Below are positions 1 to 64,000 of a stretch of 64,000 nt of DNA, one piece after another (the stretch's first letter is position 1; each line of letters opens with the position of its first letter). The translations under genes were made by a program, and so were the position numbers. Origin of the DNA: Candidatus Bathyarchaeia archaeon (lineage in GTDB: Archaea; Thermoproteota; Bathyarchaeia; Bathyarchaeales; Bathycorpusculaceae). The stretch is taken from positions 32,001 to 96,000 of the forward strand of contig JBEKOM010000004.1 of NCBI GenBank assembly GCA_049521795.1, in the 5' to 3' direction. The notes beneath the pieces are model-generated. The model was not told where the DNA came from. It was given only the letters and a program-made list of their open reading frames with translations, and searched no databases.

Positions 1-356
1 TCTGCCTTTATTTTCACTTTTATCGGTCCTAGCGGTGACTCGCCTACTTCTTGCGAAAAAGAGACGTGACCTGCGTATGCCACCTGTTTATTCAGGCAGA
101 AGTTGACGCTTCTTCTTTCTAATCCTTGAAGGAGCACTCCCCGTGCTGCGGCGCGAATGTGTTCTCTTTGCAGTATATTGTGAAAATTGGCTAGCGCTTC
201 TTGCCCTGTTGCTTCTGCGAGCAAAAGGCTACCTCTGCGCAGGGGCTTTGTCTGCATGTTCATTGCTCCAAAAATCTTTTCAACTGCTTCTTTCACTTTC
301 TGTTCGGATTCCGTTGGGTTGACTTCGACCTCGATGTGGACGCTCACTTTGTCCAT
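1..356 (-). CDS. UPF0201/DUF54 family putative RNA-binding protein (3' end runs off window)
   Basis: Not in the ORF track. Manual translation from ATG at 356 gives MDKVSVHIEVEVNPTESEQKVKEAVEKIF...LNKQVAYAGHVSF...ESPLGPIKVKI, with the DUF54-type PTE and NKQ-A-G / SPLGPI motifs. It overlaps the end of the UPF0200 gene, as in the conserved archaeal pair. Confidence 0.85.
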   Translation of the reverse strand, partial: MDKVSVHIEVEVNPTESEQKVKEAVEKIFGAMNMQTKPLRRGSLLLAEATGQEALANFHNILQREHIRAAARGVLLQGLERRSVNFCLNKQVAYAGHVSFSQEVGESPLGPIKVKIKA

Positions 357-913
357 TTGTTCTCAACTTTTTCCAGGATTCTTCTAATTCTGCCCTTCAC
401 AACGTCGAATGGTTCCTCGTTTACTACCATCTCTTCGGCCATGGCTATGGCGCTGCCCAAACCGACGCTCAACTCTCGCGTGTCTCTTTCAAGGAATACT
501 TTCCATTGGCTTGCATCGTCGCTTCTGCGGCGGTGGTACAGGCGTTGGAATCGTGTGTCGGGAGAAGCATGTATGGCGATCAGGCTGAATATTGGGTAGT
601 GTTTTTTGAATTCTTCGATTTCATCTAGGCTTCTTATTCCGTCCACGATCACTTTCTGTCCCTTTGTGCTGGCTATTTTTGGAACGCATCTTTTCGCTAT
701 GACTGCGCTTCCGTCTTTCTGTCGCAGGTCAAGCATCACTTTTCCGATGTTTTCAGGTGTCGGTTGCAGGTTTCTCTTTTTCGCTTCCTCTCTGACAACG
801 TCACCCATTGCGACGGCTTCGTAGCCTTTTTCTTTCTGCGCGAGTTCAACAACTAGGGATTTGCCTGACCCGGGCATTCCCGCGACACCTAGGACAAGCT
901 TATCCTCTGTCAT
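344..913 (-). CDS. UPF0200 family P-loop nucleotide kinase (dephospho-CoA kinase-like)
   Basis: Walker A GMPGSGKS; MGDVVREE, VDGIRS and RRRSDD motifs typical of archaeal UPF0200. Confidence 0.85.
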   Translation of the reverse strand: MTEDKLVLGVAGMPGSGKSLVVELAQKEKGYEAVAMGDVVREEAKKRNLQPTPENIGKVMLDLRQKDGSAVIAKRCVPKIASTKGQKVIVDGIRSLDEIEEFKKHYPIFSLIAIHASPDTRFQRLYHRRRSDDASQWKVFLERDTRELSVGLGSAIAMAEEMVVNEEPFDVVKGRIRRILEKVENKWTK

Positions 914-1012
914 CTTTTCCTTTCACCGTTGTTTTTCTTTTGACAGATAGTTTTTTACACGTTAAAAGCGTTTATGAAATGAATGAGGCAAAAACGCGCG
1001 GGAGAAGTAGGC

Positions 1013-1582
1013 ATGGTTGAGATGGTTAGATGTTTCGTGGCTTTCGACATTGATAGTGAAGCTGTCAAGAAGAAGTTGACTGAAGTGCAAACGTTGCTGG
1101 TCAACACAGGGGCTGACTTAAAGGTTGTTGAACCTGCAAATATTCATATAACGATGCGGTTCTTAGGCGACGTGAGGTCGGATTCTGTTGAGAAGATTTT
1201 TGAGGCTATGAAGAAGGCGCTGTTTGCTCCTTTTGACGTGAAGATTCAAGGTGTCGGTGCTTTTCCAGACGTGCGCTACCCACGTGTCGTGTGGGCAGGA
1301 ATAACTCAGGGGGCTAACGATCTGCGGAGCATTTCGAGTCAGTTGGAACCTCACTTACAGGCTTTGGGGTTTGCGCCGGACCCTAAGGGCTTCAGCCCGC
1401 ACTTGACGATTGCGCGCGTCAGGAGCCCACGGAACAAGGCGGAGCTCGCCAAATTCGTGACCGAAAACGTCGGTTTTCAGTTTGGTGTAGTTAGAGCGGC
1501 TTGTTTGAGGCTGAAAAAGAGCGTCTTAACGCCGACAGGACCCATTTATTCGACCCTCAAAGAGGTTTGTCCGCAGGGATGA
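1013..1582 (+). CDS. thpR: RNA 2',3'-cyclic phosphodiesterase (2H phosphoesterase, 2'-5' RNA ligase family)
   Basis: Two HxT motifs (HITMRFLG, PHLTIAR), N-terminal RCFVAFD and C-terminal GPIY. Adjacent to cca. Start placed at ATG 1013 (ORF track starts at 983). Confidence 0.92.
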   Translation: MVEMVRCFVAFDIDSEAVKKKLTEVQTLLVNTGADLKVVEPANIHITMRFLGDVRSDSVEKIFEAMKKALFAPFDVKIQGVGAFPDVRYPRVVWAGITQGANDLRSISSQLEPHLQALGFAPDPKGFSPHLTIARVRSPRNKAELAKFVTENVGFQFGVVRAACLRLKKSVLTPTGPIYSTLKEVCPQG

Positions 1583-1598
1583 ACAGAAGGATCAGTCA

Positions 1599-3029
1599 AT
1601 GCAGCACGAGAAGCAAAGAGTCCTTGCAACCGTTTTGAAGCGGGCAACGCCGAAAAAGGATGAACGGGCCAACATAGGGGCCCTAGCTAGGAAGCTTGAG
1701 AGAAAAGTCACTTCGGCCTCGAAACAGTTTGGCCTCAAGGCCAAAGTGCGTGTTGAAGGTTCTGTTGCCAAGGATACTTGGCTGAGCGGTGAGCCGGACG
1801 TAGACGTTTTCATGCGTGTTCCAGTGTCTATTCCCCGCGACTCTTTAGGCGAGGTTTGCCTGAAAGTGGCCAAAGAAGCCACAAAAGGCTCGGAACAGAT
1901 TGAACGGTTTGCTGAGCACCCGTACCTTGAGGCTTTCGTTGATGGCACGAGAGTGAACGTTGTGCCCTGCTACGCTACAAAACGCGGGGAATGGTTGAGC
2001 GCCACGGACAGAACGCCCTTTCACACGGACTACATCAACAAGAATCTGGATGTGCAGATGCGGGGTCAGGTGCGGCTGCTCAAGAAGTTCATGAAGGGCA
2101 TCGGCGTCTACGGCGCTGAGATCAAGGTCGGCGGCTTCAGCGGGTACCTTTGCGAACTCTTAGTTCTGCATCACGGGTCCTTTTTGGACGCTGTTGAGGC
2201 GTTTGCGAAGTACAAACAAAGAATGGTCATCGATATTGAAGACTTCTACGGGAAGAGACAGAGGGAGGTTGACCTTTTGTTTGAGGATCCTTTGGTGGTT
2301 GTTGACCCTGTTGATAAGGCGAGAAACGTGGCTTCTGCCGTGCGCAAGCAGAACCTCGACATGTTCATAGCCGCAGCACAGGCGTTTATGAAAAGGCCCA
2401 ACTTGAACTTCTTCTATCCGCCCCCGACGATTCCCATGAATGCAGGCAAGATGAAGAAGACGCTGGAGAGGCGTCGTCAAGGGCCAACGACTGTCTTCGT
2501 AGCGTTTGGAAGGGTTGACGCTGTGCCCGACATCCTGTGGGGTCAGCTCTACAAGTCCCTTCGTTCAATGCACAAGCTTGTCAGCCTGAGCGACTTTTCG
2601 CTTCTGAGAGATTTTGCTTGGAGCGATGAGAAGGATTTTAACGTCTTTGGCTTTGAGCTTGAACACTGCTGCATCCCAGAAGTTAAGAAGCATCTAGGGC
2701 CGCCACTAGAGAAAGAGAGTGAGTGTGAAAAGTTCCTGTTAAGGCATCAGAACGCATCAAAAACGGTTTCGGGGCCTTACATAGAGGACGGCCGCTGGGT
2801 CGTGGAGGTTCGAAGAAACTATACAGACGCTTGCGCGTTGCTTCGTGAAAAACTGAAGGATGGCGGGAAGAACGCCGGAGTAGCCGAAGGGATTTCGCAC
2901 GTGTTGAAGAAAGGCTTCAGAGTGCTTGCGAACGAAGAGGTTGTTAAGGTCTATGAGAAGAATAACGAGTTTGCTGAGTTTCTAACTGATTTTCTCTCGG
3001 GCAAGCCGAAGTGGCTGGAAGCCGCTTGA
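1599..3029 (+). CDS. cca: Archaeal class I CCA-adding enzyme
   Basis: GSVAKDTWL..DVDVF nucleotidyltransferase motif; AEHPY, DRTPFHT, GVYGAEIKVGGFSGYLCELL, DPVD..RNVA. Confidence 0.97.
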   Translation: MQHEKQRVLATVLKRATPKKDERANIGALARKLERKVTSASKQFGLKAKVRVEGSVAKDTWLSGEPDVDVFMRVPVSIPRDSLGEVCLKVAKEATKGSEQIERFAEHPYLEAFVDGTRVNVVPCYATKRGEWLSATDRTPFHTDYINKNLDVQMRGQVRLLKKFMKGIGVYGAEIKVGGFSGYLCELLVLHHGSFLDAVEAFAKYKQRMVIDIEDFYGKRQREVDLLFEDPLVVVDPVDKARNVASAVRKQNLDMFIAAAQAFMKRPNLNFFYPPPTIPMNAGKMKKTLERRRQGPTTVFVAFGRVDAVPDILWGQLYKSLRSMHKLVSLSDFSLLRDFAWSDEKDFNVFGFELEHCCIPEVKKHLGPPLEKESECEKFLLRHQNASKTVSGPYIEDGRWVVEVRRNYTDACALLREKLKDGGKNAGVAEGISHVLKKGFRVLANEEVVKVYEKNNEFAEFLTDFLSGKPKWLEAA

Positions 3030-3104
3030 AGATGCCCGTCTCGACGAGGCTCTGAGCGGTCAAGGGTAAAATGCGAAGTTAGAGCTTTTGCCACTGCATT
3101 ATTG

Positions 3105-3449
3105 CTACTTGTCCAGTATGATGCTGAAGAGCTGTGCTACTTTCACGCCTATTGGAAGTCCGAGAAGTAGACTTTTTAGGCTGACCGCATGGTAATGAGC
3201 AGTAATGGATTCTAGGTTCTTCGGTTGTTCAAGCCAAACATTGAAGTCGGCAACTTCCCTTGAGACCTCTGCCTCCAGTTTTCTCTTAGTCTCTGTGTCG
3301 GCCATTTCATAGTCGGCTCTGCGCGTTCTGATTGTCTCCAAGATGTTTCGTCGGCTATACTCCGCGTAGAGTCCGAAGCTTTTGGGCTCTCTCTTCCAAG
3401 TGTCACGTGTCGCTAGCTCGGCTGTAAGTTCCTCATTCTTCGATTGCAT
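3105..3449 (-). CDS. Hypothetical protein
   Basis: 114-aa ORF with ATG start filling the gap between cca and uppP; no recognised motif. Confidence 0.55.
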   Translation of the reverse strand: MQSKNEELTAELATRDTWKREPKSFGLYAEYSRRNILETIRTRRADYEMADTETKRKLEAEVSREVADFNVWLEQPKNLESITAHYHAVSLKSLLLGLPIGVKVAQLFSIILDK

Positions 3450-3534
3450 GTGGAAAGCTTTCTGGCTGCAGGATATCTTGCTTGTGAAAGCTCTGTTCAG
3501 ATTCAGAATTCACACGAGACCTATGCATACGTGG

Positions 3535-4347
3535 TCAGAAACTGTGCAGCGTAAGAGCTATCAGAGCGATGCCCAGTGGCAATGTGTAGAATGCGAAGTA
3601 ATGGAATCTCTTTGTTCTCACCAAGTTTGAGACGAGTCTTATCGCTATGTAGCCTACTATGGCTGCTAGGACCATTCCGGCTGTAAGCTCTATGGGACCT
3701 ATGGTTGTGAGTGCCAGTTGGCCGCGTTGCAGGTAGGCCTCGACTATTAGGTCTCCGATTACGGCTGGGATTGAGAGTAGGAAAGAGAACCTGAACGCCT
3801 TTTCCCTCTTTAATCCGAGGAGCAGCGCGGTCGAAATGGTCATTCCGCTTCTTGAAAGACCTGCGAAAGATGCGAGGCCTTGAGCTGTGCCCATAAGCAG
3901 GGCTATCGAGACAGTTATGACGTCCGTGTTTTCTTTTCCCATTTTAGAGATGTAAAGCCAAGTTGCGCCTATTATGAAGGCTATCCCAATGGCCAAGAAC
4001 ATGACGAAAGTGTTTGCTGTAAAATACGGTTCCAGGAATTTCGCGTACGTTAGACCGATTATTCCTGTAGGAATGGTTGCAACCACTATCAGGGGTATCA
4101 GATGACCGTATTCTGACTTGAACTCAAAGTGTGCAAGTGCAACGAGTATGTTCATGACGTCTTTTCTGAAGTAGAAGATGACTACGAAGAGTGTTCCAAC
4201 GTGCAATGCAACGTCGAAGAGCGGCGTAGCCGGAAACGCAAGCAGCTGCTGAGCTATTTTGAGGTGGGCAGTGCTTGATATGGGAAGCCACTCGGCGAGA
4301 CCCTGAATTATTCCCAGGATGATGGTTTTGACCAACTGTTCAAACAT
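3535..4347 (-). CDS. uppP: Undecaprenyl/polyprenyl-diphosphate phosphatase (BacA family)
   Basis: GIIQGLAEWLPISSTAHL, GLSRSGMTI and FSFLLSIP signatures; multiple hydrophobic segments. Confidence 0.93.
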   Translation of the reverse strand: MFEQLVKTIILGIIQGLAEWLPISSTAHLKIAQQLLAFPATPLFDVALHVGTLFVVIFYFRKDVMNILVALAHFEFKSEYGHLIPLIVVATIPTGIIGLTYAKFLEPYFTANTFVMFLAIGIAFIIGATWLYISKMGKENTDVITVSIALLMGTAQGLASFAGLSRSGMTISTALLLGLKREKAFRFSFLLSIPAVIGDLIVEAYLQRGQLALTTIGPIELTAGMVLAAIVGYIAIRLVSNLVRTKRFHYFAFYTLPLGIALIALTLHSF

Positions 4348-4412
4348 GGGCAGCGTCTCTAGTCTTGATTTTGAAAGATTAAATAACGAAGCTTATTAAT
4401 TCTTTATGGCGG

Positions 4413-4961
4413 GTGCAATGTGTGATCGGCTATCCGGCTGGAAACGCTGAAGACCGAGAAATGCTGAAGAAGATGCCTGCGGAGAAGTTTCTGGACTATT
4501 TCTTTCTACAGATACGAAACCTCTGGAGAGTTGACGGATTATACTTCCTAGGCATTGAGAAGAAGTTTGGCACAGAGGCCGCAACCGACGTTGACGCCGG
4601 AGTCTGGGAGGCCATGGCAGAGATCGAAGCAAAGAGTCTCCAACGCATGTTTGATGTGGGCGAAAACCCGGATGTTACAAAGATCATGAGCCTTCTGCAT
4701 AGATCAAGCTGGGCTCTAGACCAGCCGTTCAAAACGATCGTAGCGGGCAGCAAACGAGCAGTTTTGAGCATAGACCGCTGCAGAACACAGGAAGCACGTT
4801 TGAGCAAGGGCCTCGAGGAATTTCCGTGCAAAAAAGTGCGGTTCGGCTACTTGAAGAACTTTGCGACGACATTAAATCCCAACGTTAAAGTGAACTGTCT
4901 GAGATGCCCGCCTGACAAGCATCCAAAAGACGCATGGTGCAAATGGGAATTTACACTATAA
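4413..4961 (+). CDS. DUF6125-like protein (V4R/ATC-hydrolase-like fold)
   Basis: W..DGLYF..E.KFG.EAA, CRTQ..R, FPCK and C-terminal CPPD.HP...WCKWEF motifs. Confidence 0.75.
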   Translation: MQCVIGYPAGNAEDREMLKKMPAEKFLDYFFLQIRNLWRVDGLYFLGIEKKFGTEAATDVDAGVWEAMAEIEAKSLQRMFDVGENPDVTKIMSLLHRSSWALDQPFKTIVAGSKRAVLSIDRCRTQEARLSKGLEEFPCKKVRFGYLKNFATTLNPNVKVNCLRCPPDKHPKDAWCKWEFTL

Positions 4962-5386
4962 CTGGTAGTTTTGACGTTGTTATTTCTCACACTCTCAGAA
5001 GGCTTGTGGACGTGAAATTGGTAAAGAGACGTGATGAGGGGCACAAGAACGTCTCTTATGTTATCACCAAAAAGGGCTACAAACAGCTTAGCTTACTTCA
5101 CGTCAACCAAACACTTTCAGAAATGACACCTGTTGAAGTTCAAGTCATAGAATTTCTGATGCATGAATTGACCACCATCGTTGACATCACGACACCGTAT
5201 GGTGCAAGTATTGAAAACTACTTGAAGAATCTGAGAGCCAAGTTGAATGATGACACCGTAATAGAGCAAGCTAAAGCTCTTCTCGATGACCCCAGAAAGC
5301 TCTATGCAGAGTATTCCAAGAATTTACAGCGATACGAAAGAAAGAGACAGCTCTCAAAAACGAGGTCGTTTCACCAAGGTTCATAA
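4962..5386 (+). pseudogene. N-terminally truncated winged-helix protein fragment at the island boundary
   Basis: The frame reads VVISHTLRRLVDVKLVKR....VSYVITKKG (wHTH recognition helix plus wing) directly after the stop of the previous gene. The only upstream ATG (4934) lies inside that gene. Confidence 0.45.
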
Positions 5387-5509
5387 GCGGGCGCTTTTTG
5401 TTGCGATAGCGCCAGAATGACAAGGGCAGGATATTGATTTGTCCTTCTGAAGTCTTATAAATGTTGAATCTCCCACAGCATTGTAGAAAGACCATAAGAG
5501 AGATAGTCC

Positions 5510-5833
5510 ATGCCTACTTGTGAGAACGTATTACTCCATGAAAAAAACAATGGTGGTTATGGTCTCGCAATTATAGCCAAATTCGAAGAACCATTTCCTG
5601 TTAGCTACATAATTCGTGTGACTACACCCCAAGGTGTTCAGGCTGATTTTGTAAGCACTCTCGATGGGTTCAAGAATATTGGAGAGTTGCTGACTGCCCT
5701 TCATTATTTCGCTGGAACCAAACTTTATCCCAAGAATACCGAAAGGCTCAGAGAGGTTTTGACAGCAGATCAAATCAAGAATTTTGCAGAACTCTTGAAA
5801 TCAGGGAAGTTTGGTGCGCAGCCGTTGCGTTGA
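5510..5833 (+). CDS. Hypothetical protein
   Basis: 107-aa ORF with ATG start, preceded by a TTATAAA TATA-like box at ~5455. Confidence 0.6.
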   Translation: MPTCENVLLHEKNNGGYGLAIIAKFEEPFPVSYIIRVTTPQGVQADFVSTLDGFKNIGELLTALHYFAGTKLYPKNTERLREVLTADQIKNFAELLKSGKFGAQPLR

Positions 5834-6041
5834 CTCAGCGCGTGCACTACTTGGGTGAATAAGGTCGAAATCGCCACTCCCGATGCCCTGATTTCGAGTT
5901 TGTTGTTCTTTTTTTGAAACCATCCAGCGTATGTTATGGATGCTCCTGTTCAGACTGCGTTATTAATAAAAGTGCAAGATACGATATAAGAAAAGATAAG
6001 GCAGCGCAGGCGAAAAGTCGAGGGTTCAGTAGGTTTCTGCT

Positions 6042-6698
6042 ATGGTTTCAAAAAAGCAGTTAGTTCAGATAACCGAAGCAGCGATAGACCGATTGATAAA
6101 GACGTTCAGAGCAAACCCGTATTTCTTCTATACTGAAAACGACTTGCACTGCCATTTGTTCAGTGAGATATTCAGCAGGCTACAGCCGAGAGATTGGCAA
6201 TGCAAGACTATGGACAACAAGAACAGCATTTTGCTTCATAAAGAGTATCCCACAAAAGCAAGATATGTGGCAAGAACGCCAGCAGAAGTTTCGTCCGGTG
6301 GCGCGAGAGGTCATTTTGACTTGTGCATTTGGAACCCGGATACAACTGGAGACAGACTGTTTCGAGCCTTAAATTCAAACTTTCAAGATGAACAGCACAC
6401 CTTCATCGGAATAGAATTTGATATGATTGAAGGAAACCGCACTCTTGAAAGTGCTCTACATCATTTCAGATGGGACCTACTGAAGCTCAGAGGAGAAAAG
6501 AACGAGGTTGAGCATGGCTATCAATTTGCTTTTGTCAGAGACTGGCTTCACAAAGACAATTTCATTACTAAAGCCAGAAATGAAGCGGCAGAAGCAAAAA
6601 ACACTACCGTTCTTTACATCGAGAAAGACAAAGACTGTGTTGATGTAATCATCTTGTCACCAAGACCTCTCTTGAAGTATGGGCCGATAGGCAAGTAG
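6042..6698 (+). CDS. Putative PD-(D/E)xK-fold nuclease-like protein
   Basis: Motif order TENDL (helix-1 Glu), HKEYP, GHFDLCIW, GIEF matches the restriction-endonuclease-like core. The catalytic Lys of ExK is replaced (EFD). Confidence 0.6.
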   Translation: MVSKKQLVQITEAAIDRLIKTFRANPYFFYTENDLHCHLFSEIFSRLQPRDWQCKTMDNKNSILLHKEYPTKARYVARTPAEVSSGGARGHFDLCIWNPDTTGDRLFRALNSNFQDEQHTFIGIEFDMIEGNRTLESALHHFRWDLLKLRGEKNEVEHGYQFAFVRDWLHKDNFITKARNEAAEAKNTTVLYIEKDKDCVDVIILSPRPLLKYGPIGK

Positions 6699-6891
6699 TG
6701 GTGCCTCTGTCCAGCGCGCGGATAGTTCTTGGAGAGTTTTATGAGTATGAAGGTTGAATGATATTGGGTTGTCAGGGTGAAGAAACGGTTTGAAGTTGAG
6801 TTTGCTATTGACGATTTGAAAGCCGTAAAAATTGCTGGAAGGTTGTTCAATCAATTCTACAGCGCGGGCTTGTATTTGAACTAGAACGGGC

Positions 6892-7359
6892 TTATTTTCT
6901 GCTGAGCCACTCCTTCAATGCTAGAGCTTTGGGTCCAGGTCCTCCACTTGCTGGGAACAGCACTTTGACCCCATATTGTGCTAGGTTTGGCAAGGCTGCC
7001 GCATACTCTTTGCCCATTGATATGAAGATTTCAGAATACTTCCTCTTTCCGAGTTTGTTTCTTAAGTAACTCTCGTTCATCACTTTAGCATTGTCTACTG
7101 TCTTTCTCAGAATGGTCTTGCCACCCCAATGTCTTCCTTCAGGCTCGCTATAAGGCATAGGGGCTGAGCCATCGACAAGCGTTAAATCATCTACCATAAC
7201 TACAACATCTATATCCTTAACGTCACCTAAATGCTTTCTAGCTACTCTTGAGAACAAGCCGTCATAACGTTCAAAAGCAGGTAAGAGGCATTCATCTTTC
7301 CTGCGCCTAAAAGATGGTCCTAGAATCAGCAGTCGCCGTGTCGTTGTCAAGTCACCCAA
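6892..7359 (-). CDS. YaaA-like / DUF6884 family protein
   Basis: LLILG.S.R+...LPA.ERYDG.F.RV.RK and ISMGKEY..AL pattern characteristic of DUF6884/YaaA-like proteins. Confidence 0.65.
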   Translation of the reverse strand: MGDLTTTRRLLILGPSFRRRKDECLLPAFERYDGLFSRVARKHLGDVKDIDVVVMVDDLTLVDGSAPMPYSEPEGRHWGGKTILRKTVDNAKVMNESYLRNKLGKRKYSEIFISMGKEYAAALPNLAQYGVKVLFPASGGPGPKALALKEWLSRK

Positions 7360-7477
7360 TCCACCAAGAAATAGATGATTAAATCATTTATAAAATAATA
7401 ACTCGCACTCCCGGGCTGTTCAGAGCTTCATGAAGCTTTAATATTGTCAAAATAGTAGATATTTTGGGTGGCAGCTT

Positions 7478-10453
7478 TTGTCTTTTGGGTCGAGGCACGA
7501 GAATACCTGCAACGCTTTGCTTTGTGAAGAATTACGAAGTTTAGGTATTGAAGCCTTTTTTGAAGAACATTATCTAACTCGATTTGGAAGGAATAAGCCG
7601 GATATTCATGCAACATACAATAAGCTGAGCTATCTAATAGAAGGAAAGCAAAAACCACGAAAGCTCGTTGATGCTGTAAGCAAAGCGTACACTTATCGAG
7701 AAAGGCTGAGGTTCGCGTCTCCAAAAGCTGTCTTTGCTGTGCTCTATCCACCGGATTGCCTTGGCTCTTGCGATGCAGCAGTTTTGCTAGACATACCACC
7801 TTTCTATATTTCATACACGGCAAAATCGCTGAAAGACCTGGCTACTTGGATTCACAGCATGATAGTCTCACCGCCTGTTTCTGCCGAGTTCAATACTTCA
7901 GATGCTATCAAGTTGCTACGAGAAGCCGTGCTTGGAATATCCGAGGCGTTTGCAGAAGTTGAAGCAAAAGATGTGGCTGAGATCTTTGGAGGGAAATTGT
8001 TTTTCGAGACTGTCTTGGGAATCAAGGAAGAAAGAGAGATTCCAATACAGTATCTTAGAGATGCTGCTTCTTACTTGTTGGCTAATCAAATTCTCTTCTA
8101 CCAGATTCTGGCTAAAGAAAAGAAGGAACTAATCAGATACAGAGAAATCGACCCTGAGAAACTGCAATCCCCCTTGGAACTGCAGGCGGAGTATTTCTCC
8201 AAAGTGCTACTTGAAGATTATAAACCAGTTTTTGGATTTAACGTTACATCGAAAATGAAGGGGTCGAAGGCCCTTGAAGCAATTAAGGTTACTGTTGATT
8301 CGGTCAATGCCTTGTCGCCTGAGGCCCTAGGTCATGATATACTCGGCAAAATATTCCACAATCTCATTCCCTTCGACCTGCGGAAAGTGGTAGCAGCATT
8401 CTATACGAATATTCAGGCAGGGGAACTGTTGGCCACCTTGGCTATTGAAAAACCTGACGCGTCGGTCTTAGACCCAGCTTGTGGTTCTGGGACTCTATTA
8501 GTCTCTTCTTATCAAAGAAAAAAAGGCCTGATGGAAAAGAGAGGCGAACGTTTCAATTTCCAACATCACAAACGGTTTCTCGAGGAAGAAATAACCGGCA
8601 TAGATATTATGCCATTTGCGGCTCATTTGGCTGCTATTCATCTTTCACTTCAAGCTCCCCTTTACACCACCGACTTCGTCCGAGTTGCGATTCAGGATTC
8701 TACGAGTTTAAGACCAGAAATGATTATTTCACCGGCTCAGGAAGTTCTCAAAGAGGCATTCAAGCAGAGGAAGATTACCGAAAGTTACCGGAAGCCGACT
8801 AATGAATCAAATGAAAAAGTGTCAGTAGGTATAGTCGAGCTTTCAGAGCATTCAACATCTAAGCCGATAGAGCTGAGCAAAGTTGACCTTGTGATTATGA
8901 ATCCGCCATTCACAAGATTCCAAAGAATACCTTCAGCTTATAAGACACTACTTGTGAGGAGATTCTCTGAGGCGAAGTACAAGAAATGCTTGCACGGCCA
9001 ACTAGGATTACACGGTTACTTTCTGTTGCTAGCTGATAGATTCATTAGAAATGAGGGTAGACTTGCTGCTGTTCTTCCTATCACAACACTGTCGGCAAAA
9101 GGGCTGTATGAAGTTCAAGATATTTGGTTCAAAAACTATAGTATTGAGCATCTAGTCGTCTGCGAAGGGCGGTCAGCATTTTCTGAAAACGTCCTTACGC
9201 GAGAAATCCTGTTGGTCGCCAAGAAAACGAAACCACGAGATAACAAGATAGGAGTCTCTGTGCTTAGAGTCTCGCCAGACACGATTTCGATTGCAGAAGC
9301 ACGCTCTCTGGCAGAAACATTCAAGGAACTGAGAAAAAATAACCAAGTTGGCGCGACGGTCGACTCTGAAAAATATCTGTTCAGGCTGTTGTCGCAAGAA
9401 GAAGTTGGAAGAAACAGGAGAGGTCTTTTCAGAGCAATCTCGATGTATCGCAAGGACATCATAGAACTTGCTGACAGAATCGAAAAGCTTTTTGAAGAAT
9501 CTGGAAAAGCAATAACCTTTGGCAGCTACCTCAAGACTGTCAAAGGCGAAATACATGAGAGCCCTAGAGGAATAGAGCGCTTAGGCTACTATGGATTATC
9601 TATTGTCAGTGAAGAAGAACGTGCTCTCAAAAAGCACGATTTTTGGTACGTGAAACAAAAAGCCCAAAAGAAACTAAAGATAGAGAATCGCTTTTCACAC
9701 CTAATTTTCGACATACCGGAAAACTGCGTTGTTCCAAACATTAGACGATACGCCGGACTTAGGAATTTCGATATTAGCCGCGAAACAGATTATGTGGTCA
9801 TAAGACCCTTTGATAGGCTCAAAGAGTTTCTCAATGCGAGCGACATTAAGATTGAGGAAAGAAATGGAGCTCTGAGACATGTTAGAGATGGACAGTGGGA
9901 ACAGTTCGTCAGAGACCATTCTTCTAAACTTGCTCTATTCTATCGAGTGGACATAACCGGAACTGGCACACGCAATCTGGCATTCTTCTCGGACGAAAGA
10001 ATGTTCTTTGGAGGCTCATTGTGGGATATTGAAATCAAGGATGATGCTCAGAACAAGCTACTTTGTCTTTGGTTCAACAGCACGCTGAGCTTGTTCCAAG
10101 TACTCACTGAGAGGAAGGAAACTCGCGGAGGCTGGATTTGGCTTGATAATTATGTGCTTAGTGAATTTACGATACCCAATTTTGCGCGTCTGTCCAAACA
10201 TGAAGTTGAAAGACTGCTCAAGGTCTTTGACAAATATGGAAAGACCTCAATGCCAAACCTGCTGGAACAACTTCAAAAAAACAACAACGTTAGAGGCGAA
10301 ATCGACCGAGCATTCTTGCAGTTACTAGGTATGTCTGCAAAGGAAGTCGCTGGTTTCTTGGGCAATCTGTACACTGTTGTGGCTCGGGAAATTAGCACAC
10401 TCAAAGAGGTCATGGCTGAGGGCAGACCACAACGAGAAGAGGACCTAAGCTAG
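7478..10453 (+). CDS. Type IIG-like fused restriction-modification enzyme (N6-adenine DNA methyltransferase with N-terminal nuclease and C-terminal TRD)
   Basis: N-terminal KPDI...LIEGK (PD-ExK), AFYT, motif I VLDPACGSG, motif IV NPPF, and a long C-terminal specificity region with WFNST. Confidence 0.88.
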   Translation: MSFGSRHENTCNALLCEELRSLGIEAFFEEHYLTRFGRNKPDIHATYNKLSYLIEGKQKPRKLVDAVSKAYTYRERLRFASPKAVFAVLYPPDCLGSCDAAVLLDIPPFYISYTAKSLKDLATWIHSMIVSPPVSAEFNTSDAIKLLREAVLGISEAFAEVEAKDVAEIFGGKLFFETVLGIKEEREIPIQYLRDAASYLLANQILFYQILAKEKKELIRYREIDPEKLQSPLELQAEYFSKVLLEDYKPVFGFNVTSKMKGSKALEAIKVTVDSVNALSPEALGHDILGKIFHNLIPFDLRKVVAAFYTNIQAGELLATLAIEKPDASVLDPACGSGTLLVSSYQRKKGLMEKRGERFNFQHHKRFLEEEITGIDIMPFAAHLAAIHLSLQAPLYTTDFVRVAIQDSTSLRPEMIISPAQEVLKEAFKQRKITESYRKPTNESNEKVSVGIVELSEHSTSKPIELSKVDLVIMNPPFTRFQRIPSAYKTLLVRRFSEAKYKKCLHGQLGLHGYFLLLADRFIRNEGRLAAVLPITTLSAKGLYEVQDIWFKNYSIEHLVVCEGRSAFSENVLTREILLVAKKTKPRDNKIGVSVLRVSPDTISIAEARSLAETFKELRKNNQVGATVDSEKYLFRLLSQEEVGRNRRGLFRAISMYRKDIIELADRIEKLFEESGKAITFGSYLKTVKGEIHESPRGIERLGYYGLSIVSEEERALKKHDFWYVKQKAQKKLKIENRFSHLIFDIPENCVVPNIRRYAGLRNFDISRETDYVVIRPFDRLKEFLNASDIKIEERNGALRHVRDGQWEQFVRDHSSKLALFYRVDITGTGTRNLAFFSDERMFFGGSLWDIEIKDDAQNKLLCLWFNSTLSLFQVLTERKETRGGWIWLDNYVLSEFTIPNFARLSKHEVERLLKVFDKYGKTSMPNLLEQLQKNNNVRGEIDRAFLQLLGMSAKEVAGFLGNLYTVVAREISTLKEVMAEGRPQREEDLS

Positions 10454-10482
10454 CGGACATCGTTCGATTGCTAGGGCGGCTT

Positions 10483-10524
10483 ATGGATAGTTTAAGCTTT
10501 TCGCGCAAACCTTAAACTATCCAT
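10483..10524. repeat. Perfect 14-bp inverted repeat with 14-nt spacer
   Basis: ATGGATAGTTTAAG (10483-10496) / CTTAAACTATCCAT (10511-10524); spacer CTTTTCGCGCAAAC. Confidence 0.9.
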
Positions 10525-10721
10525 GCAGACGGAGACGACAGGAGAAAAGGAGCTTTTTTCAGGCAGTAAATAGATTGTATATAATTATCGTAACGCGCGT
10601 AGAATCAAAAGGTTCAGCAGGAACAAAAGAAACAAATCGCGCGCCACTGTGGATAGGGCTCACCTCGAGGCACTCGGGAAGGCGCGCGCTTGAGTAGCCG
10701 TCCTTTTTCTCCTCTATTCCA

Positions 10722-13442
10722 ATGGTAGTGATGTCATTACAAAAAGTCTTATACTTCGGCTGTGAAGAACAAATCGGAGTTCGGCTGTTGGATATTGGAC
10801 TGCAAACGCTTCTAGTACTGGTTCCTGTTACGGCAGGTGCAATCCTGTTCTTTGTCCTACGTCGAAAGCAACGATTAGCACGACTCATCCAGAAGCTGGT
10901 CGAAAAACACGAAGAAATCGTGCAAGCAATCGCCTCTTTTCACTCACTACTTGCTTCAGATGGATACTTGTCAAAACTCGATTGCTCACTTTGGCACGAG
11001 AAGTGGGATTATTTGAGCCCCCTAGTCGAAGAAGGCAGTAAAAGAAAAACAGGGATAGAGTATCCAGAAAAACTGAAAGAGTTGTGGTCCATCTTCGAAA
11101 ATGGCGGCTCACTCATCAAGAGAAAGAATGAAGAATACGTGAAGAGCGAACTCGCAAAATTCAAGACATTCTTTGATGACTTCGAAGCCAACCCCCTCAC
11201 AGAAAGACAGAGACAGGCAATAGTCATTGAAGAAAAGCACAACCTAGTTGTGGCGGGCGCGGGAACAGGAAAGACAAGTACTCTCCTCGGAAAGGCAGGT
11301 TATATACTCCAGAAAAAACTCGCAGAATCTGATGAAATTCTGCTGATTGCATTTGCCCGAAAAGTCAGAGACGAACTTGAAGAGAGAACACTTAGGAAAC
11401 TAGGGAGAGAAATCGCAATAGAAACTTTCCATAGCTTGGGTCTCGATATTATTGCAGATGTTGAGAAGCGCAAGTTGTCCGTCTCCGAGCTTTCTACAGA
11501 CAAACTGAAACTCCAGAACGCTATTCTGCGTTTCATAAAAGAAAGACTTGGAGACCCCAAGTTCCTCCAGAGAATAGTCGAATACTTCGCTTTCTACGCA
11601 ACTCCTTACAAGAGCATGTTCGATTTCAAATCCAAAGGTGAATACATCGATTATCTACGGAATCAGGAAGTTCGTTCCCTGAAAGGGGACTTGGTGAAGA
11701 GCCTAGAAGAATGCAATATTGCGAATTTCTTGTACATGAATGGAATCGACTATTCTTATGAGAGGGACTATGAAGCCAACGTTGCTTCCAGGCAACGCCG
11801 TCAGTACAAACCAGATTTCTATCTACCAAAATACGGCGTCTACATAGAACACTTTGGCGTGGACAGGAATGGCAATACTGCTCCCTTCGTCGACAGAGAG
11901 AAATATCTTGAGGATATGTCCTGGAAGAAGCGCACACATCAAGAAAACGGCACAAAACTGATTGAGACGTTTAGTTGGGAAGCATCCGAAGAAGTTCTGC
12001 TTGACAATCTTGAGAGCCATCTTGCTGCATTTGGCGTAGAATTCGCTCCTATTCCAGAAGAAAAGATGTTTGACAAATTAAACAAGCTTGGTCTTATCCA
12101 TCCTTTCGCTGGATTATTGGGCTCTTTCTTAAACCTATTCAAGTCCTCACAGAAATCCTTTCAGGAACTACTCGAACAGGTCAAAACCCAGTCAGACCGT
12201 GAGAGAAACAAGGCGTTCATAGAGATTTTCTCGGAAATCTATGCGGAATATCAGAAGAGTCTTGGCGATGAGATTGACTTCAACGACATGATAAACAGAG
12301 CAGAGCAACACGTATCCAGCGGTTCCTACCATTCGAAGTTCAAATACATATTAGTCGACGAATTCCAAGACATATCATACAATAGGTACAAGCTTCTGAA
12401 GGCATTGCTCTCCAACAATCTACATTCTAGACTCTTTGCCGTGGGAGATGACTGGCAATCTATCTACAGGTTCACTGGCAGCGACGTATCAATAATGACT
12501 GATTTCAACCAACATTTCGACCCTTCCGAATGCCTGGAACTAGACAGGACTTTCAGATTCAGTGACAGAATCTGCGATTTCTCTTCAAAGTTCATCCTTA
12601 AAAACCCGAGCCAAATAAGAAAAAAACTCACTTCCAACATAAAGTCCGAGGGTCCCGCAGTCACATTGTTATGGAGCGACAACACTGAAGACAGCATAAA
12701 GGAAGCTCTTCATCGCATTAAGTCCTCCGAAAAGAACGGAACGCGAGTCCTCATCATCGGTAGATACAATCACCAACAACCATCAAATCTAGACGTTCTT
12801 CGCAGAATGTTTCAAGGGCTTGACATTAACTACATAACTGCTCACAGTTCAAAAGGAAAGGAGTCAGATTGCGCCATCGTCATTGGATTAACTTCGCAAG
12901 GTTATGCATTTCCATCTCAAATTGAAGATGACCCTGTTTTGAACCTAGTACTCGCAAAGAAGGAGCCAGTGCCCAACGCAGAAGAAAGAAGACTGTTTTA
13001 CGTAGCGGTAACACGTGCAAGAAAACACGTCTACTTAATAGCGAACAGAACTAACCCGTCTGTGTTTGCAGCAGAGGTCGCAAACCCCGAATATGACATT
13101 GAAATCGATGGGGATGAGGCTGAAGCTAGTACTGCCTGCCCGAGCTGCAAGACAGGGTTAATAATACAGCGTCAGGGCAAGATGGGGACATTCTACTCAT
13201 GCAGTAACTACCCTCATTGCGAATACAAACCTCGCCAATGCCCTAGATGTGGCACAGGATTTCTGCATGAAAGCAAAGAGTCGTCTGCTTTGTATGTTTG
13301 CTCAAACTCGAATTGTTCATTCAAAACCATCAAATGTCCTCGCTGCAAAGATGGCTACTTGGTTTTGAGGAAAGGCAGATACTCGCAGTTTTTTGGGTGC
13401 AGCAACTACCCAGACTGTAGATACACACAGTCAAACCGCTAA
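10722..13442 (+). CDS. DNA helicase IV-like UvrD/Rep helicase with N-terminal membrane helix, inserted PD-(D/E)xK nuclease domain and C-terminal topoisomerase-type C4 zinc ribbons
   Basis: AGAGTGKT, LVDEFQD, VGDDWQSIYRF, HSSKGKE and EERRLFYVAVTRAR motifs; insert YKPDFYLP..GVYIEHFG; C-terminal CPSC/CPRC...CSNYP.C repeats. The true start may be TTG 10788. Confidence 0.9.
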   Translation: MVVMSLQKVLYFGCEEQIGVRLLDIGLQTLLVLVPVTAGAILFFVLRRKQRLARLIQKLVEKHEEIVQAIASFHSLLASDGYLSKLDCSLWHEKWDYLSPLVEEGSKRKTGIEYPEKLKELWSIFENGGSLIKRKNEEYVKSELAKFKTFFDDFEANPLTERQRQAIVIEEKHNLVVAGAGTGKTSTLLGKAGYILQKKLAESDEILLIAFARKVRDELEERTLRKLGREIAIETFHSLGLDIIADVEKRKLSVSELSTDKLKLQNAILRFIKERLGDPKFLQRIVEYFAFYATPYKSMFDFKSKGEYIDYLRNQEVRSLKGDLVKSLEECNIANFLYMNGIDYSYERDYEANVASRQRRQYKPDFYLPKYGVYIEHFGVDRNGNTAPFVDREKYLEDMSWKKRTHQENGTKLIETFSWEASEEVLLDNLESHLAAFGVEFAPIPEEKMFDKLNKLGLIHPFAGLLGSFLNLFKSSQKSFQELLEQVKTQSDRERNKAFIEIFSEIYAEYQKSLGDEIDFNDMINRAEQHVSSGSYHSKFKYILVDEFQDISYNRYKLLKALLSNNLHSRLFAVGDDWQSIYRFTGSDVSIMTDFNQHFDPSECLELDRTFRFSDRICDFSSKFILKNPSQIRKKLTSNIKSEGPAVTLLWSDNTEDSIKEALHRIKSSEKNGTRVLIIGRYNHQQPSNLDVLRRMFQGLDINYITAHSSKGKESDCAIVIGLTSQGYAFPSQIEDDPVLNLVLAKKEPVPNAEERRLFYVAVTRARKHVYLIANRTNPSVFAAEVANPEYDIEIDGDEAEASTACPSCKTGLIIQRQGKMGTFYSCSNYPHCEYKPRQCPRCGTGFLHESKESSALYVCSNSNCSFKTIKCPRCKDGYLVLRKGRYSQFFGCSNYPDCRYTQSNR

Positions 13443-13509
13443 GCCATGAGTGTGCTAGTTAGCGCGCGCATTGTCTTCATAGAGCTACTCAGATCGACGA
13501 CATCTTTGG

Positions 13510-14397
13510 TCAATACTCTAGTTCTCCATTGATGAACTTTCTGGTAATTTCACTGCGGGGGTTATTGAAAAACTCGTCCGGACCAGAGCGCTCCACAATC
13601 CTTCCATTGTAGATGTGAATTATTTCGTCAGCAAGCCTTCTTGCCTGAGCCAAATTGTGCGTAGCCATAATAATTATTTCATCCTCTCTTTTTCTGCCAG
13701 CTATAGCCCTCTCAATCATTATAGCATTGTTAGGGTCCAAATTCGCAGTAGGTTCATCCAAAAGCAAAATCCGCGGATTAAGCAAAAACGCTCGTGCAAG
13801 GGCGATTCTCTGTTGTTCTCCACCAGAGGTTTTCCTTGCCCTTCTTTTTTCGAAATTCCTCAATCCAACAACGTGCAACTCTCGAGCTATTTCTTCTTTG
13901 ATTTCGCTGTCTTTTTTTCCTCTGATTTTGAGGCCATACGCCAAGTTGCCGTAAACCGACCTATTTAACATCACTGTTTTCTGGAAAACTAGTGTCGCGA
14001 TCTGGCGCAATTTCTTTCCGTTTATGTCCTTGCCGTTGAGGAGTATTCTGCCTTTGTTCTTTTCTTCTAACCCAGCTATGATCCTTAGACATTCACCGAG
14101 ACGACCGAGCAGATCTCTAATTCTGCCTTTCTTCTTTTCTTCTAACCCAGCTATGATCCTTAGACATTCACCGAGACGGTCGACAAGACTTCTTATTTTG
14201 CCTTTGTCCCTTTCTATTCTGTCTTTGTCCATTTCTTCTAACCCAGATATTATCCTGAGCAGGGTCGTCTTCCCGGCTCCGTTGATTCCTAATAGTGCTA
14301 TTGTTTTGCCTCCAACTACTTCTAGGTTAATGTTTTCTAGGGCTTTAATTGACCCATAGCTTTTTTCTATGTTTTTGAGTTGGAGTCTTGTTTCCAT
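13510..14397 (-). CDS. tupC: Tungstate ABC transporter ATP-binding subunit (TupC-like) with internal tandem duplication
   Basis: GINGAGKT, SGGEQQR, LLLDEPTANLD, ATH motifs; in operon with permease and binding protein. Confidence 0.85.
   Translation of the reverse strand: METRLQLKNIEKSYGSIKALENINLEVVGGKTIALLGINGAGKTTLLRIISGLEEMDKDRIERDKGKIRSLVDRLGECLRIIAGLEEKKKGRIRDLLGRLGECLRIIAGLEEKNKGRILLNGKDINGKKLRQIATLVFQKTVMLNRSVYGNLAYGLKIRGKKDSEIKEEIARELHVVGLRNFEKRRARKTSGGEQQRIALARAFLLNPRILLLDEPTANLDPNNAIMIERAIAGRKREDEIIIMATHNLAQARRLADEIIHIYNGRIVERSGPDEFFNNPRSEITRKFINGELEY
14045..14256. repeat. In-frame tandem repeat inside tupC (75-nt period, third partial copy)
   Basis: A ~59-bp segment at 14045-14103 recurs at 14120-14178 with one mismatch; partial copy TTTCTTCTAACCCAGATATTATCCT at ~14232-14256. 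Confidence 0.9.
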
Positions 14398-14401
14398 TGT
14401 C

Positions 14402-15190
14402 TCAGTTTTCTCCCGGTCTTAGTCTCTGTTTCAGTCTTTCCACAAGGTTAACTCCACGGTACCACAAGATCCACAGCTTCTTCCAAGGCAGATCTTTTTG
14501 TCTCAGTCTTTCCACAAGGTTAATCGTCAAGGTTATCGTGACCACTATTGCCATGAGGATAATTGCATATGCCATCGCGATGCTGAAATCTCCTAGGTTG
14601 TAGTCCAATGCAATGGAAGTTGTCAGCACCCTCGTTTCTCCCAAAAGATTTCCCCCTATCATCAAAGCCACACCGAGTTCTCCGAAACCTCTGTTGAAAG
14701 CGGCCGATACAGCTAACACCATTGACCAAACGGTTTCTCTCATTATGGCCAAATTGGTTCTGAAGCCAGATGCGCCGAGCGTTTTAGCGAGGTCTCTTAA
14801 CTGGACATCAGCAGCGCCAAGTGCACTGGCGGTGAAGCTGACGATCAAGGGTGTAATCAATATAGATTGACCAATTGCTATTCCATTAAGCGTGTAAAGA
14901 AGGTGCAGAAAGCCGAATTCTCCTAGATGCGACATGAAGAGATACAATAGTAATCCCAAGGCAACTGTGGGTATGCCTATGAGCGAGCTGAAAATGCCTT
15001 TGATCAACCACTTACCTCTAAAGGAATGTAGACCTAAAACTGTTGCTATTGGAATGCTCCATAAGCAAGATAGCAGCGTCCCAAGTCCAGTGACGTATAA
15101 TGACCTGTAGACTGTCGCGTATACCTCATTGTTCCCACTGAAGATCAATTCTAGGGCCTTCCGAATCGCCTGAACTATAACATCTTGCAT
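14402..15190 (-). CDS. tupB: Tungstate ABC transporter permease (TupB-like)
   Basis: FRGK..., PTVALGLLLY, LAKTLGA (EAA loop), ELGVALMIGGN..G.TRVLTT.IA motifs. Confidence 0.88.
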   Translation of the reverse strand: MQDVIVQAIRKALELIFSGNNEVYATVYRSLYVTGLGTLLSCLWSIPIATVLGLHSFRGKWLIKGIFSSLIGIPTVALGLLLYLFMSHLGEFGFLHLLYTLNGIAIGQSILITPLIVSFTASALGAADVQLRDLAKTLGASGFRTNLAIMRETVWSMVLAVSAAFNRGFGELGVALMIGGNLLGETRVLTTSIALDYNLGDFSIAMAYAIILMAIVVTITLTINLVERLRQKDLPWKKLWILWYRGVNLVERLKQRLRPGEN

Positions 15191-15267
15191 TCGAGATCAC
15201 GAAGAAAAGAAAAGATAGGATCGAATCTATGCACGCGTGCTTTGCTGGCGTCCGTCAAAGATCACGG

Positions 15268-16563
15268 TCAATCCCAACTGTTTGCGTATAAGTAGCCTGT
15301 GTCGTATCGATAAGTCGATGGACATTCGGTTGCGTTTGAAGGGATGTAAGCGTAACTCTGGATCCAGCTTAACAGCGTAGCATTGCTTCCAGTGGATATT
15401 AATGGAACGAAGGGGGCGAAAAGCGGTGCTCCAAATGTTGACGTCCCATAGGTGGCCAGCACGTTTTGGCCAGCGCTAGAAACCAGCCAATATGTGAATA
15501 GCATTGAAGCGGCAAAGTTCGTTTGCGTGAGATTAGCATTCAGCGGATTATCCACTATTACGCTGTAGACGTTCAACAAGTCTTGGTTAGCTTGAACCAC
15601 AATTTTCATCTGAATGTTTCCATTATTGGTGTTGGTCAGATATGAAGCCGTGTCTGATAGCGTGTACCCGCCTAATTCGTTGGCCACGAGCAGTGTGGCG
15701 GTCATGCCTTGTCCTGTCGATTTGAACCATGATGTTTCTGTGCTTATTTGGGTATAGTTTATGCCAGCTTTGGTCCATAACGCTATTTCTTTCGTGTTGG
15801 TTCCTGATGCGTCGGCTCTTGATACCCATATGGCTTTGCCTTGTTCTCCCAATGTTTTGATCTGTTGCAGGGCGGCGACAGGTGTCATGCCAGTTACGCC
15901 GGCGGGATCGTTTTGCGGTCCCACCATGATGAAGAAGTTGGATGCTATTATTTTGCGGTTCACACCATATCCGCCTGTTAAGAATGGCTGTTCCGAAGAA
16001 GGAGCGTGCACCATTATCATGTCTGCGTCACCTCTCATGGCTGTCTGTATGGCAGCACCAGTTCCTTGCGAAAGAAAACTAATGGTTATCCAAGGGAACG
16101 TTGCCTGAAACACCGTTTTCATCTGATCTTCCACTCCTGTTTCGTAGAGGCTGGTCGTTGACGAAACTATTAGCCTGGTGGGTGATGGTAATGTGCCTGT
16201 CCATCCAAAATGATTTGCCATTAAAATCGCGTCTAATATATTTATAATTCCGTCGTTGTTGATGTCGGCCGCAATGTTCCAATTCGGATCCCCTGGCGTG
16301 GAGAGGAAGGCATTTCCTAAGATGATTGCGTCAAGAATATTCACTTTGCCGTCGAGGTTGAGGTCTTCTTGTATGGTCCAGTTCAGCCAGTCAGGCCAAT
16401 TGCCCTGATTGACTGCACTGATGCCTATTCCCGTCGAGGCATCCTTGTTTATGGCGGGCGAATTCGCGTTTACATTCGATATCTGGTAGAAAAAGGTCAA
16501 AAGCAAAGGCAACACACAGAAACTCAGAATCAGTATTTTCTTCAATCTTAAACTCAATTCCAA
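15268..16563 (-). CDS. tupA: Tungstate-binding protein (TupA-like) with N-terminal signal peptide and type I dockerin domain
   Basis: STTSLYETG, GTGAA, DAD..MVHAP..E, SRADASGTNTKE, GQGM..TL and YTLSD motifs; dockerin repeats DLNLDGKVNILD / DINNDGIINILD. Start estimated at TTG 16563 after an AGGAG SD (ORF track starts at 16617). Confidence 0.88.
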   Translation of the reverse strand: MELSLRLKKILILSFCVLPLLLTFFYQISNVNANSPAINKDASTGIGISAVNQGNWPDWLNWTIQEDLNLDGKVNILDAIILGNAFLSTPGDPNWNIAADINNDGIINILDAILMANHFGWTGTLPSPTRLIVSSTTSLYETGVEDQMKTVFQATFPWITISFLSQGTGAAIQTAMRGDADMIMVHAPSSEQPFLTGGYGVNRKIIASNFFIMVGPQNDPAGVTGMTPVAALQQIKTLGEQGKAIWVSRADASGTNTKEIALWTKAGINYTQISTETSWFKSTGQGMTATLLVANELGGYTLSDTASYLTNTNNGNIQMKIVVQANQDLLNVYSVIVDNPLNANLTQTNFAASMLFTYWLVSSAGQNVLATYGTSTFGAPLFAPFVPLISTGSNATLLSWIQSYAYIPSNATECPSTYRYDTGYLYANSWD

Positions 16564-16607
16564 CCATCTCCTTATCCATGAATCAATGCATATGGCAGAC
16601 AAAGGAC

Positions 16608-16631
16608 CGATATGCATTTAAAAACATTTCG
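16608..16631. promoter_or_regulatory. Candidate ModE operator overlapping the tupA TATA box
   Basis: Imperfect palindrome CGATATG-CATTTAAAAA-CATTTCG between divergent tupA and modE; the central part reads TTTTTAAATG on the minus strand. Confidence 0.4.
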
Positions 16632-16703
16632 TTGATTAAAGTGCGCGCGCCACCCAGCGACTCTAAACTTTATAAGAATTATGCTACAACAATAACAGCC
16701 AGA

Positions 16704-17261
16704 ATGCTCTCCCACGGCAAACACAAGCCTTCAGGCAAGATTTGGATAGAGTACAGAGGAAAACCGCTACTGGGCAAGGGCGGAGCCAAAATCTTGGAAA
16801 GCATCAAAGAGGAAGAATCAATATCAAAGGCTGCTCGGAAGCTCGGGATGTCTTATCGCTATGTTTGGGGTTACATGCAGAACATGGAAAAAGCCCTTGG
16901 CGAACCAGTCTTAGAAACGTTCAGAGGAGGCAAGTCCGGCGGTGGCGGTGCAAAACTGACCGAGTGCGGGGAAAGTCTGCTAGACGAATACGAACGTCTA
17001 GAAAATTATCTGAATCAGATTCTTACCAACAAAGGATACTGGGAGGTGAAGAATTTGAAGATTAGTGCAAGAAACCGTTTGAAAGGAAAAGTTGTGGCAG
17101 TCGAAAAAGACGGCATTACAGCAAAAGTCAAGATCAACGTAACCGGGCCTTCTGTAGTCACGGCAGTCATTACGAAGGAAGCACTTGAGGATCTGGACAT
17201 AAAAGTCGGGGACACCGTGGAAGCGATAGTGAAATCAACTGAAGTCATCATAGCTAAGTAA
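16704..17261 (+). CDS. modE: ModE-family molybdate/tungstate-responsive regulator (wHTH + TOBE)
   Basis: KIWIE....LGKG...LE.I....SISKAA+.LGMSYRY.W, RGG..GGGA.LT; C-terminal ISARNRLKGKV...IT..A...L....GD.V.A.VKST TOBE domain. Confidence 0.9.
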   Translation: MLSHGKHKPSGKIWIEYRGKPLLGKGGAKILESIKEEESISKAARKLGMSYRYVWGYMQNMEKALGEPVLETFRGGKSGGGGAKLTECGESLLDEYERLENYLNQILTNKGYWEVKNLKISARNRLKGKVVAVEKDGITAKVKINVTGPSVVTAVITKEALEDLDIKVGDTVEAIVKSTEVIIAK

Positions 17262-17366
17262 GCCTTTGCATCCCTCAGATTCTTGGAACCTAGGCGATGT
17301 TCTTCCCACGCTTGAACTAGTTGCTACGACTGACCTGCTCTTGGCGAGGGACCATTGCTATTGGAC

Positions 17367-17831
17367 TCATTTCTCAATGATCATCGGATGAACCAATTGG
17401 CGGCAATGAGGGCAATGTATTAGTCCTTTGTCTCCCCTTGATTTCCAATCCTTCTTGCAGAAAGGGCACCGATACCACACGACGTCTCCAGGGAGATAAA
17501 GCCGTTGCACGCTCAAGACCAGCAGTACAACTCCTGCGATGAGCATGACATCCCCCAAGACGACGAGGTATACCAGTCTAAATTCAAGGCCCAGAATGAA
17601 ACCCAGATTTTCCGTCCATAGAAGCGTCAGAAAAGTTGAAAAAGGGTCTTTGGCTGACGAAACCTCTGGCCAAGTTTTCCACAGCGTGGTCAAAAGCGCA
17701 GCTATCCCTGCTAAGCACAGGGTCAAGCTGAGGACATACCTGGACTTTTTTCTACGGAGAATCTTCAACCTACATTCTCGACTTGAGCTTTGCAACTTTT
17801 GTTTTATTAGATTTATGAAGTCAGTGTTCAC
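17367..17831 (-). CDS. Hypothetical membrane protein with C-terminal zinc ribbon
   Basis: Two hydrophobic segments; CPFC...CPHC. Confidence 0.65.
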   Translation of the reverse strand: MNTDFINLIKQKLQSSSRECRLKILRRKKSRYVLSLTLCLAGIAALLTTLWKTWPEVSSAKDPFSTFLTLLWTENLGFILGLEFRLVYLVVLGDVMLIAGVVLLVLSVQRLYLPGDVVWYRCPFCKKDWKSRGDKGLIHCPHCRQLVHPMIIEK

Positions 17832-18204
17832 AGCAATCTACATTTTGCATTTGGGGTTTAGCGCGCCAGTGTGTCCTGAATTCTTTTGGAAGCAGCTGTG
17901 CTGCTCATTTTGCTCTTCAATCATATTTGGGTCATATAGGATACCCGGGGGGGAGGGAGTGAGCACGAAAGCACCCCGCTCAAACCGTAAAAGTGACCAT
18001 AACCCTTCAAATCCCAAAGGGGGACATGGAAAAGGAAAATAACCTCAACAAGCCCAGTGCGTCGTAGATGAAGGAGCAGATTGTCGCAGATTCATGGAAA
18101 CCTTTAAGTCTGCCGTAGGCTTTTTAGTCGATGATAATTGGAAATCCAAATTTTTCAATTATGCTTAAGTCCAATAGAGGTGATCCTACACGTCACAAAA
18201 AAGA

Positions 18205-18435
18205 ATGTTCGAAATTAAATGCACCGACTGCGGCCAAACCGCTACGGTGCCCTTCAAGCCTACAGCAGGCAAGCCAGTTTACTGCAGAACGTGTTTCTCG
18301 AAACACACCGTCAAGCGCCCAGAAAATGGTGGTACAAACTTCAGTTTTGACCCGAAACAGGCCTGGGCCCGACGAGGAGACAACTGGCATGGAAGAAAGG
18401 AGGAAGAACCAACCAGCGTCTTCCAACGGCTGTAG
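18205..18435 (+). CDS. CxxC-x17-CxxC domain small protein
   Basis: CTDCG....VPFKP..GKPVYCRTCF signature. Confidence 0.88.
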   Translation: MFEIKCTDCGQTATVPFKPTAGKPVYCRTCFSKHTVKRPENGGTNFSFDPKQAWARRGDNWHGRKEEEPTSVFQRL

Positions 18436-18514
18436 TGCACACTTAAGATAAGCCCTATTCAGGCTGAAAACAGGTTACGAGATTCGTTACCGCTTCTTGT
18501 TACCATTTTCGTCA

Positions 18515-18913
18515 CTACTGTTTGCCACTGATGGTCTTGGAAGGCTCGAACAATTCGCAAGGCTCCTGTCTTCTCAACAGCTCTGTGTCATGATCGTAAC
18601 CTCTAGGACACTTCGGTCGTATGTAGTGAGCACAGTTGCCGCACTCGGCGTCTAGGACGGCATTCGGGGTCTCAGTAGGCTTTGGCAGCTGAGCGCTTTC
18701 ACGTTCTTTCATCGTCCTCTGCCTCTTAGGCAAATCGCATCTTATGTCACAAGTCCTGCGCAAACCGCACAGATAGCAACAAGCGTCCTTGACCTCATTG
18801 CGGCACTCTTCCGTCCTGAGCGTTCCCATGGTGCTCTCCCTTATCGCGTTGCAACAATCGTCTCCAACAAGATACTCACACTCAAAACGTGAACGGATCG
18901 CATCCTTCGTCAA
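18515..18913 (-). CDS. Cysteine-rich hypothetical protein
   Basis: Many Cys (CEYL, CC, CCYLC, CGNC..., CPR, CELF); probably metal-binding. Confidence 0.65.
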   Translation of the reverse strand: MTKDAIRSRFECEYLVGDDCCNAIRESTMGTLRTEECRNEVKDACCYLCGLRRTCDIRCDLPKRQRTMKERESAQLPKPTETPNAVLDAECGNCAHYIRPKCPRGYDHDTELLRRQEPCELFEPSKTISGKQ

Positions 18914-18988
18914 GTCCGCCGCCTACCTTTTCGATGTCCACGCGATGCCGACATGATTCTGACATTCTCGATCGTGCGCTAGAATCCT

Positions 18989-19270
18989 CTAGCGGATCCG
19001 GCGGCTTGTCCGTCGATGTGCGTCCTTCACGGGTTTTTTTCCTCGACTTTGATGTTGTGAATCTTCTTTGGATAGGCGAGTTTGTACGTCTTCCTGTATC
19101 AATTCAAGACTCCTCAGAATATCTGCGTAGGAAGTGCCTGCTGAGAACGCGACCACTGCGGCTGTGCCAACGATGAGTCTTGTGTCATGGCCCAAAATCT
19201 CTCTCAGTTCTTCTGGCACATGCAGTACATCAGACTCGATCTTCGCCACTATTGTCTTAAGCTCACCCAA
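18989..19270 (-). CDS. Hypothetical protein, possibly AbrB/SpoVT-like
   Basis: LHVPEELREILG resembles the AbrB-type 'IPxEIRExLG' motif. Confidence 0.5.
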   Translation of the reverse strand: MGELKTIVAKIESDVLHVPEELREILGHDTRLIVGTAAVVAFSAGTSYADILRSLELIQEDVQTRLSKEDSQHQSRGKKPVKDAHRRTSRRIR

Positions 19271-19460
19271 CTCGAAATCACCAGTTCTATGAAAACCCTT
19301 TCGAGCTATTCAAGTCTTCTCTTCACATTCTACGCTTGATTTCTATGCTTGCACGCGAGGGATCGCTAATGGAAAACAAGCTAGGGAAACTCCGATTTCC
19401 CACGTATTAGTTTTATTAGCGGTAACGTGCAAACTAGTTAGAGAAGGGTGATCGCCAAGA

Positions 19461-20729
19461 ATGAAGTCTTTTGATGCAAGTTCAGCGTACCGCTTCATGG
19501 AAAGACTCGTCAAAGACATCGGAAACCGAGAATCGGGAACAGACTCAGAGCGGAGAGCAGCGCAGCAAATAAAAACTTGGTTCGAGGAGCTCGGACTTGT
19601 CAGCGTCAGAACGGAGGAGTTCGAAGTCCAAACAAGCCAGATTCTGAAAGAAGAGGCCTCGCTTCCCGACGGCACGAGAATCGAATGTACAGCTGTTGGA
19701 AACTCGCTGTCAACCCCGCCTGAAGGCGTCGAAGCAGAAGTCGTTATGCTGGAGTCGACGTCACAGGAATCGCTGAAAAAAATCGAGAACAAAATCGCCG
19801 TTCTGAGCCTGATTCTCTACCAGAAAGACTTCATCAAAGTCGTTAGAGCCAAGCCCCTTGCCCTGGTCTATCCTTCCCGCACTCCCCTAGCGCCCACTAT
19901 TTATCGTTCCATCCACGCTGAATTCGTCGAAAAGGAAAACGTTCCGGCCGTGTCAATGGCCCACGACGACGTACTCAACGTGCTGAAAGGCCCGAAAAAG
20001 CTGAGAATAATCACTGAAGTGAAGAAAGTGACCGCTAAGAGCCAAAACGTCCTCGGCGAAGTGCCAGGCGTTCTCGAAGACGAAGACATACTCATCGGAG
20101 CGCACTATGACACGGTGAGAAGCGTCATGGGGGCCCACGACAACGCCGCAGGAACCAGCCTAGTGCTCGAACTTGCAAGAATTTTTGCTGGTGAAAAATC
20201 AAACCGAACGCTCAGAGTCGCAGCGTTCGGCTCCGAAGAGCTTGGACTGCGCGGCAGCTTCCATCACGCCGAAAATGCAGAGAACACTAAGAACCTCCGG
20301 CTCTGCCTCGACTTCGACGTACACGGAATACTGCTCGGAAGCTTGAGCGCTGTCGTACTGGGACCAGAAGAATTGAAGTCATACCTCTCTTTCACAGCTA
20401 AGGAGCTTGGGATACGCCTCCAAGCCACGAGTGAGTTGGGAATGGGAGGTTCAGACCACATGCCTCTGGTCTTCTACGGTGTTCCTTCTATCATGCTGTC
20501 ACGAGGGGGAGGAGCAGCCCAAATAATGCACACGAACCTTGAAGACCTGCGCTGGTGCGGTCAAGAAGCCTTCATCCCCGCAGGCAAGCTAAGCCAAACA
20601 CTTTTGGAACGCTTACTGAGAGCCGAGGAACTGCCCTTTGAGAAAAAGATTCCGAACGACGTTGCCAAAGCGCTTGAAAAGAGGTTCGAAGACTCAGGCA
20701 TCAGGAAAAAGGCGAAAGAAGGAGCATAA
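19461..20729 (+). CDS. M28 family aminopeptidase with PA-like insert
   Basis: IGAHYD, GAHDNAAG, FGSEELGLRGS, GSDH and MHT..ED zinc-ligand motifs. Confidence 0.92.
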   Translation: MKSFDASSAYRFMERLVKDIGNRESGTDSERRAAQQIKTWFEELGLVSVRTEEFEVQTSQILKEEASLPDGTRIECTAVGNSLSTPPEGVEAEVVMLESTSQESLKKIENKIAVLSLILYQKDFIKVVRAKPLALVYPSRTPLAPTIYRSIHAEFVEKENVPAVSMAHDDVLNVLKGPKKLRIITEVKKVTAKSQNVLGEVPGVLEDEDILIGAHYDTVRSVMGAHDNAAGTSLVLELARIFAGEKSNRTLRVAAFGSEELGLRGSFHHAENAENTKNLRLCLDFDVHGILLGSLSAVVLGPEELKSYLSFTAKELGIRLQATSELGMGGSDHMPLVFYGVPSIMLSRGGGAAQIMHTNLEDLRWCGQEAFIPAGKLSQTLLERLLRAEELPFEKKIPNDVAKALEKRFEDSGIRKKAKEGA

Positions 20730-20798
20730 TGACAAGGCGTGCAGGTAAGGCATCCAAGCGCGCGCAGGGCATATATGCGTGTCCAGAAGCATCCGCGA

Positions 20799-20903
20799 TG
20801 GCTGGCAACGCTAGGAAAATTGGAAAATCAAAAGGCGTTTGACCCAGACGAAACCATATTACTCTACCTCACGGGTAACGCAACGAAATATCTCGATGTA
20901 CTA
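20799..20903 (+). pseudogene. Remnant of the C-terminus of a threonine synthase-like PLP enzyme
   Basis: LATLGKLENQKAFDPDETILLYLTGNATKYLD resembles the ThrC C-terminal 'DPDETVV..LTG.GLK' motif; the rest of the enzyme is absent. Confidence 0.5.
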
Positions 20904-21016
20904 GAAATGAGAAGAGAAAATAAAAGTCCCAGAGCGAAACACAAACTCATTGGGCTACTTTCCGCGAGAAGAGGTGCTTATACGTTTCCAGATGTTTATG
21001 TCACCGAGGGAAACGT

Positions 21017-21412
21017 GTGATTAAAACTGTTTGGTCAATCACCTTCTACGTTTCGGATTTGAAGAGGGCTGCAAGATTCTATGAGGAAACATTGGGCTTG
21101 GAGCGAAAGTACGAGTTCCCAAGCTACGTCGGGTTCGATTGCGGTGGCATAGAAATAGGCTTAATCTCAAGACCAAAAGGCGAAGCGCCGTGCAACACGT
21201 CACCGACTGTGCAGCTGCTCGTGGATGACGTTGACCAGTTTTGCGCGGAACTAGAGGCGAAGGGAGTCAAGTTTACAAAAGAACTGCACGATGAAACGTG
21301 GGGCGGCAGACAAGGAACGTTTAAGGATCTAGACGGTAACGTCCTTGAAGCCACACAGATAAACTGGGAAAAATACTTCGAAGTGTCAGCAAAAGGTGCC
21401 CAAAACAAGTAG
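21017..21412 (+). CDS. VOC/glyoxalase family protein
   Basis: VSDL..A..FY...LGL, VDDVD, WGGR...F.D.DGNVLE motifs. Confidence 0.9.
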   Translation: MIKTVWSITFYVSDLKRAARFYEETLGLERKYEFPSYVGFDCGGIEIGLISRPKGEAPCNTSPTVQLLVDDVDQFCAELEAKGVKFTKELHDETWGGRQGTFKDLDGNVLEATQINWEKYFEVSAKGAQNK

Positions 21413-21457
21413 CCAGCACGTGAAGAAATAAGGAAACGATGCCATGCAGATTGCCCG

Positions 21458-21682
21458 CTATTGTTTTCTTCCGCATTCAGGGCAGAAACGCGCCGAAACA
21501 GGTATTCTGCTCTTGCAGTTGGGGCAGATTTTCAACACAAGTTCAGGACGCAACAAGGCCCCGCAGAAATTGCAGTAGCTAGAACCTGAGGAGACTTCCC
21601 TCCCACATCTTGGGCAAATCAAGTATCTTCCATACAAGGGAAGCGGAATCAGAACCCAACCTCCAACGTTCAAATCATCCAC
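21458..21682 (-). CDS. Double zinc ribbon protein
   Basis: CPRCG...YCNFCG...CPNC...FCPECG. Confidence 0.75.
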   Translation of the reverse strand: MDDLNVGGWVLIPLPLYGRYLICPRCGREVSSGSSYCNFCGALLRPELVLKICPNCKSRIPVSARFCPECGRKQ

Positions 21683-21963
21683 TTCGTTCGAACTGGCTTC
21701 TTGAACTTCATCATCACAGTCTGCTATTTATGCGGTGTCTCCTCGATGAAGGATACGCTTCAAGCAGTTACAAAAATCCTAAGAAGCCAATCTCTCAAAT
21801 GATTTTGCCTATTTTTTTGAGCGAGCGGATGGAGCTTACTCTTGACCTAGACTAAGCATGTCGTGTGCAAATAGGATCACTCAATCTCAAGGAGTGACGA
21901 GAGGTTCGCGCGAATTAAGCAGATTGATTATAGAAAAGAAAATGGGAAGGTGGAAGAGACGGT

Positions 21964-22365
21964 CTACTTTTCTCTCGTTATTGAAAAGACGTGTCTAATG
22001 GCGATTATCACGGCGGCTGGCGCTGCGAACGCGACGATGTACTTCAGAATCGCTGATGCCCAGTAGTACAGCAGTTGATGAATAGTTGCTAATGGTTGCC
22101 AGACATTCGACAACGTTCCTGCCACGACCAGAGCAATTGTTGCTATGAGGAACGGCGTTACGTCTTTTACGCCAACGCTTATGAGCCCAACTACTATTCC
22201 AAGAATCAGAAGAATTAACATCACGTCCGCGTCGGCGTTCATAACATTGGTGTCACTCCAATGAAGTGTTGCGTTGTAGGCCATGTAGCCGATGACTAGC
22301 CCCATGACGATTGCTATGACAACAAAGGCGAGAAATGCCCACCTGGCCACTTCTTTCATTTCCAT
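21964..22365 (-). CDS. Hypothetical integral membrane protein
   Basis: Four hydrophobic helices; LGIVVGL...K+...FLIA.IAL and F.APAA motifs. Confidence 0.75.
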   Translation of the reverse strand: MEMKEVARWAFLAFVVIAIVMGLVIGYMAYNATLHWSDTNVMNADADVMLILLILGIVVGLISVGVKDVTPFLIATIALVVAGTLSNVWQPLATIHQLLYYWASAILKYIVAFAAPAAVIIAIRHVFSITREK

Positions 22366-22583
22366 TTATACCACGGAATTCCCTATATGTTTGAATATGT
22401 GTTATAAATTTTATGCAATTTGCAGGGCTCTTTTCGGCCTGAGTGCAACTGAAGGGTGTTCTTCGTCTCCATAGAAAGCAGAATCACTCTCTGCGCGCAC
22501 GTTCAAGTTGAGATCACGATCAATATGACTTCAGCAAAGCTTTTCCTCACATAACACACATGGTTATTTTCAAGGGGTCTAGT

Positions 22584-23687
22584 ATGGGAATTCGGCAGGT
22601 TGCAGTTTATCACGTTGTTCTAAGGTACAGGGAACCTTTTCGAATTGCTCCTGGAGTGAGCACCGAGGCGGACAACGTTGTTGTGAAGCTGATTACTGAT
22701 TATGGAGTGGTCGGCTGGGGTGAGTCTTCTCCGTCGAAGAGGGTGACCGGTGAAACGGTGGAGACAGTGGTCAGAACCCTGGACGAGATTGGGCCAAAGC
22801 TCATTCGTATGTGCCCGTTGAGGATCGAGCAGGATGTCGAACTAATGGACACTGTCGTTGAGGGGAATCCTGCGGCGAAAGCAGCGGTTGACATGGCGTT
22901 GCATGATGTTTTGGGAAAAACGGTTGGAAAGCCATTGTTCATGCTGATTGGCGGCTATCGGACTGAAGTCCTGACGGACATAACATTGGGCATCAAATCC
23001 GCGAAGGGGATGGCTGGCGATGCTGCCAAGGCTGTTAGGAAGGGTTTCAGGGCGCTGAAGGTGAAGTTGGGCACAGACCCTGCTGAGGATGTTGAACGTG
23101 TGAGGGCAGTTCGTGAAGCAGCAGGTGACGACGTGCAGATACGGGTTGACGCTAACCAGGGCTGGACAGTTAAACAGGCTGTTGACGTGCTCAACAAGAT
23201 TGAAAAGTATAAGATACAGTTTGCAGAGCAGCCGGTTTCTGCGCAGGACATCAAGGGCCTGCGCGAAGTCAGGAGGAACTCGCCTATACCCATCATGGCC
23301 GATGAGAGTGTTCACTCGCCCCGAGACGCTCTACGACTCATACGTGCGGAGGCGGTTGACTTGATAAACATCAAGTTGATGAAGTGCGGGGGAATTCTGA
23401 ATGGGCGGAAAATTGCTGAGGTCGCTGAGGCTGCCCGGGTGCCCTGCATGATTGGATGTATGAGCGAGTCTGAGATCGGCATAGCCGCGGCTGCCCACTT
23501 GGCCGCAGGGGTTAAGAACATTCAGTACGCAGACTTGGATTCGGACCTTCTGCTCAAAGACAAACTGGTCAAGAAAGGCGGTGCAGGCGTCAAGGATTCT
23601 GCGAGAACATTCTCAAAGATTTGCGGCTTAGGCGTGGAAGAAATAAACGCTGAACTTCTGGGAAAACCGACAAAGTTATACAAGTAG
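22584..23687 (+). CDS. Dipeptide epimerase (L-Ala-D/L-Glu epimerase, enolase superfamily)
   Basis: LKVKLG, DANQGW, EQP, ADES, NIKLMKCGG, GCM.E and DLD motifs. Confidence 0.92.
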   Translation: MGIRQVAVYHVVLRYREPFRIAPGVSTEADNVVVKLITDYGVVGWGESSPSKRVTGETVETVVRTLDEIGPKLIRMCPLRIEQDVELMDTVVEGNPAAKAAVDMALHDVLGKTVGKPLFMLIGGYRTEVLTDITLGIKSAKGMAGDAAKAVRKGFRALKVKLGTDPAEDVERVRAVREAAGDDVQIRVDANQGWTVKQAVDVLNKIEKYKIQFAEQPVSAQDIKGLREVRRNSPIPIMADESVHSPRDALRLIRAEAVDLINIKLMKCGGILNGRKIAEVAEAARVPCMIGCMSESEIGIAAAAHLAAGVKNIQYADLDSDLLLKDKLVKKGGAGVKDSARTFSKICGLGVEEINAELLGKPTKLYK

Positions 23688-23795
23688 CACTTCCATCGGC
23701 TTAGATGGCCTCAGCTTTTCACGGCTGCAAAGACCAGGGTAAGCTTCCCAGACCTGAGCATCGACCCATACACCTGTCTGCTTCTTCAAAGCTTG

Positions 23796-23858
23796 TTACC
23801 ACACAACATTACCAAACAACATTACCAAAACCGTTACCACAAAAACGGGGGGGAGGGA
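23796..23858. repeat. Four TTACCA iterations (13/13/12-nt spacing) followed by a G7AGGGA tract
   Basis: TTACCA at 23796, 23809, 23822 and 23834; then CGGGGGGGAGGGA at 23846-23858. Confidence 0.75.
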
Positions 23859-23970
23859 CGAGAAAACTGCGAAGTCTAAGCTCTAGCACAGCGGAACGGT
23901 GGTCTGAAGAACCTGCCGAATCATTTGAGAAGGCAAATCATTTTAGGCTAAGGTTTCGTAGTTGATTAGC

Positions 23971-24465
23971 ATGAATCGTCAATTTGAGAGGCATCTTGTA
24001 GAGACTATGCGGAGAATGGAAGATCCTGGGTTGCTTTTGGTGAGTGCGAATAAAGATGGAAAAAGCAATGTGATGACGATTGGTTGGGGGTTCGTGGGCG
24101 TTTTCTGGAGAATGCCAGTTTTTATGGTGGCCGTGAGGCCTTCGAGGTTCAGTCATGAGTTCATCGAAGAGAGCGGCGAGTTTACGGTGAATGTTCCCGG
24201 CGACGGCATGGACGACGTTGTTGAGTACTGTGGCAAAGTGTCAGGAAGGAAGCACGACAAGTTCGCAGAATGTAAACTGCGCTTGCTAAAGGGCAAAAAG
24301 GTGCGCGTGCCCGTGATCAAAAAGTGCAAGGTACACTATGAGTGTCAGGTCGTGCACAAGCTTGAGGTCGTTCCAGGTTTAGTTCCTGCAAACGTCAAGA
24401 AGACCTTCTATCCGCGTGGCGACCATCACACGATATACTTTGGAAAGATCGTTGCAGTCTACTGA
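23971..24465 (+). CDS. Flavin reductase-like family protein (flavoredoxin type)
   Basis: NVMTIGWG, VRPSRFS, GEFTVN, CG.VSGR..DKF, HTIYFG. Confidence 0.9.
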   Translation: MNRQFERHLVETMRRMEDPGLLLVSANKDGKSNVMTIGWGFVGVFWRMPVFMVAVRPSRFSHEFIEESGEFTVNVPGDGMDDVVEYCGKVSGRKHDKFAECKLRLLKGKKVRVPVIKKCKVHYECQVVHKLEVVPGLVPANVKKTFYPRGDHHTIYFGKIVAVY

Positions 24466-24622
24466 GCAAGCGTTTTCAAGATGAGTCTGGCTGCTAACTG
24501 AAGACGGGTAACGCTTACTGAATAGGCGTCTCATCCCTGATCTTGTGGCCGCGAAGATTTATTACGTATGCTGTTCTATGTGTGCAAAGAAACCTACTGG
24601 TTCAATACAGGTGTTTGATGAG

Positions 24623-25018
24623 ATGAAGGGCAAGACGATACGACAGAAGGTGGTAATTCCTGCCACGCCAAACGAGGTTTATGAGGCCTACGTTGACCCG
24701 AAGAAACATTCAAAGTTCACCGGCAGCAAAGCAACCTTCGATCCCGAGGTCGGCGGAGAGTTTACAGCTTGGGATGGCTACATATCAGGAAAAAACTTGG
24801 GGCTGAAGAAGGGAAAGAAGATAGTGCAGGAGTGGCTGACGACAGAATGGCCCAAAGGTTTTCCTCCTTCCAGACTAGAGTTAACTCTTAAGAAGACAGA
24901 AGAGGGCACCGAGATCTCGATGGTTCATTCTGGGGTTCCTGCTGAGCAGGCTGAAGACACAGCACAAGGCTGGAACGAATTTTACTGGGAACCGTTGAAG
25001 GAGTTTTTCAAGAAGTGA
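24623..25018 (+). CDS. SRPBCC / AHSA1-like domain protein
   Basis: VYEA..DP..HS.FTG, GGEFTAWDGYI.G, GW.EFYWEPLK. Confidence 0.88.
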   Translation: MKGKTIRQKVVIPATPNEVYEAYVDPKKHSKFTGSKATFDPEVGGEFTAWDGYISGKNLGLKKGKKIVQEWLTTEWPKGFPPSRLELTLKKTEEGTEISMVHSGVPAEQAEDTAQGWNEFYWEPLKEFFKK

Positions 25019-25140
25019 AATCGTGCACCCGTCTTGTAGCCTGACCGAAACCCAACCATTGCGCAGAGCATTAGAACCGGCGAATAGGCACGGCTAATTC
25101 GGGACTGCGACGTCAAATATCAAGGATAAGTCGTTTCTGT

Positions 25141-26010
25141 ATGTCTTCAAGCTTGCCTCACGTTTTGAAGTCTGATCTCGATTTTCCCGAGGTAGGAATG
25201 CACACCTTTCCATTTTCAAGTTCCGCGTCTTTTCGGATCTATTCAAGCACGGAACCGCACAACTGGAAGATAGGTGATTTACAGAAAGGCTTGATCCTCG
25301 TCCACAACGGAACAGAAACGGTTGGCGAAGGAACAGGTTTCGGGGTTCCCGTTCTCGTCTATTCAGACGAAACTTTTTTTTCAGGGTCGTCAAAAGTGGA
25401 CGTTTCCAAGGGTGATGGACCTCGCACAGTCTGTAAGGAGTTCGTGATGGACAGGGTTGCCAGAAACAGGTTTAGAAATGTAACGCTGGAAAACAGGATA
25501 GCACGCAGGTTTTTCACGCGCTTAGCAGATGTTTACCAAAAACATCCAACGTTTCGGTTTCTAACGTTGAAAGACCTGACTGGAAAAATGGATGTCGACA
25601 CGACTTTTTTGAAAGCAAGTTCAAAAGGTAAGGTTGTTGTCACTTACACGATGGATGGACCCAGTGTTGAGGTGAGAGCTGATTTCAGGGATTTACAGAG
25701 AAGGGGACTTGAAAAGATTTTCATGCTGAATGAGCATGGGTCGAGGTTTTTCAGGGAATACGCTGATTCTGAGGGCGCAGAATTAGTGGACACTGCGATA
25801 GGTGCTTGGGACGGGATAAGCGCGAAATGGAGTTGTCTGAAAACTCTGAACGGTGATTTTGGCTTTCGCCTGTGGAAGGCTGAAAACAGCATATTGCGCA
25901 GGGGCCGCGAGTTTCTGAAGGGTTCGCTGGATTGGGTTGGCTTGGACTACGAGGTTAATCCCCTGATGGATGTTTTCGAATATGTGATTGAGGTTCTGGA
26001 CGTGCATTAA
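25141..26010 (+). CDS. Hypothetical protein, translationally adjacent to the radical SAM gene
   Basis: 289-aa ORF ending 2 nt before the next gene; motifs QKGL, GEG.GFGVP, MLNEHG, RGRE...LDW.GL.Y. Confidence 0.7.
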   Translation: MSSSLPHVLKSDLDFPEVGMHTFPFSSSASFRIYSSTEPHNWKIGDLQKGLILVHNGTETVGEGTGFGVPVLVYSDETFFSGSSKVDVSKGDGPRTVCKEFVMDRVARNRFRNVTLENRIARRFFTRLADVYQKHPTFRFLTLKDLTGKMDVDTTFLKASSKGKVVVTYTMDGPSVEVRADFRDLQRRGLEKIFMLNEHGSRFFREYADSEGAELVDTAIGAWDGISAKWSCLKTLNGDFGFRLWKAENSILRRGREFLKGSLDWVGLDYEVNPLMDVFEYVIEVLDVH

Positions 26011-26012
26011 CG

Positions 26013-27371
26013 TTGACGATGGTAACGTTGGTCTATCCGTATTTTCAGCCTTCGGGTGATAATTCGATTTTCCGATTTCCTCCTTTGGGGTTAGGCTACA
26101 TAGCCGCGTATTTGAAGAGCCACGGCATCTCGGTTGAGGTGGTCGATTGCACCTTCATGAGCCAAGAGGAGGCGTTAGAAAGGATTAGGAATTCGAGACC
26201 GAAGATAATCGGGGTGCAAGTGATGTTTTCGATGAAGGAAAAGGCCCTTGAAATTGCCAAACTTGCCAGAAAAGACTGTGCGCTTCTCGTTGCAGGCGGG
26301 CCGCTTCCAACAGTGGAACCTGAAGAATTTCTCTCGTCCTTTGACGTTGTGGTTGTCGGCGAAGGCGAACAGACCATGCTTGAACTGGTCCGTGCAGTCC
26401 AAGGCGGCACTAGTTTGAAGGACGTGAGGGGAATTGCCTTCAAGGAAAAGGGCGAGGTCAAGGTGACTTCTCCTCGGAGTTTCATCGAGAACCTTGATGA
26501 TGTTCCGTTCCCATCCAGGGAACTGTTCGATAACCAAGCCTACAAGAGTTACTATTCGAAGAACTTCGGTTACACGACAACGTCAATCATAACCTCTCGA
26601 GGCTGCCCGTTCAAGTGTGACTTCTGCAGCAGACCGATATTTGGCAACAGGTTCAGGTCGAGAACGGCTACCAACGTAGCCGAGGAGGTTGAGGCAGTCC
26701 GTGAGCTCGGCTACGAGAGGGTATGGTTCGCCGATGACTGCTTCACGCTGGACCGAAAGAGGATGCTGAACATTTGCGACGAACTGGTTCGCAGACGCAT
26801 CACCATCAGCTGGGAATGCCTGTCAAGAGTTGACACTGTAGACTTGGAAGTCGCTCAGAGGATGAAACAAGCCGGATGTGTTCGCGTGTTTTTCGGAATA
26901 GAATCTGGAAATGAAAAAATCCTCAAAATCATGCAGAAACACGCGACCACGAGACAAGCTATGAATGCGGTCTGCGTTTTCAAGAAGGTTGGAGTTCAGG
27001 TAGGCGCGTTTTTCATAATAGGCTACCCCGGCGAAAACGATGAGACAGTTCTGGACACGGTCAACTTTGCGTCTTCTCTTCCCCTGAATTACCTGTCCTT
27101 CACCTTTCCTTACCCCATTCCTGGAACGCCGCTCTTCGAAAGGGTGAGAGACAGGATGAATTCTGAAGATTGGAAGGAGCCTGAAGGGTTTCATCTCATA
27201 AAGCACAAAATGCTCTTCCGTTCTCCTTTTTCTGAGGTCAAGCTGAAGTTTGCAATCTTCAAAGGCATGACACAGTTCTATTTGCGGAAATACATGGGGA
27301 AAAGAGTTTACAGCCTATTGGGCAGACCGTATGAACGTCTCACGGATGCGTTGTACAGAATCTTGAATTGA
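26013..27371 (+). CDS. B12-binding radical SAM protein (class B methyltransferase-like)
   Basis: PPLGLGYIAA, GGP.PT, GEGE, SRGCPFKCDFC (CxxxCxxC), DDCFT, GIESG, PGTPL. Confidence 0.92.
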   Translation: MTMVTLVYPYFQPSGDNSIFRFPPLGLGYIAAYLKSHGISVEVVDCTFMSQEEALERIRNSRPKIIGVQVMFSMKEKALEIAKLARKDCALLVAGGPLPTVEPEEFLSSFDVVVVGEGEQTMLELVRAVQGGTSLKDVRGIAFKEKGEVKVTSPRSFIENLDDVPFPSRELFDNQAYKSYYSKNFGYTTTSIITSRGCPFKCDFCSRPIFGNRFRSRTATNVAEEVEAVRELGYERVWFADDCFTLDRKRMLNICDELVRRRITISWECLSRVDTVDLEVAQRMKQAGCVRVFFGIESGNEKILKIMQKHATTRQAMNAVCVFKKVGVQVGAFFIIGYPGENDETVLDTVNFASSLPLNYLSFTFPYPIPGTPLFERVRDRMNSEDWKEPEGFHLIKHKMLFRSPFSEVKLKFAIFKGMTQFYLRKYMGKRVYSLLGRPYERLTDALYRILN

Positions 27372-27479
27372 TTTTTCCCCAGACTCTCAGTTTAGCAGAG
27401 TTCGGTTTCACAGACTTTCTGAAGCAACGCAAATGCGACCACTTCGCAGGCTGTTCTTGTTGTTAGATCTCGCCGTTTT

Positions 27480-28697
27480 TCATCTCGCCGATATCAATCG
27501 GACCAGCAAAACGTTTGAAGCCAGCAGGATGACGGCGAAACCGAATGGAAAGACAATGTTGAAGTTCGTGATCAAAACCGCTGCTATTAACGGCGAGACA
27601 GCGCCCGGTCCGTCACTTGAGAGGAAATAGAGGGAGTAGGCTCTTCCTCCGCTGGATGTGTCTGCTAGAGACGCAACCATCGACGATGCCGGCGTCCACA
27701 TTGCGTTTGAGAACAGTTGATAAGTGAAAAAGGAGACGATTGCGAGCGATGTCAGTGGGATGGTTATGAGGCCAAGAAGGAATATAGCTTGTCCAACGTA
27801 TATGAGCACGAGGGAGTTCTTCTCTCCGAACCTAGAGCTCAGATACCCGCCCACTAGTGAGCCTACGATGCCGACTAATGGTCCGGCGCCGAAGATTATG
27901 CTTGCCACGTCTAGGGCCAAGTGCCGCTGCGAAGTCATATAGGTCGTCATGAATGCGCCCACGCTGCCATTTGCCAAGGCGTTTAATCCCATGGAAGCCA
28001 TTAGGACTATGAATCCCAGAGTTATGAGGGACGATTTACGGGCACTGTGGTGGACTCCCCCATCGTCCGCGCTAATTTGGTCTTGTGTCGTTTCAGGCGG
28101 TCTCTTTGGAAGTCGCTGGGTTCTTGTTCTTACCAAGATCGCGGCCCAAGCCAAGAGTGGCACTGCAAAAAGAAGGTAGCAGAAACGCCAGCCAAACTGA
28201 ATTAACAGCAGGCCCAGGGAAATGGTTCCCAGAGATTGGCCTATGCAACCAGAGGCCCCGTGCAATCCTATGGCGGCGCTCCTTTCCTTCGGGTCAGAAA
28301 ACCATCCTTGGAGAATGCTTAGCCCTGGAGGGTGATAAAGTGTGACGGAAATCATGATCAGGGAAAGGGAGAAAACAAGAAACGCTGCCGTAGTTGATTG
28401 GCTTACAAGCACGGCGCCCAGTCCGCCCACAAGCACGCTCAAAATTATCAGACGTCTCGGTCCAAATCTGTCTGCAAAGATTCCGGCTGGCAAAGTGAAG
28501 ATCAAACGGCAAAGGCTTGGAACTGTTATAATCAGTCCAGCGTCAAAGACCGACAGGTTAAACTCCTTAATGAAAACTGGCACGAGTGCCGGATGCATGA
28601 GAAGAAAAACCTCGATCAGCATGTGGCTGATCCAAACCGTCGTAAAGGGCTTCACTGCTTCGTTTCTGACCTTGAACAGATTCGTGTTCCTGAGCAC
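27480..28697 (-). CDS. MFS transporter
   Basis: G.FADRFGPRR motif A, YHPPG; about 12 hydrophobic segments. Confidence 0.9.
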   Translation of the reverse strand: MLRNTNLFKVRNEAVKPFTTVWISHMLIEVFLLMHPALVPVFIKEFNLSVFDAGLIITVPSLCRLIFTLPAGIFADRFGPRRLIILSVLVGGLGAVLVSQSTTAAFLVFSLSLIMISVTLYHPPGLSILQGWFSDPKERSAAIGLHGASGCIGQSLGTISLGLLLIQFGWRFCYLLFAVPLLAWAAILVRTRTQRLPKRPPETTQDQISADDGGVHHSARKSSLITLGFIVLMASMGLNALANGSVGAFMTTYMTSQRHLALDVASIIFGAGPLVGIVGSLVGGYLSSRFGEKNSLVLIYVGQAIFLLGLITIPLTSLAIVSFFTYQLFSNAMWTPASSMVASLADTSSGGRAYSLYFLSSDGPGAVSPLIAAVLITNFNIVFPFGFAVILLASNVLLVRLISAR

Positions 28698-28818
28698 CCG
28701 ACTTTCCTAACAATGTACATTAATAATACGATTTCTGTTCCAGTGCCTTCCTCAGGTTTCACGGGTATGCCAGTTTGTACGGCGAAAAACGATATTACTC
28801 GGGCCGCACTTCTAGGTT

Positions 28819-29031
28819 TCATTCATCCAATTCCGTGTATATCCTGTCCAGCTTCAGGCTTGCTCGTTTTCCAGCCAGCCTTAGCAGAACGTAGTGTAGA
28901 GTCTCATGAACTATTATGTTCTCGATCTCGCCTTCGTACAGCCCACCAAAAATGTAGACGATTCCGTAACCAGCATCGAAAACCCCGTGAATTGGGGGAA
29001 ACTGAAAGACAAATTTCAGCGACTTGGCCAT
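28819..29031 (-). CDS. Small protein with HEXXH zincin motif
   Basis: 70-aa ORF with ATG start, containing IIVHETLHYVL. Confidence 0.5.
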   Translation of the reverse strand: MAKSLKFVFQFPPIHGVFDAGYGIVYIFGGLYEGEIENIIVHETLHYVLLRLAGKRASLKLDRIYTELDE

Positions 29032-29228
29032 TTGTTGTTCCCTTCGTCATGCAGCGTTCTTGGTTCTTCTCCAAAACAACCTAGAGCAGGATTCAGTATA
29101 AGTGGGATATTTCGGTCTGCAAAATATATCGGGCTCTTGAGGAACAATGGTTAAATAGAATGTCCCTATCATTCTGAGAATTGGTGCTTCGAAAATGGGG
29201 TATTTAGAAACACAACCGTAAACGCGTT

Positions 29229-30494
29229 TTGAAGCGTAGTGGACACCCCTTAGAACCCGTGAATGTTCTGGATAAAAAGTTTAGGGAAAGAGTGATTTCA
29301 AGCGCAGACCACCGAGTGCTAGGGCAACAGTTGGATCTGTTTTCGATAAGCGAGGACGTTGGATGTGGTTTGGTGCTGTGGCACCCGAACGGCACCGTTG
29401 TCCGCAACTTGATCAGAGATTACTGGGAGAATGAACACCTGCAGAACGGCTATCAGCTCGTGTGCACGCCACACATTGCACGCAGAGAACTGTGGCAGAT
29501 CTCGGGGCATTTGGATTACTACAAGGATAACATGTACGTTTTCGAAAAGGACGGGGAAGGCTACGTTGTCAAGCCTATGAACTGCCCACTTCACATCGCG
29601 ATCTACAAGAGCAAGCCGAGAAGCTACAGAGAGCTGCCGATTCGCTACGCCGAGTGGGGAACGGTGTACAGGTACGAGCGGTCAGGAACGTTGCAGGGAC
29701 TGCTACGAGTGAGAGGCTTCACGCAGGACGACGCGCACATCTTCTGCACGGTCGAACAGGTCACGCAGGAGATCCTGAACCTGCTGGACTTCACGAGGCA
29801 CGTGATGCGGAAGTTCGGCTTCGAGAAACACCGCGTCTACCTTTCGACTCGTGACCCTGAACATCCTGAGAGGTACATGGGCTCCGACAAGGAATGGACC
29901 GATGCTCAGAATGCTCTTGCAAAAGCACTGGAAGAGAAGCAAGTTGCCTATCAGGAGATGCCTGGGGAAGCCGTGTTCTACGGGCCGAAGATAGACATGA
30001 ACATTGTTGACGCAGCAGGCAAGGAGTGGCAGTGCACGACGTTGCAGTTTGATTTCAACCTGCCTAAGAGGTTCAATGTTACCTACGTCGGCGCAGACAA
30101 CAAGCAACACGAAGTCGTGATGATTCACCGAGTGCTGTTAGGTGCTGTTGAAAGGTTCTTCGCGATACTGTTGGAGCACTGTGGCGGCAGCCTACCAGTT
30201 TGGCTTGCACCCGTTCAAGTTGAGGTTATCCCCGTGACAGACGATTGCCTGGAGTATGCTGGCGCAGTTTGTGCGGAGCTGAGGACTCGCGGGGTGAGGG
30301 CCGAGGTTGACGAAAGCCCGGCTACTGTTGGCTACAAGATCAGGAGCGCAGAAGTTCGAAAGGTTCCCTTCATGGCAATAGTCGGCAAACGCGAAGTCGA
30401 ACAGCAGAAGGTGTCGGTCAGGAAACATGGGACAGGAAATGTCGGCTCAATGACTACTGACGAACTGGCCACACACATGAAAAAACTGGAGTGA
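29229..30494 (+). CDS. thrS: Threonyl-tRNA synthetase, bacterial-type catalytic plus anticodon-binding domains, no editing domain
   Basis: DHR.LG..LDLF, SGH..YY, KPMNCP.H, YRYERSG.L.GLLRVRGFTQDDAHIF, FYGPKID, QFDFNLP.RF, IHR. Confidence 0.95.
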   Translation: MKRSGHPLEPVNVLDKKFRERVISSADHRVLGQQLDLFSISEDVGCGLVLWHPNGTVVRNLIRDYWENEHLQNGYQLVCTPHIARRELWQISGHLDYYKDNMYVFEKDGEGYVVKPMNCPLHIAIYKSKPRSYRELPIRYAEWGTVYRYERSGTLQGLLRVRGFTQDDAHIFCTVEQVTQEILNLLDFTRHVMRKFGFEKHRVYLSTRDPEHPERYMGSDKEWTDAQNALAKALEEKQVAYQEMPGEAVFYGPKIDMNIVDAAGKEWQCTTLQFDFNLPKRFNVTYVGADNKQHEVVMIHRVLLGAVERFFAILLEHCGGSLPVWLAPVQVEVIPVTDDCLEYAGAVCAELRTRGVRAEVDESPATVGYKIRSAEVRKVPFMAIVGKREVEQQKVSVRKHGTGNVGSMTTDELATHMKKLE

Positions 30495-30527
30495 CGGCTC
30501 TGATGGCCCTAGTTAATTGGTCAAAGT

Positions 30528-30986
30528 CTATTTGATCTCTTCGATCGCTCTCAGAACTTCTTCGGAGTGTTGCTTCACGTCGACCTTGGGGAAGATGTGA
30601 GTGATCTTTCCCTCTTTGTTTATGATGAAGGTGACTCTTTTTGCTATGAACCCTCCGAATCCGAGGACGCCGTAGGCTTTGGCAACTTCCTTTTTGCTGT
30701 CGCTGAGTATGTCAAATGGCAGGTTGTATTTTTCCGAGAACTTCTCATGTGATTCTACGCTGTCAACGCTGACTCCGATCACGACGGCGCCCTTTTCTTC
30801 GAAAGGCTTGTAATTATCCCTGAAGCTGCATGCTTCAGTCGTGCAGCCCGACGTAAAGTCCTTTGGATAGAAGTAAAGCACCACGACGTTTTTTCCGAGG
30901 AAGTCTTTTAGACTCACCGGTCGACCCTCTTCATCCAACAAAGAGAAGTCTGGGGCTGTGTCTCCAACTTTCAGCTCCGTCAACAA
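30528..30986 (-). CDS. bcp: Peroxiredoxin (BCP/PrxQ)
   Basis: LYFYPKDFTSGCTTEACSFRD motif. Confidence 0.93.
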   Translation of the reverse strand: MLTELKVGDTAPDFSLLDEEGRPVSLKDFLGKNVVVLYFYPKDFTSGCTTEACSFRDNYKPFEEKGAVVIGVSVDSVESHEKFSEKYNLPFDILSDSKKEVAKAYGVLGFGGFIAKRVTFIINKEGKITHIFPKVDVKQHSEEVLRAIEEIK

Positions 30987-31314
30987 GTTCTACCTCAATG
31001 GAACAATGCTTTATTTGCAGATTTAGGCTTTCTGGCGTCCCGTTGGTGAATTCGTCGCTTCTCTCCTTACTTCTCTGATCTACCTTCTTGTTCCAGCGCC
31101 GATTCAACGAGTAGGCTTATCACGCTCAATGCCTAGGCCACACCTCGTTCCTGCACTGGTGTTTTCACTCGTCTAACACTACCCCTCTCTATTTTTTTCT
31201 CAGTAAGTAATATTAACAAGTCTTAGGCTGGTGTTTGAGCGCTACATTTTGGCGGTTGCTGTGCAATTCTAATATAGCGATTTGTTCCAAAGTATATGCG
31301 AGTAGTGGATTCGA

Positions 31315-31788
31315 TTGGTGACCTTGACTGATTGGACTGCGATTCTTTCAGCCTTGGCAGGTGTGTCCGCAACGGTGTTCATTCTCCTCCAGCTTAGGCA
31401 CATGGAGCAGCACAGAGACCTTGAGGTTTCTATGAAATTGTTCGAGTGGGCAGAGACCGAGAGACTTCGTAAAGCTTTCAGGTGGGTCGAGGAAGAGTTT
31501 CAGTTTGAGAACTATGAGAAGTACAAGGCTGAAGAAACCAAGAGTTTTGAGGTGAGCGATTATCCCTACGAGGTTGAAGCCTATTTTGAGGAGGTCGGTT
31601 TTCTCGTCGTCAAAAAGTTCGTGGACCTCAACATCATTGTTGACCGCCTCGGCTCTTACATCATCGCGGACTGGAAGAGGCTGGAGCCATGGATTTTGGC
31701 CCTCAGAAAGGAGAGGGGCGACGAGACGTTCGGTGAACACTTCCAGAAACTGTATCAAAAAACAGTTGAATCCATGGAAAAGCGTTGA
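31315..31788 (+). CDS. DUF4760-like protein with N-terminal TM helix
   Basis: Hydrophobic N-terminus ending in QL; YFE.VG.LV....D, W..L.PWI...R and F..L pattern. Confidence 0.65.
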   Translation: MVTLTDWTAILSALAGVSATVFILLQLRHMEQHRDLEVSMKLFEWAETERLRKAFRWVEEEFQFENYEKYKAEETKSFEVSDYPYEVEAYFEEVGFLVVKKFVDLNIIVDRLGSYIIADWKRLEPWILALRKERGDETFGEHFQKLYQKTVESMEKR

Positions 31789-31872
31789 AAGGGAGAAGAC
31801 GCGCGTGCTGAAACATATATATCTCTGTTTGCATACGCTAGAAAACTAGCCGGTTATTCGGAGATTATTCAA

Positions 31873-32415
31873 ATGGGCGAAGAGCAGGAAGAACAGCCAA
31901 AGAGCGATGAACAAATCGAATCGCTCAAAGAGGCTGTGGAAACGGAGAAGAGACGTTCAGAAGATTACCTTACGCAGTTGAAGTATGCCCAAGCGGACAT
32001 CGAGAATCTCAAGAAGAGGTTCGACCGGCAAGTATCTGAAGTGAGGCAGTACGCTAATGAACGCTTAGTAATTGAACTGTTGGATGTCGTTGATGAGTTG
32101 GAGTTGGCCATCAAATCTGGCCGCTCTTCAGGCTCTGCGGAAGCGCTGATCCAAGGCGTTGAGTTGACCCTCAAGAAGCTCCGAAAAATCTTGGAAAACG
32201 AGGGTGTCGTGCCGATAAAGTGCGTAGGTGAAGCTTTCGACCCTTCAAAACACAGCGCTGTTGCGAAAATCGAAAAGGAAGGCGTCGAAGGGTGTAAGAT
32301 AGTTGAAGAAGTGCGGAAGGGCTATACGATGAGAGAAAAGGTGATTAGACCGAGCATAGTTAAGGTTGTCGTGAAACCTTCAAAATCACAAGAGGAGATG
32401 AATTCAAATGAGTAG
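31873..32415 (+). CDS. grpE: Nucleotide exchange factor GrpE
   Basis: AD.EN.KKR, GE.FDP..H.A, KGY....VIRP..V; upstream of dnaK. Confidence 0.95.
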
Positions 32416-34297
32416 TGTGAAACCCGGGGAAAGAATTCTGGGCATAGACTTGGGAACTACAAACTCTGCGGCCGCCATCTATGAAGGCGGAAGGGCCACT
32501 GTGATCCCTAGTGCTGAAGGGCCTACGATGGCTGGCAAGATGTTTCCTTCAGTCGTCGCGTTCACCAAGGATGGCACGCTTCTAATCGGCGAATCGGCGA
32601 AGAGGCAGGCGACGGCGAATCCTGAAGGCACGATATATGAAATAAAGAGGAAAATGGGAACTGACTACAAAGTAACCATAGCGGGGAAGGAATACACTCC
32701 TCAACAAATCTCTGCATTCATACTGCAGAAGATAAAAAAAGACGCTGAAACGTACTTGGCCACCACGCTAAGGAAGGCCGTGATAACGGTCCCCGCTCAC
32801 TTCAATGATAACCAACGTCAAGCCACGAAAGACGCGGGAGAAATAGCCGGCTTCGAAGTTGCAAGGATAATAAACGAGCCGACCGCGGCCTGTTTGGCCT
32901 ACGGGATCGATAAGCTGGAAAAGGAGATGAAGATTCTTGTTTTCAGCTTTGGCGGCGGCACACACGACGTCACTGTTATGGATTTCGGCAAAGGAGTATT
33001 CCAAGTGCTCTCAACGAGCGGAGACACCCAGATCGGCGGCACAGACTTGGACAAAGCGGTAATGGACTTTCTCATAGAAGAGTTCCAAAGACAAACAGGC
33101 ATAGACCTGCGAGGCGACAAAATGGCGATCTCTAGGTTGAAGGAGGCTGCTGAGAAAGCAAAGATAGAGTTGTCAACTCTGATGACGACAGATATAGACC
33201 TGCCATTCTTACACACCGATGCCTCAGGACCCAAGCACCTTCACCTCACGTTGTCCAGAGCTAAACTTGAAGCCCTAGCTCAACCGATAGTCCAGAAGAC
33301 GCAGCGCACGATGGTGAAAGCCCTTGAAGACGCGAAGCTGACTCCAAAAGACGTAGACAAGATAATTCTCATCGGCGGAATGACAAGGATGCCCTACGTT
33401 CAACGGTTTGTCGAGCAGATAATGGGAAAACCAGCAGAAAGAGGCATAGACCCGATGGAATGCGTCGCAATCGGTGCAGCAATACAGGGAGCCGTGCTGA
33501 CAGGAGAGGTTAAAGACCTTTTGCTTCTTGACGTTACCCCACTCTCGCTCGGGGTTGAAACGCTTGGCCACGTGTTCACAAGAATCATGGAGAAGAACAC
33601 CACGATCCCGACGAGGCGAAGCCAAGTGTTCACGACGGCAGCAGACTTCCAGACAGCTGTTACGATACATGTTCTTCAGGGTGAACGCCAAATGGCACCT
33701 GACAACGTTTCCCTCGGCATGTTCAATCTGGAAGGCATCCCACCGTCTCCAAGAGGCGTACCGCAGATCGAAGTAACCTTCGACATTGACGCGAACGGAA
33801 TACTGAACGTGACGGCAAAGGACCTGGGCACAGGCAAGGTAGCGAAAATAACGATAACAGCCTCAACGAAGCTGTCCAAAGAAGAAAAAGAGCGGCTCAT
33901 CAAAGACGCGGAGCAATTTGCCGAGCAAGACAAGAGGAAACGTGAAGAAGCTGAGGCCAGAAACAACGCTGACAACATGATCTACACAGCGGAGAAAACC
34001 AAGAAAGACCTAGGAGAGAAACTCAATCAGGACCAAAAGAACAGGATAGATGCTGCAGTCTCGGCTCTGAAAGACGCACTCGCCGGAACAGACACGGACA
34101 AGATCAAGGCAAAATCTGAAGAACTGATGAAAGTACTTCAAGAAGTCGGAACAACGATATATCAGCAGGCAGCTGCTGAACAGGCAAAGGAGCAGGGACA
34201 GCAAGGACAACCGGGACAACCCGGCGGAGAAGCAGCTCAAGAGCCCGGCCCAAGCGGAGACAAAGTGGTCGACTCAGAGGATTACAAGGTGAAATAG
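32408..34297 (+). CDS. dnaK: Chaperone DnaK (Hsp70)
   Basis: [59 protein letters not shown]. Confidence 0.98.
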
Positions 34298-34350
34298 AGT
34301 TCTAGGCATACCTGATCTTGAAACTGCATCACCAGTCTGATGGTAAGGAG

Positions 34351-35472
34351 ATGGCCAGTAAAAGAGATTACTACGAGGTTCTCGGCGTTTCCAGAACCGC
34401 TTCTAAAGACGAAATCAAAGATGCTTACAGAAAGCTGGCGTTGCAATACCACCCAGACAGAAACAAAGCCGCCGACGCAGAGGAGAAGTTCAAGGAAATA
34501 TCCGAAGCCTACGCCGTGTTATCAGACGACGAAAAGCGCACGCAGTATAATCAGCTAGGCCACGCAGGTTTTGACCAACGCTACACCAGAGAGGACATAT
34601 TCAGGGGCGCAGACTTCGAGTCCATATTCAGAGACATGGGCGGCGGCTTCGGTCTGGGAGACGTCTTCCGAGTCTTCTTCGGCGGAGGAGACTTTGAGGA
34701 AAGGGTCACAAGAGGCAGAGACCTAGCATACGACCTTGAGGTCACACTGGAAGAAGCAGCAAGAGGCGCCGAGAAGGAAATAGAGATCTCAAGAGCCGAA
34801 AAATGCGACGTCTGCGGAGGCAGTGGAGCGGCCCCAAACAGCCCGCCCAGAACCTGCCCTAGATGCAACGGAGCTGGAAGAGTACAGAGTACAACAAGAA
34901 ACGCCTTCGGCACGTTTGTACGAGTCGTACCATGCCCCACGTGCGGCGGAAGAGGAAGGATCATAGACAAACTGTGCCCAAGGTGTAGAGGCAACGGTTT
35001 GATTGAGAGAGAACGAAGAATCACCGTGAAGGTGCCTTCAGGCATAGATGAAGGATATCAGCTTAGACTCTCAGGAGAGGGAGAAATGTCTGCAGAAGCA
35101 AGGTCTCCTGGGGACCTTTACGTTGTGATCCATATAGCCGCGCACCCGTACTTCAAGAGAGACGAAGATGATCTCCTCTACAGTCTAACGATAGGCTTCC
35201 CTCAAGCGGCCTTAGGCACAGATGTTTCAATCCCGACTCTTGAAGGAAACACCAGCTTCACAATTCACCCTGGAACGCAGCCAGGTGAAACAATCAGGCT
35301 GAGAGGGAAAGGCATGCCGAGGTTCAGAGGGTACGGGAGAGGCGACATGCTGGTACGAGTTGAGATAGAAGTCCCTGAGAAGTTGACTCAGCAACAGAGA
35401 ACCCTGCTTGAACAGTTGGCCAAAGAATTTGAGCAAAGTGTGAAACCGAAGGGTCACAGGCTAAGGCTCTAG
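34351..35472 (+). CDS. dnaJ: Chaperone DnaJ
   Basis: J-domain with HPD, G/F region, four CxxCxGxG repeats. Confidence 0.97.
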
Positions 35473-35539
35473 CAGTTTTAGTAACCCCAATTTTTCTTTG
35501 CCCGCTCAGTAGTTTTCGCACTAAACCTCATAGAAGCTT

Positions 35540-35854
35540 CTACATGACATCAAGTTGCCCCACAGTGTGATGCCCTACCTCGTAACCTTCTTTTTCGCAG
35601 AATTCCAGAATCCTTGCAACAGCTCTCAAATCAATTGCTTTTATCCTCTCTTCTTCAGGTCCAACGATTTCGATGATTATCCCGACGCCTGCGACTCCGC
35701 AGCAAGTGTGTACGTTCTTGTAGACTCTTATGTCGTAGTCTTTTGGAACTCCTATTTCCTTTACGGATTTCTTTATTTCGTTCACTAAGAAGTCGATCTG
35801 GTATGGGTGGTTCGCATTGACGAAATAGATTTCCCTGCAGCTTATTTTGGACAT
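35540..35854 (-). CDS. Hypothetical protein
   Basis: 104-aa ORF starting immediately after the Lrp-domain gene; contains HTCCG. Confidence 0.65.
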   Translation of the reverse strand: MSKISCREIYFVNANHPYQIDFLVNEIKKSVKEIGVPKDYDIRVYKNVHTCCGVAGVGIIIEIVGPEEERIKAIDLRAVARILEFCEKEGYEVGHHTVGQLDVM

Positions 35855-36109
35855 TCATCTCCCCTTGAAAGTAATCAAAGTAATAGTCTCCTTTATCCCT
35901 TCAATGGTACGCAGTTTTGCGAAGACGAACTCGTCTAGGTTTTCAGTCGTGGGAAACGAAACTTCAACGTGTAAATCATAGTGTCCATACGTAGGAACTG
36001 CACTGCAAATCCCCGGTAACTTCTTGACTTCTTTGAGTACAATTTCATCCTTTCCGGCTTCGACTTTTGCCAATACGTATGCGGTAACCAATTCATGCTC
36101 CCTTCTCAC
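35855..36109 (-). CDS. Stand-alone Lrp/AsnC ligand-binding domain protein
   Basis: AYVL..V..G.D..V, TYG.YDL, LR.I.GIKET.TLI pattern. Confidence 0.85.
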   Translation of the reverse strand: MRREHELVTAYVLAKVEAGKDEIVLKEVKKLPGICSAVPTYGHYDLHVEVSFPTTENLDEFVFAKLRTIEGIKETITLITFKGR

Positions 36110-36194
36110 GAGCGCCCGCGCGCAACAGATAGAAAGACATACTGTGTTAAATACTTCTTCGGTTCAAGAGGCTGCAAACTAAGGGAAAAGCAAA

Positions 36195-36398
36195 ATGATT
36201 AAAGGGTTTTTCTACGTCGGCATTGCTTTGATAGTCATCGCATTGATACTTGGCGGAGTGCAAGATCTCCATGTTTACAGCATTTACGGCAGTGGAGCAA
36301 ACAAATGGTATTTCTACGGTTTTGTCGGAATCGTCTTCTTGATTGGCATTGCACTCGTGGTATGGTCCTACATGAAAAGGCAAAAGCCTCAAAAGTGA
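36195..36398 (+). CDS. Small two-helix membrane protein
   Basis: 67 aa; two hydrophobic stretches and a basic C-terminus. Confidence 0.6.
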   Translation: MIKGFFYVGIALIVIALILGGVQDLHVYSIYGSGANKWYFYGFVGIVFLIGIALVVWSYMKRQKPQK

Positions 36399-36559
36399 CT
36401 ATTATTCTGTAATCTCACGAGCACAGATTTCAATTGACCAGCAGTTCCGTATGTCAACTAGAATTGCATACATTGCACGCGAAGCTCAAGAAATTGCAAA
36501 TGGATGCTCAGAGTTGAGATCATCAGCCATGAGAAGAAAGAGAAGGGAGAATCACGCAA

Positions 36560-37849
36560 ATGGATGAGTACACTTCAAAAACTCGGACTTCGATGACTCT
36601 TTATGATAGGGCGAAAAAGGTTCTTCCCGCTGGTGTTTCTTACGGGATACGTTATTTTGAGCCATACCCCTTCTACACTGCCAAAGCACACGGAAGTAGG
36701 CTTTGGGACGTTGACGGAAACGAGTACATCGATTTTTGGCTCGGACACGCTGCGCTTATCCTTGGACACAGCCCGAAGGAAGTTGTGAAAGTTGTCAAGA
36801 GACAACTGGAAAATGGAACTCACTACGGAACATCGCACGAACTGGAAATCGCGCTAGCTGAACAGGTTGTCAAAATGGTTCCGAACTCCGAAATGGTTCG
36901 CTTCACCAATTCTGGAACAGAAGCAAACATGTACGCTACCAGACTGGCGCGTGCGTTCACGGGCAGAGACACGATTGCCAAATTTGAAGGTGGATGGCAT
37001 GGAGGTTACGACGCACTCCACGTGGGTGTGAAACAGCCCTTCGACCTTCCGGAATCGGCAGGCTTAACGCATGGGGCTCTTCAAGACACTGTTCTTTTGC
37101 CTTTCAACGACCTCGAAGGGGTTGAGAAGAGACTGAAAAACAAGCAGCCTGCCTCCATCGTTATCGAACCCGTGTTAGGAGCCGGAGGAGCAGTGCCAGC
37201 TGAAAAAGAATTCCTGAAAGGCTTGAGAGAATTCTGTGACAGGAAAGATATTCTACTGATCTTTGATGAAGTGATCACGGGGTTCCGGTTGGCTCCAGGA
37301 GGGGGACAACAGTTCTACGGCGTAAACGCTGACATAACCGTTCTAGGAAAGATTCTGGGAGGAGGCTTCCCTGTTGGCGCTTTCTGCGGGTCGAAGAAGA
37401 TAATGGAGAGGATAGACAACGTCGCCTACAAGCGTCCGGACTACTCTTTTCACGGAGGAACCTTCACCGGAAACCCGATGACAATGATTGCAGGACTCAC
37501 GACACTGAAAACCCTGGAAGATGGCAGGTTGACAAGCCGTCTCAACAGGCAGGGCGACGAAATCAGGAAGAGACTGCGACGGATCTTTGAAAAGCATAAC
37601 GTAGACGCGCAAGTCGTTGGCTTGGGGTCCTTGTTTAATGTTCACTTCACAAAAGAGCGGATAAGAGATGCCCTCGCCGTCTTTCGAGCAGACAAGAAGA
37701 GGCTTCTCGAATACAACTTAGCATTAATGGCAAACGGAATCTTCTTCCTACCGACTCACTGCGGAGCCTTGAGCGCTGCCCACTCAGAAGCGGACGTCGA
37801 GAGACTTTTCAAGGAAACAGAGCACTATTTAGAACAATATGAAAAGTAG
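36560..37849 (+). CDS. Class III PLP aminotransferase, glutamate-1-semialdehyde 2,1-aminomutase-like
   Basis: DVDGNEYID, RFTNSGTEA, FEGGWHG, FDEVITGFR, GKILGGGFPVGA, GTF.GNP. Confidence 0.88.
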   Translation: MDEYTSKTRTSMTLYDRAKKVLPAGVSYGIRYFEPYPFYTAKAHGSRLWDVDGNEYIDFWLGHAALILGHSPKEVVKVVKRQLENGTHYGTSHELEIALAEQVVKMVPNSEMVRFTNSGTEANMYATRLARAFTGRDTIAKFEGGWHGGYDALHVGVKQPFDLPESAGLTHGALQDTVLLPFNDLEGVEKRLKNKQPASIVIEPVLGAGGAVPAEKEFLKGLREFCDRKDILLIFDEVITGFRLAPGGGQQFYGVNADITVLGKILGGGFPVGAFCGSKKIMERIDNVAYKRPDYSFHGGTFTGNPMTMIAGLTTLKTLEDGRLTSRLNRQGDEIRKRLRRIFEKHNVDAQVVGLGSLFNVHFTKERIRDALAVFRADKKRLLEYNLALMANGIFFLPTHCGALSAAHSEADVERLFKETEHYLEQYEK

Positions 37850-37952
37850 CGCGAATGTGTGCAGCCTCCACTTGTTGATATTCAATAGATAGGGGCGTTC
37901 TGAAAATCTTTATATTGATTTGAGACGTTTGGGCTAACCTAAGAAGATCACA

Positions 37953-39797
37953 ATGAGTATTGCAAAGCCTCTTCTCGATTATGCTAAGTCTCTTAAACCG
38001 CAGAAGGGTTTCGCGCAGTCCTTTTCGGATTTCAAAAGACTCTTGCATTATCACAGGAGATACCCTTGGCACGTCTCGGCTATAGTTGTTCTTGCATTGA
38101 TAAGGTCCATTTTGTTCTCGCTCGAACCATTGTATACCTCCTACATTATCATCTACGTCATAGGACCCCCGACTGACACTAGTCTGTTGATGACCTATCT
38201 ACTCATTATCGTACTGGCCGGAATAGGCTACGCCATAACAAACTTCATTCTGACTTACGTGCACGGGATAATGTCCCAGTATATAGTGCGAGACATAAGG
38301 TCCGAGTATTACCGTTCGCTTCAGAGCAAATCCTTCAGTTTTTACGATTCTGTAGGCGTTGGAGATCTAACGTCAAGAGCCACAGTGGACCTTCAATTAG
38401 TCGACATGTTTCTGAGAACATGGCTGGGTACCGTTCTTAACGCCATCTTCACAACAATCATCATCGTTGTGATAACTCTCTCAATAAGCCCGACTATGAC
38501 CCTGATCTCCATGGCCACGATGCCGCTCATCTTCTATTTCACAACGCGCCTATGGATAGACACGATGCCCCTCTTCAGAAACATGCAGCTAATCATAGGA
38601 AGATTGACTTCATACATACAGCAAAACATCGTCGGAATGAAAACAGTCAGGATATTCCGCCGAGAAAAAGATGTTGTCGATGGATTCAAAGACGTGGAAG
38701 ACATATACGTGAACACTGCAATCACCGCGGGCAAAATACAATCAATCTACATGCCACTCGGTCCAGCGATACTCACGCTTGGAGCAGCACTGGTCTACGT
38801 TTACGCAGGAATTACGCTGGGTGTTCCATACTCAGCCCTGGCGGTTGCTCAAATTGGCTACTTGATTCTCTTTGTCAGATACATGATGAGACTGACCTTT
38901 CCCATAAGGGATGTAAGCCAGACTCTTGGCACGTGGATTGCCGCTTACGCGGGATTGGAAAGAGTGCAAGAAATGATAGATGCTCCAAGAGGCGTTGAAG
39001 ACTTGCCTAACGCCAGAGACATTAGGATAGAAAAAGGAAAACTTGAGCTGGAAAACGTCACGTTTGGGTACGTGAAAGACAAGCCTGTGCTAAATAACGT
39101 CACTTTCACTGTGCAGCCAGGTGAAAAAATAGCGATACTGGGCGCAACAGGGTCCGGAAAGAGTTCTCTGATATACCTAATCCCAAGGTTTTATGACATC
39201 CAGGGGGGAAGCATTAGAATAGATGGCACGGATATCCACGAATTCAAACTGGCTTCGCTCAGACGGCAGATAGGCGTAGTGCTGCAAGATGTTTTCCTGT
39301 TTTCTGGAACGATGAAGGAGAACATTGCCTTCGGTAAGCCTGACGCCTCGATGGATGAAATAGTCCAAGCTGCTAAATCAGCCAAAATACACGATTTCAT
39401 TGAATCCCTTCCATCTGGTTACGACACACCTGTTGGGGAAAGGGGGATCACGCTTTCGGGAGGCCAGAAGCAGAGAATAACCATAGCGAGAGCGCTCGTG
39501 GGCAACCCGAGGATGCTGATAATGGACGATTCGCTCTCCTTTGTGGACGCAAAGACGGAGCAAGAAATTCAATCCGCAATAGAAGAAGCAACAAAGACAA
39601 GGACAACCCTCATAATCGCGCAGAGATTCTCAACGATAAAGACGGCTAAAAAGATACTTGTCCTTGAGAATGGTTCAGTAGCGGAATTTGGCACCCACGA
39701 GGAGCTCATGGCAAGAGATGGCGTCTACAAGAAGGTCTATGAAACCCAGTTTGTCCAAAAAGCTTCACCTATCCTACGGGAAGGAGGTGGTTCCTAG
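37953..39797 (+). CDS. ABC exporter, fused permease/ATPase subunit
   Basis: TM domain followed by GATGSGKS, LSGGQKQR and LIMDD (degenerate Walker B, typical of heterodimeric exporters). Confidence 0.92.
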   Translation: MSIAKPLLDYAKSLKPQKGFAQSFSDFKRLLHYHRRYPWHVSAIVVLALIRSILFSLEPLYTSYIIIYVIGPPTDTSLLMTYLLIIVLAGIGYAITNFILTYVHGIMSQYIVRDIRSEYYRSLQSKSFSFYDSVGVGDLTSRATVDLQLVDMFLRTWLGTVLNAIFTTIIIVVITLSISPTMTLISMATMPLIFYFTTRLWIDTMPLFRNMQLIIGRLTSYIQQNIVGMKTVRIFRREKDVVDGFKDVEDIYVNTAITAGKIQSIYMPLGPAILTLGAALVYVYAGITLGVPYSALAVAQIGYLILFVRYMMRLTFPIRDVSQTLGTWIAAYAGLERVQEMIDAPRGVEDLPNARDIRIEKGKLELENVTFGYVKDKPVLNNVTFTVQPGEKIAILGATGSGKSSLIYLIPRFYDIQGGSIRIDGTDIHEFKLASLRRQIGVVLQDVFLFSGTMKENIAFGKPDASMDEIVQAAKSAKIHDFIESLPSGYDTPVGERGITLSGGQKQRITIARALVGNPRMLIMDDSLSFVDAKTEQEIQSAIEEATKTRTTLIIAQRFSTIKTAKKILVLENGSVAEFGTHEELMARDGVYKKVYETQFVQKASPILREGGGS

Positions 39798-40858
39798 TGT
39801 CAGGTTCGTATGGAACTTTCTCGACGAAAGAGGAAGAGAGAAGAAAAAGAACCGTCCCTGACCGGGTGCTGATCAGAAGGGTCTACGAGTACGCTCAAGC
39901 CCACAAACGAAACCTGCAAATCGGCGTTACCGCCACGATAGCCGGCGCCTTCACCGGCCTAGCTGCCCCCTACATGCACGCGATAGCTATCGACAGCATA
40001 ATAACGCCGAAAAACCTTTCGAGCTTCATATGGTGGATCCCCCTGTTCGCCGCCATCATTCTAGGCAACTATCTCTTCCAGTACATCCAAACCTATCAAA
40101 TGCGCATAGTGGGAGAAAAAGTGGTTGCAAAGATGCGGGACGACATGATGGAAAAACTGCAGGTCATCTCTCTCAAGTATTTTTCAGAAGGCGAAGCTGG
40201 GAGAATCATTTCCCGCCCGACCAACGACGCCAACACCGTCAGAATATTCATCAGAGTTGGACTGACGAGCATTCTGGTAGACATCTCCTCGATACTAGGC
40301 GCCTTCGCAATCATGTTCTTTCTTGACCTTCGACTGTCACTTCTGGCCATCTCGGTTCTGCCCGTGGCCATAGTGCTAGTCTGGTACCTCGGAAAATACT
40401 CAAGAGCTGCTTACAGGAGAACGCTAATCACGACTTCAGGGTTGACGGCAAGGTTACAGGAAGACTTGGCAGGCATGAAAGTCACCCAAGCTTACGCGCA
40501 GGAGAAAGAGACAGAAAAGAAGTTCCTAAAGAGTCAAGACGAAAACGTCAAGGCTACGATCAGAGCCATCCTCATAGGCTCGTCTTACACGCCGTTTGTG
40601 ATAGCACTGAGGCTGATCGGAACCATGATAATCCTGTTCTTCGGCGTCTACGCCTTGTTGGCCGGAACGATCACGTTAGGAATTCTCGTAGCCTTTATCG
40701 AGTACCAGTTCTCATACTTCATGCCACTGGTTGACCTTGTGACCATGTACGACCAGTACCAGTCGACGATGTCTGCGATTGAAAGAATGTTCGATGTGAT
40801 AGACACGAAAGTCGAAGTCGTCGACGCACCGCCTGAAAGGAGTATCGCGCTCCAATGA
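39797..40858 (+). CDS. ABC exporter second subunit, transmembrane domain (split from its ATPase domain)
   Basis: ABC TM domain pattern (G.IISR.TND, F.P...L...Y...Q....A.ER+F); stops where the NBD should continue. Confidence 0.8.
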   Translation: MSGSYGTFSTKEEERRKRTVPDRVLIRRVYEYAQAHKRNLQIGVTATIAGAFTGLAAPYMHAIAIDSIITPKNLSSFIWWIPLFAAIILGNYLFQYIQTYQMRIVGEKVVAKMRDDMMEKLQVISLKYFSEGEAGRIISRPTNDANTVRIFIRVGLTSILVDISSILGAFAIMFFLDLRLSLLAISVLPVAIVLVWYLGKYSRAAYRRTLITTSGLTARLQEDLAGMKVTQAYAQEKETEKKFLKSQDENVKATIRAILIGSSYTPFVIALRLIGTMIILFFGVYALLAGTITLGILVAFIEYQFSYFMPLVDLVTMYDQYQSTMSAIERMFDVIDTKVEVVDAPPERSIALQ

Positions 40859-41610
40859 TAGAAGAAGTGAGATTCGAAAACGTCAATTTCGCGTACGACG
40901 TCGATGTCCCAGTTTTGAAGAACATCAACTTCACTCTGAAACGCAACATGAAACTCGCGATCGTCGGCCAGACAGGCGCGGGAAAAAGCACGATAATCAA
41001 CCTGCTCGCAAGATTCTACGACCCAGGCGAAGGCAGAATCCTCATCAATGGACATGACATAAGAGACATCCCTCTTGCTTCCTTAAGAGGCCGCATAAGC
41101 ATAGTGCTGCAGGATTCGTTTCTTTTTTCACTTTCCATAAAGGAAAACATAAGGTTCGGGAAACTTGAAGCGTCAGACCAAGAAGTCGTGGACGCAGCAA
41201 AATCCATCGGTGCCCACGATTTCATAATGAAACTTCCCAACGACTACGACTACGTCATACAGGAAGGGTCTTCAAACATATCTATAGGTCAAAGACAACT
41301 CATAAGCTTCGCCAGAACACTACTCGCAAATCCCGAAATCTTGGTGCTGGACGAGGCAACATCCTCAGTTGACGCCTACACCGAACTGGTGATCCAAAGA
41401 GCCCTAAAGAGACTGATGCAAAACAGAATGACGATAATAATCGCACATCGACTCTCAACGATCAGACTGTGCGACGAAATCCTAACGATCGATCACGGCG
41501 AAATCGTGGAAAGAGGCACGCATGAACAGCTCATGCGCCAGAAAGGATTGTACAGCTCATTCTACAGACTGCAATTCAGAGAAGAAACAGGAACAGACAC
41601 ATCACAATAG
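40855..41610 (+). CDS. ABC exporter second subunit, ATP-binding domain
   Basis: GQTGAGKS, ISIGQRQL, LVLDEATSSVD, IAHRLST; ATGA overlap with the TM-domain ORF. Confidence 0.85.
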   Translation: MIEEVRFENVNFAYDVDVPVLKNINFTLKRNMKLAIVGQTGAGKSTIINLLARFYDPGEGRILINGHDIRDIPLASLRGRISIVLQDSFLFSLSIKENIRFGKLEASDQEVVDAAKSIGAHDFIMKLPNDYDYVIQEGSSNISIGQRQLISFARTLLANPEILVLDEATSSVDAYTELVIQRALKRLMQNRMTIIIAHRLSTIRLCDEILTIDHGEIVERGTHEQLMRQKGLYSSFYRLQFREETGTDTSQ

Positions 41611-41752
41611 TCGATGCGAACAGTCGAAGAGATAAGCCTGAGGCCGTGACAAATCAGATACCGCTAAGTTGAGTCATCCCAAAAACCCAGATTCATCAAA
41701 AACTACTTTTGTACGAATTTAGCAACAGCCTAGCGCGCTGCCTGGCGTCAGA

Positions 41753-41971
41753 CTATAAGCTTGGATTCGATTTAACCTTGAACTTAGAACGTTTGCCGCA
41801 ATGTGGACAATGGATGTAGCGGACACCAAAAAAACCAAACGCTCGTGTCGCGAGCTTGTGTCCATCATAGGTTACAGTAGAATAGTAGAGTCCACCTGGA
41901 CGAACGTGCGGCAATTCTTCGAAATCAAACTCTCCGCCACATTTTGGGCACTTTAAATGTGTGGTTAACAA
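41753..41971 (-). CDS. Small zinc-ribbon protein
   Basis: CPKCG ... CPHCG. Confidence 0.55.
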   Translation of the reverse strand: MLTTHLKCPKCGGEFDFEELPHVRPGGLYYSTVTYDGHKLATRAFGFFGVRYIHCPHCGKRSKFKVKSNPSL

Positions 41972-41995
41972 CTAATGAACAAACTCCAATAGCTG

Positions 41996-42292
41996 TCATC
42001 TCTGAGACGGCGGAAACAAGAATTTACGTTTAGTAAAAAACAGCACTGTGAATGCAATAAAGCATAGTGTACCAAAAAAAAGTTCTATAATTCCATCAGT
42101 TATTTCTTGTGCTGCCGTTGTTTCGCTGAAGTGAACAAAAGGACTACTATAATCGATCACTATACCATTCAGCCCATCTGAAAGTCTCCAAGAGCCTATA
42201 ATCAACAAAGTCATTCCCCCGAGAATTAATAAAACTGCTACCACAGGTCCCCATGAAGACGGATATCTGCGGTAATTGGGGTTAGTTGACAC
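41996..42292 (-). CDS. Small membrane protein
   Basis: Two hydrophobic segments in a 98-aa ORF. Confidence 0.5.
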   Translation of the reverse strand: MSTNPNYRRYPSSWGPVVAVLLILGGMTLLIIGSWRLSDGLNGIVIDYSSPFVHFSETTAAQEITDGIIELFFGTLCFIAFTVLFFTKRKFLFPPSQR

Positions 42293-42477
42293 AATAATCT
42301 GTAAGGCGATTTTTAATCATAAACCTTTGAGCTCACACGCACCTCGGACAACGCCGTCTGAGCCCTCTAGTTCATGCGAGCAAATTAAGTAGCCTAACTT
42401 AGCAGTGCCCGACAAATCGTAACGCATTTCAATTTGGGATATGAGGCAGAGCCCTTCCGCTTTTTCAAAGATCTATT

Positions 42478-42918
42478 TTAACCTTCTTCGGGAAGATAGC
42501 GAGGCGTCCACAAATATGCTAGAATGTCTCGTATCTCCTTATCCATGTAGTTTTCAAGGTTTCGGGCAACATCGTTGGCTGTCAAGACGCCGTGGAGGGC
42601 TCCTTCTTTAACCACTGCTAGTCTCCGGATCTTGTGTTTTTTCATTATCTTAGCTGCTTCTGTCAGGTCCGCGTTTGGATCGATGGTTACCAGGGGCGTC
42701 GACATTACTTCGGCGACTCTTACACTTTTCGGGTCAAGCCCTTTTGCAGCAACTTTCCAGGTCACATCGCGTTCAGTTACTATGCCAAACGGTTTGCCTT
42801 GCCGCAAGACAATAGCGCATCCCTCTTCTTTTTTGTACATGCTTAGAGAGGCTTCAGCTACAGACACGCCTTCTTCAACGGTGACTATGTTTGTTCTCAT
42901 AGCTTCGGCCGCCCTCAA
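42478..42918 (-). CDS. CBS domain protein
   Basis: GIVTERD, VM..PL.T, IRRL.VV...L.G+LT..D. Confidence 0.92.
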   Translation of the reverse strand: MRAAEAMRTNIVTVEEGVSVAEASLSMYKKEEGCAIVLRQGKPFGIVTERDVTWKVAAKGLDPKSVRVAEVMSTPLVTIDPNADLTEAAKIMKKHKIRRLAVVKEGALHGVLTANDVARNLENYMDKEIRDILAYLWTPRYLPEEG

Positions 42919-43024
42919 AAACTTCCCCTTCTTGCTGTTCAGAACAATTCGAATACATTCTTGTGAATCCTAATAATTAAACAATACTATGGCCAGCGCG
43001 CACGCTCCACTCTTGGTTTTTGCT

Positions 43025-43273
43025 TTATTCTCTCACTGGGGGCGGAATGGCTATCAAGGACTGTGTTCGGATTACGCCTTTCAATCGCTGGATTTTCTCT
43101 ATTATTTTTCCCAGGTCATCCATCTTGGGAAAATCCACTAAGGCTATTGCGTCGAATTGTCCTGTCACTGCATCCGCAGTCTTGACACCTTCAATTCTAA
43201 GCGCTGCTTCCGCAACACTCCACAGCTCACTGGCTTCCGTGCTCATGAGAATGTAGGCCTTCAAGACATTCAC
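43025..43273 (-). CDS. Stand-alone Lrp/AsnC ligand-binding domain protein
   Basis: AYIL, GVK.A..VTG.FD.IA, I..L.GV.RT.S pattern. Confidence 0.85.
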   Translation of the reverse strand: MNVLKAYILMSTEASELWSVAEAALRIEGVKTADAVTGQFDAIALVDFPKMDDLGKIIEKIQRLKGVIRTQSLIAIPPPVRE

Positions 43274-43380
43274 CTCAACGTGATCAACTTGGAAAGTCTT
43301 GGAATAAAAAGCTTAAGATGCTCCTCGAACAGCAATTACAGTCAGTTGCCAAAGCTTGCACGAGCGGTTCCCTCCCAATA

Positions 43381-44130
43381 TCAGCATCGATCTTTTCTTT
43401 CTTCCGCTCGAACGATTGCTGGAACCTCACGTAAGGACTTAATAACATAGTCCGCCTGGAAGCCTCTCCCTTCTCCGGGAGCTCGCTGGTTTTTATTCAG
43501 AATCTCCGGTAGGCTCCTGAAGAGATCGTTGGAGTCTGACTTCTCAAGGTCTCTTGTGACCATTATCGCTACGCCATTTGCACCTTTGGCAGCTAATACA
43601 TCAAGCATCAAGTCGCCCACAAGAAAGAAACGTGTAGCACCGAGTTTTCTTGCGGCCAGCAGAACGCCTTCAGGATCAGGCTTCAACCTCGTAACATCTT
43701 CCCTTGTTACCACAACATCGAAATACTCTTTCAAACCATGAATTTCAAAGACAACATCCGCCGCTCGTCTCGAAGTGTTAGTGACCAGCCCTATTTTCGC
43801 CCCGAGTTCTCGAAGTGTTTGCAATGTGGAAATAGTCTCGGGAAAAAGCCTTGACTTCCTTGCTGAATCCAGTTCGTAATGGTTGAGAAATGTCTCCATT
43901 TCTCGCCGGTATACTCTAGCCCTTTCTTCACCAAGATGCCGTTGAACGTATTCCGATGCAATGTTACGCATTATGGTGGCGCGTTTTATTCCTTCAAGTA
44001 CGGTTTTTGGAATTCCAAGATCAATGAGCTTCCGTCTCGTATCACGCCTGAATTCTAGTACGTGCTGGCGAACTGACCATGGAGTCTTAACCAGCGTGTC
44101 CTCCAGATCAAACAGTACCGCGACATTCAT
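43381..44130 (-). CDS. HAD-superfamily hydrolase (phosphoglycolate phosphatase-like)
   Basis: FDLEDTL motif I (atypical DxE), VTN, KPDP, VGD...D. Confidence 0.85.
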   Translation of the reverse strand: MNVAVLFDLEDTLVKTPWSVRQHVLEFRRDTRRKLIDLGIPKTVLEGIKRATIMRNIASEYVQRHLGEERARVYRREMETFLNHYELDSARKSRLFPETISTLQTLRELGAKIGLVTNTSRRAADVVFEIHGLKEYFDVVVTREDVTRLKPDPEGVLLAARKLGATRFFLVGDLMLDVLAAKGANGVAIMVTRDLEKSDSNDLFRSLPEILNKNQRAPGEGRGFQADYVIKSLREVPAIVRAEERKDRC

Positions 44131-44333
44131 GCTGTTTACACTAGTCCTGACATTCAGTTCATCCTCTTGCTTCTGCCATGGCTGCTATTAAGCTCCTGCC
44201 TTTTCACGTTTTCACGTTTTCGCTCGTAGCATTTGCTCATCAACTGGTCCAGCGGAGGGTTCAGGCTGAAAATCTCCGATGACACTTGTTGGGCGCATGA
44301 AACAGATTTAAGGTCAGAACGTCAGTTTGTTTT

Positions 44334-45026
44334 ATGCGCAGAGGCGCCTACTACGGAGACAAGCTTTCTGCGAGCAAATTGCTCAAATGTTACGAAGCGG
44401 CTACTCCCAGGATCAAGCAGTATCTTGAGGCGGAAATACAATTCGTCATTTCCAATATTCGTGATGCAAAATTGGTTCTCGAACTTGGATGCGGTTATGG
44501 AAGAGTCATGAGAGCCGTGTCTCCCTTCGTTTCCATGATGGTTGGCGTTGACATTTCGCGGGCAAGTCTGGAGCTTGCGAACACGTATATGAAACCTTGC
44601 GGAAACCATAGAATAGTTCAGATGGATGCATCTGACATGGCTTTCTCCCCCTGCATCTTCGACGCTGTATTCTGTATCCAGAACGGGATTTCTGCGTTTG
44701 GAGTGAACAGAAAGCGGCTCATCGCAGAATGCATAAGGGCAACGAAAGACGATGGGCTAATCCTGTTTTCCAGCTACTCGCCCAAGATATGGCAGGAGCG
44801 TCTCGACTGGTTTAGAAAACAGTCGCAGCTAGGTCTTCTTGGGGAAATTGATGAAGAGGCGACGCGCTGGGGAACCATAGTGTGCAAAGATGGGTTCACA
44901 GCCACCACAGTCAGCGGAGACCAATTCATTGAGCTTTTCAGCGAGTTTGGAGTGAAGGCCTCCATCATTGAAGTAGACGAATCCAGCATTTTCTGCAAAG
45001 TTATCAAAAGGAAAACCGACGTCTGA
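44334..45026 (+). CDS. Class I SAM-dependent methyltransferase
   Basis: VLELGCGYGR, GVDIS, MDA, FD.VFC. Confidence 0.88.
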   Translation: MRRGAYYGDKLSASKLLKCYEAATPRIKQYLEAEIQFVISNIRDAKLVLELGCGYGRVMRAVSPFVSMMVGVDISRASLELANTYMKPCGNHRIVQMDASDMAFSPCIFDAVFCIQNGISAFGVNRKRLIAECIRATKDDGLILFSSYSPKIWQERLDWFRKQSQLGLLGEIDEEATRWGTIVCKDGFTATTVSGDQFIELFSEFGVKASIIEVDESSIFCKVIKRKTDV

Positions 45027-45365
45027 GCGGGAGGAAGGGTTTGGTGCCGCGCCACACGTTACATTACTGAAGTCCTGCTACAAACAGGCCCGTCTTTACT
45101 GCTTATTTGCATCGTGGGTGGACTGCTACTTCTTTTTATTTTCGGGTATGAACGATTGGAAAGCAAAGCGTAGAGCACGCTAGCTCATTTGGAAGAGCGA
45201 GCTGTGCTTTGTCTTCAGCTTTTCCTAATCTTCTTTGAAGGGGCTTTCGAATACGACGCTTCTGACCTTGCAGTTCTGGCCTCAGTCATTGTTTGACGGA
45301 GTCAGCTTCCTTTCGATGTATCACATGCTTTCAGGCACAAAGTCTTAAAGATTGGAAGCGGTTTA

Positions 45366-47834
45366 ATGCGGGGCATGGAAGGCTCGAAGGGAGAGTCAAA
45401 GGGACTTTCTGAGGCGGAAGCTGAAAGAAGGCTCGAACAGGTTGGGCCGAACCAGTTTGTTAAACCCCTGAGGATAAGTTTCCTCGGCATCGCTAAAGAA
45501 GAAGTAGTTGAACCCATGATTCTGCTACTACTTGTCGTAGGTGTGCTCTACACGACCTTCACGTGGCCGAATCTGCAAGACGCCCTGACGATCTTCAGCA
45601 TTATCTTCGTGTTGGTTTTTGTGGAAATCTGGAACGAGTATCGCGCCAAGAAGGCCATATCTGCACTCTCTGAGCTTGCAGCTCCGAGAACGAGGGTTGT
45701 GCGGGATGGCAGGATAGTTGAAGTTGAAACTGAGAAAGTGGTTCCCGGCGACCTTTTGGTCTTCACCGATGGCACTCGAATTGCAGCTGACTGCAAGCTT
45801 AACGTGGCATATGACGTTCAAGTCGATGAGTCCGTTTTGACGGGTGAGTCTCTTCCCAGAGAGAAGGGAGTTGGGGACGAAGTTTACGCTGGAACATTGG
45901 TACTTTCTGGCGAAGGAAAAGGGGAAGCATACGCTACTGGCAAGAACAGTAGATTCGGAAAGATTTCAGCTATGGCGCAGGCGATTAAGCCTCCGAAAAC
46001 ACCGTTACAATTGGCAATGAAGTCGCTTTCGAAGACGCTTGCGTACGTTGCCATATTCTTCAGTGTGATCATCCCTGTTCTCGGCGTCGTCCGCTTTGGC
46101 TACCAAGACCTGGCTAAGGACAAGGATTTAATCTTAACCGGACTGGCACTTGCCTTTGCAGCCATCCCAGAGGAACTGCCAATCATAATCACCATGATAT
46201 TGGGATTGGGCGCCTACAGACTCTCACAGAAAGGTTTTCTAGTCAAGAAACTCAAAGCTGCCGAGACTCTGGGCGACGCAACCGTCATCCTTACTGATAA
46301 AACAGGCACGATCACTGAGAACAAGATGCGAGTTGCTCAGGTCTATCCTCGACAACAAGAAGCGAAAACGCTTGGTGCGGCAACCGCGGCGTTGACCGAA
46401 ATGTCACTGTCCCCCACCGACAAGGCGGTCCTTGAGAAAGCAGGCGAACTCGGAATCGCACGGAGTTTCGGAAGCGTTATTCGCGAACGCGGTTTTGAAA
46501 TCAACAAACGAACCAAAGCTGTCCTTCGCGCGAGAAACGGTGGTCTCATGCTTTCAACGATCGGAGCACCGGAGGAAATTCTTGACTCTGGAGACAGTGA
46601 TGGACCACTTGACGAAGAACTGAAAGAGGAAGCAGCGAAGGGAAGAAGAGTAATCGGCGTTGCAGAAAAAGCCGTCTCCACTGAAGAAGCAGACCTGCCA
46701 TTTTCAGAGTTGGAGGGAAACTGGGACTTCGCCGGTTTGATCTCGATTGAAGACCCTCCTCGTCAAGGCGTGAAAGAAACCATAGAGGCAATCGACAGAG
46801 CGGGAATACGAACGATCATGGTCACTGGCGACTATCCGCAAACAGCCGCCTACATCGCAACGAGCGTCAGCATCCCCTCAAAAAAAGTGCTCACTGGCGA
46901 AGACCTTCAAAGGCTTTCTGACGAGGATCTGCAGAAAGTCGTGAAGGAAACATCCGTTTTCGCAAGAACCACGCCCGAGGACAAGTATCGACTCGTGAAG
47001 GCGCTGCACGCAAACAACGAAGTTGTCGCAGTCACCGGCGACGGTGTCAACGACACATTGGCTCTCAAGGGAGCAGACGTCGGCATAGCGATGGGCGTCA
47101 AAGGCACAGACGCAGCTAAGGAAGCGGCGGATGTCATTTTGACTGATGATAATTTTGTAAGCATCGGGCACGCGGTTTTTGAAGGCCGCACTTTCTTTGA
47201 CAACCTGAGAAAAGGGCTCAAGTACTATCTGGCAATTAAAGCTGCACTGATCTCAATCTTCCTTTTGCCCCTTGCCCTGGGCATGCCTTTACCGTTTGCC
47301 CCAATCCAGATAATCGTCCTCGAACTTTTCATGGACCTCGCGGCCTCTGCCGGATTTGTCACTGAACCCGCTGAAAAAACGATTTACAGCCGAAAACCAA
47401 GAGACGCTAGAGCAAAGTTCCCTGATTCAAGAATGATAAAGGAACTAGCAGTCTCCGCGGCAAGCCTTTTCACGGCTGTGATGCTTGCATACTTCTATGC
47501 GCGTTGGCAGGGTCTTTCAACCCTTGAAGTACAGACTTTCGCCTTCTCAGCCTGGATGCTGGGGCACATAATCCTCGCCTTTGTCACACGTTCAGAAAAC
47601 GAACCGCTTTACATTCTAGGCCCCCTGTCAAACAAGGTGATGGACTTGTGGGCAGTTCTCGCTGTGTCATTCCTGCTCGTGGCAGTCGCCATTCCCTCAG
47701 TAGGTGTTCAACTAAGGCTTTCCACACTCTCGGCCGGTCAGCTTGGCATAATTTTCGCCTTCGCATTTCTCACTATCGTTTGGCAGGAAATTGCAAAGCT
47801 TCTGCTGTTCAAACGTAATCCGAAAAAGGAATGA
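45366..47834 (+). CDS. Cation-transporting P-type ATPase (P2-type)
   Basis: LTGES, IPEELP, DKTGT, MVTGD, TGDGVND, GAD+G+AMG. Confidence 0.95.
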   Translation: MRGMEGSKGESKGLSEAEAERRLEQVGPNQFVKPLRISFLGIAKEEVVEPMILLLLVVGVLYTTFTWPNLQDALTIFSIIFVLVFVEIWNEYRAKKAISALSELAAPRTRVVRDGRIVEVETEKVVPGDLLVFTDGTRIAADCKLNVAYDVQVDESVLTGESLPREKGVGDEVYAGTLVLSGEGKGEAYATGKNSRFGKISAMAQAIKPPKTPLQLAMKSLSKTLAYVAIFFSVIIPVLGVVRFGYQDLAKDKDLILTGLALAFAAIPEELPIIITMILGLGAYRLSQKGFLVKKLKAAETLGDATVILTDKTGTITENKMRVAQVYPRQQEAKTLGAATAALTEMSLSPTDKAVLEKAGELGIARSFGSVIRERGFEINKRTKAVLRARNGGLMLSTIGAPEEILDSGDSDGPLDEELKEEAAKGRRVIGVAEKAVSTEEADLPFSELEGNWDFAGLISIEDPPRQGVKETIEAIDRAGIRTIMVTGDYPQTAAYIATSVSIPSKKVLTGEDLQRLSDEDLQKVVKETSVFARTTPEDKYRLVKALHANNEVVAVTGDGVNDTLALKGADVGIAMGVKGTDAAKEAADVILTDDNFVSIGHAVFEGRTFFDNLRKGLKYYLAIKAALISIFLLPLALGMPLPFAPIQIIVLELFMDLAASAGFVTEPAEKTIYSRKPRDARAKFPDSRMIKELAVSAASLFTAVMLAYFYARWQGLSTLEVQTFAFSAWMLGHIILAFVTRSENEPLYILGPLSNKVMDLWAVLAVSFLLVAVAIPSVGVQLRLSTLSAGQLGIIFAFAFLTIVWQEIAKLLLFKRNPKKE

Positions 47835-47912
47835 GGGCAAAAAAATCACCATCTGCCATAACAAGCTATTTTCTCAAACGAGCCAGAAACTTGACCCCAC
47901 GGTGAAAAATGG

Positions 47913-48115
47913 TGGTGGGGCCGGCCGGATTTGAACCGACGACCTTTACCCGGAGACAGTGCTTTCGGCGCTGCTCCTACGGGTTTCTCCTGACAGCTCC
48001 AGAACCTCTTCATCCCCTTTTGAGGTCCGCAAACCCGTTAGCTACTTTCTGGAGCCCGTCGTCATACCTTAGCCGATCGATCAATCGGTCGATCGACTGC
48101 CTAGACTACGACCCC
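47913..48115 (-). tRNA. trnW: tRNA-Trp(CCA) with three introns (D-loop, 37/38, 43/44) and encoded 3' CCA
   Basis: Minus strand: GGGGTCG TA GTCTAGGC [hairpin intron ~48070-48098] AGGTATGAC G ACGGG CT CCA G [intron 47985-48048] ACCCGT [intron 47946-47978] AGGTC GTCGG TTCAAAT CCGGC CGGCCCC A CCA. Acceptor, anticodon and T stems all pair. Confidence 0.92.
47985..48048 (-). ncRNA. Intron-encoded box C/D-type guide RNA in pre-tRNA-Trp
   Basis: The intron contains guide ACGGGTTT + D'-like CGGA, C'-like ATGAAGA, and guide TTCTGGAGC complementary to the anticodon loop GCTCCAGAA. Confidence 0.7.
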
Positions 48116-48257
48116 ACGGCCACACTGAGAAGGACTTGCCAGATTTTAAATATATGCATTATTGCGTCAAGAACAGAATCTGTGCATATGCCAAAAATCC
48201 GAGAAGACATATCAGCCTGGAGCGATAAGCTTATGAGCATAGGGTTGTCGTCTAGTT

Positions 48258-48385
48258 TGGGGTTTGCCGGTCATAGGGCGCGGGTCCCACCTGATCCCAT
48301 ACCGAACTCAGAAGTTAAACCGCGCTCCGTTTCCGGCTGTAATTTGGTCTTCGGCCATGTGAACCCGGAAAAGCTGGTAACCCCA
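48258..48385 (+). rRNA. rrf: 5S rRNA (unlinked from 16S/23S)
   Basis: GCCGGTCATAG...CACCTGATCCCATACCGAACTCAGAAGTTAA conserved core; terminal pairing TGGGGTT/AACCCCA. Confidence 0.93.
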
Positions 48386-48467
48386 CTTCAAAACAGTCCA
48401 CGAATTTGGAGGAAAATTACCCAAAACTTATAACTGAGCATCTATAGTGTGTTCGAAAGGTGAGTTC

Positions 48468-49613
48468 GTGAGCATAACGACGGCAATACTAGGCTTACAT
48501 AGCCGGATCATCCAAGCACAGTTTGGCGACACCAGTGTAACCTGGATTCTGAACGTGCTCTTCTACGTCGTTTTCATCGTCTTCATTTTCTATGGGCAGA
48601 GGCTTCAGACGTACGTGATGATCAGGGAAGTAGAGGGGTCACTCTACAAACTGAAGTTCATAAAGGAAGAGGGCCGCAAGATCACGATAGAAACTATAAA
48701 AGAGATTGGAAAGTCGCAGACGGACCCAACGGCAAGAGTTGACAGGTTCCTGGAATATTTCACGATATCGCCTCAGTCCCTTGACCCGGCAGGCATAGTT
48801 TGGAAGCTGGAACACATACTGGACGTAAGGGACACACGCTTCAAGGATGAAGTCAAGTTCATGGCTCCATCAGCAGACGAAACCCAAGCAAACAACCTGG
48901 AGAACACACTTGAGGCAGCGATGGCCCTCAACTTCATTTACAAAGTGATAAGACACTTCTACCTGCTAGGCAAGAAAACACTCAGCCTCTACGTCATCAT
49001 GCAGATACAGATGATCTTGCCGATGATCATGAAAGAAGCAGAAGCCTACGCAAGCGCGTTAAAAGCCTTCGCCTACGGCCAGCCAATAGGTGACGGAGCA
49101 GGCGCACTCGTCGCGGCAAAGCTCATGCATGGGCAAGAGACGAGGAAAATAGCCAAGGACTGCGTTGTCGCATCCGTTCCCTTCGAAGGACGAACAGCCT
49201 TCGTCATAAAGGCTGAAGGGCCCGGAGGAAACGTAGGCAAACCCGGAGACGCGGTGAAACAGGTCATCGACGAAAACGAGGGGAAGATCACCATGGTCAT
49301 CATGATCGATGCTGCTCTGAAGCTTGAAGGAGAAGAACTGGGCGAGTTGGCTGAAGGTGTCGGCGCGGCTATAGGAGGCCCCGGAGTTGACCAGTACAAG
49401 ATCGAGGATGCGCTTCTGAAATATCACATTCCCGCAAACGCCATCGTAATAAAAGAAGACATAGGAGACGCTGTTTCACCCTTGCGCAAAGAGGTTTTCG
49501 ATTCGATCGACGGCGTCATAGAAAGGATAAAAGCGGTCGTGTTAGAGAGGACGAAGGAAGGAGACAAAATAGTGATCTGCGGCGTGGGGAACACCATCGG
49601 AATCGGACAGTAG
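48468..49613 (+). CDS. DUF1512 family protein
   Basis: P..LDP.GI..KL, PIGDG.G.LVA, KAEGPG.NVG.PG, IDAALKLEGE..G..AEG.G.AIGG.G, GVGNT.GIGQ. Confidence 0.85.
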   Translation: MSITTAILGLHSRIIQAQFGDTSVTWILNVLFYVVFIVFIFYGQRLQTYVMIREVEGSLYKLKFIKEEGRKITIETIKEIGKSQTDPTARVDRFLEYFTISPQSLDPAGIVWKLEHILDVRDTRFKDEVKFMAPSADETQANNLENTLEAAMALNFIYKVIRHFYLLGKKTLSLYVIMQIQMILPMIMKEAEAYASALKAFAYGQPIGDGAGALVAAKLMHGQETRKIAKDCVVASVPFEGRTAFVIKAEGPGGNVGKPGDAVKQVIDENEGKITMVIMIDAALKLEGEELGELAEGVGAAIGGPGVDQYKIEDALLKYHIPANAIVIKEDIGDAVSPLRKEVFDSIDGVIERIKAVVLERTKEGDKIVICGVGNTIGIGQ

Positions 49614-49625
49614 GAGACGGACGAA

Positions 49626-50039
49626 ATGACTGAAACTCAAGCGTCAAGCCCGACACCCCGAATAGCGTCCTCTGTGATGATAGCCGTGTTCCTAGCCCTT
49701 GCACTGTCGTTCGTAGCCCTCATTTACGCGCTGAGCATTCTTGATCAAGACTATGAAACTGCATCGATCTTCCTGATAATGGGATTCTTGGGAGTGGCGT
49801 TGTCCACGTACGTTTTGTTCCAGACGCGGAGACGACTTTCAAAGCTGAAGATCGTGCCTGCCCCTGTGACGACCACCATAGAGTGCAAGAAATGTGGCTT
49901 TAAGAACGTCAGAGAGTTCCAGCGAGGAGACTACATTTTCAAAGAAGGCGAACCATGCCAAAAATGCAGTGACAAGATGCTGATAACAGCGATCTACAGG
50001 GAAGTCAAACAGAAAGAGAAAGAAAAAGTACCTTTCTAG
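49626..50039 (+). CDS. Membrane protein with C-terminal zinc ribbon
   Basis: Two TM helices; C.KCG.K..R.F..GDY+FK...C.KC...M.I.AIY. Confidence 0.78.
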   Translation: MTETQASSPTPRIASSVMIAVFLALALSFVALIYALSILDQDYETASIFLIMGFLGVALSTYVLFQTRRRLSKLKIVPAPVTTTIECKKCGFKNVREFQRGDYIFKEGEPCQKCSDKMLITAIYREVKQKEKEKVPF

Positions 50040-50941
50040 GTTAACACGGAACAGCCGTCCGCAACGATCAAAACAGTGTGCTCTGCTTGGGCAACTGTTT
50101 TTCCGCTCGCCTCGACGAAAATCGGATACTTCATCAAGGTCTTCGAAGCCAACAGTTCGTCGAAGGCTTCTCTGTAATGTTGCTGGGGCACAACATTCTG
50201 CAGCCAGCGTTCCGCAAAGGGTAAAGTTCTAAAGTTGTCTTCAATGTACTTTTGAAGTTCTCTCGCGTGAGGGTTTTTCGTAGACCTCGACCTGAGAAAA
50301 CGGAAAATCGTGGATTCGTCACCGTTTTCAACTCTGCCCGCAGCGTTTGGAACGGTTACGAAAGGTTCGATGGCATAAACGCTACCTAACTTGATTTTTG
50401 TTGAAAAAAGCTGTGAAACGTTTGGCAACGACGTGCCAGTGTGCACGACGTACCTGCCGACCTGATGACCCGTCAAGTTTGAAATGGGTTTGAAACCGCG
50501 AGACTTGATCGCACGTTCTATCATTGTCCCAAGCTTTGACGTGGACATTCCTAGTTGAATGTTTTCGACGGCAGTCTTCAAAGCATGTTCTGCCGTTTCC
50601 ACCAAGCTTTCGTATTCGGGGTCAAAACACACTGTAACCGCGGTGTCAGTCAGGTAGCCGTCGATGTGGGCGCCGATGTCCACTTTGACTAAAGATTTCT
50701 CGGGGATTCTTCTCTCATCATCCGGGGGAGAAGTGTAATGCGCAGCAACTTCATTCACGGAAACGTTACATGGAAACGCTGGCTTTGCTCCCTTCTGCCT
50801 TATCAGGCTCTCCGCTTTCTCGCAAATGTCGATGATCGGCATGCCTTCACGTACATAATTCTTCATTTCTTCCCGCGTCTCGCGCAGAATCTTCCCTGAG
50901 AGGCGAAGCTTTTCAAGAACTTCCTTTTCAGATTCGCTCAT
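50036..50941 (-). CDS. map: Methionine aminopeptidase type II
   Basis: AFPCN+S.N..AAHY, DIGAH+DGY..D.A, NLTGH, AIEPF, AQAEHT. Confidence 0.96.
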   Translation of the reverse strand: MSESEKEVLEKLRLSGKILRETREEMKNYVREGMPIIDICEKAESLIRQKGAKPAFPCNVSVNEVAAHYTSPPDDERRIPEKSLVKVDIGAHIDGYLTDTAVTVCFDPEYESLVETAEHALKTAVENIQLGMSTSKLGTMIERAIKSRGFKPISNLTGHQVGRYVVHTGTSLPNVSQLFSTKIKLGSVYAIEPFVTVPNAAGRVENGDESTIFRFLRSRSTKNPHARELQKYIEDNFRTLPFAERWLQNVVPQQHYREAFDELLASKTLMKYPIFVEASGKTVAQAEHTVLIVADGCSVLT

Positions 50942-50976
50942 CAAAGTCACTTTTTCCAGACGTGCGATCTTGCACT

Positions 50977-52107
50977 TCACCTTTTTATGTGGAATTCTCC
51001 GATTATGTCTCTTGCTTTTTCACGCTTCTTCTGATGCCCAACGAGAAACTTGTTGACTCTTTCAGCGAGTTCTTTCTTGCACTCGCCGCACAGGACTTCG
51101 CCAGCCTTGCAGCGTCTCTTCCTTTCTGCAAGTTTCTCGTCATCCTCCTCGTACAGATAGAGGAAATATTGAAAGACTGTGCAGACATCAGGGTCGGCGC
51201 CCTCTTTTCTTTGTTCAGCGACTGTTCCTTTTCCACCCGTAAATGCCTTCCAGATCTTCTGTTCAACCAGTTCAGGCGGGTCTGTCGTGAAGATCGCTGT
51301 CTCAGGTTCTGAAGCGCTCATCTTCCCACCGACGCCTAATCCTGGCAAGAAACGGTTGTGGATCTGAGCTGGCTTGTAGTACCCAAGCTTCTGGGCGATG
51401 TCTCGCGTGATCCTCCAGAAGGGGTCCTGGTCTATCGCTGCTGGTATAAGAGCGGGGACGTTTTCTCCAGTTAGTTTCTTGTGTATGAAACAAGGAACCG
51501 CTTGGACGGCGGGCCAGAATACCCAGCCGAGGTTTGTGCTGTCCTGAAAACCAAAGGTCGCTCTTGCCGTGGAATACGTTATTCGCTTGGCAACTTCCAA
51601 CGCAATGTCGTAGAGCAAATCGATGTCATCAACATCGTAGATGATGAAAGTGTTCTTCGGTTCAAAGCCCAGCGCAACAAGGTCCAAAGCGTTCTCATAA
51701 CCCAACTTCGTAGTTTCAGACAGGACGAGATCATCGTCGACCACGAACTTCTCATCGTCAGTCATCTGGAAGTAGAGCCGCGTGCCAAACGCGTCTTGAA
51801 GATGCTTCGTGAAAATCCAAGGAACAAGATGTCCAATGTGAACAGGGCCCGAAGGGCCTCTGCCCGTGTACAGCACGAACTTGACCCCTTTGTCGTACAA
51901 GTCAAGAACAACGCCTAGGTCTCTGTGAGAAAAGAACAGTTCCCTGCGCAGCTGAAGATGAACACCGCCAGTGTACTTGGCAAGTCTTCGCCGAAGCTCT
52001 TCGGTTAATGGCTCGGTTCCAAACTCTCGAATCAAACGTTCATAGTCAACCTTGCCCCTCACTTCCCAAGGAGTAACGACCATTCCGTTTCTTTCCTCAT
52101 CAGTCAA
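50977..52107 (-). CDS. trpS: Tryptophanyl-tRNA synthetase (archaeal/eukaryotic type)
   Basis: VTPWEV, YTGRGPS..VHIGH, TDDEKF, AIDQDP, KMSAS, CGECK. Confidence 0.96.
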   Translation of the reverse strand: MTDEERNGMVVTPWEVRGKVDYERLIREFGTEPLTEELRRRLAKYTGGVHLQLRRELFFSHRDLGVVLDLYDKGVKFVLYTGRGPSGPVHIGHLVPWIFTKHLQDAFGTRLYFQMTDDEKFVVDDDLVLSETTKLGYENALDLVALGFEPKNTFIIYDVDDIDLLYDIALEVAKRITYSTARATFGFQDSTNLGWVFWPAVQAVPCFIHKKLTGENVPALIPAAIDQDPFWRITRDIAQKLGYYKPAQIHNRFLPGLGVGGKMSASEPETAIFTTDPPELVEQKIWKAFTGGKGTVAEQRKEGADPDVCTVFQYFLYLYEEDDEKLAERKRRCKAGEVLCGECKKELAERVNKFLVGHQKKREKARDIIGEFHIKR

Positions 52108-52390
52108 ACCTGAAGCCGCCCGAATACCTCAGCTCTTTATACAATTCATGGAAAACGTATTAAATCTTGTGTGAACCGTGGGAACCCACTTGTGCCCGAT
52201 GCTCGAAAGAATAAGACATAAATATGATTCTTGATTCTCTGGTTGCTGTGAGTTAGTGATGCCCTGCCAATTTCTGTAAAAGGGCAAATTTCTTCCAGAA
52301 AAAAACCATCGGACGACATGCATACTTTTATTAAAAATAGAACAACTACATTACCGACTCCTATTAACGGCACATGTGAAGGGAACAACG

Positions 52391-53902
52391 ATGGTTGACC
52401 TCAGAGAACACGAACAAAGAACACTCTCAACCTTGGCTAAGCTAGGTGGAAAGACATCAGCTGAACAGTTGATAAGCCAAAGTGGACTGTCCGACGCTGC
52501 GGTGATGCGCGCAGCGTTGACCCTGCAGGACAAGAAACTTGTACAGATCAATGAAGAAGAAGAGACAATCATGAGACTCAACGCGGAAGGAAAAATATAT
52601 GCAACAAGCGGACTGCCGGAAAGGCAAGCCATACGCGCCTTAAGCAGACTAGGCGGCAAAGCGCCTCTAGTAGAAGTCTTTGAAAAAGCTGAGCTTGGGA
52701 AGCAGCTTATCCCTATCGCGTTAGGCTGGATTCAAAGAAAGAAATGGGCAACTCTGGACTCGAAAGCAAACACTCTGCAGTTGCAGGGAAAACAAGAAGA
52801 GGAGAACGATGAGAAACTCGTGAAACTTTTGGCTGAACGGAAAGAAGCCAGAGTTGAAGACTTGAGTCCTGACCTTCAAGAAGCTTTTCCACTTCTGAAG
52901 AGAAGAAAGATCCTTGATGTTGAAGAGAAGACGAAGAGAATAATCGAATTGACAGAAGCTGGCAATGCTTTAGTCAGAAGAGGATTGAAAGCCGCTGCTG
53001 AAGTTACGCAGCTCACCCCTCAACTCATAATTACCGGTAAATGGCGGAAGGTAAGCCTTCAAAAGTACAACATACAAGCCCCAGTTGCAAAGACGTGGCC
53101 AGGCAAAAAGCATCCCTATCTCCAGTTCATCGACAGCGTGAAAGAGAAACTCATCAACTTAGGATTTGAAGAGATGACTGGCACGAGCGTCGAAACGTCC
53201 TTCTTCAACTTCGATGCTCTGTACATGCCTCAGGACCATCCGGCCCGCGAGATCATGGACATATACCTCGTGAAGTCTCCAAAGTACGGCAGCATAGGCG
53301 CTTCGAAGCGTGTCCTTCAAAACGTTAAGCAAACTCATGAGAACGGCTGGAAAACGGGCTCAACCGGATGGCGGTACAATTACTCCGTCAAAGATGCAAA
53401 ACGTCTGATCCTGCGAGGTCACGGAACCTGCCTCAGCGCCAGAACCCTTCTGAGCAAAGACCTGCACATCCCAGGCAGGTATTTCTCGATCGCCCGCTGC
53501 TACAGACCAGACGTGCTTGACCAAACTCATCTCACCGAGTTCAACCAGGTTGAAGGAATCGTCGTTGACGAGAACCTGAACCTCAGAGACCTCTTGGGAA
53601 TTCTGCTGGCTTTCGCCACTGAAATAGCCGAGGCTGACAAAGTCAGGCTGAAGCCGGATTATTACCCGTTCACCGAGCCCAGCGTGGAACTCAGCGCCTA
53701 CAAGAAAGGATACGGATGGATCGAGTTCGGAGGCTCAGGCATCTTCAGGCCCGAAGTCACCCTGCCCCTGGGCATCAAGGTTCCTGTCATCGCGTGGGGC
53801 TTAGGCATAGACCGTTTGTTCATGATGAAGGCTGGAATAGACGACATACGAAGCATCTTCTCTAATGATCTACTATGGTTGAGGACTAAGGAGGTCGCGT
53901 AG
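52391..53902 (+). CDS. pheS: Phenylalanyl-tRNA synthetase alpha subunit (archaeal long form)
   Basis: FNFDALY.PQDHPARE, HLTEF.QVEG, YYPFTEPS, GGSGIFRPEV, AWGLGIDRL. Confidence 0.97.
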   Translation: MVDLREHEQRTLSTLAKLGGKTSAEQLISQSGLSDAAVMRAALTLQDKKLVQINEEEETIMRLNAEGKIYATSGLPERQAIRALSRLGGKAPLVEVFEKAELGKQLIPIALGWIQRKKWATLDSKANTLQLQGKQEEENDEKLVKLLAERKEARVEDLSPDLQEAFPLLKRRKILDVEEKTKRIIELTEAGNALVRRGLKAAAEVTQLTPQLIITGKWRKVSLQKYNIQAPVAKTWPGKKHPYLQFIDSVKEKLINLGFEEMTGTSVETSFFNFDALYMPQDHPAREIMDIYLVKSPKYGSIGASKRVLQNVKQTHENGWKTGSTGWRYNYSVKDAKRLILRGHGTCLSARTLLSKDLHIPGRYFSIARCYRPDVLDQTHLTEFNQVEGIVVDENLNLRDLLGILLAFATEIAEADKVRLKPDYYPFTEPSVELSAYKKGYGWIEFGGSGIFRPEVTLPLGIKVPVIAWGLGIDRLFMMKAGIDDIRSIFSNDLLWLRTKEVA

Positions 53903-53903
53903 C

Positions 53904-55598
53904 ATGCCAACCATAGACGTCGACTACGCAGAATTCGAGAAACTGCTGGGGACAGAGCTGCACAAAGACCCTGAAAAAATCGATAAAGTCCTAGCCTTAG
54001 CCAAGTGCGAAATGAAACTTTTCGATGAAAACACCGGCGCGATGACCATTGAGTTCAAGGACACAAACCGAGCAGATCTCTGGAGCATTGAAGGATTAGT
54101 CAGGACTCTGCGCCTGCTCTTAGGACTGGACAGAGGCTTGAAGCGGTACAAGACAGTTAAAGAATTGGCTGAGGTGTACGTTGACAAGAGACTAGCCAAT
54201 ATCAGACCGTACATAGGCTGTTCCATAATCAAGAACCTCAAATTGACGGACCCGATGATTCGAGCGGTGATGCAGCTTCAGGACAAGCTAGACCACACGT
54301 ACGGGAGAAACAGACGCCGAACGTCCATCGGCCTGTACAACTTTGACCTCATGACCCCTCCTTTCAGCTACACCGTTGTCAAGCCTACAGAAGTCAGTTT
54401 TGTGCCGCTTGGCTTTGAGAAAGAGATGAATCTGAGGGAGATTCTGAAGCACCACCCTAAAGGGTTAGAGTACGGTTCAACCGTAGCGGGAAACAGCGTC
54501 TACCCGATACTTCTTGACAGTGAGAAGAGGGTACTATCATTCCCACCGATCATAAACTCAAACGACCTTGGGAGAGTGACCGAGGACACTAGGAACGTTC
54601 TGGTCGAAGTCACGGGCACAGTTCATGAAACCGTGCTCAACACACTCAAGATAGTAACCTTGTCGCTGATTGACAGAGGAGGAAAGGCTTACTCCACCAT
54701 GGTTCATTATCCGGATGACAGTTTGACGGTGGTGACGCCGAGTTTTGAAACGGGGCAGATGGACCTTGACGTTGGATACGCAAACAAAGTATTAGGCCTT
54801 CAGCTGAAACCCCGACAGATCGGTAAACTGCTTGAGAAAGCCGGCTTCGGAGTTGCAAAACTCGAAAGGGACAAGATAACCGTGGAAATCCCTTGCTACC
54901 GAATTGACATAATGCACCCGATAGACCTGATTGAAGATGTTGCCATAGCCTATGGATATGATAATATCAAACCGTTCTGGCGCAAGCTGTCGACGAGAGG
55001 CGGCGCCAAGCCGTGGCAAGCCTTTCTTGACGTTGCCAGAGAGCTAATGGTAGGGCTCGGCTTCCAAGAAGTTCTCACGTTCAACATGACAAACCCAGAA
55101 AACCTGTTCACTAAAATGAACATCAAAAAACAGAGAATAGTGGAGCTGGCAAACCCGAAGGTTCAGACGTTGACGTGTCTCAGAAACTGGATGCTGCCGA
55201 GCCTACTGGAGTTCTTGAGCCACAACCTTCACATTGAATATCCCCAGAAAGTGTTTGAACTCGGCACGGTCACGGTTTTGGATGAGAAGTCAGAGACACG
55301 AACGAGAGACGTGCACACTCTTGCAACGGTCATCTCCCACGCAAACGCAAGCTTCACAGAAGTAAAGTCGGCTCTGGACGCGCTTCTCATGAACCTAGGT
55401 GTCCAATGGCAGATAAAAGAGGCAGAGCATCCAAGCTTCATAGAAGGAAGAGTGGGCACAGTCATCGCCAACAGAACAGAAGTCGGAATACTGGGCGAAA
55501 TCCATCCGAAAGTTCTGGAAACGTGGGCGCTTGAAAATCCCGTCGCTGGCTTCGAACTTAACATCGATAGCATAAGCAGAATAAGACATGAACACTGA
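53904..55598 (+). CDS. pheT: Phenylalanyl-tRNA synthetase beta subunit
   Basis: MPTI, NR.DL.S.EG, QDKL...YGR.R, SFPPIINS, R.DIMHP.D..ED+AIAYGY, GEIHP.VL. Confidence 0.97.
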   Translation: MPTIDVDYAEFEKLLGTELHKDPEKIDKVLALAKCEMKLFDENTGAMTIEFKDTNRADLWSIEGLVRTLRLLLGLDRGLKRYKTVKELAEVYVDKRLANIRPYIGCSIIKNLKLTDPMIRAVMQLQDKLDHTYGRNRRRTSIGLYNFDLMTPPFSYTVVKPTEVSFVPLGFEKEMNLREILKHHPKGLEYGSTVAGNSVYPILLDSEKRVLSFPPIINSNDLGRVTEDTRNVLVEVTGTVHETVLNTLKIVTLSLIDRGGKAYSTMVHYPDDSLTVVTPSFETGQMDLDVGYANKVLGLQLKPRQIGKLLEKAGFGVAKLERDKITVEIPCYRIDIMHPIDLIEDVAIAYGYDNIKPFWRKLSTRGGAKPWQAFLDVARELMVGLGFQEVLTFNMTNPENLFTKMNIKKQRIVELANPKVQTLTCLRNWMLPSLLEFLSHNLHIEYPQKVFELGTVTVLDEKSETRTRDVHTLATVISHANASFTEVKSALDALLMNLGVQWQIKEAEHPSFIEGRVGTVIANRTEVGILGEIHPKVLETWALENPVAGFELNIDSISRIRHEH

Positions 55599-55645
55599 GG
55601 CAAGAACAATAACCTTTAACTTTCCTAACACGCCTATTTCTGGTT

Positions 55646-55829
55646 GGCGATGACGCAGTTGAGCCATTCCTAATCCCGTCGACAAATCCACGCAGACGGA
55701 CCCAACAGAAGAGAGCAAGCTGTGTGCTTGCCTATTCTTATGACGACGGGTTTACCCAAACGTGGGACACGACGGGCGCGGGCAAAATTCCCTCGACGGA
55801 GAGAGCTTAGCTTAGAGGAGCGCATCGCC
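55646..55829 (+). ncRNA. Candidate unannotated structured ncRNA (~185 nt)
   Basis: Nested helices GGCGATG-A-CGC/GCGCATCGCC, AGTTGAGC/GCTTAGCT, CCGTCGA/TCGACGG, GACCC/GGGTT, GCAAGC/GCTTGC and CCCA/TGGG; TATA-like AACCTTTAAC at 55611-55620. Confidence 0.6.
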
Positions 55830-55929
55830 CCACAATGAAGTTAAGTGTTAGGTTACGTGGGAGACACGTGCCCGCGACAAAACAACCTTCACAAACGTTT
55901 CCAAGCCATGTTTAAAACAGGTTCGAGCA

Positions 55930-56100
55930 CGCCGCCCACACTCAGATCACATTGAGACACAGTTCAAACATGAGTTCGTGATAGCAGATTTTGATGAACC
56001 AACGCCATCAAAGAAGGCCATTGAGGAACACTACAGAGAATTCGATGACGAACAAAAGTGCGTCCCAAGGTTTCTATCTATATGTGGCAAGATAAGATAG
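55930..56100 (+). pseudogene. Possible decayed C-terminus of a SAM-dependent methyltransferase
   Basis: A frame with no start codon upstream of the similar region reads RPHSDHIETQFKHEFVIADFDEPTPSKKAIEEHYREF...VPRFLSICGK, resembling the 'R.LS.Y...L...GF.I....EP.P......P.FL.I.A.K' tail of class I methyltransferases. Confidence 0.35.
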
Positions 56101-56190
56101 ACATCGAGCTCAAACCGTAGCGTTGCGTCGGAAGCAACTCTTAAGTTTCACTCGCACATAGAAGCTAGGAAGAAAACCGCATAGGTAAGG

Positions 56191-57285
56191 TTGAACTTGG
56201 ACATCGAGACGAAGATGGAACTTGTCTGCAGACCTCCGACTGAAGAGGTCTTAACACCTGAAGACTTGAGGCACCTTCTGCAAACAGAGGAGCATCCGAT
56301 AGCCTACAATGGATGGGAACCATCCGGCCTGGTCCACCTCGGAACGGGCTTGATCTGTGTCTACAAGATTAAGGACTTCATAGAGGCTGGAATACGTTAC
56401 AAGGCGTACCTCTCCACGTGGCACGCATGGCTGAACAACAAGATGGGCGGAGACCTCAAACTCATCAGAAAAGCAGCAGAACTCTTCAAGCACTCGTGGA
56501 TAGCCCTAGGCGTGCCGCCGGAAAAGGTTGAATTCATCTACTCAGACGAACTGTACGACGACGTAGACTATTGGGCTAAAGTAGTCATGGTTGCAAAGAA
56601 CTTGTCCATAGCCAGGGTGACCAGGACACTGGAGATTGCAGGAAGAAAAGAATCAGAAGCAAGACGCGTCTCAGACTACATGTACACACCGATGCAGGTT
56701 GCCGACATATTCCACATGGAAGTGAAGATATGTCAGTTAGGCATGGACCAGCGAAAAGCGAACGTCGTCGCGAGAGAACTGGGCGAACGCCTCGGATTCT
56801 GGAAGCCAGTGTGCGTGCACCACAGCTACCTTCAAGGGCTTGTGAAACCTCCTCTCTGGCCCATCCCGAAAGAAAAGGAGAGAGAGATCCTGTCATCGAT
56901 AAAAATGTCAAAGAGCAGGCCTGAAACTTGCATTTTCATCTACGACTCGCCTGAAGAGATAAAGAAAAAGATTTCAATGGCCTTCTGCCCGGAAAAAGCC
57001 GTCGAGTATAATCCGATACTGGAGATCTGCAAGTACATAATCTTCAAAGAAGAGAAGACATTCACGATAGACAGGCCTGCCAAGTACGGAGGAAGAGTCG
57101 AGTTCCACAGTTTCCGAGAGCTTGCAAATTCCTACGCGAGCGGAAGCCTGCACCCGCAAGACCTCAAAAATTCCGTGGCTGCAGATCTCGCGGAAATCCT
57201 TGCACCAGTAAGGAGGTACTTCGAAGGTAATAGAGAAGCAACTGAGTGCCTTAACCTCGTGAGAAAAGCTGACGTTACAAGGTAG
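56191..57285 (+). CDS. tyrS: Tyrosyl-tRNA synthetase (archaeal type)
   Basis: YNGWEPSG.VHLG, Y.PMQVADIF, GMDQRKA, KMSKS, AFCP, LHP.DLK. Confidence 0.96.
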   Translation: MNLDIETKMELVCRPPTEEVLTPEDLRHLLQTEEHPIAYNGWEPSGLVHLGTGLICVYKIKDFIEAGIRYKAYLSTWHAWLNNKMGGDLKLIRKAAELFKHSWIALGVPPEKVEFIYSDELYDDVDYWAKVVMVAKNLSIARVTRTLEIAGRKESEARRVSDYMYTPMQVADIFHMEVKICQLGMDQRKANVVARELGERLGFWKPVCVHHSYLQGLVKPPLWPIPKEKEREILSSIKMSKSRPETCIFIYDSPEEIKKKISMAFCPEKAVEYNPILEICKYIIFKEEKTFTIDRPAKYGGRVEFHSFRELANSYASGSLHPQDLKNSVAADLAEILAPVRRYFEGNREATECLNLVRKADVTR

Positions 57286-57290
57286 AAGCG

Positions 57291-57710
57291 TTGTCCAAGC
57301 ATCTGAAAGAGAGAGAAGAGAGAATTCAGCAAGTACTAGCGTGTCTGATAGAAGAATCGGCAAAAGGAATTCTCATAATCGTAGAAGGAAAGAATGACGT
57401 TCAAACGCTGAGACAACTGGGCGTTGGGGGAGAGATAATATCCGCAAAGACAGGCGGAAGGACACGACTGGATGTCATCTGTGAAGTGGAGGAAAGCGGG
57501 GCCAAGGAAGTGATTATGCTGCTGGACTTTGATCGGCGCGGCAAAGAATGGACAAGAGTGCTCAAGCAACACTTGGAAAAGGCGAAGATAAAACCCAACC
57601 TCACATTTTGGAATGAACTCATGCGGTTCGCAGGCAGAGAGGTCAAGGATGTTGAAGGCCTAGCCTCCTACATTCGAACGTTGAAGAAGAAAGCTGGCGA
57701 AATACCGTAA
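57291..57710 (+). CDS. Stand-alone Toprim domain protein (small primase-like / RNase M5-like)
   Basis: IIVEGKND...L..LG, LLDFDRRG, KDVEGL. Confidence 0.88.
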   Translation: MSKHLKEREERIQQVLACLIEESAKGILIIVEGKNDVQTLRQLGVGGEIISAKTGGRTRLDVICEVEESGAKEVIMLLDFDRRGKEWTRVLKQHLEKAKIKPNLTFWNELMRFAGREVKDVEGLASYIRTLKKKAGEIP

Positions 57711-57779
57711 GAATGAGAAAAGCTTAAAGAGTGTGATTTCTAATTCATAAGTGTAATATATAGTGGATGTTAAGACAAG

Positions 57780-57818
57780 ATCTCGTGGTTGAGAAGGAAA
57801 ATTCTCAATCCACGTGAT
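57780..57818 (+). promoter_or_regulatory. Stable hairpin in the dnaG 5' leader
   Basis: ATC-T-CGTGG-TTGAGAA (GGAAAA loop) TTCTCAA-T-CCACG-T-GAT, ~25 nt upstream of the GGAGGTG SD. Confidence 0.55.
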
Positions 57819-57856
57819 CAACTAACCATTAACTCATCATTAGGAGGTGCACGATT

Positions 57857-59002
57857 ACGGGTTCGTCACAGACGTTTACTATAAAGTACGTTATAAACGC
57901 TAAATTCGAAATTGAAGGTGTAGTTGAAAAGCCGGATGTCATCGGAGCTGTTTTCGGGCAGACGGAAGGTCTTTTCGGGCCGGAGCTTGACCTTAGAGAA
58001 CTTCAAAAGTCAGGCAGAATCGGAAGAATAGAGATTGAACTTCACTCTAAACAGGACAAGACAACGGGCAACATAACCATTCCAACAAGCTTGGACAGAG
58101 TCTCCACGGCTCTGATCGCTTCAAGCATAGAAAGCATAAACAGAGTGGGGCCCTGCGCTTCAAAGGTTACCCTTGAAAAAATCGAGGATGTCAGAGAAGC
58201 GCGGAGAAAAATCATAATCGACAGAGCAAAAGAGATTCTTCACAAGTGGACGATTGAATCCATGCCCTCGGTCGACGAAGTGTTCAAAGAAGTCTCGGAA
58301 ACCCTGAAGCTCGGTAAGGTTGAGAAGTACGGGCCTGAGGAACTTCCAGCTGGACCTGGGCTTGAAAGCGCAAAGGAAATAGTCGTTGTTGAGGGCAGAG
58401 CGGACATCATAAACCTGATGCGATGCGGACTGTTGAACACGGTGGCGTTGGAAGGGGCAAAGGTTCCTGAGGCAATAAAGACGCTCTGCAAGGAAAAAGA
58501 AGCCACAGCCCTCCTCGACGGAGACAGGGGCGGAGACTTGATCCTGAAGGAACTGCAGCAGGTAACGGACGTGAAATACATTGCCAGGGCGCCAAGGGGA
58601 AAAGAAGTTGAAGAATTGAACTGCAAAGAAATCTTTGACGCGTTGGCGGCGAAGGTTCCTATTCTGGAACAGTTCAAACCGCCGAAGAAAGAAAAGCTGA
58701 AGGCTGAGGTTCCCAAAGAAATAGTTGAAACGATAAAGACGCTTGAGGGCACTTTAGAGGCAGTTCTTTTGAACGACAAGCTTGAACAGGTAGAACGATT
58801 GCCTGTGAACCAGCTTGCCGAAAAACTTCAGCAGGCAGAAGGGGTGGACACGGTCGTCTTCGACGGCATCATAACGCAGAGGATCGTCGACGTTGCAAGC
58901 GAGAAAAACATAAAACGAATCATTGCTTCACGTCTATCAGACGCCGTAAAACCATCGTTGACAGTTCAGCTTGTAACCTTCCCGGACGTTGCAGAAGGCT
59001 AG
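57857..59002 (+). CDS. dnaG: Archaeal DnaG (primase-like, exosome-associated), apparently starting at a non-canonical codon
   Basis: The in-frame region upstream of the ORF-track start (58091) encodes the conserved N-terminus KY.I.A.FEIEGVVEKPDVIGAVFGQTEGL.G.ELDLRELQKSGRIGRI; Toprim VVEGRAD and DGDRGG motifs follow. Confidence 0.93.
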   Translation, partial: TGSSQTFTIKYVINAKFEIEGVVEKPDVIGAVFGQTEGLFGPELDLRELQKSGRIGRIEIELHSKQDKTTGNITIPTSLDRVSTALIASSIESINRVGPCASKVTLEKIEDVREARRKIIIDRAKEILHKWTIESMPSVDEVFKEVSETLKLGKVEKYGPEELPAGPGLESAKEIVVVEGRADIINLMRCGLLNTVALEGAKVPEAIKTLCKEKEATALLDGDRGGDLILKELQQVTDVKYIARAPRGKEVEELNCKEIFDALAAKVPILEQFKPPKKEKLKAEVPKEIVETIKTLEGTLEAVLLNDKLEQVERLPVNQLAEKLQQAEGVDTVVFDGIITQRIVDVASEKNIKRIIASRLSDAVKPSLTVQLVTFPDVAEG

Positions 59003-61383
59003 TTTCCAAAGAAATCTGAGAGTTTTCTAGTCTCTTTTTCGCCCCCTTTCGACTGCAAGAGTTGCTCTTCTGATATGCCGAAGCTTTCAAGGATCCTGGT
59101 TGCAGCTGGCACAACCTGCTTCGACACGTAGTACTCCAAGTCCACTTCGTCATACGAAGCGAGCATGTACGGTTTGACCCTTTCATAGAGCCGCCCCGTG
59201 CCCGTAACGATTACAAAACCGATCTTGTCGCCGACGGAAAGTTCCCAGCCCTTCGCCCTAAGCATTTTGGCGGCCTCAACGTGGGAAGCCTTAACCTCAT
59301 AATCTTCAGCAGGCTTGGTCAGCGTCTTCCAAATTATCAGGTCTCGGTAAGCAACACGCTTCTGCCTGAGCTCATAGATGAACTGCTGCACGAAATCGGC
59401 TGCCTTCTTGGGCGACTGTTCCTTCAAAATGATCTCTAAGACTTTTTCCTGCACCTTCTTTGCTATCGCCGCCCAGTCTCCGCGTACAACTTCCATACCG
59501 ACGATGTCAAGTCTCCCATCCGGTAAAAGACCAGCATACCGCTTCTTTGCTTCAGTGAAAAAAATGCGCACGTAGATCTCGTCAGGTTTGACTTCCAACC
59601 CCATTTTCTCCTTTATCTCTCGTGACAGTCTATCAATCTTTTCTGGCTGATTCTCAACAAAAATGCTGTCAGTGTCACCGTAGACGACCTTCAACTTCTC
59701 TTCTCTGGCCATTTCGATCGCTGTCATTATCGTGTGTCTTCCCCACGCAGCGGCTGCCTCAGCAACAGGCTTCACGTACCATCTGGCACCTATCCACCCA
59801 GCATAGCCATAGGAGGCGTTGGTTAAGATCTTCACGGCTTTCTGACGAGCATCTAAGACACGATACTCCACACTTCCCGGCTTGAGCTTACTCATTTTGG
59901 GCCGGATTTCGTCTCGAACTTCAATCAGGTAAGACAGAACCTCCTTGTAGAAGCCCGGAGGCTCCCTTCGGAACCTATGATTGACCTCAGGAGCTTCGTA
60001 TGTTCCGCCAGAAGGCAACGGATCATTGGGCGACACGTAGGTGTCCGGCGAGAGGTTATAGTTAATCATTAAGTTTGGGTACATTGATTTGAAGTCGAGG
60101 ACAGCGATGTTTTCGTGCAGCCCTGGCTCTGGCTGAAGCACCAAACCGCCCGCGTAGGACCTGTAGGGTTGCTCAACTCTCCTGGGCACGAGCTCGCCGA
60201 TCCCGTGAGTACGCTTTATGAGGAACCATTCCACCCGAAAGCCCGCAGCCGCTGTTCCAACATGGTCCATGGGCAATCCTACGAGATTGGAAAGCTGCAT
60301 GGCGAAGTCCAAAATCGCCTCTGCAATACCCACAATGCAACGGGTATTGTCTGCCGAAAACTTCGCCAAGATCTCGCGTTTGTCTTCACTGTCCCAGAAG
60401 TTTGGGAAGTCTATGTCTTCGATGATCTTTCGGTTCTCAATCTTCATGATACCCAAGTAATCGGCAAGGTTGGCCAGAGTCTTGACCTTTACCTCTGGAA
60501 ATTCCTCTGCATAATCTGCAAGGTCCAAGTTTGCCCTTCCAGTCAGCGAAACGTGACCGTACACACTCGTGTGAGGTTCAGTCTGAGTCCTGTCAACGTA
60601 CAAGTGTAATCCGAGCTTCTTGCATCTCTCTTTGAGAAAAGGCCAGTCTTGTCCATTGTTGCCGTAACCTACGATTATGTCTGGATCGAAGCTTCGAACA
60701 TACTCCGCAAAAGCCTCCAACACTGGCTTGTCGCTCTTGTCATCGCCGGCCAAGAACTGTTTATGTTCGTCTTTGTTGGTTGCGGTTGAAACAATTATCA
60801 CGGGATTTCTGTCTGGTTTAGGCGAACCCTCTCTGCTGTAGTAGATTGATGAAAAGCCCAGTATGCGCAAGGGTGGAGCTTCAACCTTTTCAAGAAGCTG
60901 CGGAAACGATTTTGCTGAGTAAACCTTGTCAATTCGAGCCTTGCTTTTGTTAGGTTCGCCAACCACTTCTGTTTCGTGCCATCCGCATGGAACAACGTTG
61001 TTGTCTATCATGTACCGCATGGTGTATCGAATGTCGTCTTCGAGACAGTCTTTGACGCCTTCGAGCTTTCGAAGAGCCTTCGCATAATCCTGCATAACAT
61101 CAGGATTCTTGCAGTAGACCTTCACGGTCCTAACGGGTTTTCCAAAAAACCTTCGCTCAACAATTTCAAGCTTCGAAACACAGGGAAAACGACCTTGATC
61201 AATTTCGTTAACGACCTTCTCAGGGTCTGCACCGTCTTCAATCACAGCGTAGAAGTACGAGGCAAAGTTCCTGTCTATGACAAGCACTCTTTCTCCAGAA
61301 GGGGTTACACCCCAGAGCCAGATTTCTGGAACCTCGTCTTTAACCTCGTAGTTCAAGTCTAAGAGCCAAAAAGTGACTTTCAT
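58999..61383 (-). CDS. polB: Family B DNA polymerase (PolB3-like) with degenerate 3'-5' exonuclease motifs
   Basis: Intact DFKSMYP, K...NASYGY, YGDTDS and KKRYAG motifs; N-terminal LLD..Y and EDDIRY..RY.ID. Confidence 0.95.
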   Translation of the reverse strand: MKVTFWLLDLNYEVKDEVPEIWLWGVTPSGERVLVIDRNFASYFYAVIEDGADPEKVVNEIDQGRFPCVSKLEIVERRFFGKPVRTVKVYCKNPDVMQDYAKALRKLEGVKDCLEDDIRYTMRYMIDNNVVPCGWHETEVVGEPNKSKARIDKVYSAKSFPQLLEKVEAPPLRILGFSSIYYSREGSPKPDRNPVIIVSTATNKDEHKQFLAGDDKSDKPVLEAFAEYVRSFDPDIIVGYGNNGQDWPFLKERCKKLGLHLYVDRTQTEPHTSVYGHVSLTGRANLDLADYAEEFPEVKVKTLANLADYLGIMKIENRKIIEDIDFPNFWDSEDKREILAKFSADNTRCIVGIAEAILDFAMQLSNLVGLPMDHVGTAAAGFRVEWFLIKRTHGIGELVPRRVEQPYRSYAGGLVLQPEPGLHENIAVLDFKSMYPNLMINYNLSPDTYVSPNDPLPSGGTYEAPEVNHRFRREPPGFYKEVLSYLIEVRDEIRPKMSKLKPGSVEYRVLDARQKAVKILTNASYGYAGWIGARWYVKPVAEAAAAWGRHTIMTAIEMAREEKLKVVYGDTDSIFVENQPEKIDRLSREIKEKMGLEVKPDEIYVRIFFTEAKKRYAGLLPDGRLDIVGMEVVRGDWAAIAKKVQEKVLEIILKEQSPKKAADFVQQFIYELRQKRVAYRDLIIWKTLTKPAEDYEVKASHVEAAKMLRAKGWELSVGDKIGFVIVTGTGRLYERVKPYMLASYDEVDLEYYVSKQVVPAATRILESFGISEEQLLQSKGGEKETRKLSDFFGN

Positions 61384-61497
61384 CGAAGATTCTCCAATCC
61401 TAGACTATCATTAGTGGATGAAAACATGCTTTTAAAGGCTTTAGATTCTGTGAAAATCCAAGAGCAAAGCGCATCTGAACGATTTCAAAAAGCTGAC

Positions 61498-63621
61498 TCA
61501 GACGTGCTTCTTGAGCAAGTCCACCACATCGGGGTAGTCTATTCCCAAAGCTTTCACTTTTTCGACTGTGGGCACGCCGTTTGGGTTCCATCCTCGTCTT
61601 GCGTAAACAGCGTCTTTCAGTCTTTCGTACTCCGTCTCTCTGTACTTCCTCAGGATAGCGATCTTCTCCTCGGTTGACTTCCCCTGAGGGCTGTAACCGA
61701 GCTTTTCCTTAAGTTGTTTATCGTAGCGTTCTGCTCTGCTTTCGTACTCTTCCTTGGTTGCTGGGCCTACAGCGCGGTAGGGTAACGTGTCATTCTGCCG
61801 TGTGCCGAAACCCATCCGAAGACTGAAGACTCGTTGAAAGTTGTAGACCCTCTCACTCATGAAGATCAAATCGTCTGGCGTGGTCTTCATACCCGTGACC
61901 GCTGAAAAAAACTTTGCATAGTTTTCGACGTGTGAAACAACCTTGGCCGGTTCTTTCGTCTTCTTGTTGTCCACTGGAACCACGTCGTTCCACGGAAGTT
62001 TGCAGAGGCCGTTCAGGCCAAACCAAGTGCGAAACATGGGGAACCAGTGCAGGTTTTCAGCCTTCTGCTCAAAGGTGGGCATCAAGTTGTGCACCATGTC
62101 TAAGAATATTAGCCAAGCCTCGTCGTGCTGAGGACCTTTCAGCGCAAGCCCGTAGCCGCCCTGCTGGGCTAGCGATTCCTTTGTCACATACTCCGAGAAC
62201 TCTAACCCTTTTGATTCCATGCCGATGTCCTGCAGAACCTTGGAGTCTGCGCCGTATTTCTCTGCGAAAAGCCTCTTCATCCGTTTGATTCCCTGTCCGA
62301 TCACGACGCCGAAGCCTACACCCTTCGCCATCTGATGAACCAATTCAAGAGCCGCTTCCTTGTTGCCGAACCTCAAGTCCAGACCCCCAGTCGCTTTCTT
62401 GTCGATGAGTCCCATCTCGTAGCATTCCATTGCAAAGGCGGTGGCTGTGCCCACTGAAATTGTGTCCAAACCGTACGTGTCGCAGTAGAAGTTCATCTCG
62501 ACAACATGGTCGGCATTGAATATTCCACAGTTGCTTCCCACACCGGCGATTGTTTCGTATTCTGGTCCGTTCACGAACACTTTCTGCCCCTTGTAGGGAC
62601 CTGTTTTAAGCTCAAAGTCTTTGATGCCGTGGGCGCATGACATTGCGCAGCCCATCCAGCAACCGTCAAAGCCTCTGTGGAACTTGTTTCTGTAGACTTC
62701 TCGCCCCAATTTCTCTGCTTCAGGGTTGCTGCCGAACCTGAAGTTGTTTATGGGAAGCAGGTCGAAGTCGTTCATTATCAGCACGAGATGGGTCGTGCCG
62801 ACAGAGGCCATTTCGTTTTGCGCGGGGTCAAGGTTTCGGATCTCCTGACTGTGAGCCGTGCCGACCTGTTTAACCATTTCGGGGTCAGCCGGGCCGTTTG
62901 TGTCCACTGAAATCTTGCCAGAGTACTTGACAGCTATTGCCTTCACTCTCTTGTTCCTTAGGACCGTGCCTATTCCCCCTCTGCCAGCCTGTTTGAACCT
63001 GTGGATCTTGCGTGCAGCGTCGTACCATGAGAGGTTGAGACATCCGAATCGCGTGTGCTCAGCGCCTGGACCAGAAGAAACTACTGATACGCATCGGCCG
63101 TTCTCTCCGCCATATTTCTTGGCCAAATAATCCGTGATCGGATAAGTCTCTGAGGGCAGTTGTGAGGCATTTTCAATCTGAACTTTGCCTTCGTCACCGT
63201 CGATTAGAACAATGACTTCAGACTGGGCTTTTCCCTGAATTTCAAGGGCATCCCATCCCGCAAACTTCAAGTAAGGCCCAAAGTATCCGCCGACGTTCGA
63301 ATCGACAACGGTGTCGGTCAACGGCGAAATCGAAACCGCTATGCTCTTTCCACTGCCCGGATAGACAGGGGTTCCCCCTAACGGACCGCATGCGATGCAG
63401 ATTTCGTTTTCAGGGTCGTCCCATTTGGCGATACGGTCTCTAGGCAAAGCATTCCAGAGAAGCCAGAGGTTGAAGCCGCGGCCGCCTGTGAATTTTTCCT
63501 TCATCTCTCGGCTGACTGGTTTGCTTACGACCTGCATGTTTGAGAGGTTTACGTACAAGGTTCTGTTGTTGTAGCCTCTTTCAACTTTGTTTAGCTTGTA
63601 CCTGAACTCGGCGATGACCAA
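61498..63621 (-). CDS. Aldehyde:ferredoxin oxidoreductase family (tungsten-pterin) enzyme
   Basis: GGRG, SP.T....DSN.GG.FG..LK.AG.D, AGRGG.G, KAIAV, C..GC...C, GPEYET, CD.YGLDTIS, Y..RGW...GVP. Start estimated at TTG 63621 (ORF track starts at 63687). Confidence 0.92.
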   Translation of the reverse strand: MVIAEFRYKLNKVERGYNNRTLYVNLSNMQVVSKPVSREMKEKFTGGRGFNLWLLWNALPRDRIAKWDDPENEICIACGPLGGTPVYPGSGKSIAVSISPLTDTVVDSNVGGYFGPYLKFAGWDALEIQGKAQSEVIVLIDGDEGKVQIENASQLPSETYPITDYLAKKYGGENGRCVSVVSSGPGAEHTRFGCLNLSWYDAARKIHRFKQAGRGGIGTVLRNKRVKAIAVKYSGKISVDTNGPADPEMVKQVGTAHSQEIRNLDPAQNEMASVGTTHLVLIMNDFDLLPINNFRFGSNPEAEKLGREVYRNKFHRGFDGCWMGCAMSCAHGIKDFELKTGPYKGQKVFVNGPEYETIAGVGSNCGIFNADHVVEMNFYCDTYGLDTISVGTATAFAMECYEMGLIDKKATGGLDLRFGNKEAALELVHQMAKGVGFGVVIGQGIKRMKRLFAEKYGADSKVLQDIGMESKGLEFSEYVTKESLAQQGGYGLALKGPQHDEAWLIFLDMVHNLMPTFEQKAENLHWFPMFRTWFGLNGLCKLPWNDVVPVDNKKTKEPAKVVSHVENYAKFFSAVTGMKTTPDDLIFMSERVYNFQRVFSLRMGFGTRQNDTLPYRAVGPATKEEYESRAERYDKQLKEKLGYSPQGKSTEEKIAILRKYRETEYERLKDAVYARRGWNPNGVPTVEKVKALGIDYPDVVDLLKKHV

Positions 63622-63829
63622 ACACGGCCACCTTACACGGTTTTGAAGCAAGAGCAACACGAGACGAACAAATAGCCTTTTCGACATGAAGTTACGAGTT
63701 TAGACCTCAAACCAAACCGATCCTCTAGCTTAAGGAACTGAATCGTTCGACCTCGTACTGCTTGATTTACACCTTTAATAGACGAAGAGATTATTGGATG
63801 CTGAACACCAAGCTTACAGGCTGAGAGTC

Positions 63830-64000
63830 TTGAGAATCCTGGAAATAAACCGTAAGAAAGAGTATGTGAAGATCATTCCAGAAACAGCGGATGATTTCTG
63901 GCATCTGTACAACGTTATCAGCAAAGATGACATGGTTTACGCTAGAACAACTCGAGAAATGAAGGCTGACGAGAAGTACGGGAGACCCAAGCGCGGAGAA
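63830..64000 (+). CDS. pelA: mRNA surveillance protein Pelota (5' part; runs off window)
   Basis: Manual translation from TTG 63830 gives MRILEINRKKEYVKIIPETADDFWHLYNVISKDDMVYARTTRE, with the PE..DD.WHL..+I..GD.V.A.T.R-type motif. Confidence 0.9.
   Translation, partial: MRILEINRKKEYVKIIPETADDFWHLYNVISKDDMVYARTTREMKADEKYGRPKRGE

Follow-up and report, generated by a model that had tools for sequence, protein, structure and literature searches.

An apparently sole tRNA-Trp gene with three inserts and a six-nucleotide exon in a Bathyarchaeia genome

The 105-nt intron of the Haloferax volcanii pre-tRNA-Trp and the sR50 RNA of Pyrococcus are described as box C/D guides for Cm34 and Um39. The primary papers on the euryarchaeal tRNA-Trp guide intron are reportedly those of Clouet d'Orval (2001), Bortolin (2003) and Singh (2004). 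Danan et al. (2012, PMC3326292) described the 65-nt tRNA-Trp intron of Sulfolobus solfataricus as a circular RNA of high stability. Genes with several interruptions are also on record, with up to three introns per tRNA gene in Thermoproteales and up to five intervening sequences in Asgard archaea. No description of tRNA introns in Bathyarchaeia was found in the literature searched.

Here we analysed a tRNA-Trp locus in a 64,000-nt stretch of DNA (the window) from a Candidatus Bathyarchaeia archaeon (contig JBEKOM010000004.1, assembly GCA_049521795.1). In our judgement, the locus is likely a working, apparently sole tRNA-Trp(CCA) gene, whose three introns are spliced with a kinetic bias and without an obligatory order.

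Structure and detection of the locus

The gene lies on the minus strand as a 203-nt pre-tRNA (window positions 48115-47913). When the three inserts were removed, by joining the four exons by their coordinates, and the product was submitted to ARAGORN, the program called a tRNA-Trp(cca) of 77 nt whose cloverleaf is normal. Removal of the inserts restores the canonical cloverleaf, as expected of tRNA introns of the EndA/BHB type, and this confirmed the three-insert structure of the locus. The preliminary description had named a tRNA-Trp interrupted three times, with one exon of 6 nt; this was thereby borne out, and all of its coordinates hold on the minus strand. The features are as follows.

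48144..48155, minus strand: A/T-rich, TATA-like box ATATATTTAAAA, read directly, about 30-40 nt upstream of tRNA base 1
48099..48115, minus strand: exon 1, 17 nt (19 nt in the BHB-consistent placement of intron 1), with the acceptor 5′ strand, U8 and A9, the D-stem 5′ strand and the start of the D-loop
48070..48098, minus strand: intron 1, 29 nt in the D-loop, folding into a 10-bp hairpin (equivalent placements 48097-48069 and 48096-48068)
48049..48069, minus strand: exon 2, with the rest of the D-loop, the D-stem 3′ strand, G26, ACGGG and the CUCCAG loop (anticodon CCA), from the sequence and ARAGORN
47985..48048, minus strand: intron 2, 64 nt, position 37/38, a putative box C/D-like guide intron
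48031..48038, minus strand: D′ guide ACGGGUUU, complement of AAACCCGU, with C39 opposite the fifth base upstream of box D′
48026..48029, minus strand: box D′, CGGA (CUGA in many relatives)
48007..48025, minus strand: K-turn stem-loop (CCUC-AAAA-GGGG), then box C′ AUGAAGA (48013-48007)
47996..48004, minus strand: second guide UUCUGGAGC, complement of G31-A38′ (GCUCCAGAA)
47979..47984, minus strand: exon 3, the 6-nt micro-exon ACCCGU (A38, C39-U43)
47946..47978, minus strand: intron 3, 33 nt, position 43/44, with a helix-bulge-helix motif
47913..47945, minus strand: exon 4, with the variable loop AGGUC, the T-arm, the acceptor 3′ strand, A73 and an encoded CCA
47905..47909, minus strand: five-T run, read directly, 3 nt past CCA, likely a transcription stop

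We take the stretch at 48144..48155 to be TATA-like from the archaeal promoter consensus and its spacing, and a relative (L033) carries a similar A/T-rich stretch upstream of its own tRNA-Trp gene. The T run is presumably a stop, given the role of oligo-T in archaeal termination. Small ambiguities remain at the insert boundaries because of direct repeats: insert 2 may slide by 1 nt (A) and insert 3 by up to 3 nt (AGG), and the D-loop hairpin, whose boundaries had been described as uncertain by a few nucleotides, has three equivalent placements.

The gene was poorly detected by standard programs. ARAGORN with default settings called no gene in the window, and the Rfam tRNA model did not match the tRNA-Trp locus. 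Allowing one intron, ARAGORN returned the correct ends and wrongly called an Asn(att) tRNA whose intron was 111 nt long. The sole Rfam match at gathering score in the window was a 5S rRNA. Matches at permissive thresholds were at chance level and were set aside (tmRNA, 22 bits over the T-arm; sR40, 13.8 bits; sR14, 9.7 bits).

The preliminary description had also raised the question of whether this is the only tRNA-Trp gene. The source genome is a 69-contig assembly with a completeness of 98.75%. A second Trp gene was absent from the 47 ARAGORN calls and 40 Rfam tRNA matches of the genome, and BLAST revealed no second copy, so that none was found by any of the three. A loose pattern search (anticodon loop plus T-loop) gave 136 matches, all noise except the known locus. 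ARAGORN called neither a Phe nor a Tyr tRNA in the genome, indicating that tRNA detection here is incomplete. The locus is thus apparently the only tRNA-Trp gene found in this 98.75%-complete Bathyarchaeia genome.

Introns 2 and 3, the micro-exon and the guide elements

The exons were identical or nearly identical in more than 120 relatives, and each intron was present or absent at exact junctions. The D-loop insert occurred in 21 of 122 distinct sequences and the 43/44 intron in 111 of 125, the latter being those in which the micro-exon is flanked by introns on both sides, and the 37/38 intron was present in all. As the inserts are singly missing at exact junctions in relatives with the same exons, the pattern is more than chance. 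In the loci compared, having both introns 2 and 3 is the normal state of Bathyarchaeia tRNA-Trp, and the present case is not singular. The introns were also considered as mobile or repeated elements, and blastn-short against the genome gave only the introns themselves and chance 11-19-mers, so that this reading was rejected.

The motifs quoted in the preliminary description, CTCC-AGA...GGAG-AAA and ACCC-GTA...GGGT-AAA, were both present. Each of introns 2 and 3 has a BHB or relaxed (hBH/HBh′) motif with a 4-bp central helix and two 3-nt bulges. Cleavage at such motifs is expected behind the second base of each bulge, marked here by a slash. The motif of intron 2 consists of the central helix CUCC:GGAG (47990-47987), with 4/4 pairs in the source genome, and the bulges AG/A and AA/A. 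Across relatives, its four pairs were formed in 109, 109, 80 and 41 of 109 sequences, the 37/38 central helix being complete in only 41 of the 109. The motif of intron 3 has the central helix ACCC:GGGU (47951-47948), the bulges GU/A and AA/A, and the intron helix GGAG.../...CUCC. Its central CCC:GGG was kept in all 100 sequences, and the four intron pairs by the bulge were paired in 100/100, 100/100, 99/100 and 86/98 (100, 100, 99 and 88%), with 29, 41, 34 and 11 double changes, respectively. The covariation score was reached by none of 500 shuffles, and slid controls were 24-60% paired, in contrast to 88% for the real register. In isolation, the motif accounted for 59% of the folding ensemble. 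These data argue that intron 3, which gives rise to the 6-nt exon, is a Bathyarchaeia-wide addition, whose predicted splicing motif borrows A38-C41 of the 6-nt exon and by which the intron would be removed.

The micro-exon is complementary to three partners, as had been claimed: ACGGG, the 5′ strand of the anticodon stem; GGGT, with which intron 3 ends; and ACGGGTTT, a part of intron 2 that is the complement of AAACCCGT. The three competing pairings are real at the level of sequence. C39-C41 can engage only one of these partners at any moment, so the precursor has to change its conformation.

Intron 2 contains a canonical internal C′/D′ K-turn, composed of C.GA, a 4-bp covarying stem, and R-A-U-G-A-N-G-A. 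The stem pairs were formed in 109/109, 109/109, 92/109 and 74/108 sequences, with double changes in all but the first pair (13, 54 and 18), and the C of box D′ pairs with the G of box C′ as the closing pair in all 109. Box D′ was spelled CGGA in 57 and CTGA in 36 of the 108 parsed introns, box C′ was invariant at ATGA.GA, and the key G, A and C positions of both boxes did not vary. For box C/D RNPs it is established that the antisense element, of at least 8 nt, ends beside box D or D′ and that the target lies at its fifth pair (the N+5 rule). The D′ guide, followed by 1 nt and box D′, places C39 at N+5, and 8/8 pairs with the target (G-U allowed) were found in 93 of the 108 unique parsed introns. 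The second guide (TTCTGGAGC) was found in 93 of the 108 parsed introns, but for C34 to lie at N+5, box D would have to begin 2 nt further downstream (GUCA, 47994-47991). The tetramer at this required place was GTCA in 51, GTTA in 15, GTCT in 10 and GTGA in 7 of 108, and is at best a candidate box D.

Neither a terminal box C (RUGAUGA) in the variable 5′ part nor a box D (CUGA) consensus was found in the 108 parsed introns, and the Rfam C/D families scored far below threshold (sR40, 13.8 bits against a gathering score of 50). The weak sR40 alignment pointed to a resemblance to box C in AUGACGA of exon 2 (bases 21-27), which we regard as a candidate box C only. An outer helix between the 5′ part of the intron and the stretch past the second guide was only 50% paired and was rejected.

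Run against 151 Thermoproteota genomes, a model of the Bathyarchaeia intron 2 (R1) gave a single full-length match in each of 54, of which 35 belong to other classes, and both of the other-class matches inspected (L178 and L179) lay within tRNA-Trp genes. The occurrence of one site per genome in 35 genomes of other classes fits common descent; the Sulfolobus intron was compared by description. We regard intron 2 as an old intron of tRNA-Trp. By analogy with the described guide introns, it would also serve as a box C/D-like guide RNA, and its guides would place C39, and probably C34, for 2′-O-methylation by fibrillarin/Nop5.

Processing enzymes, RNA contigs and the order of maturation

The genome has two EndA paralogs. 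One (alpha, C1:264687-265244) is closest to the catalytic subunits of Sulfolobus and Aeropyrum and carries the Crenarchaea-specific loop with a Lys aligned to K44, and the second (beta, C5:55404-55973) has Thr at the catalytic His. The genes for RtcB, fibrillarin and Nop5 are also present, the latter two adjacent. The broad-specificity endonuclease that the preliminary description had called for is thus encoded, its catalytic alpha subunit bearing the loop and its beta subunit having lost the catalytic His, and the genome holds both an EndA of the type for non-canonical sites and RtcB.

RNA data consisted of metatranscriptome contigs rather than raw reads, and the circles of intron 2 come from a near relative in one peat metatranscriptome. 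A 94-nt RNA contig corresponded to a 64-nt cycle plus k-1, with the 3′ end GGAGAA of intron 2 joined exactly to its 5′ start AAAG, showing that intron 2 is circular in a near relative of the source organism. The contig variants and the junction were present in neither the source genome nor any relative locus compared. In a second, 86-nt cyclic contig, the 5′ site of intron 2 was cut and the junction of exon 3 and intron 3 was intact, which does not fit "intron 3 first"; no BHB-like motif was seen by eye at the break of this circle. The contigs yielded nothing for intron 1, intron 3 or the exon-exon joints, and none covered 48050-48115. Runs X16, X17 and X20 yielded only contigs from other Bathyarchaeia, which matched along the conserved T-arm and diverged beyond it.

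Nearest-neighbour folding of the primary transcript gave an MFE structure in which the C34 guide duplex and the motif of intron 3 are formed and the anticodon stem is not. The conformer with the anticodon stem and the 37/38 motif lay 3.2 kcal/mol above it and became the MFE structure once intron 3 was removed. The conformers differ by only 3-5 kcal/mol; differences of about 3 kcal/mol are within the error of the model, which ignores proteins. Folding favours an early departure of intron 3, as a bias and not as an order.

On this basis, we infer the following course of maturation. A precursor of about 210 nt would be transcribed and matured by a heterotetramer-type, broad-specificity endonuclease and RtcB ligase. 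The nascent transcript would form the C34 guide duplex and the motif of intron 3, and intron 3 would tend to exit first. The anticodon stem and the 37/38 motif could then form, intron 2 would be cut out and, once excised, circularised, and the free intron 2 may methylate C39 in trans.

The preliminary description had gone further, proposing an obligatory order of refolding, modification and splicing. A fixed order of this kind, with the 6-nt exon serving each partner in cis, is in our view rather unlikely. The three pairings are mutually exclusive in sequence, removal of intron 3 flips the predicted MFE from the state without an anticodon stem to the one with it, and introns 2 and 3 occur together in 111 of 125 distinct sequences. 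However, the gap between conformers is small, relatives lacking intron 3 keep the guide intron 2, and the 86-nt contig runs contrary to such an order. Moreover, the homologous guide of Haloferax acts in trans from the excised intron, so the pairing of the guide with the micro-exon need not occur in the precursor.

A related and still more tentative idea, which we consider improbable, is that intron 3, far from being a passive insertion, is a conserved cis-acting timer. It would hold C39-C41 in its own splicing helix and keep the anticodon stem open, so that the guide RNP of intron 2 could first methylate C34 on the nascent precursor, and only its excision would license the stem, the 37/38 motif and release of the guide; the candidate box C in the exon, AUGACGA, may complete the RNP. 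If this were true, the exon box C would couple RNP assembly to the unspliced precursor. On balance, we prefer a kinetic bias in splicing to either form of imposed order.

The D-loop insert and the locus among known systems

Intron 1 is the least regular of the three inserts. At the placement given in the preliminary description, a motif in the canonical register had only 2/4 pairs, and the third equivalent placement (48096-48068) is therefore preferred. It forms a relaxed BHB, with 3/4 pairs in the central helix AGGC:GCUA, 4/4 pairs in the intron helix, and the bulges AG/U and AG/G; two 3-nt bulges thus flank a 3-bp helix that adjoins a 7-bp intron helix. Same-genus variants had 2-3 of 4 central pairs (six sequences, too few for covariation). 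The insert was absent at the exact site in the same-genus loci L003 and L005, whose D-loop is identical, and the D-loop inserts of other Bathyarchaeia, located 2 nt away, had perfect motifs in 15 of 15 cases. These comparisons suggest that intron 1 is a hairpin acquired recently, at the level of the genus; its motif is weakened, and it would be removed by splicing.

It is very unlikely that the hairpin instead stays unspliced, being either kept as a solvent-exposed expansion of the D-loop or inactivating the gene. Such a reading could appeal to the incomplete motif, whose best register reaches 3/4, to the lack of an RNA contig over the site, and to an Asgard preprint, which places only a third of overlooked D-arm inserts at canonical motifs. 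Set against it are the status of the locus as the sole tRNA-Trp gene found, the identical D-loop of same-genus genomes without the insert, the 3-bp helix and two 3-nt bulges of one placement, and the perfect motifs of the other Bathyarchaeia inserts 2 nt away. In addition, D-loop and bulge-helix-loop substrates are among those cleaved by the Aeropyrum enzyme, which carries the same loop.

That the locus is a decaying pseudogene, with a functional tRNA-Trp in an unassembled part of the genome, is the least credible alternative: the 69-contig assembly at less than full completeness and the incomplete detection of tRNAs (no Phe or Tyr) would allow it, but the exons are intact and the same as in many relatives, the intron motifs and guides are kept, the gene is preceded by a TATA-like box and followed by a T-run, and a full homologous gene with its 5′ half was present in 30 of 32 parsed relative loci (the other 2 had no recognisable 5′ half).

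With a working, spliced gene as the preferred reading, the range of tRNA genes with many interruptions, and that of the old guide intron of tRNA-Trp, extends into Bathyarchaeia, an abundant uncultured lineage of sediment and peat. Standard tRNA finders miss or mis-type such genes, and the sole Trp tRNA here escapes default ARAGORN and the Rfam tRNA model; for annotation, this means that an apparently "missing" tRNA-Trp in Bathyarchaeia MAGs is an artefact of intron architecture. A conserved 6-nt exon common to two splicing motifs and one methylation guide also offers a compact natural system for the choice between competing folds, and for asking whether splicing and guided modification are ordered in archaeal precursors.

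Intron 2 shares with the Haloferax guide intron its host tRNA-Trp, the position 37/38, two antisense elements to 34 and 39, competition between the guide duplexes and the splicing motif for the same bases, and a circular excised form (here in a near relative). It differs in length (64 nt, versus 105 nt), in having only an internal D′/C′ K-turn recognisable and no consensus terminal C/D boxes, in a C rather than a U as the target at position 39, and in a second intron that abuts the target strand. The Sulfolobus intron, from the same phylum, resembles intron 2 in several respects, with a length of 65 nt versus 64 nt, no consensus C/D boxes, two stretches complementary to 34 and 39, and a circle in RNA-seq (here in a near relative), whereas the Sulfolobus tRNA-Trp has this one intron only and the present gene has two more. 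With the tRNA genes of Thermoproteales and Asgard archaea, the locus shares several EndA-type introns per tRNA, non-canonical positions, relaxed motifs (hBH, HBh′, BHL), an alpha2beta2 endonuclease with the specific loop, and D-arm inserts overlooked by standard finders; it differs from them in its lineage, Bathyarchaeia, and in that one intron appears to be a guide RNA targeting a tiny exon between two introns. Taken together, all parts of the locus are of known kinds, combining the tRNA-Trp guide intron of Haloferax and Sulfolobus with the multi-intron tRNAs of Thermoproteales and Asgard archaea.

Structure and uniqueness of the tRNA-Trp gene

The locus begins with a tRNA acceptor strand and the start of a D-stem, continues as a long interrupted body, and ends with a T-arm, the 3' strand of the acceptor stem, and CCA, which is encoded in the gene. 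Its four exons were joined by script at the coordinates of the preliminary description and the product was given to ARAGORN, which returned a tRNA-Trp(cca) of 77 nt. In the called cloverleaf, the acceptor stem has 7 bp and the anticodon stem 5 bp (ACGGG/CCCGU), the D-loop is 9 nt long and includes the conserved GG, the variable loop has 5 nt, and the T-arm is normal. Default ARAGORN reported no genes in the window, and the Rfam tRNA model did not detect the locus; with one intron allowed, ARAGORN recovered the same ends (79913-80115 of contig C4 of the genome, G000) but typed the gene as Asn(att) with a 111-nt intron. Because the joined exons form a tRNA-Trp and ARAGORN finds the same ends, the coordinates and motifs described previously are correct, the sole refinement being the slack from direct repeats at the junctions (three equivalent placements for insert 1, 1 nt for insert 2, and up to 3 nt for insert 3).

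Features of the locus and its surroundings (window positions)
48115-47913, minus strand: tRNA-Trp gene
48096-48068, minus strand: intron 1 (D-loop, 29 nt), third of its placements
48059-48065, minus strand: exon stretch AUGACGA, tRNA bases 21-27
47984-47979, minus strand: exon 3, the 6-nt micro-exon ACCCGU
48263-48382, plus strand: 5S rRNA gene (Rfam, 70.2 bits)

The 5S rRNA gene and the tRNA-Trp start are separated by about 150 nt, the 5S gene being divergently transcribed from the opposite strand; the TATA-like box of the tRNA-Trp gene sits in the spacer common to both.

The preliminary description had raised the question of a second tRNA-Trp, and none was found in this genome (2.44 Mb, 69 contigs, 98.75% completeness). 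No other Trp(CCA) occurred among 47 ARAGORN calls with introns allowed or among 40 Rfam tRNA matches, neither of two further tRNA-like matches was Trp, and a BLAST search of G000 with the locus returned only the locus itself and a T-arm match in a tRNA-Pro. The 47 ARAGORN calls also included no Phe or Tyr tRNA, and they showed many odd intron sites and several improbable anticodon positions. The lack of Phe and Tyr calls and the odd intron positions therefore suggest that interrupted tRNA genes are hidden widely in this genome, with many hidden, multi-intron, or non-canonical genes.

Introns, splicing motifs, and splicing enzymes

Exact-pattern matches in species-representative genomes (at least 122) came almost only from Bathyarchaeia/Bathyarchaeota MAGs. 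The homologous gene was extracted from at least 141 loci, representing at least 125 distinct sequences; the collection scan needed an exact 19-mer, and the resulting loci are a sample.

Introns of the homologous gene in distinct sequences, among the matches listed
37/38 intron: all parsed sequences
43/44 intron (hence the 6-nt exon): 111/125
D-loop insert: 21/122
28/29 intron: 4/125
Architecture of the window (D-loop, 37/38, and 43/44): 13 sequences
Four introns: 3 sequences

Within the genus of the window, the D-loop insert and the 43/44 intron are present in some genomes and absent from others, while the exons are otherwise identical. This same-genus variation is the strongest sequence-level argument that both inserts are probably removable introns with these junctions. 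The three-intron tRNA-Trp of the preliminary description stands insofar as the exons give a canonical tRNA and the inserts vary among relatives; as to intron 1, we only infer its removal, because this is the sole Trp gene, sister genomes have an identical D-loop, and the enzyme is of a fitting type.

The 43/44 intron (intron 3, 33 nt) was analyzed in an alignment of 100 distinct sequences; the other 2 of the 102 available have a different insert, of 18 nt, and were excluded. C39-C41 faced an invariant GGG in 100/100 and A38 faced U in 59/100, with a 5' bulge of G42-U43-A and a 3' bulge of A-N-A. The four intron pairs adjoining the bulge were formed in 100/100, 100/100, 99/100, and 86/98 sequences, with 29, 41, 34, and 11 double (compensatory) changes, respectively. 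The covariation score was reached by none of 500 shuffles, sliding the partner by 1-3 columns lowered pairing from 88% to 24-60%, and the motif was predicted to occupy 59% of the ensemble of the isolated sequence. A helix-bulge-helix splicing motif, with a central helix that has one exon strand, is thus well supported for intron 3; an outer helix between the exons was not evident, and the motif is therefore of the relaxed type. The central helix of the 37/38 intron (intron 2, 64 nt) is perfect in G000 (CUCC with GGAG), with 3-nt bulges AG↓A and AA↓A; among 109 relatives, its four pairs are kept in 109, 109, 80, and 41, so that this motif is generally relaxed as well.

Intron 1 is predicted to form a 10-bp hairpin, and all three of its placements yield the D-loop of intron-less sister genomes. 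At 48096-48068, the motif is recognizable but weakened: AGGC pairs with GCUA in 3 of 4 positions, the bulges are A-G↓U and A-G↓G, the intron helix has 7 bp, and the D-stem lies alongside. Five same-genus variants form 2-3 of the 4 central pairs. In other Bathyarchaeia, the D-loop introns are located 2 nt upstream of this site; the CUAG:CU(A/G)G helix is perfect in 15/15 distinct sequences, and 13 of these 15 form 4/4 intron-helix pairs.

The genome encodes two EndA paralogs, together with RtcB, fibrillarin, and Nop5. The first paralog is closest to the catalytic subunits of Sulfolobus tokodaii and Aeropyrum pernix, aligns without gaps through the Crenarchaea-specific loop, and has Lys at the K44 position; as Hirata et al. 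showed, this residue and the loop enable the enzyme to cut D-loop and bulge-helix-loop substrates. The second, closest to the M. jannaschii enzyme, has Thr in place of the catalytic His, as would be expected of a structural beta subunit.

Other architectures were observed among relatives. L020, L022, and L025, loci of the same order, carry D-loop, 28/29, 37/38, and 43/44 introns in one gene, and in these and L031 the 28/29 intron interrupts the anticodon stem with a canonical motif (central helix GACG:CGUU). L173 and L176, from another order of the class (G107:C1, ~398.7 kb; G076:C5, ~25.5 kb), apparently have five interruptions by eye (D-stem, 28/29, 37/38, 43/44, and T-loop), the non-canonical ones being 15-20 nt long with GGCGGA/TCCGCC-like stretches in common. 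Two relatives, those of L035 (G009:C15) and L048 (a MAG contig), carry a second tRNA-Trp-like copy, for L048 ~5.5 kb from the intact gene, which begins only in the D-loop, with no acceptor or D-stem 5' half upstream and a longer, divergent 37/38 intron. Candidate explanations for this copy are a truncated duplicate, a split tRNA of which it is the 3' part, and a tRNA-derived guide-RNA gene; none of this kind was found in G000.

The guide intron and the order of splicing

The core of intron 2 is much more conserved than its ends.

Elements of the intron 2 core, 5' to 3'
Element 1: 8-nt complement of AAACCCGU, full in 93/108 parsed introns
Element 2: one spacer base
Element 3: C-N-G-A (CUGA or CGGA)
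Element 4: covarying 4-bp stem-loop
Element 5: R-A-U-G-A-N-G-A
Last: two bases, then UUCUGGAGC, complement of the anticodon loop (93/108)

The internal D'/C' boxes and the stem would form a textbook K-turn, with a stem, a 3-nt bulge, tandem G·A/A·G, and a G:C pair kept in 109/109. The first of the two antisense stretches is predicted to select C39 by the N+5 rule; for the second to select C34, box D would have to be the tetramer 2 nt downstream. Because this tetramer varies (GUCA in G000; GUCA, GUUA, GUCU, or GUGA in relatives), a terminal C/D motif is not demonstrable. The exon stretch AUGACGA, with one mismatch to box C (RUGAUGA), may act as the terminal box C that the intron-borne guide lacks. 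It is kept in all census-parsed loci but is itself the parsing anchor, and AAGACGA replaces it in some other relatives. Within the D-stem, AUGACGA imposes a U13·U22 mismatch. In some same-genus genomes (L013, L026, L032, and L052), a variant 37/38 intron has a second, GUGGAGCC-like anticodon-loop complement in place of the ACGGGUUU guide; the 43/44 intron is likewise absent from these genes.

Of 151 Thermoproteota genomes sampled, 54 matched a covariance model of intron 2 from Bathyarchaeia, with exactly one full-length match in each and at rough E-values (own, 1; family, 5; order, 9; class, 4; other classes, 35). Two of the 35, viewed by eye, were both inside tRNA-Trp genes, which have D-loop and 28/29 introns and no 43/44 intron.

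Four metatranscriptome runs were compared with the locus, and one peat run (X15) was informative, with contigs from near relatives whose variants occur in none of the collected loci. In record 3 (94 nt), the opening 30 bases and the closing 33 align to one place, shifted by 64, which we read, from the behavior of the assembler, as a 64-nt cycle printed by a 31-mer graph (94 = 64 + 30). Its joint leads from GGAGAA, where intron 2 is predicted to end, to AAAG, the 5' start of the intron, directly supporting excision and circularization of the 37/38 intron in a near relative. Record 1 (101 nt) runs unspliced from exon 4 through intron 3 and exon 3 into intron 2, and its source may be either precursor RNA or contaminating DNA. 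Record 2 (116 nt = 86 + 30) corresponds to an 86-nt cycle in which intron 2 and the 6-nt exon are followed by the 5'-most 17 nt of intron 3 (47962-48048), with the break in the apical loop of the intron 3 hairpin; the intron 2 5' site is cut and the exon 3/intron 3 junction is intact in the same molecule. No contig of the four runs spanned intron 1 or any exon-exon joint.

The three pairing partners of the micro-exon noted in the preliminary description are real complementarities, and they exclude each other at C39-C41.

Conformer energies (ViennaRNA, G000 sequence, proteins ignored)
Primary transcript, MFE (intron 3 motif; anticodon loop paired to second guide): -77.7 kcal/mol
Primary transcript, anticodon stem and 37/38 helix forced: -74.5 kcal/mol
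Primary transcript, first guide with micro-exon forced: -72.5 kcal/mol
Intron 3 removed, MFE (anticodon stem and 37/38 motif): -62.8 kcal/mol
Intron 2 removed, MFE (intron 3 motif still formed): -58.3 kcal/mol
Intron 2 removed, anticodon stem forced: -56.6 kcal/mol

These modeled energies would fit a bias toward cutting intron 3 first, and a kinetic bias, not a fixed order, is the best reading. The obligatory order of refolding and splicing proposed earlier draws on the mutual exclusion at C39-C41 and on the intron 3 motif held in the primary MFE structure, but we consider it unlikely, because the energy differences are small in a calculation that ignores proteins, the Haloferax guide reportedly can act in trans, and 14 of 125 distinct relatives, among the matches listed, are without intron 3. 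Record 2, moreover, shows that the other order, with the intron 2 site cut before intron 3, occurs at least as a by-product.

Comparison with known tRNA introns

What is new is the lineage, as no description of Bathyarchaeia tRNA introns was found in the literature searched (of incomplete coverage, with GtRNAdb-type resources outside it), and the conserved placement of the guide intron beside a second intron, which takes the target of that guide into its own splicing helix, so that the exon between them is only 6 nt long. Each element is already known: the tRNA-Trp guide intron, relaxed motifs with an alpha/beta EndA, and multi-intron tRNAs, with three introns reported in Thermoproteales and as many as five intervening sequences in Asgard archaea. 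According to Danan et al. 2012 (PMC3326292), the 65-nt Sulfolobus solfataricus tRNA-Trp intron has no consensus boxes, is complementary to positions 34 and 39, and forms a very stable circle. Intron 2 resembles it in lacking consensus terminal boxes, in its two complementarities, and in the circular form seen in a near relative, and agrees with the guide function shown for the Haloferax and Pyrococcus tRNA-Trp introns.
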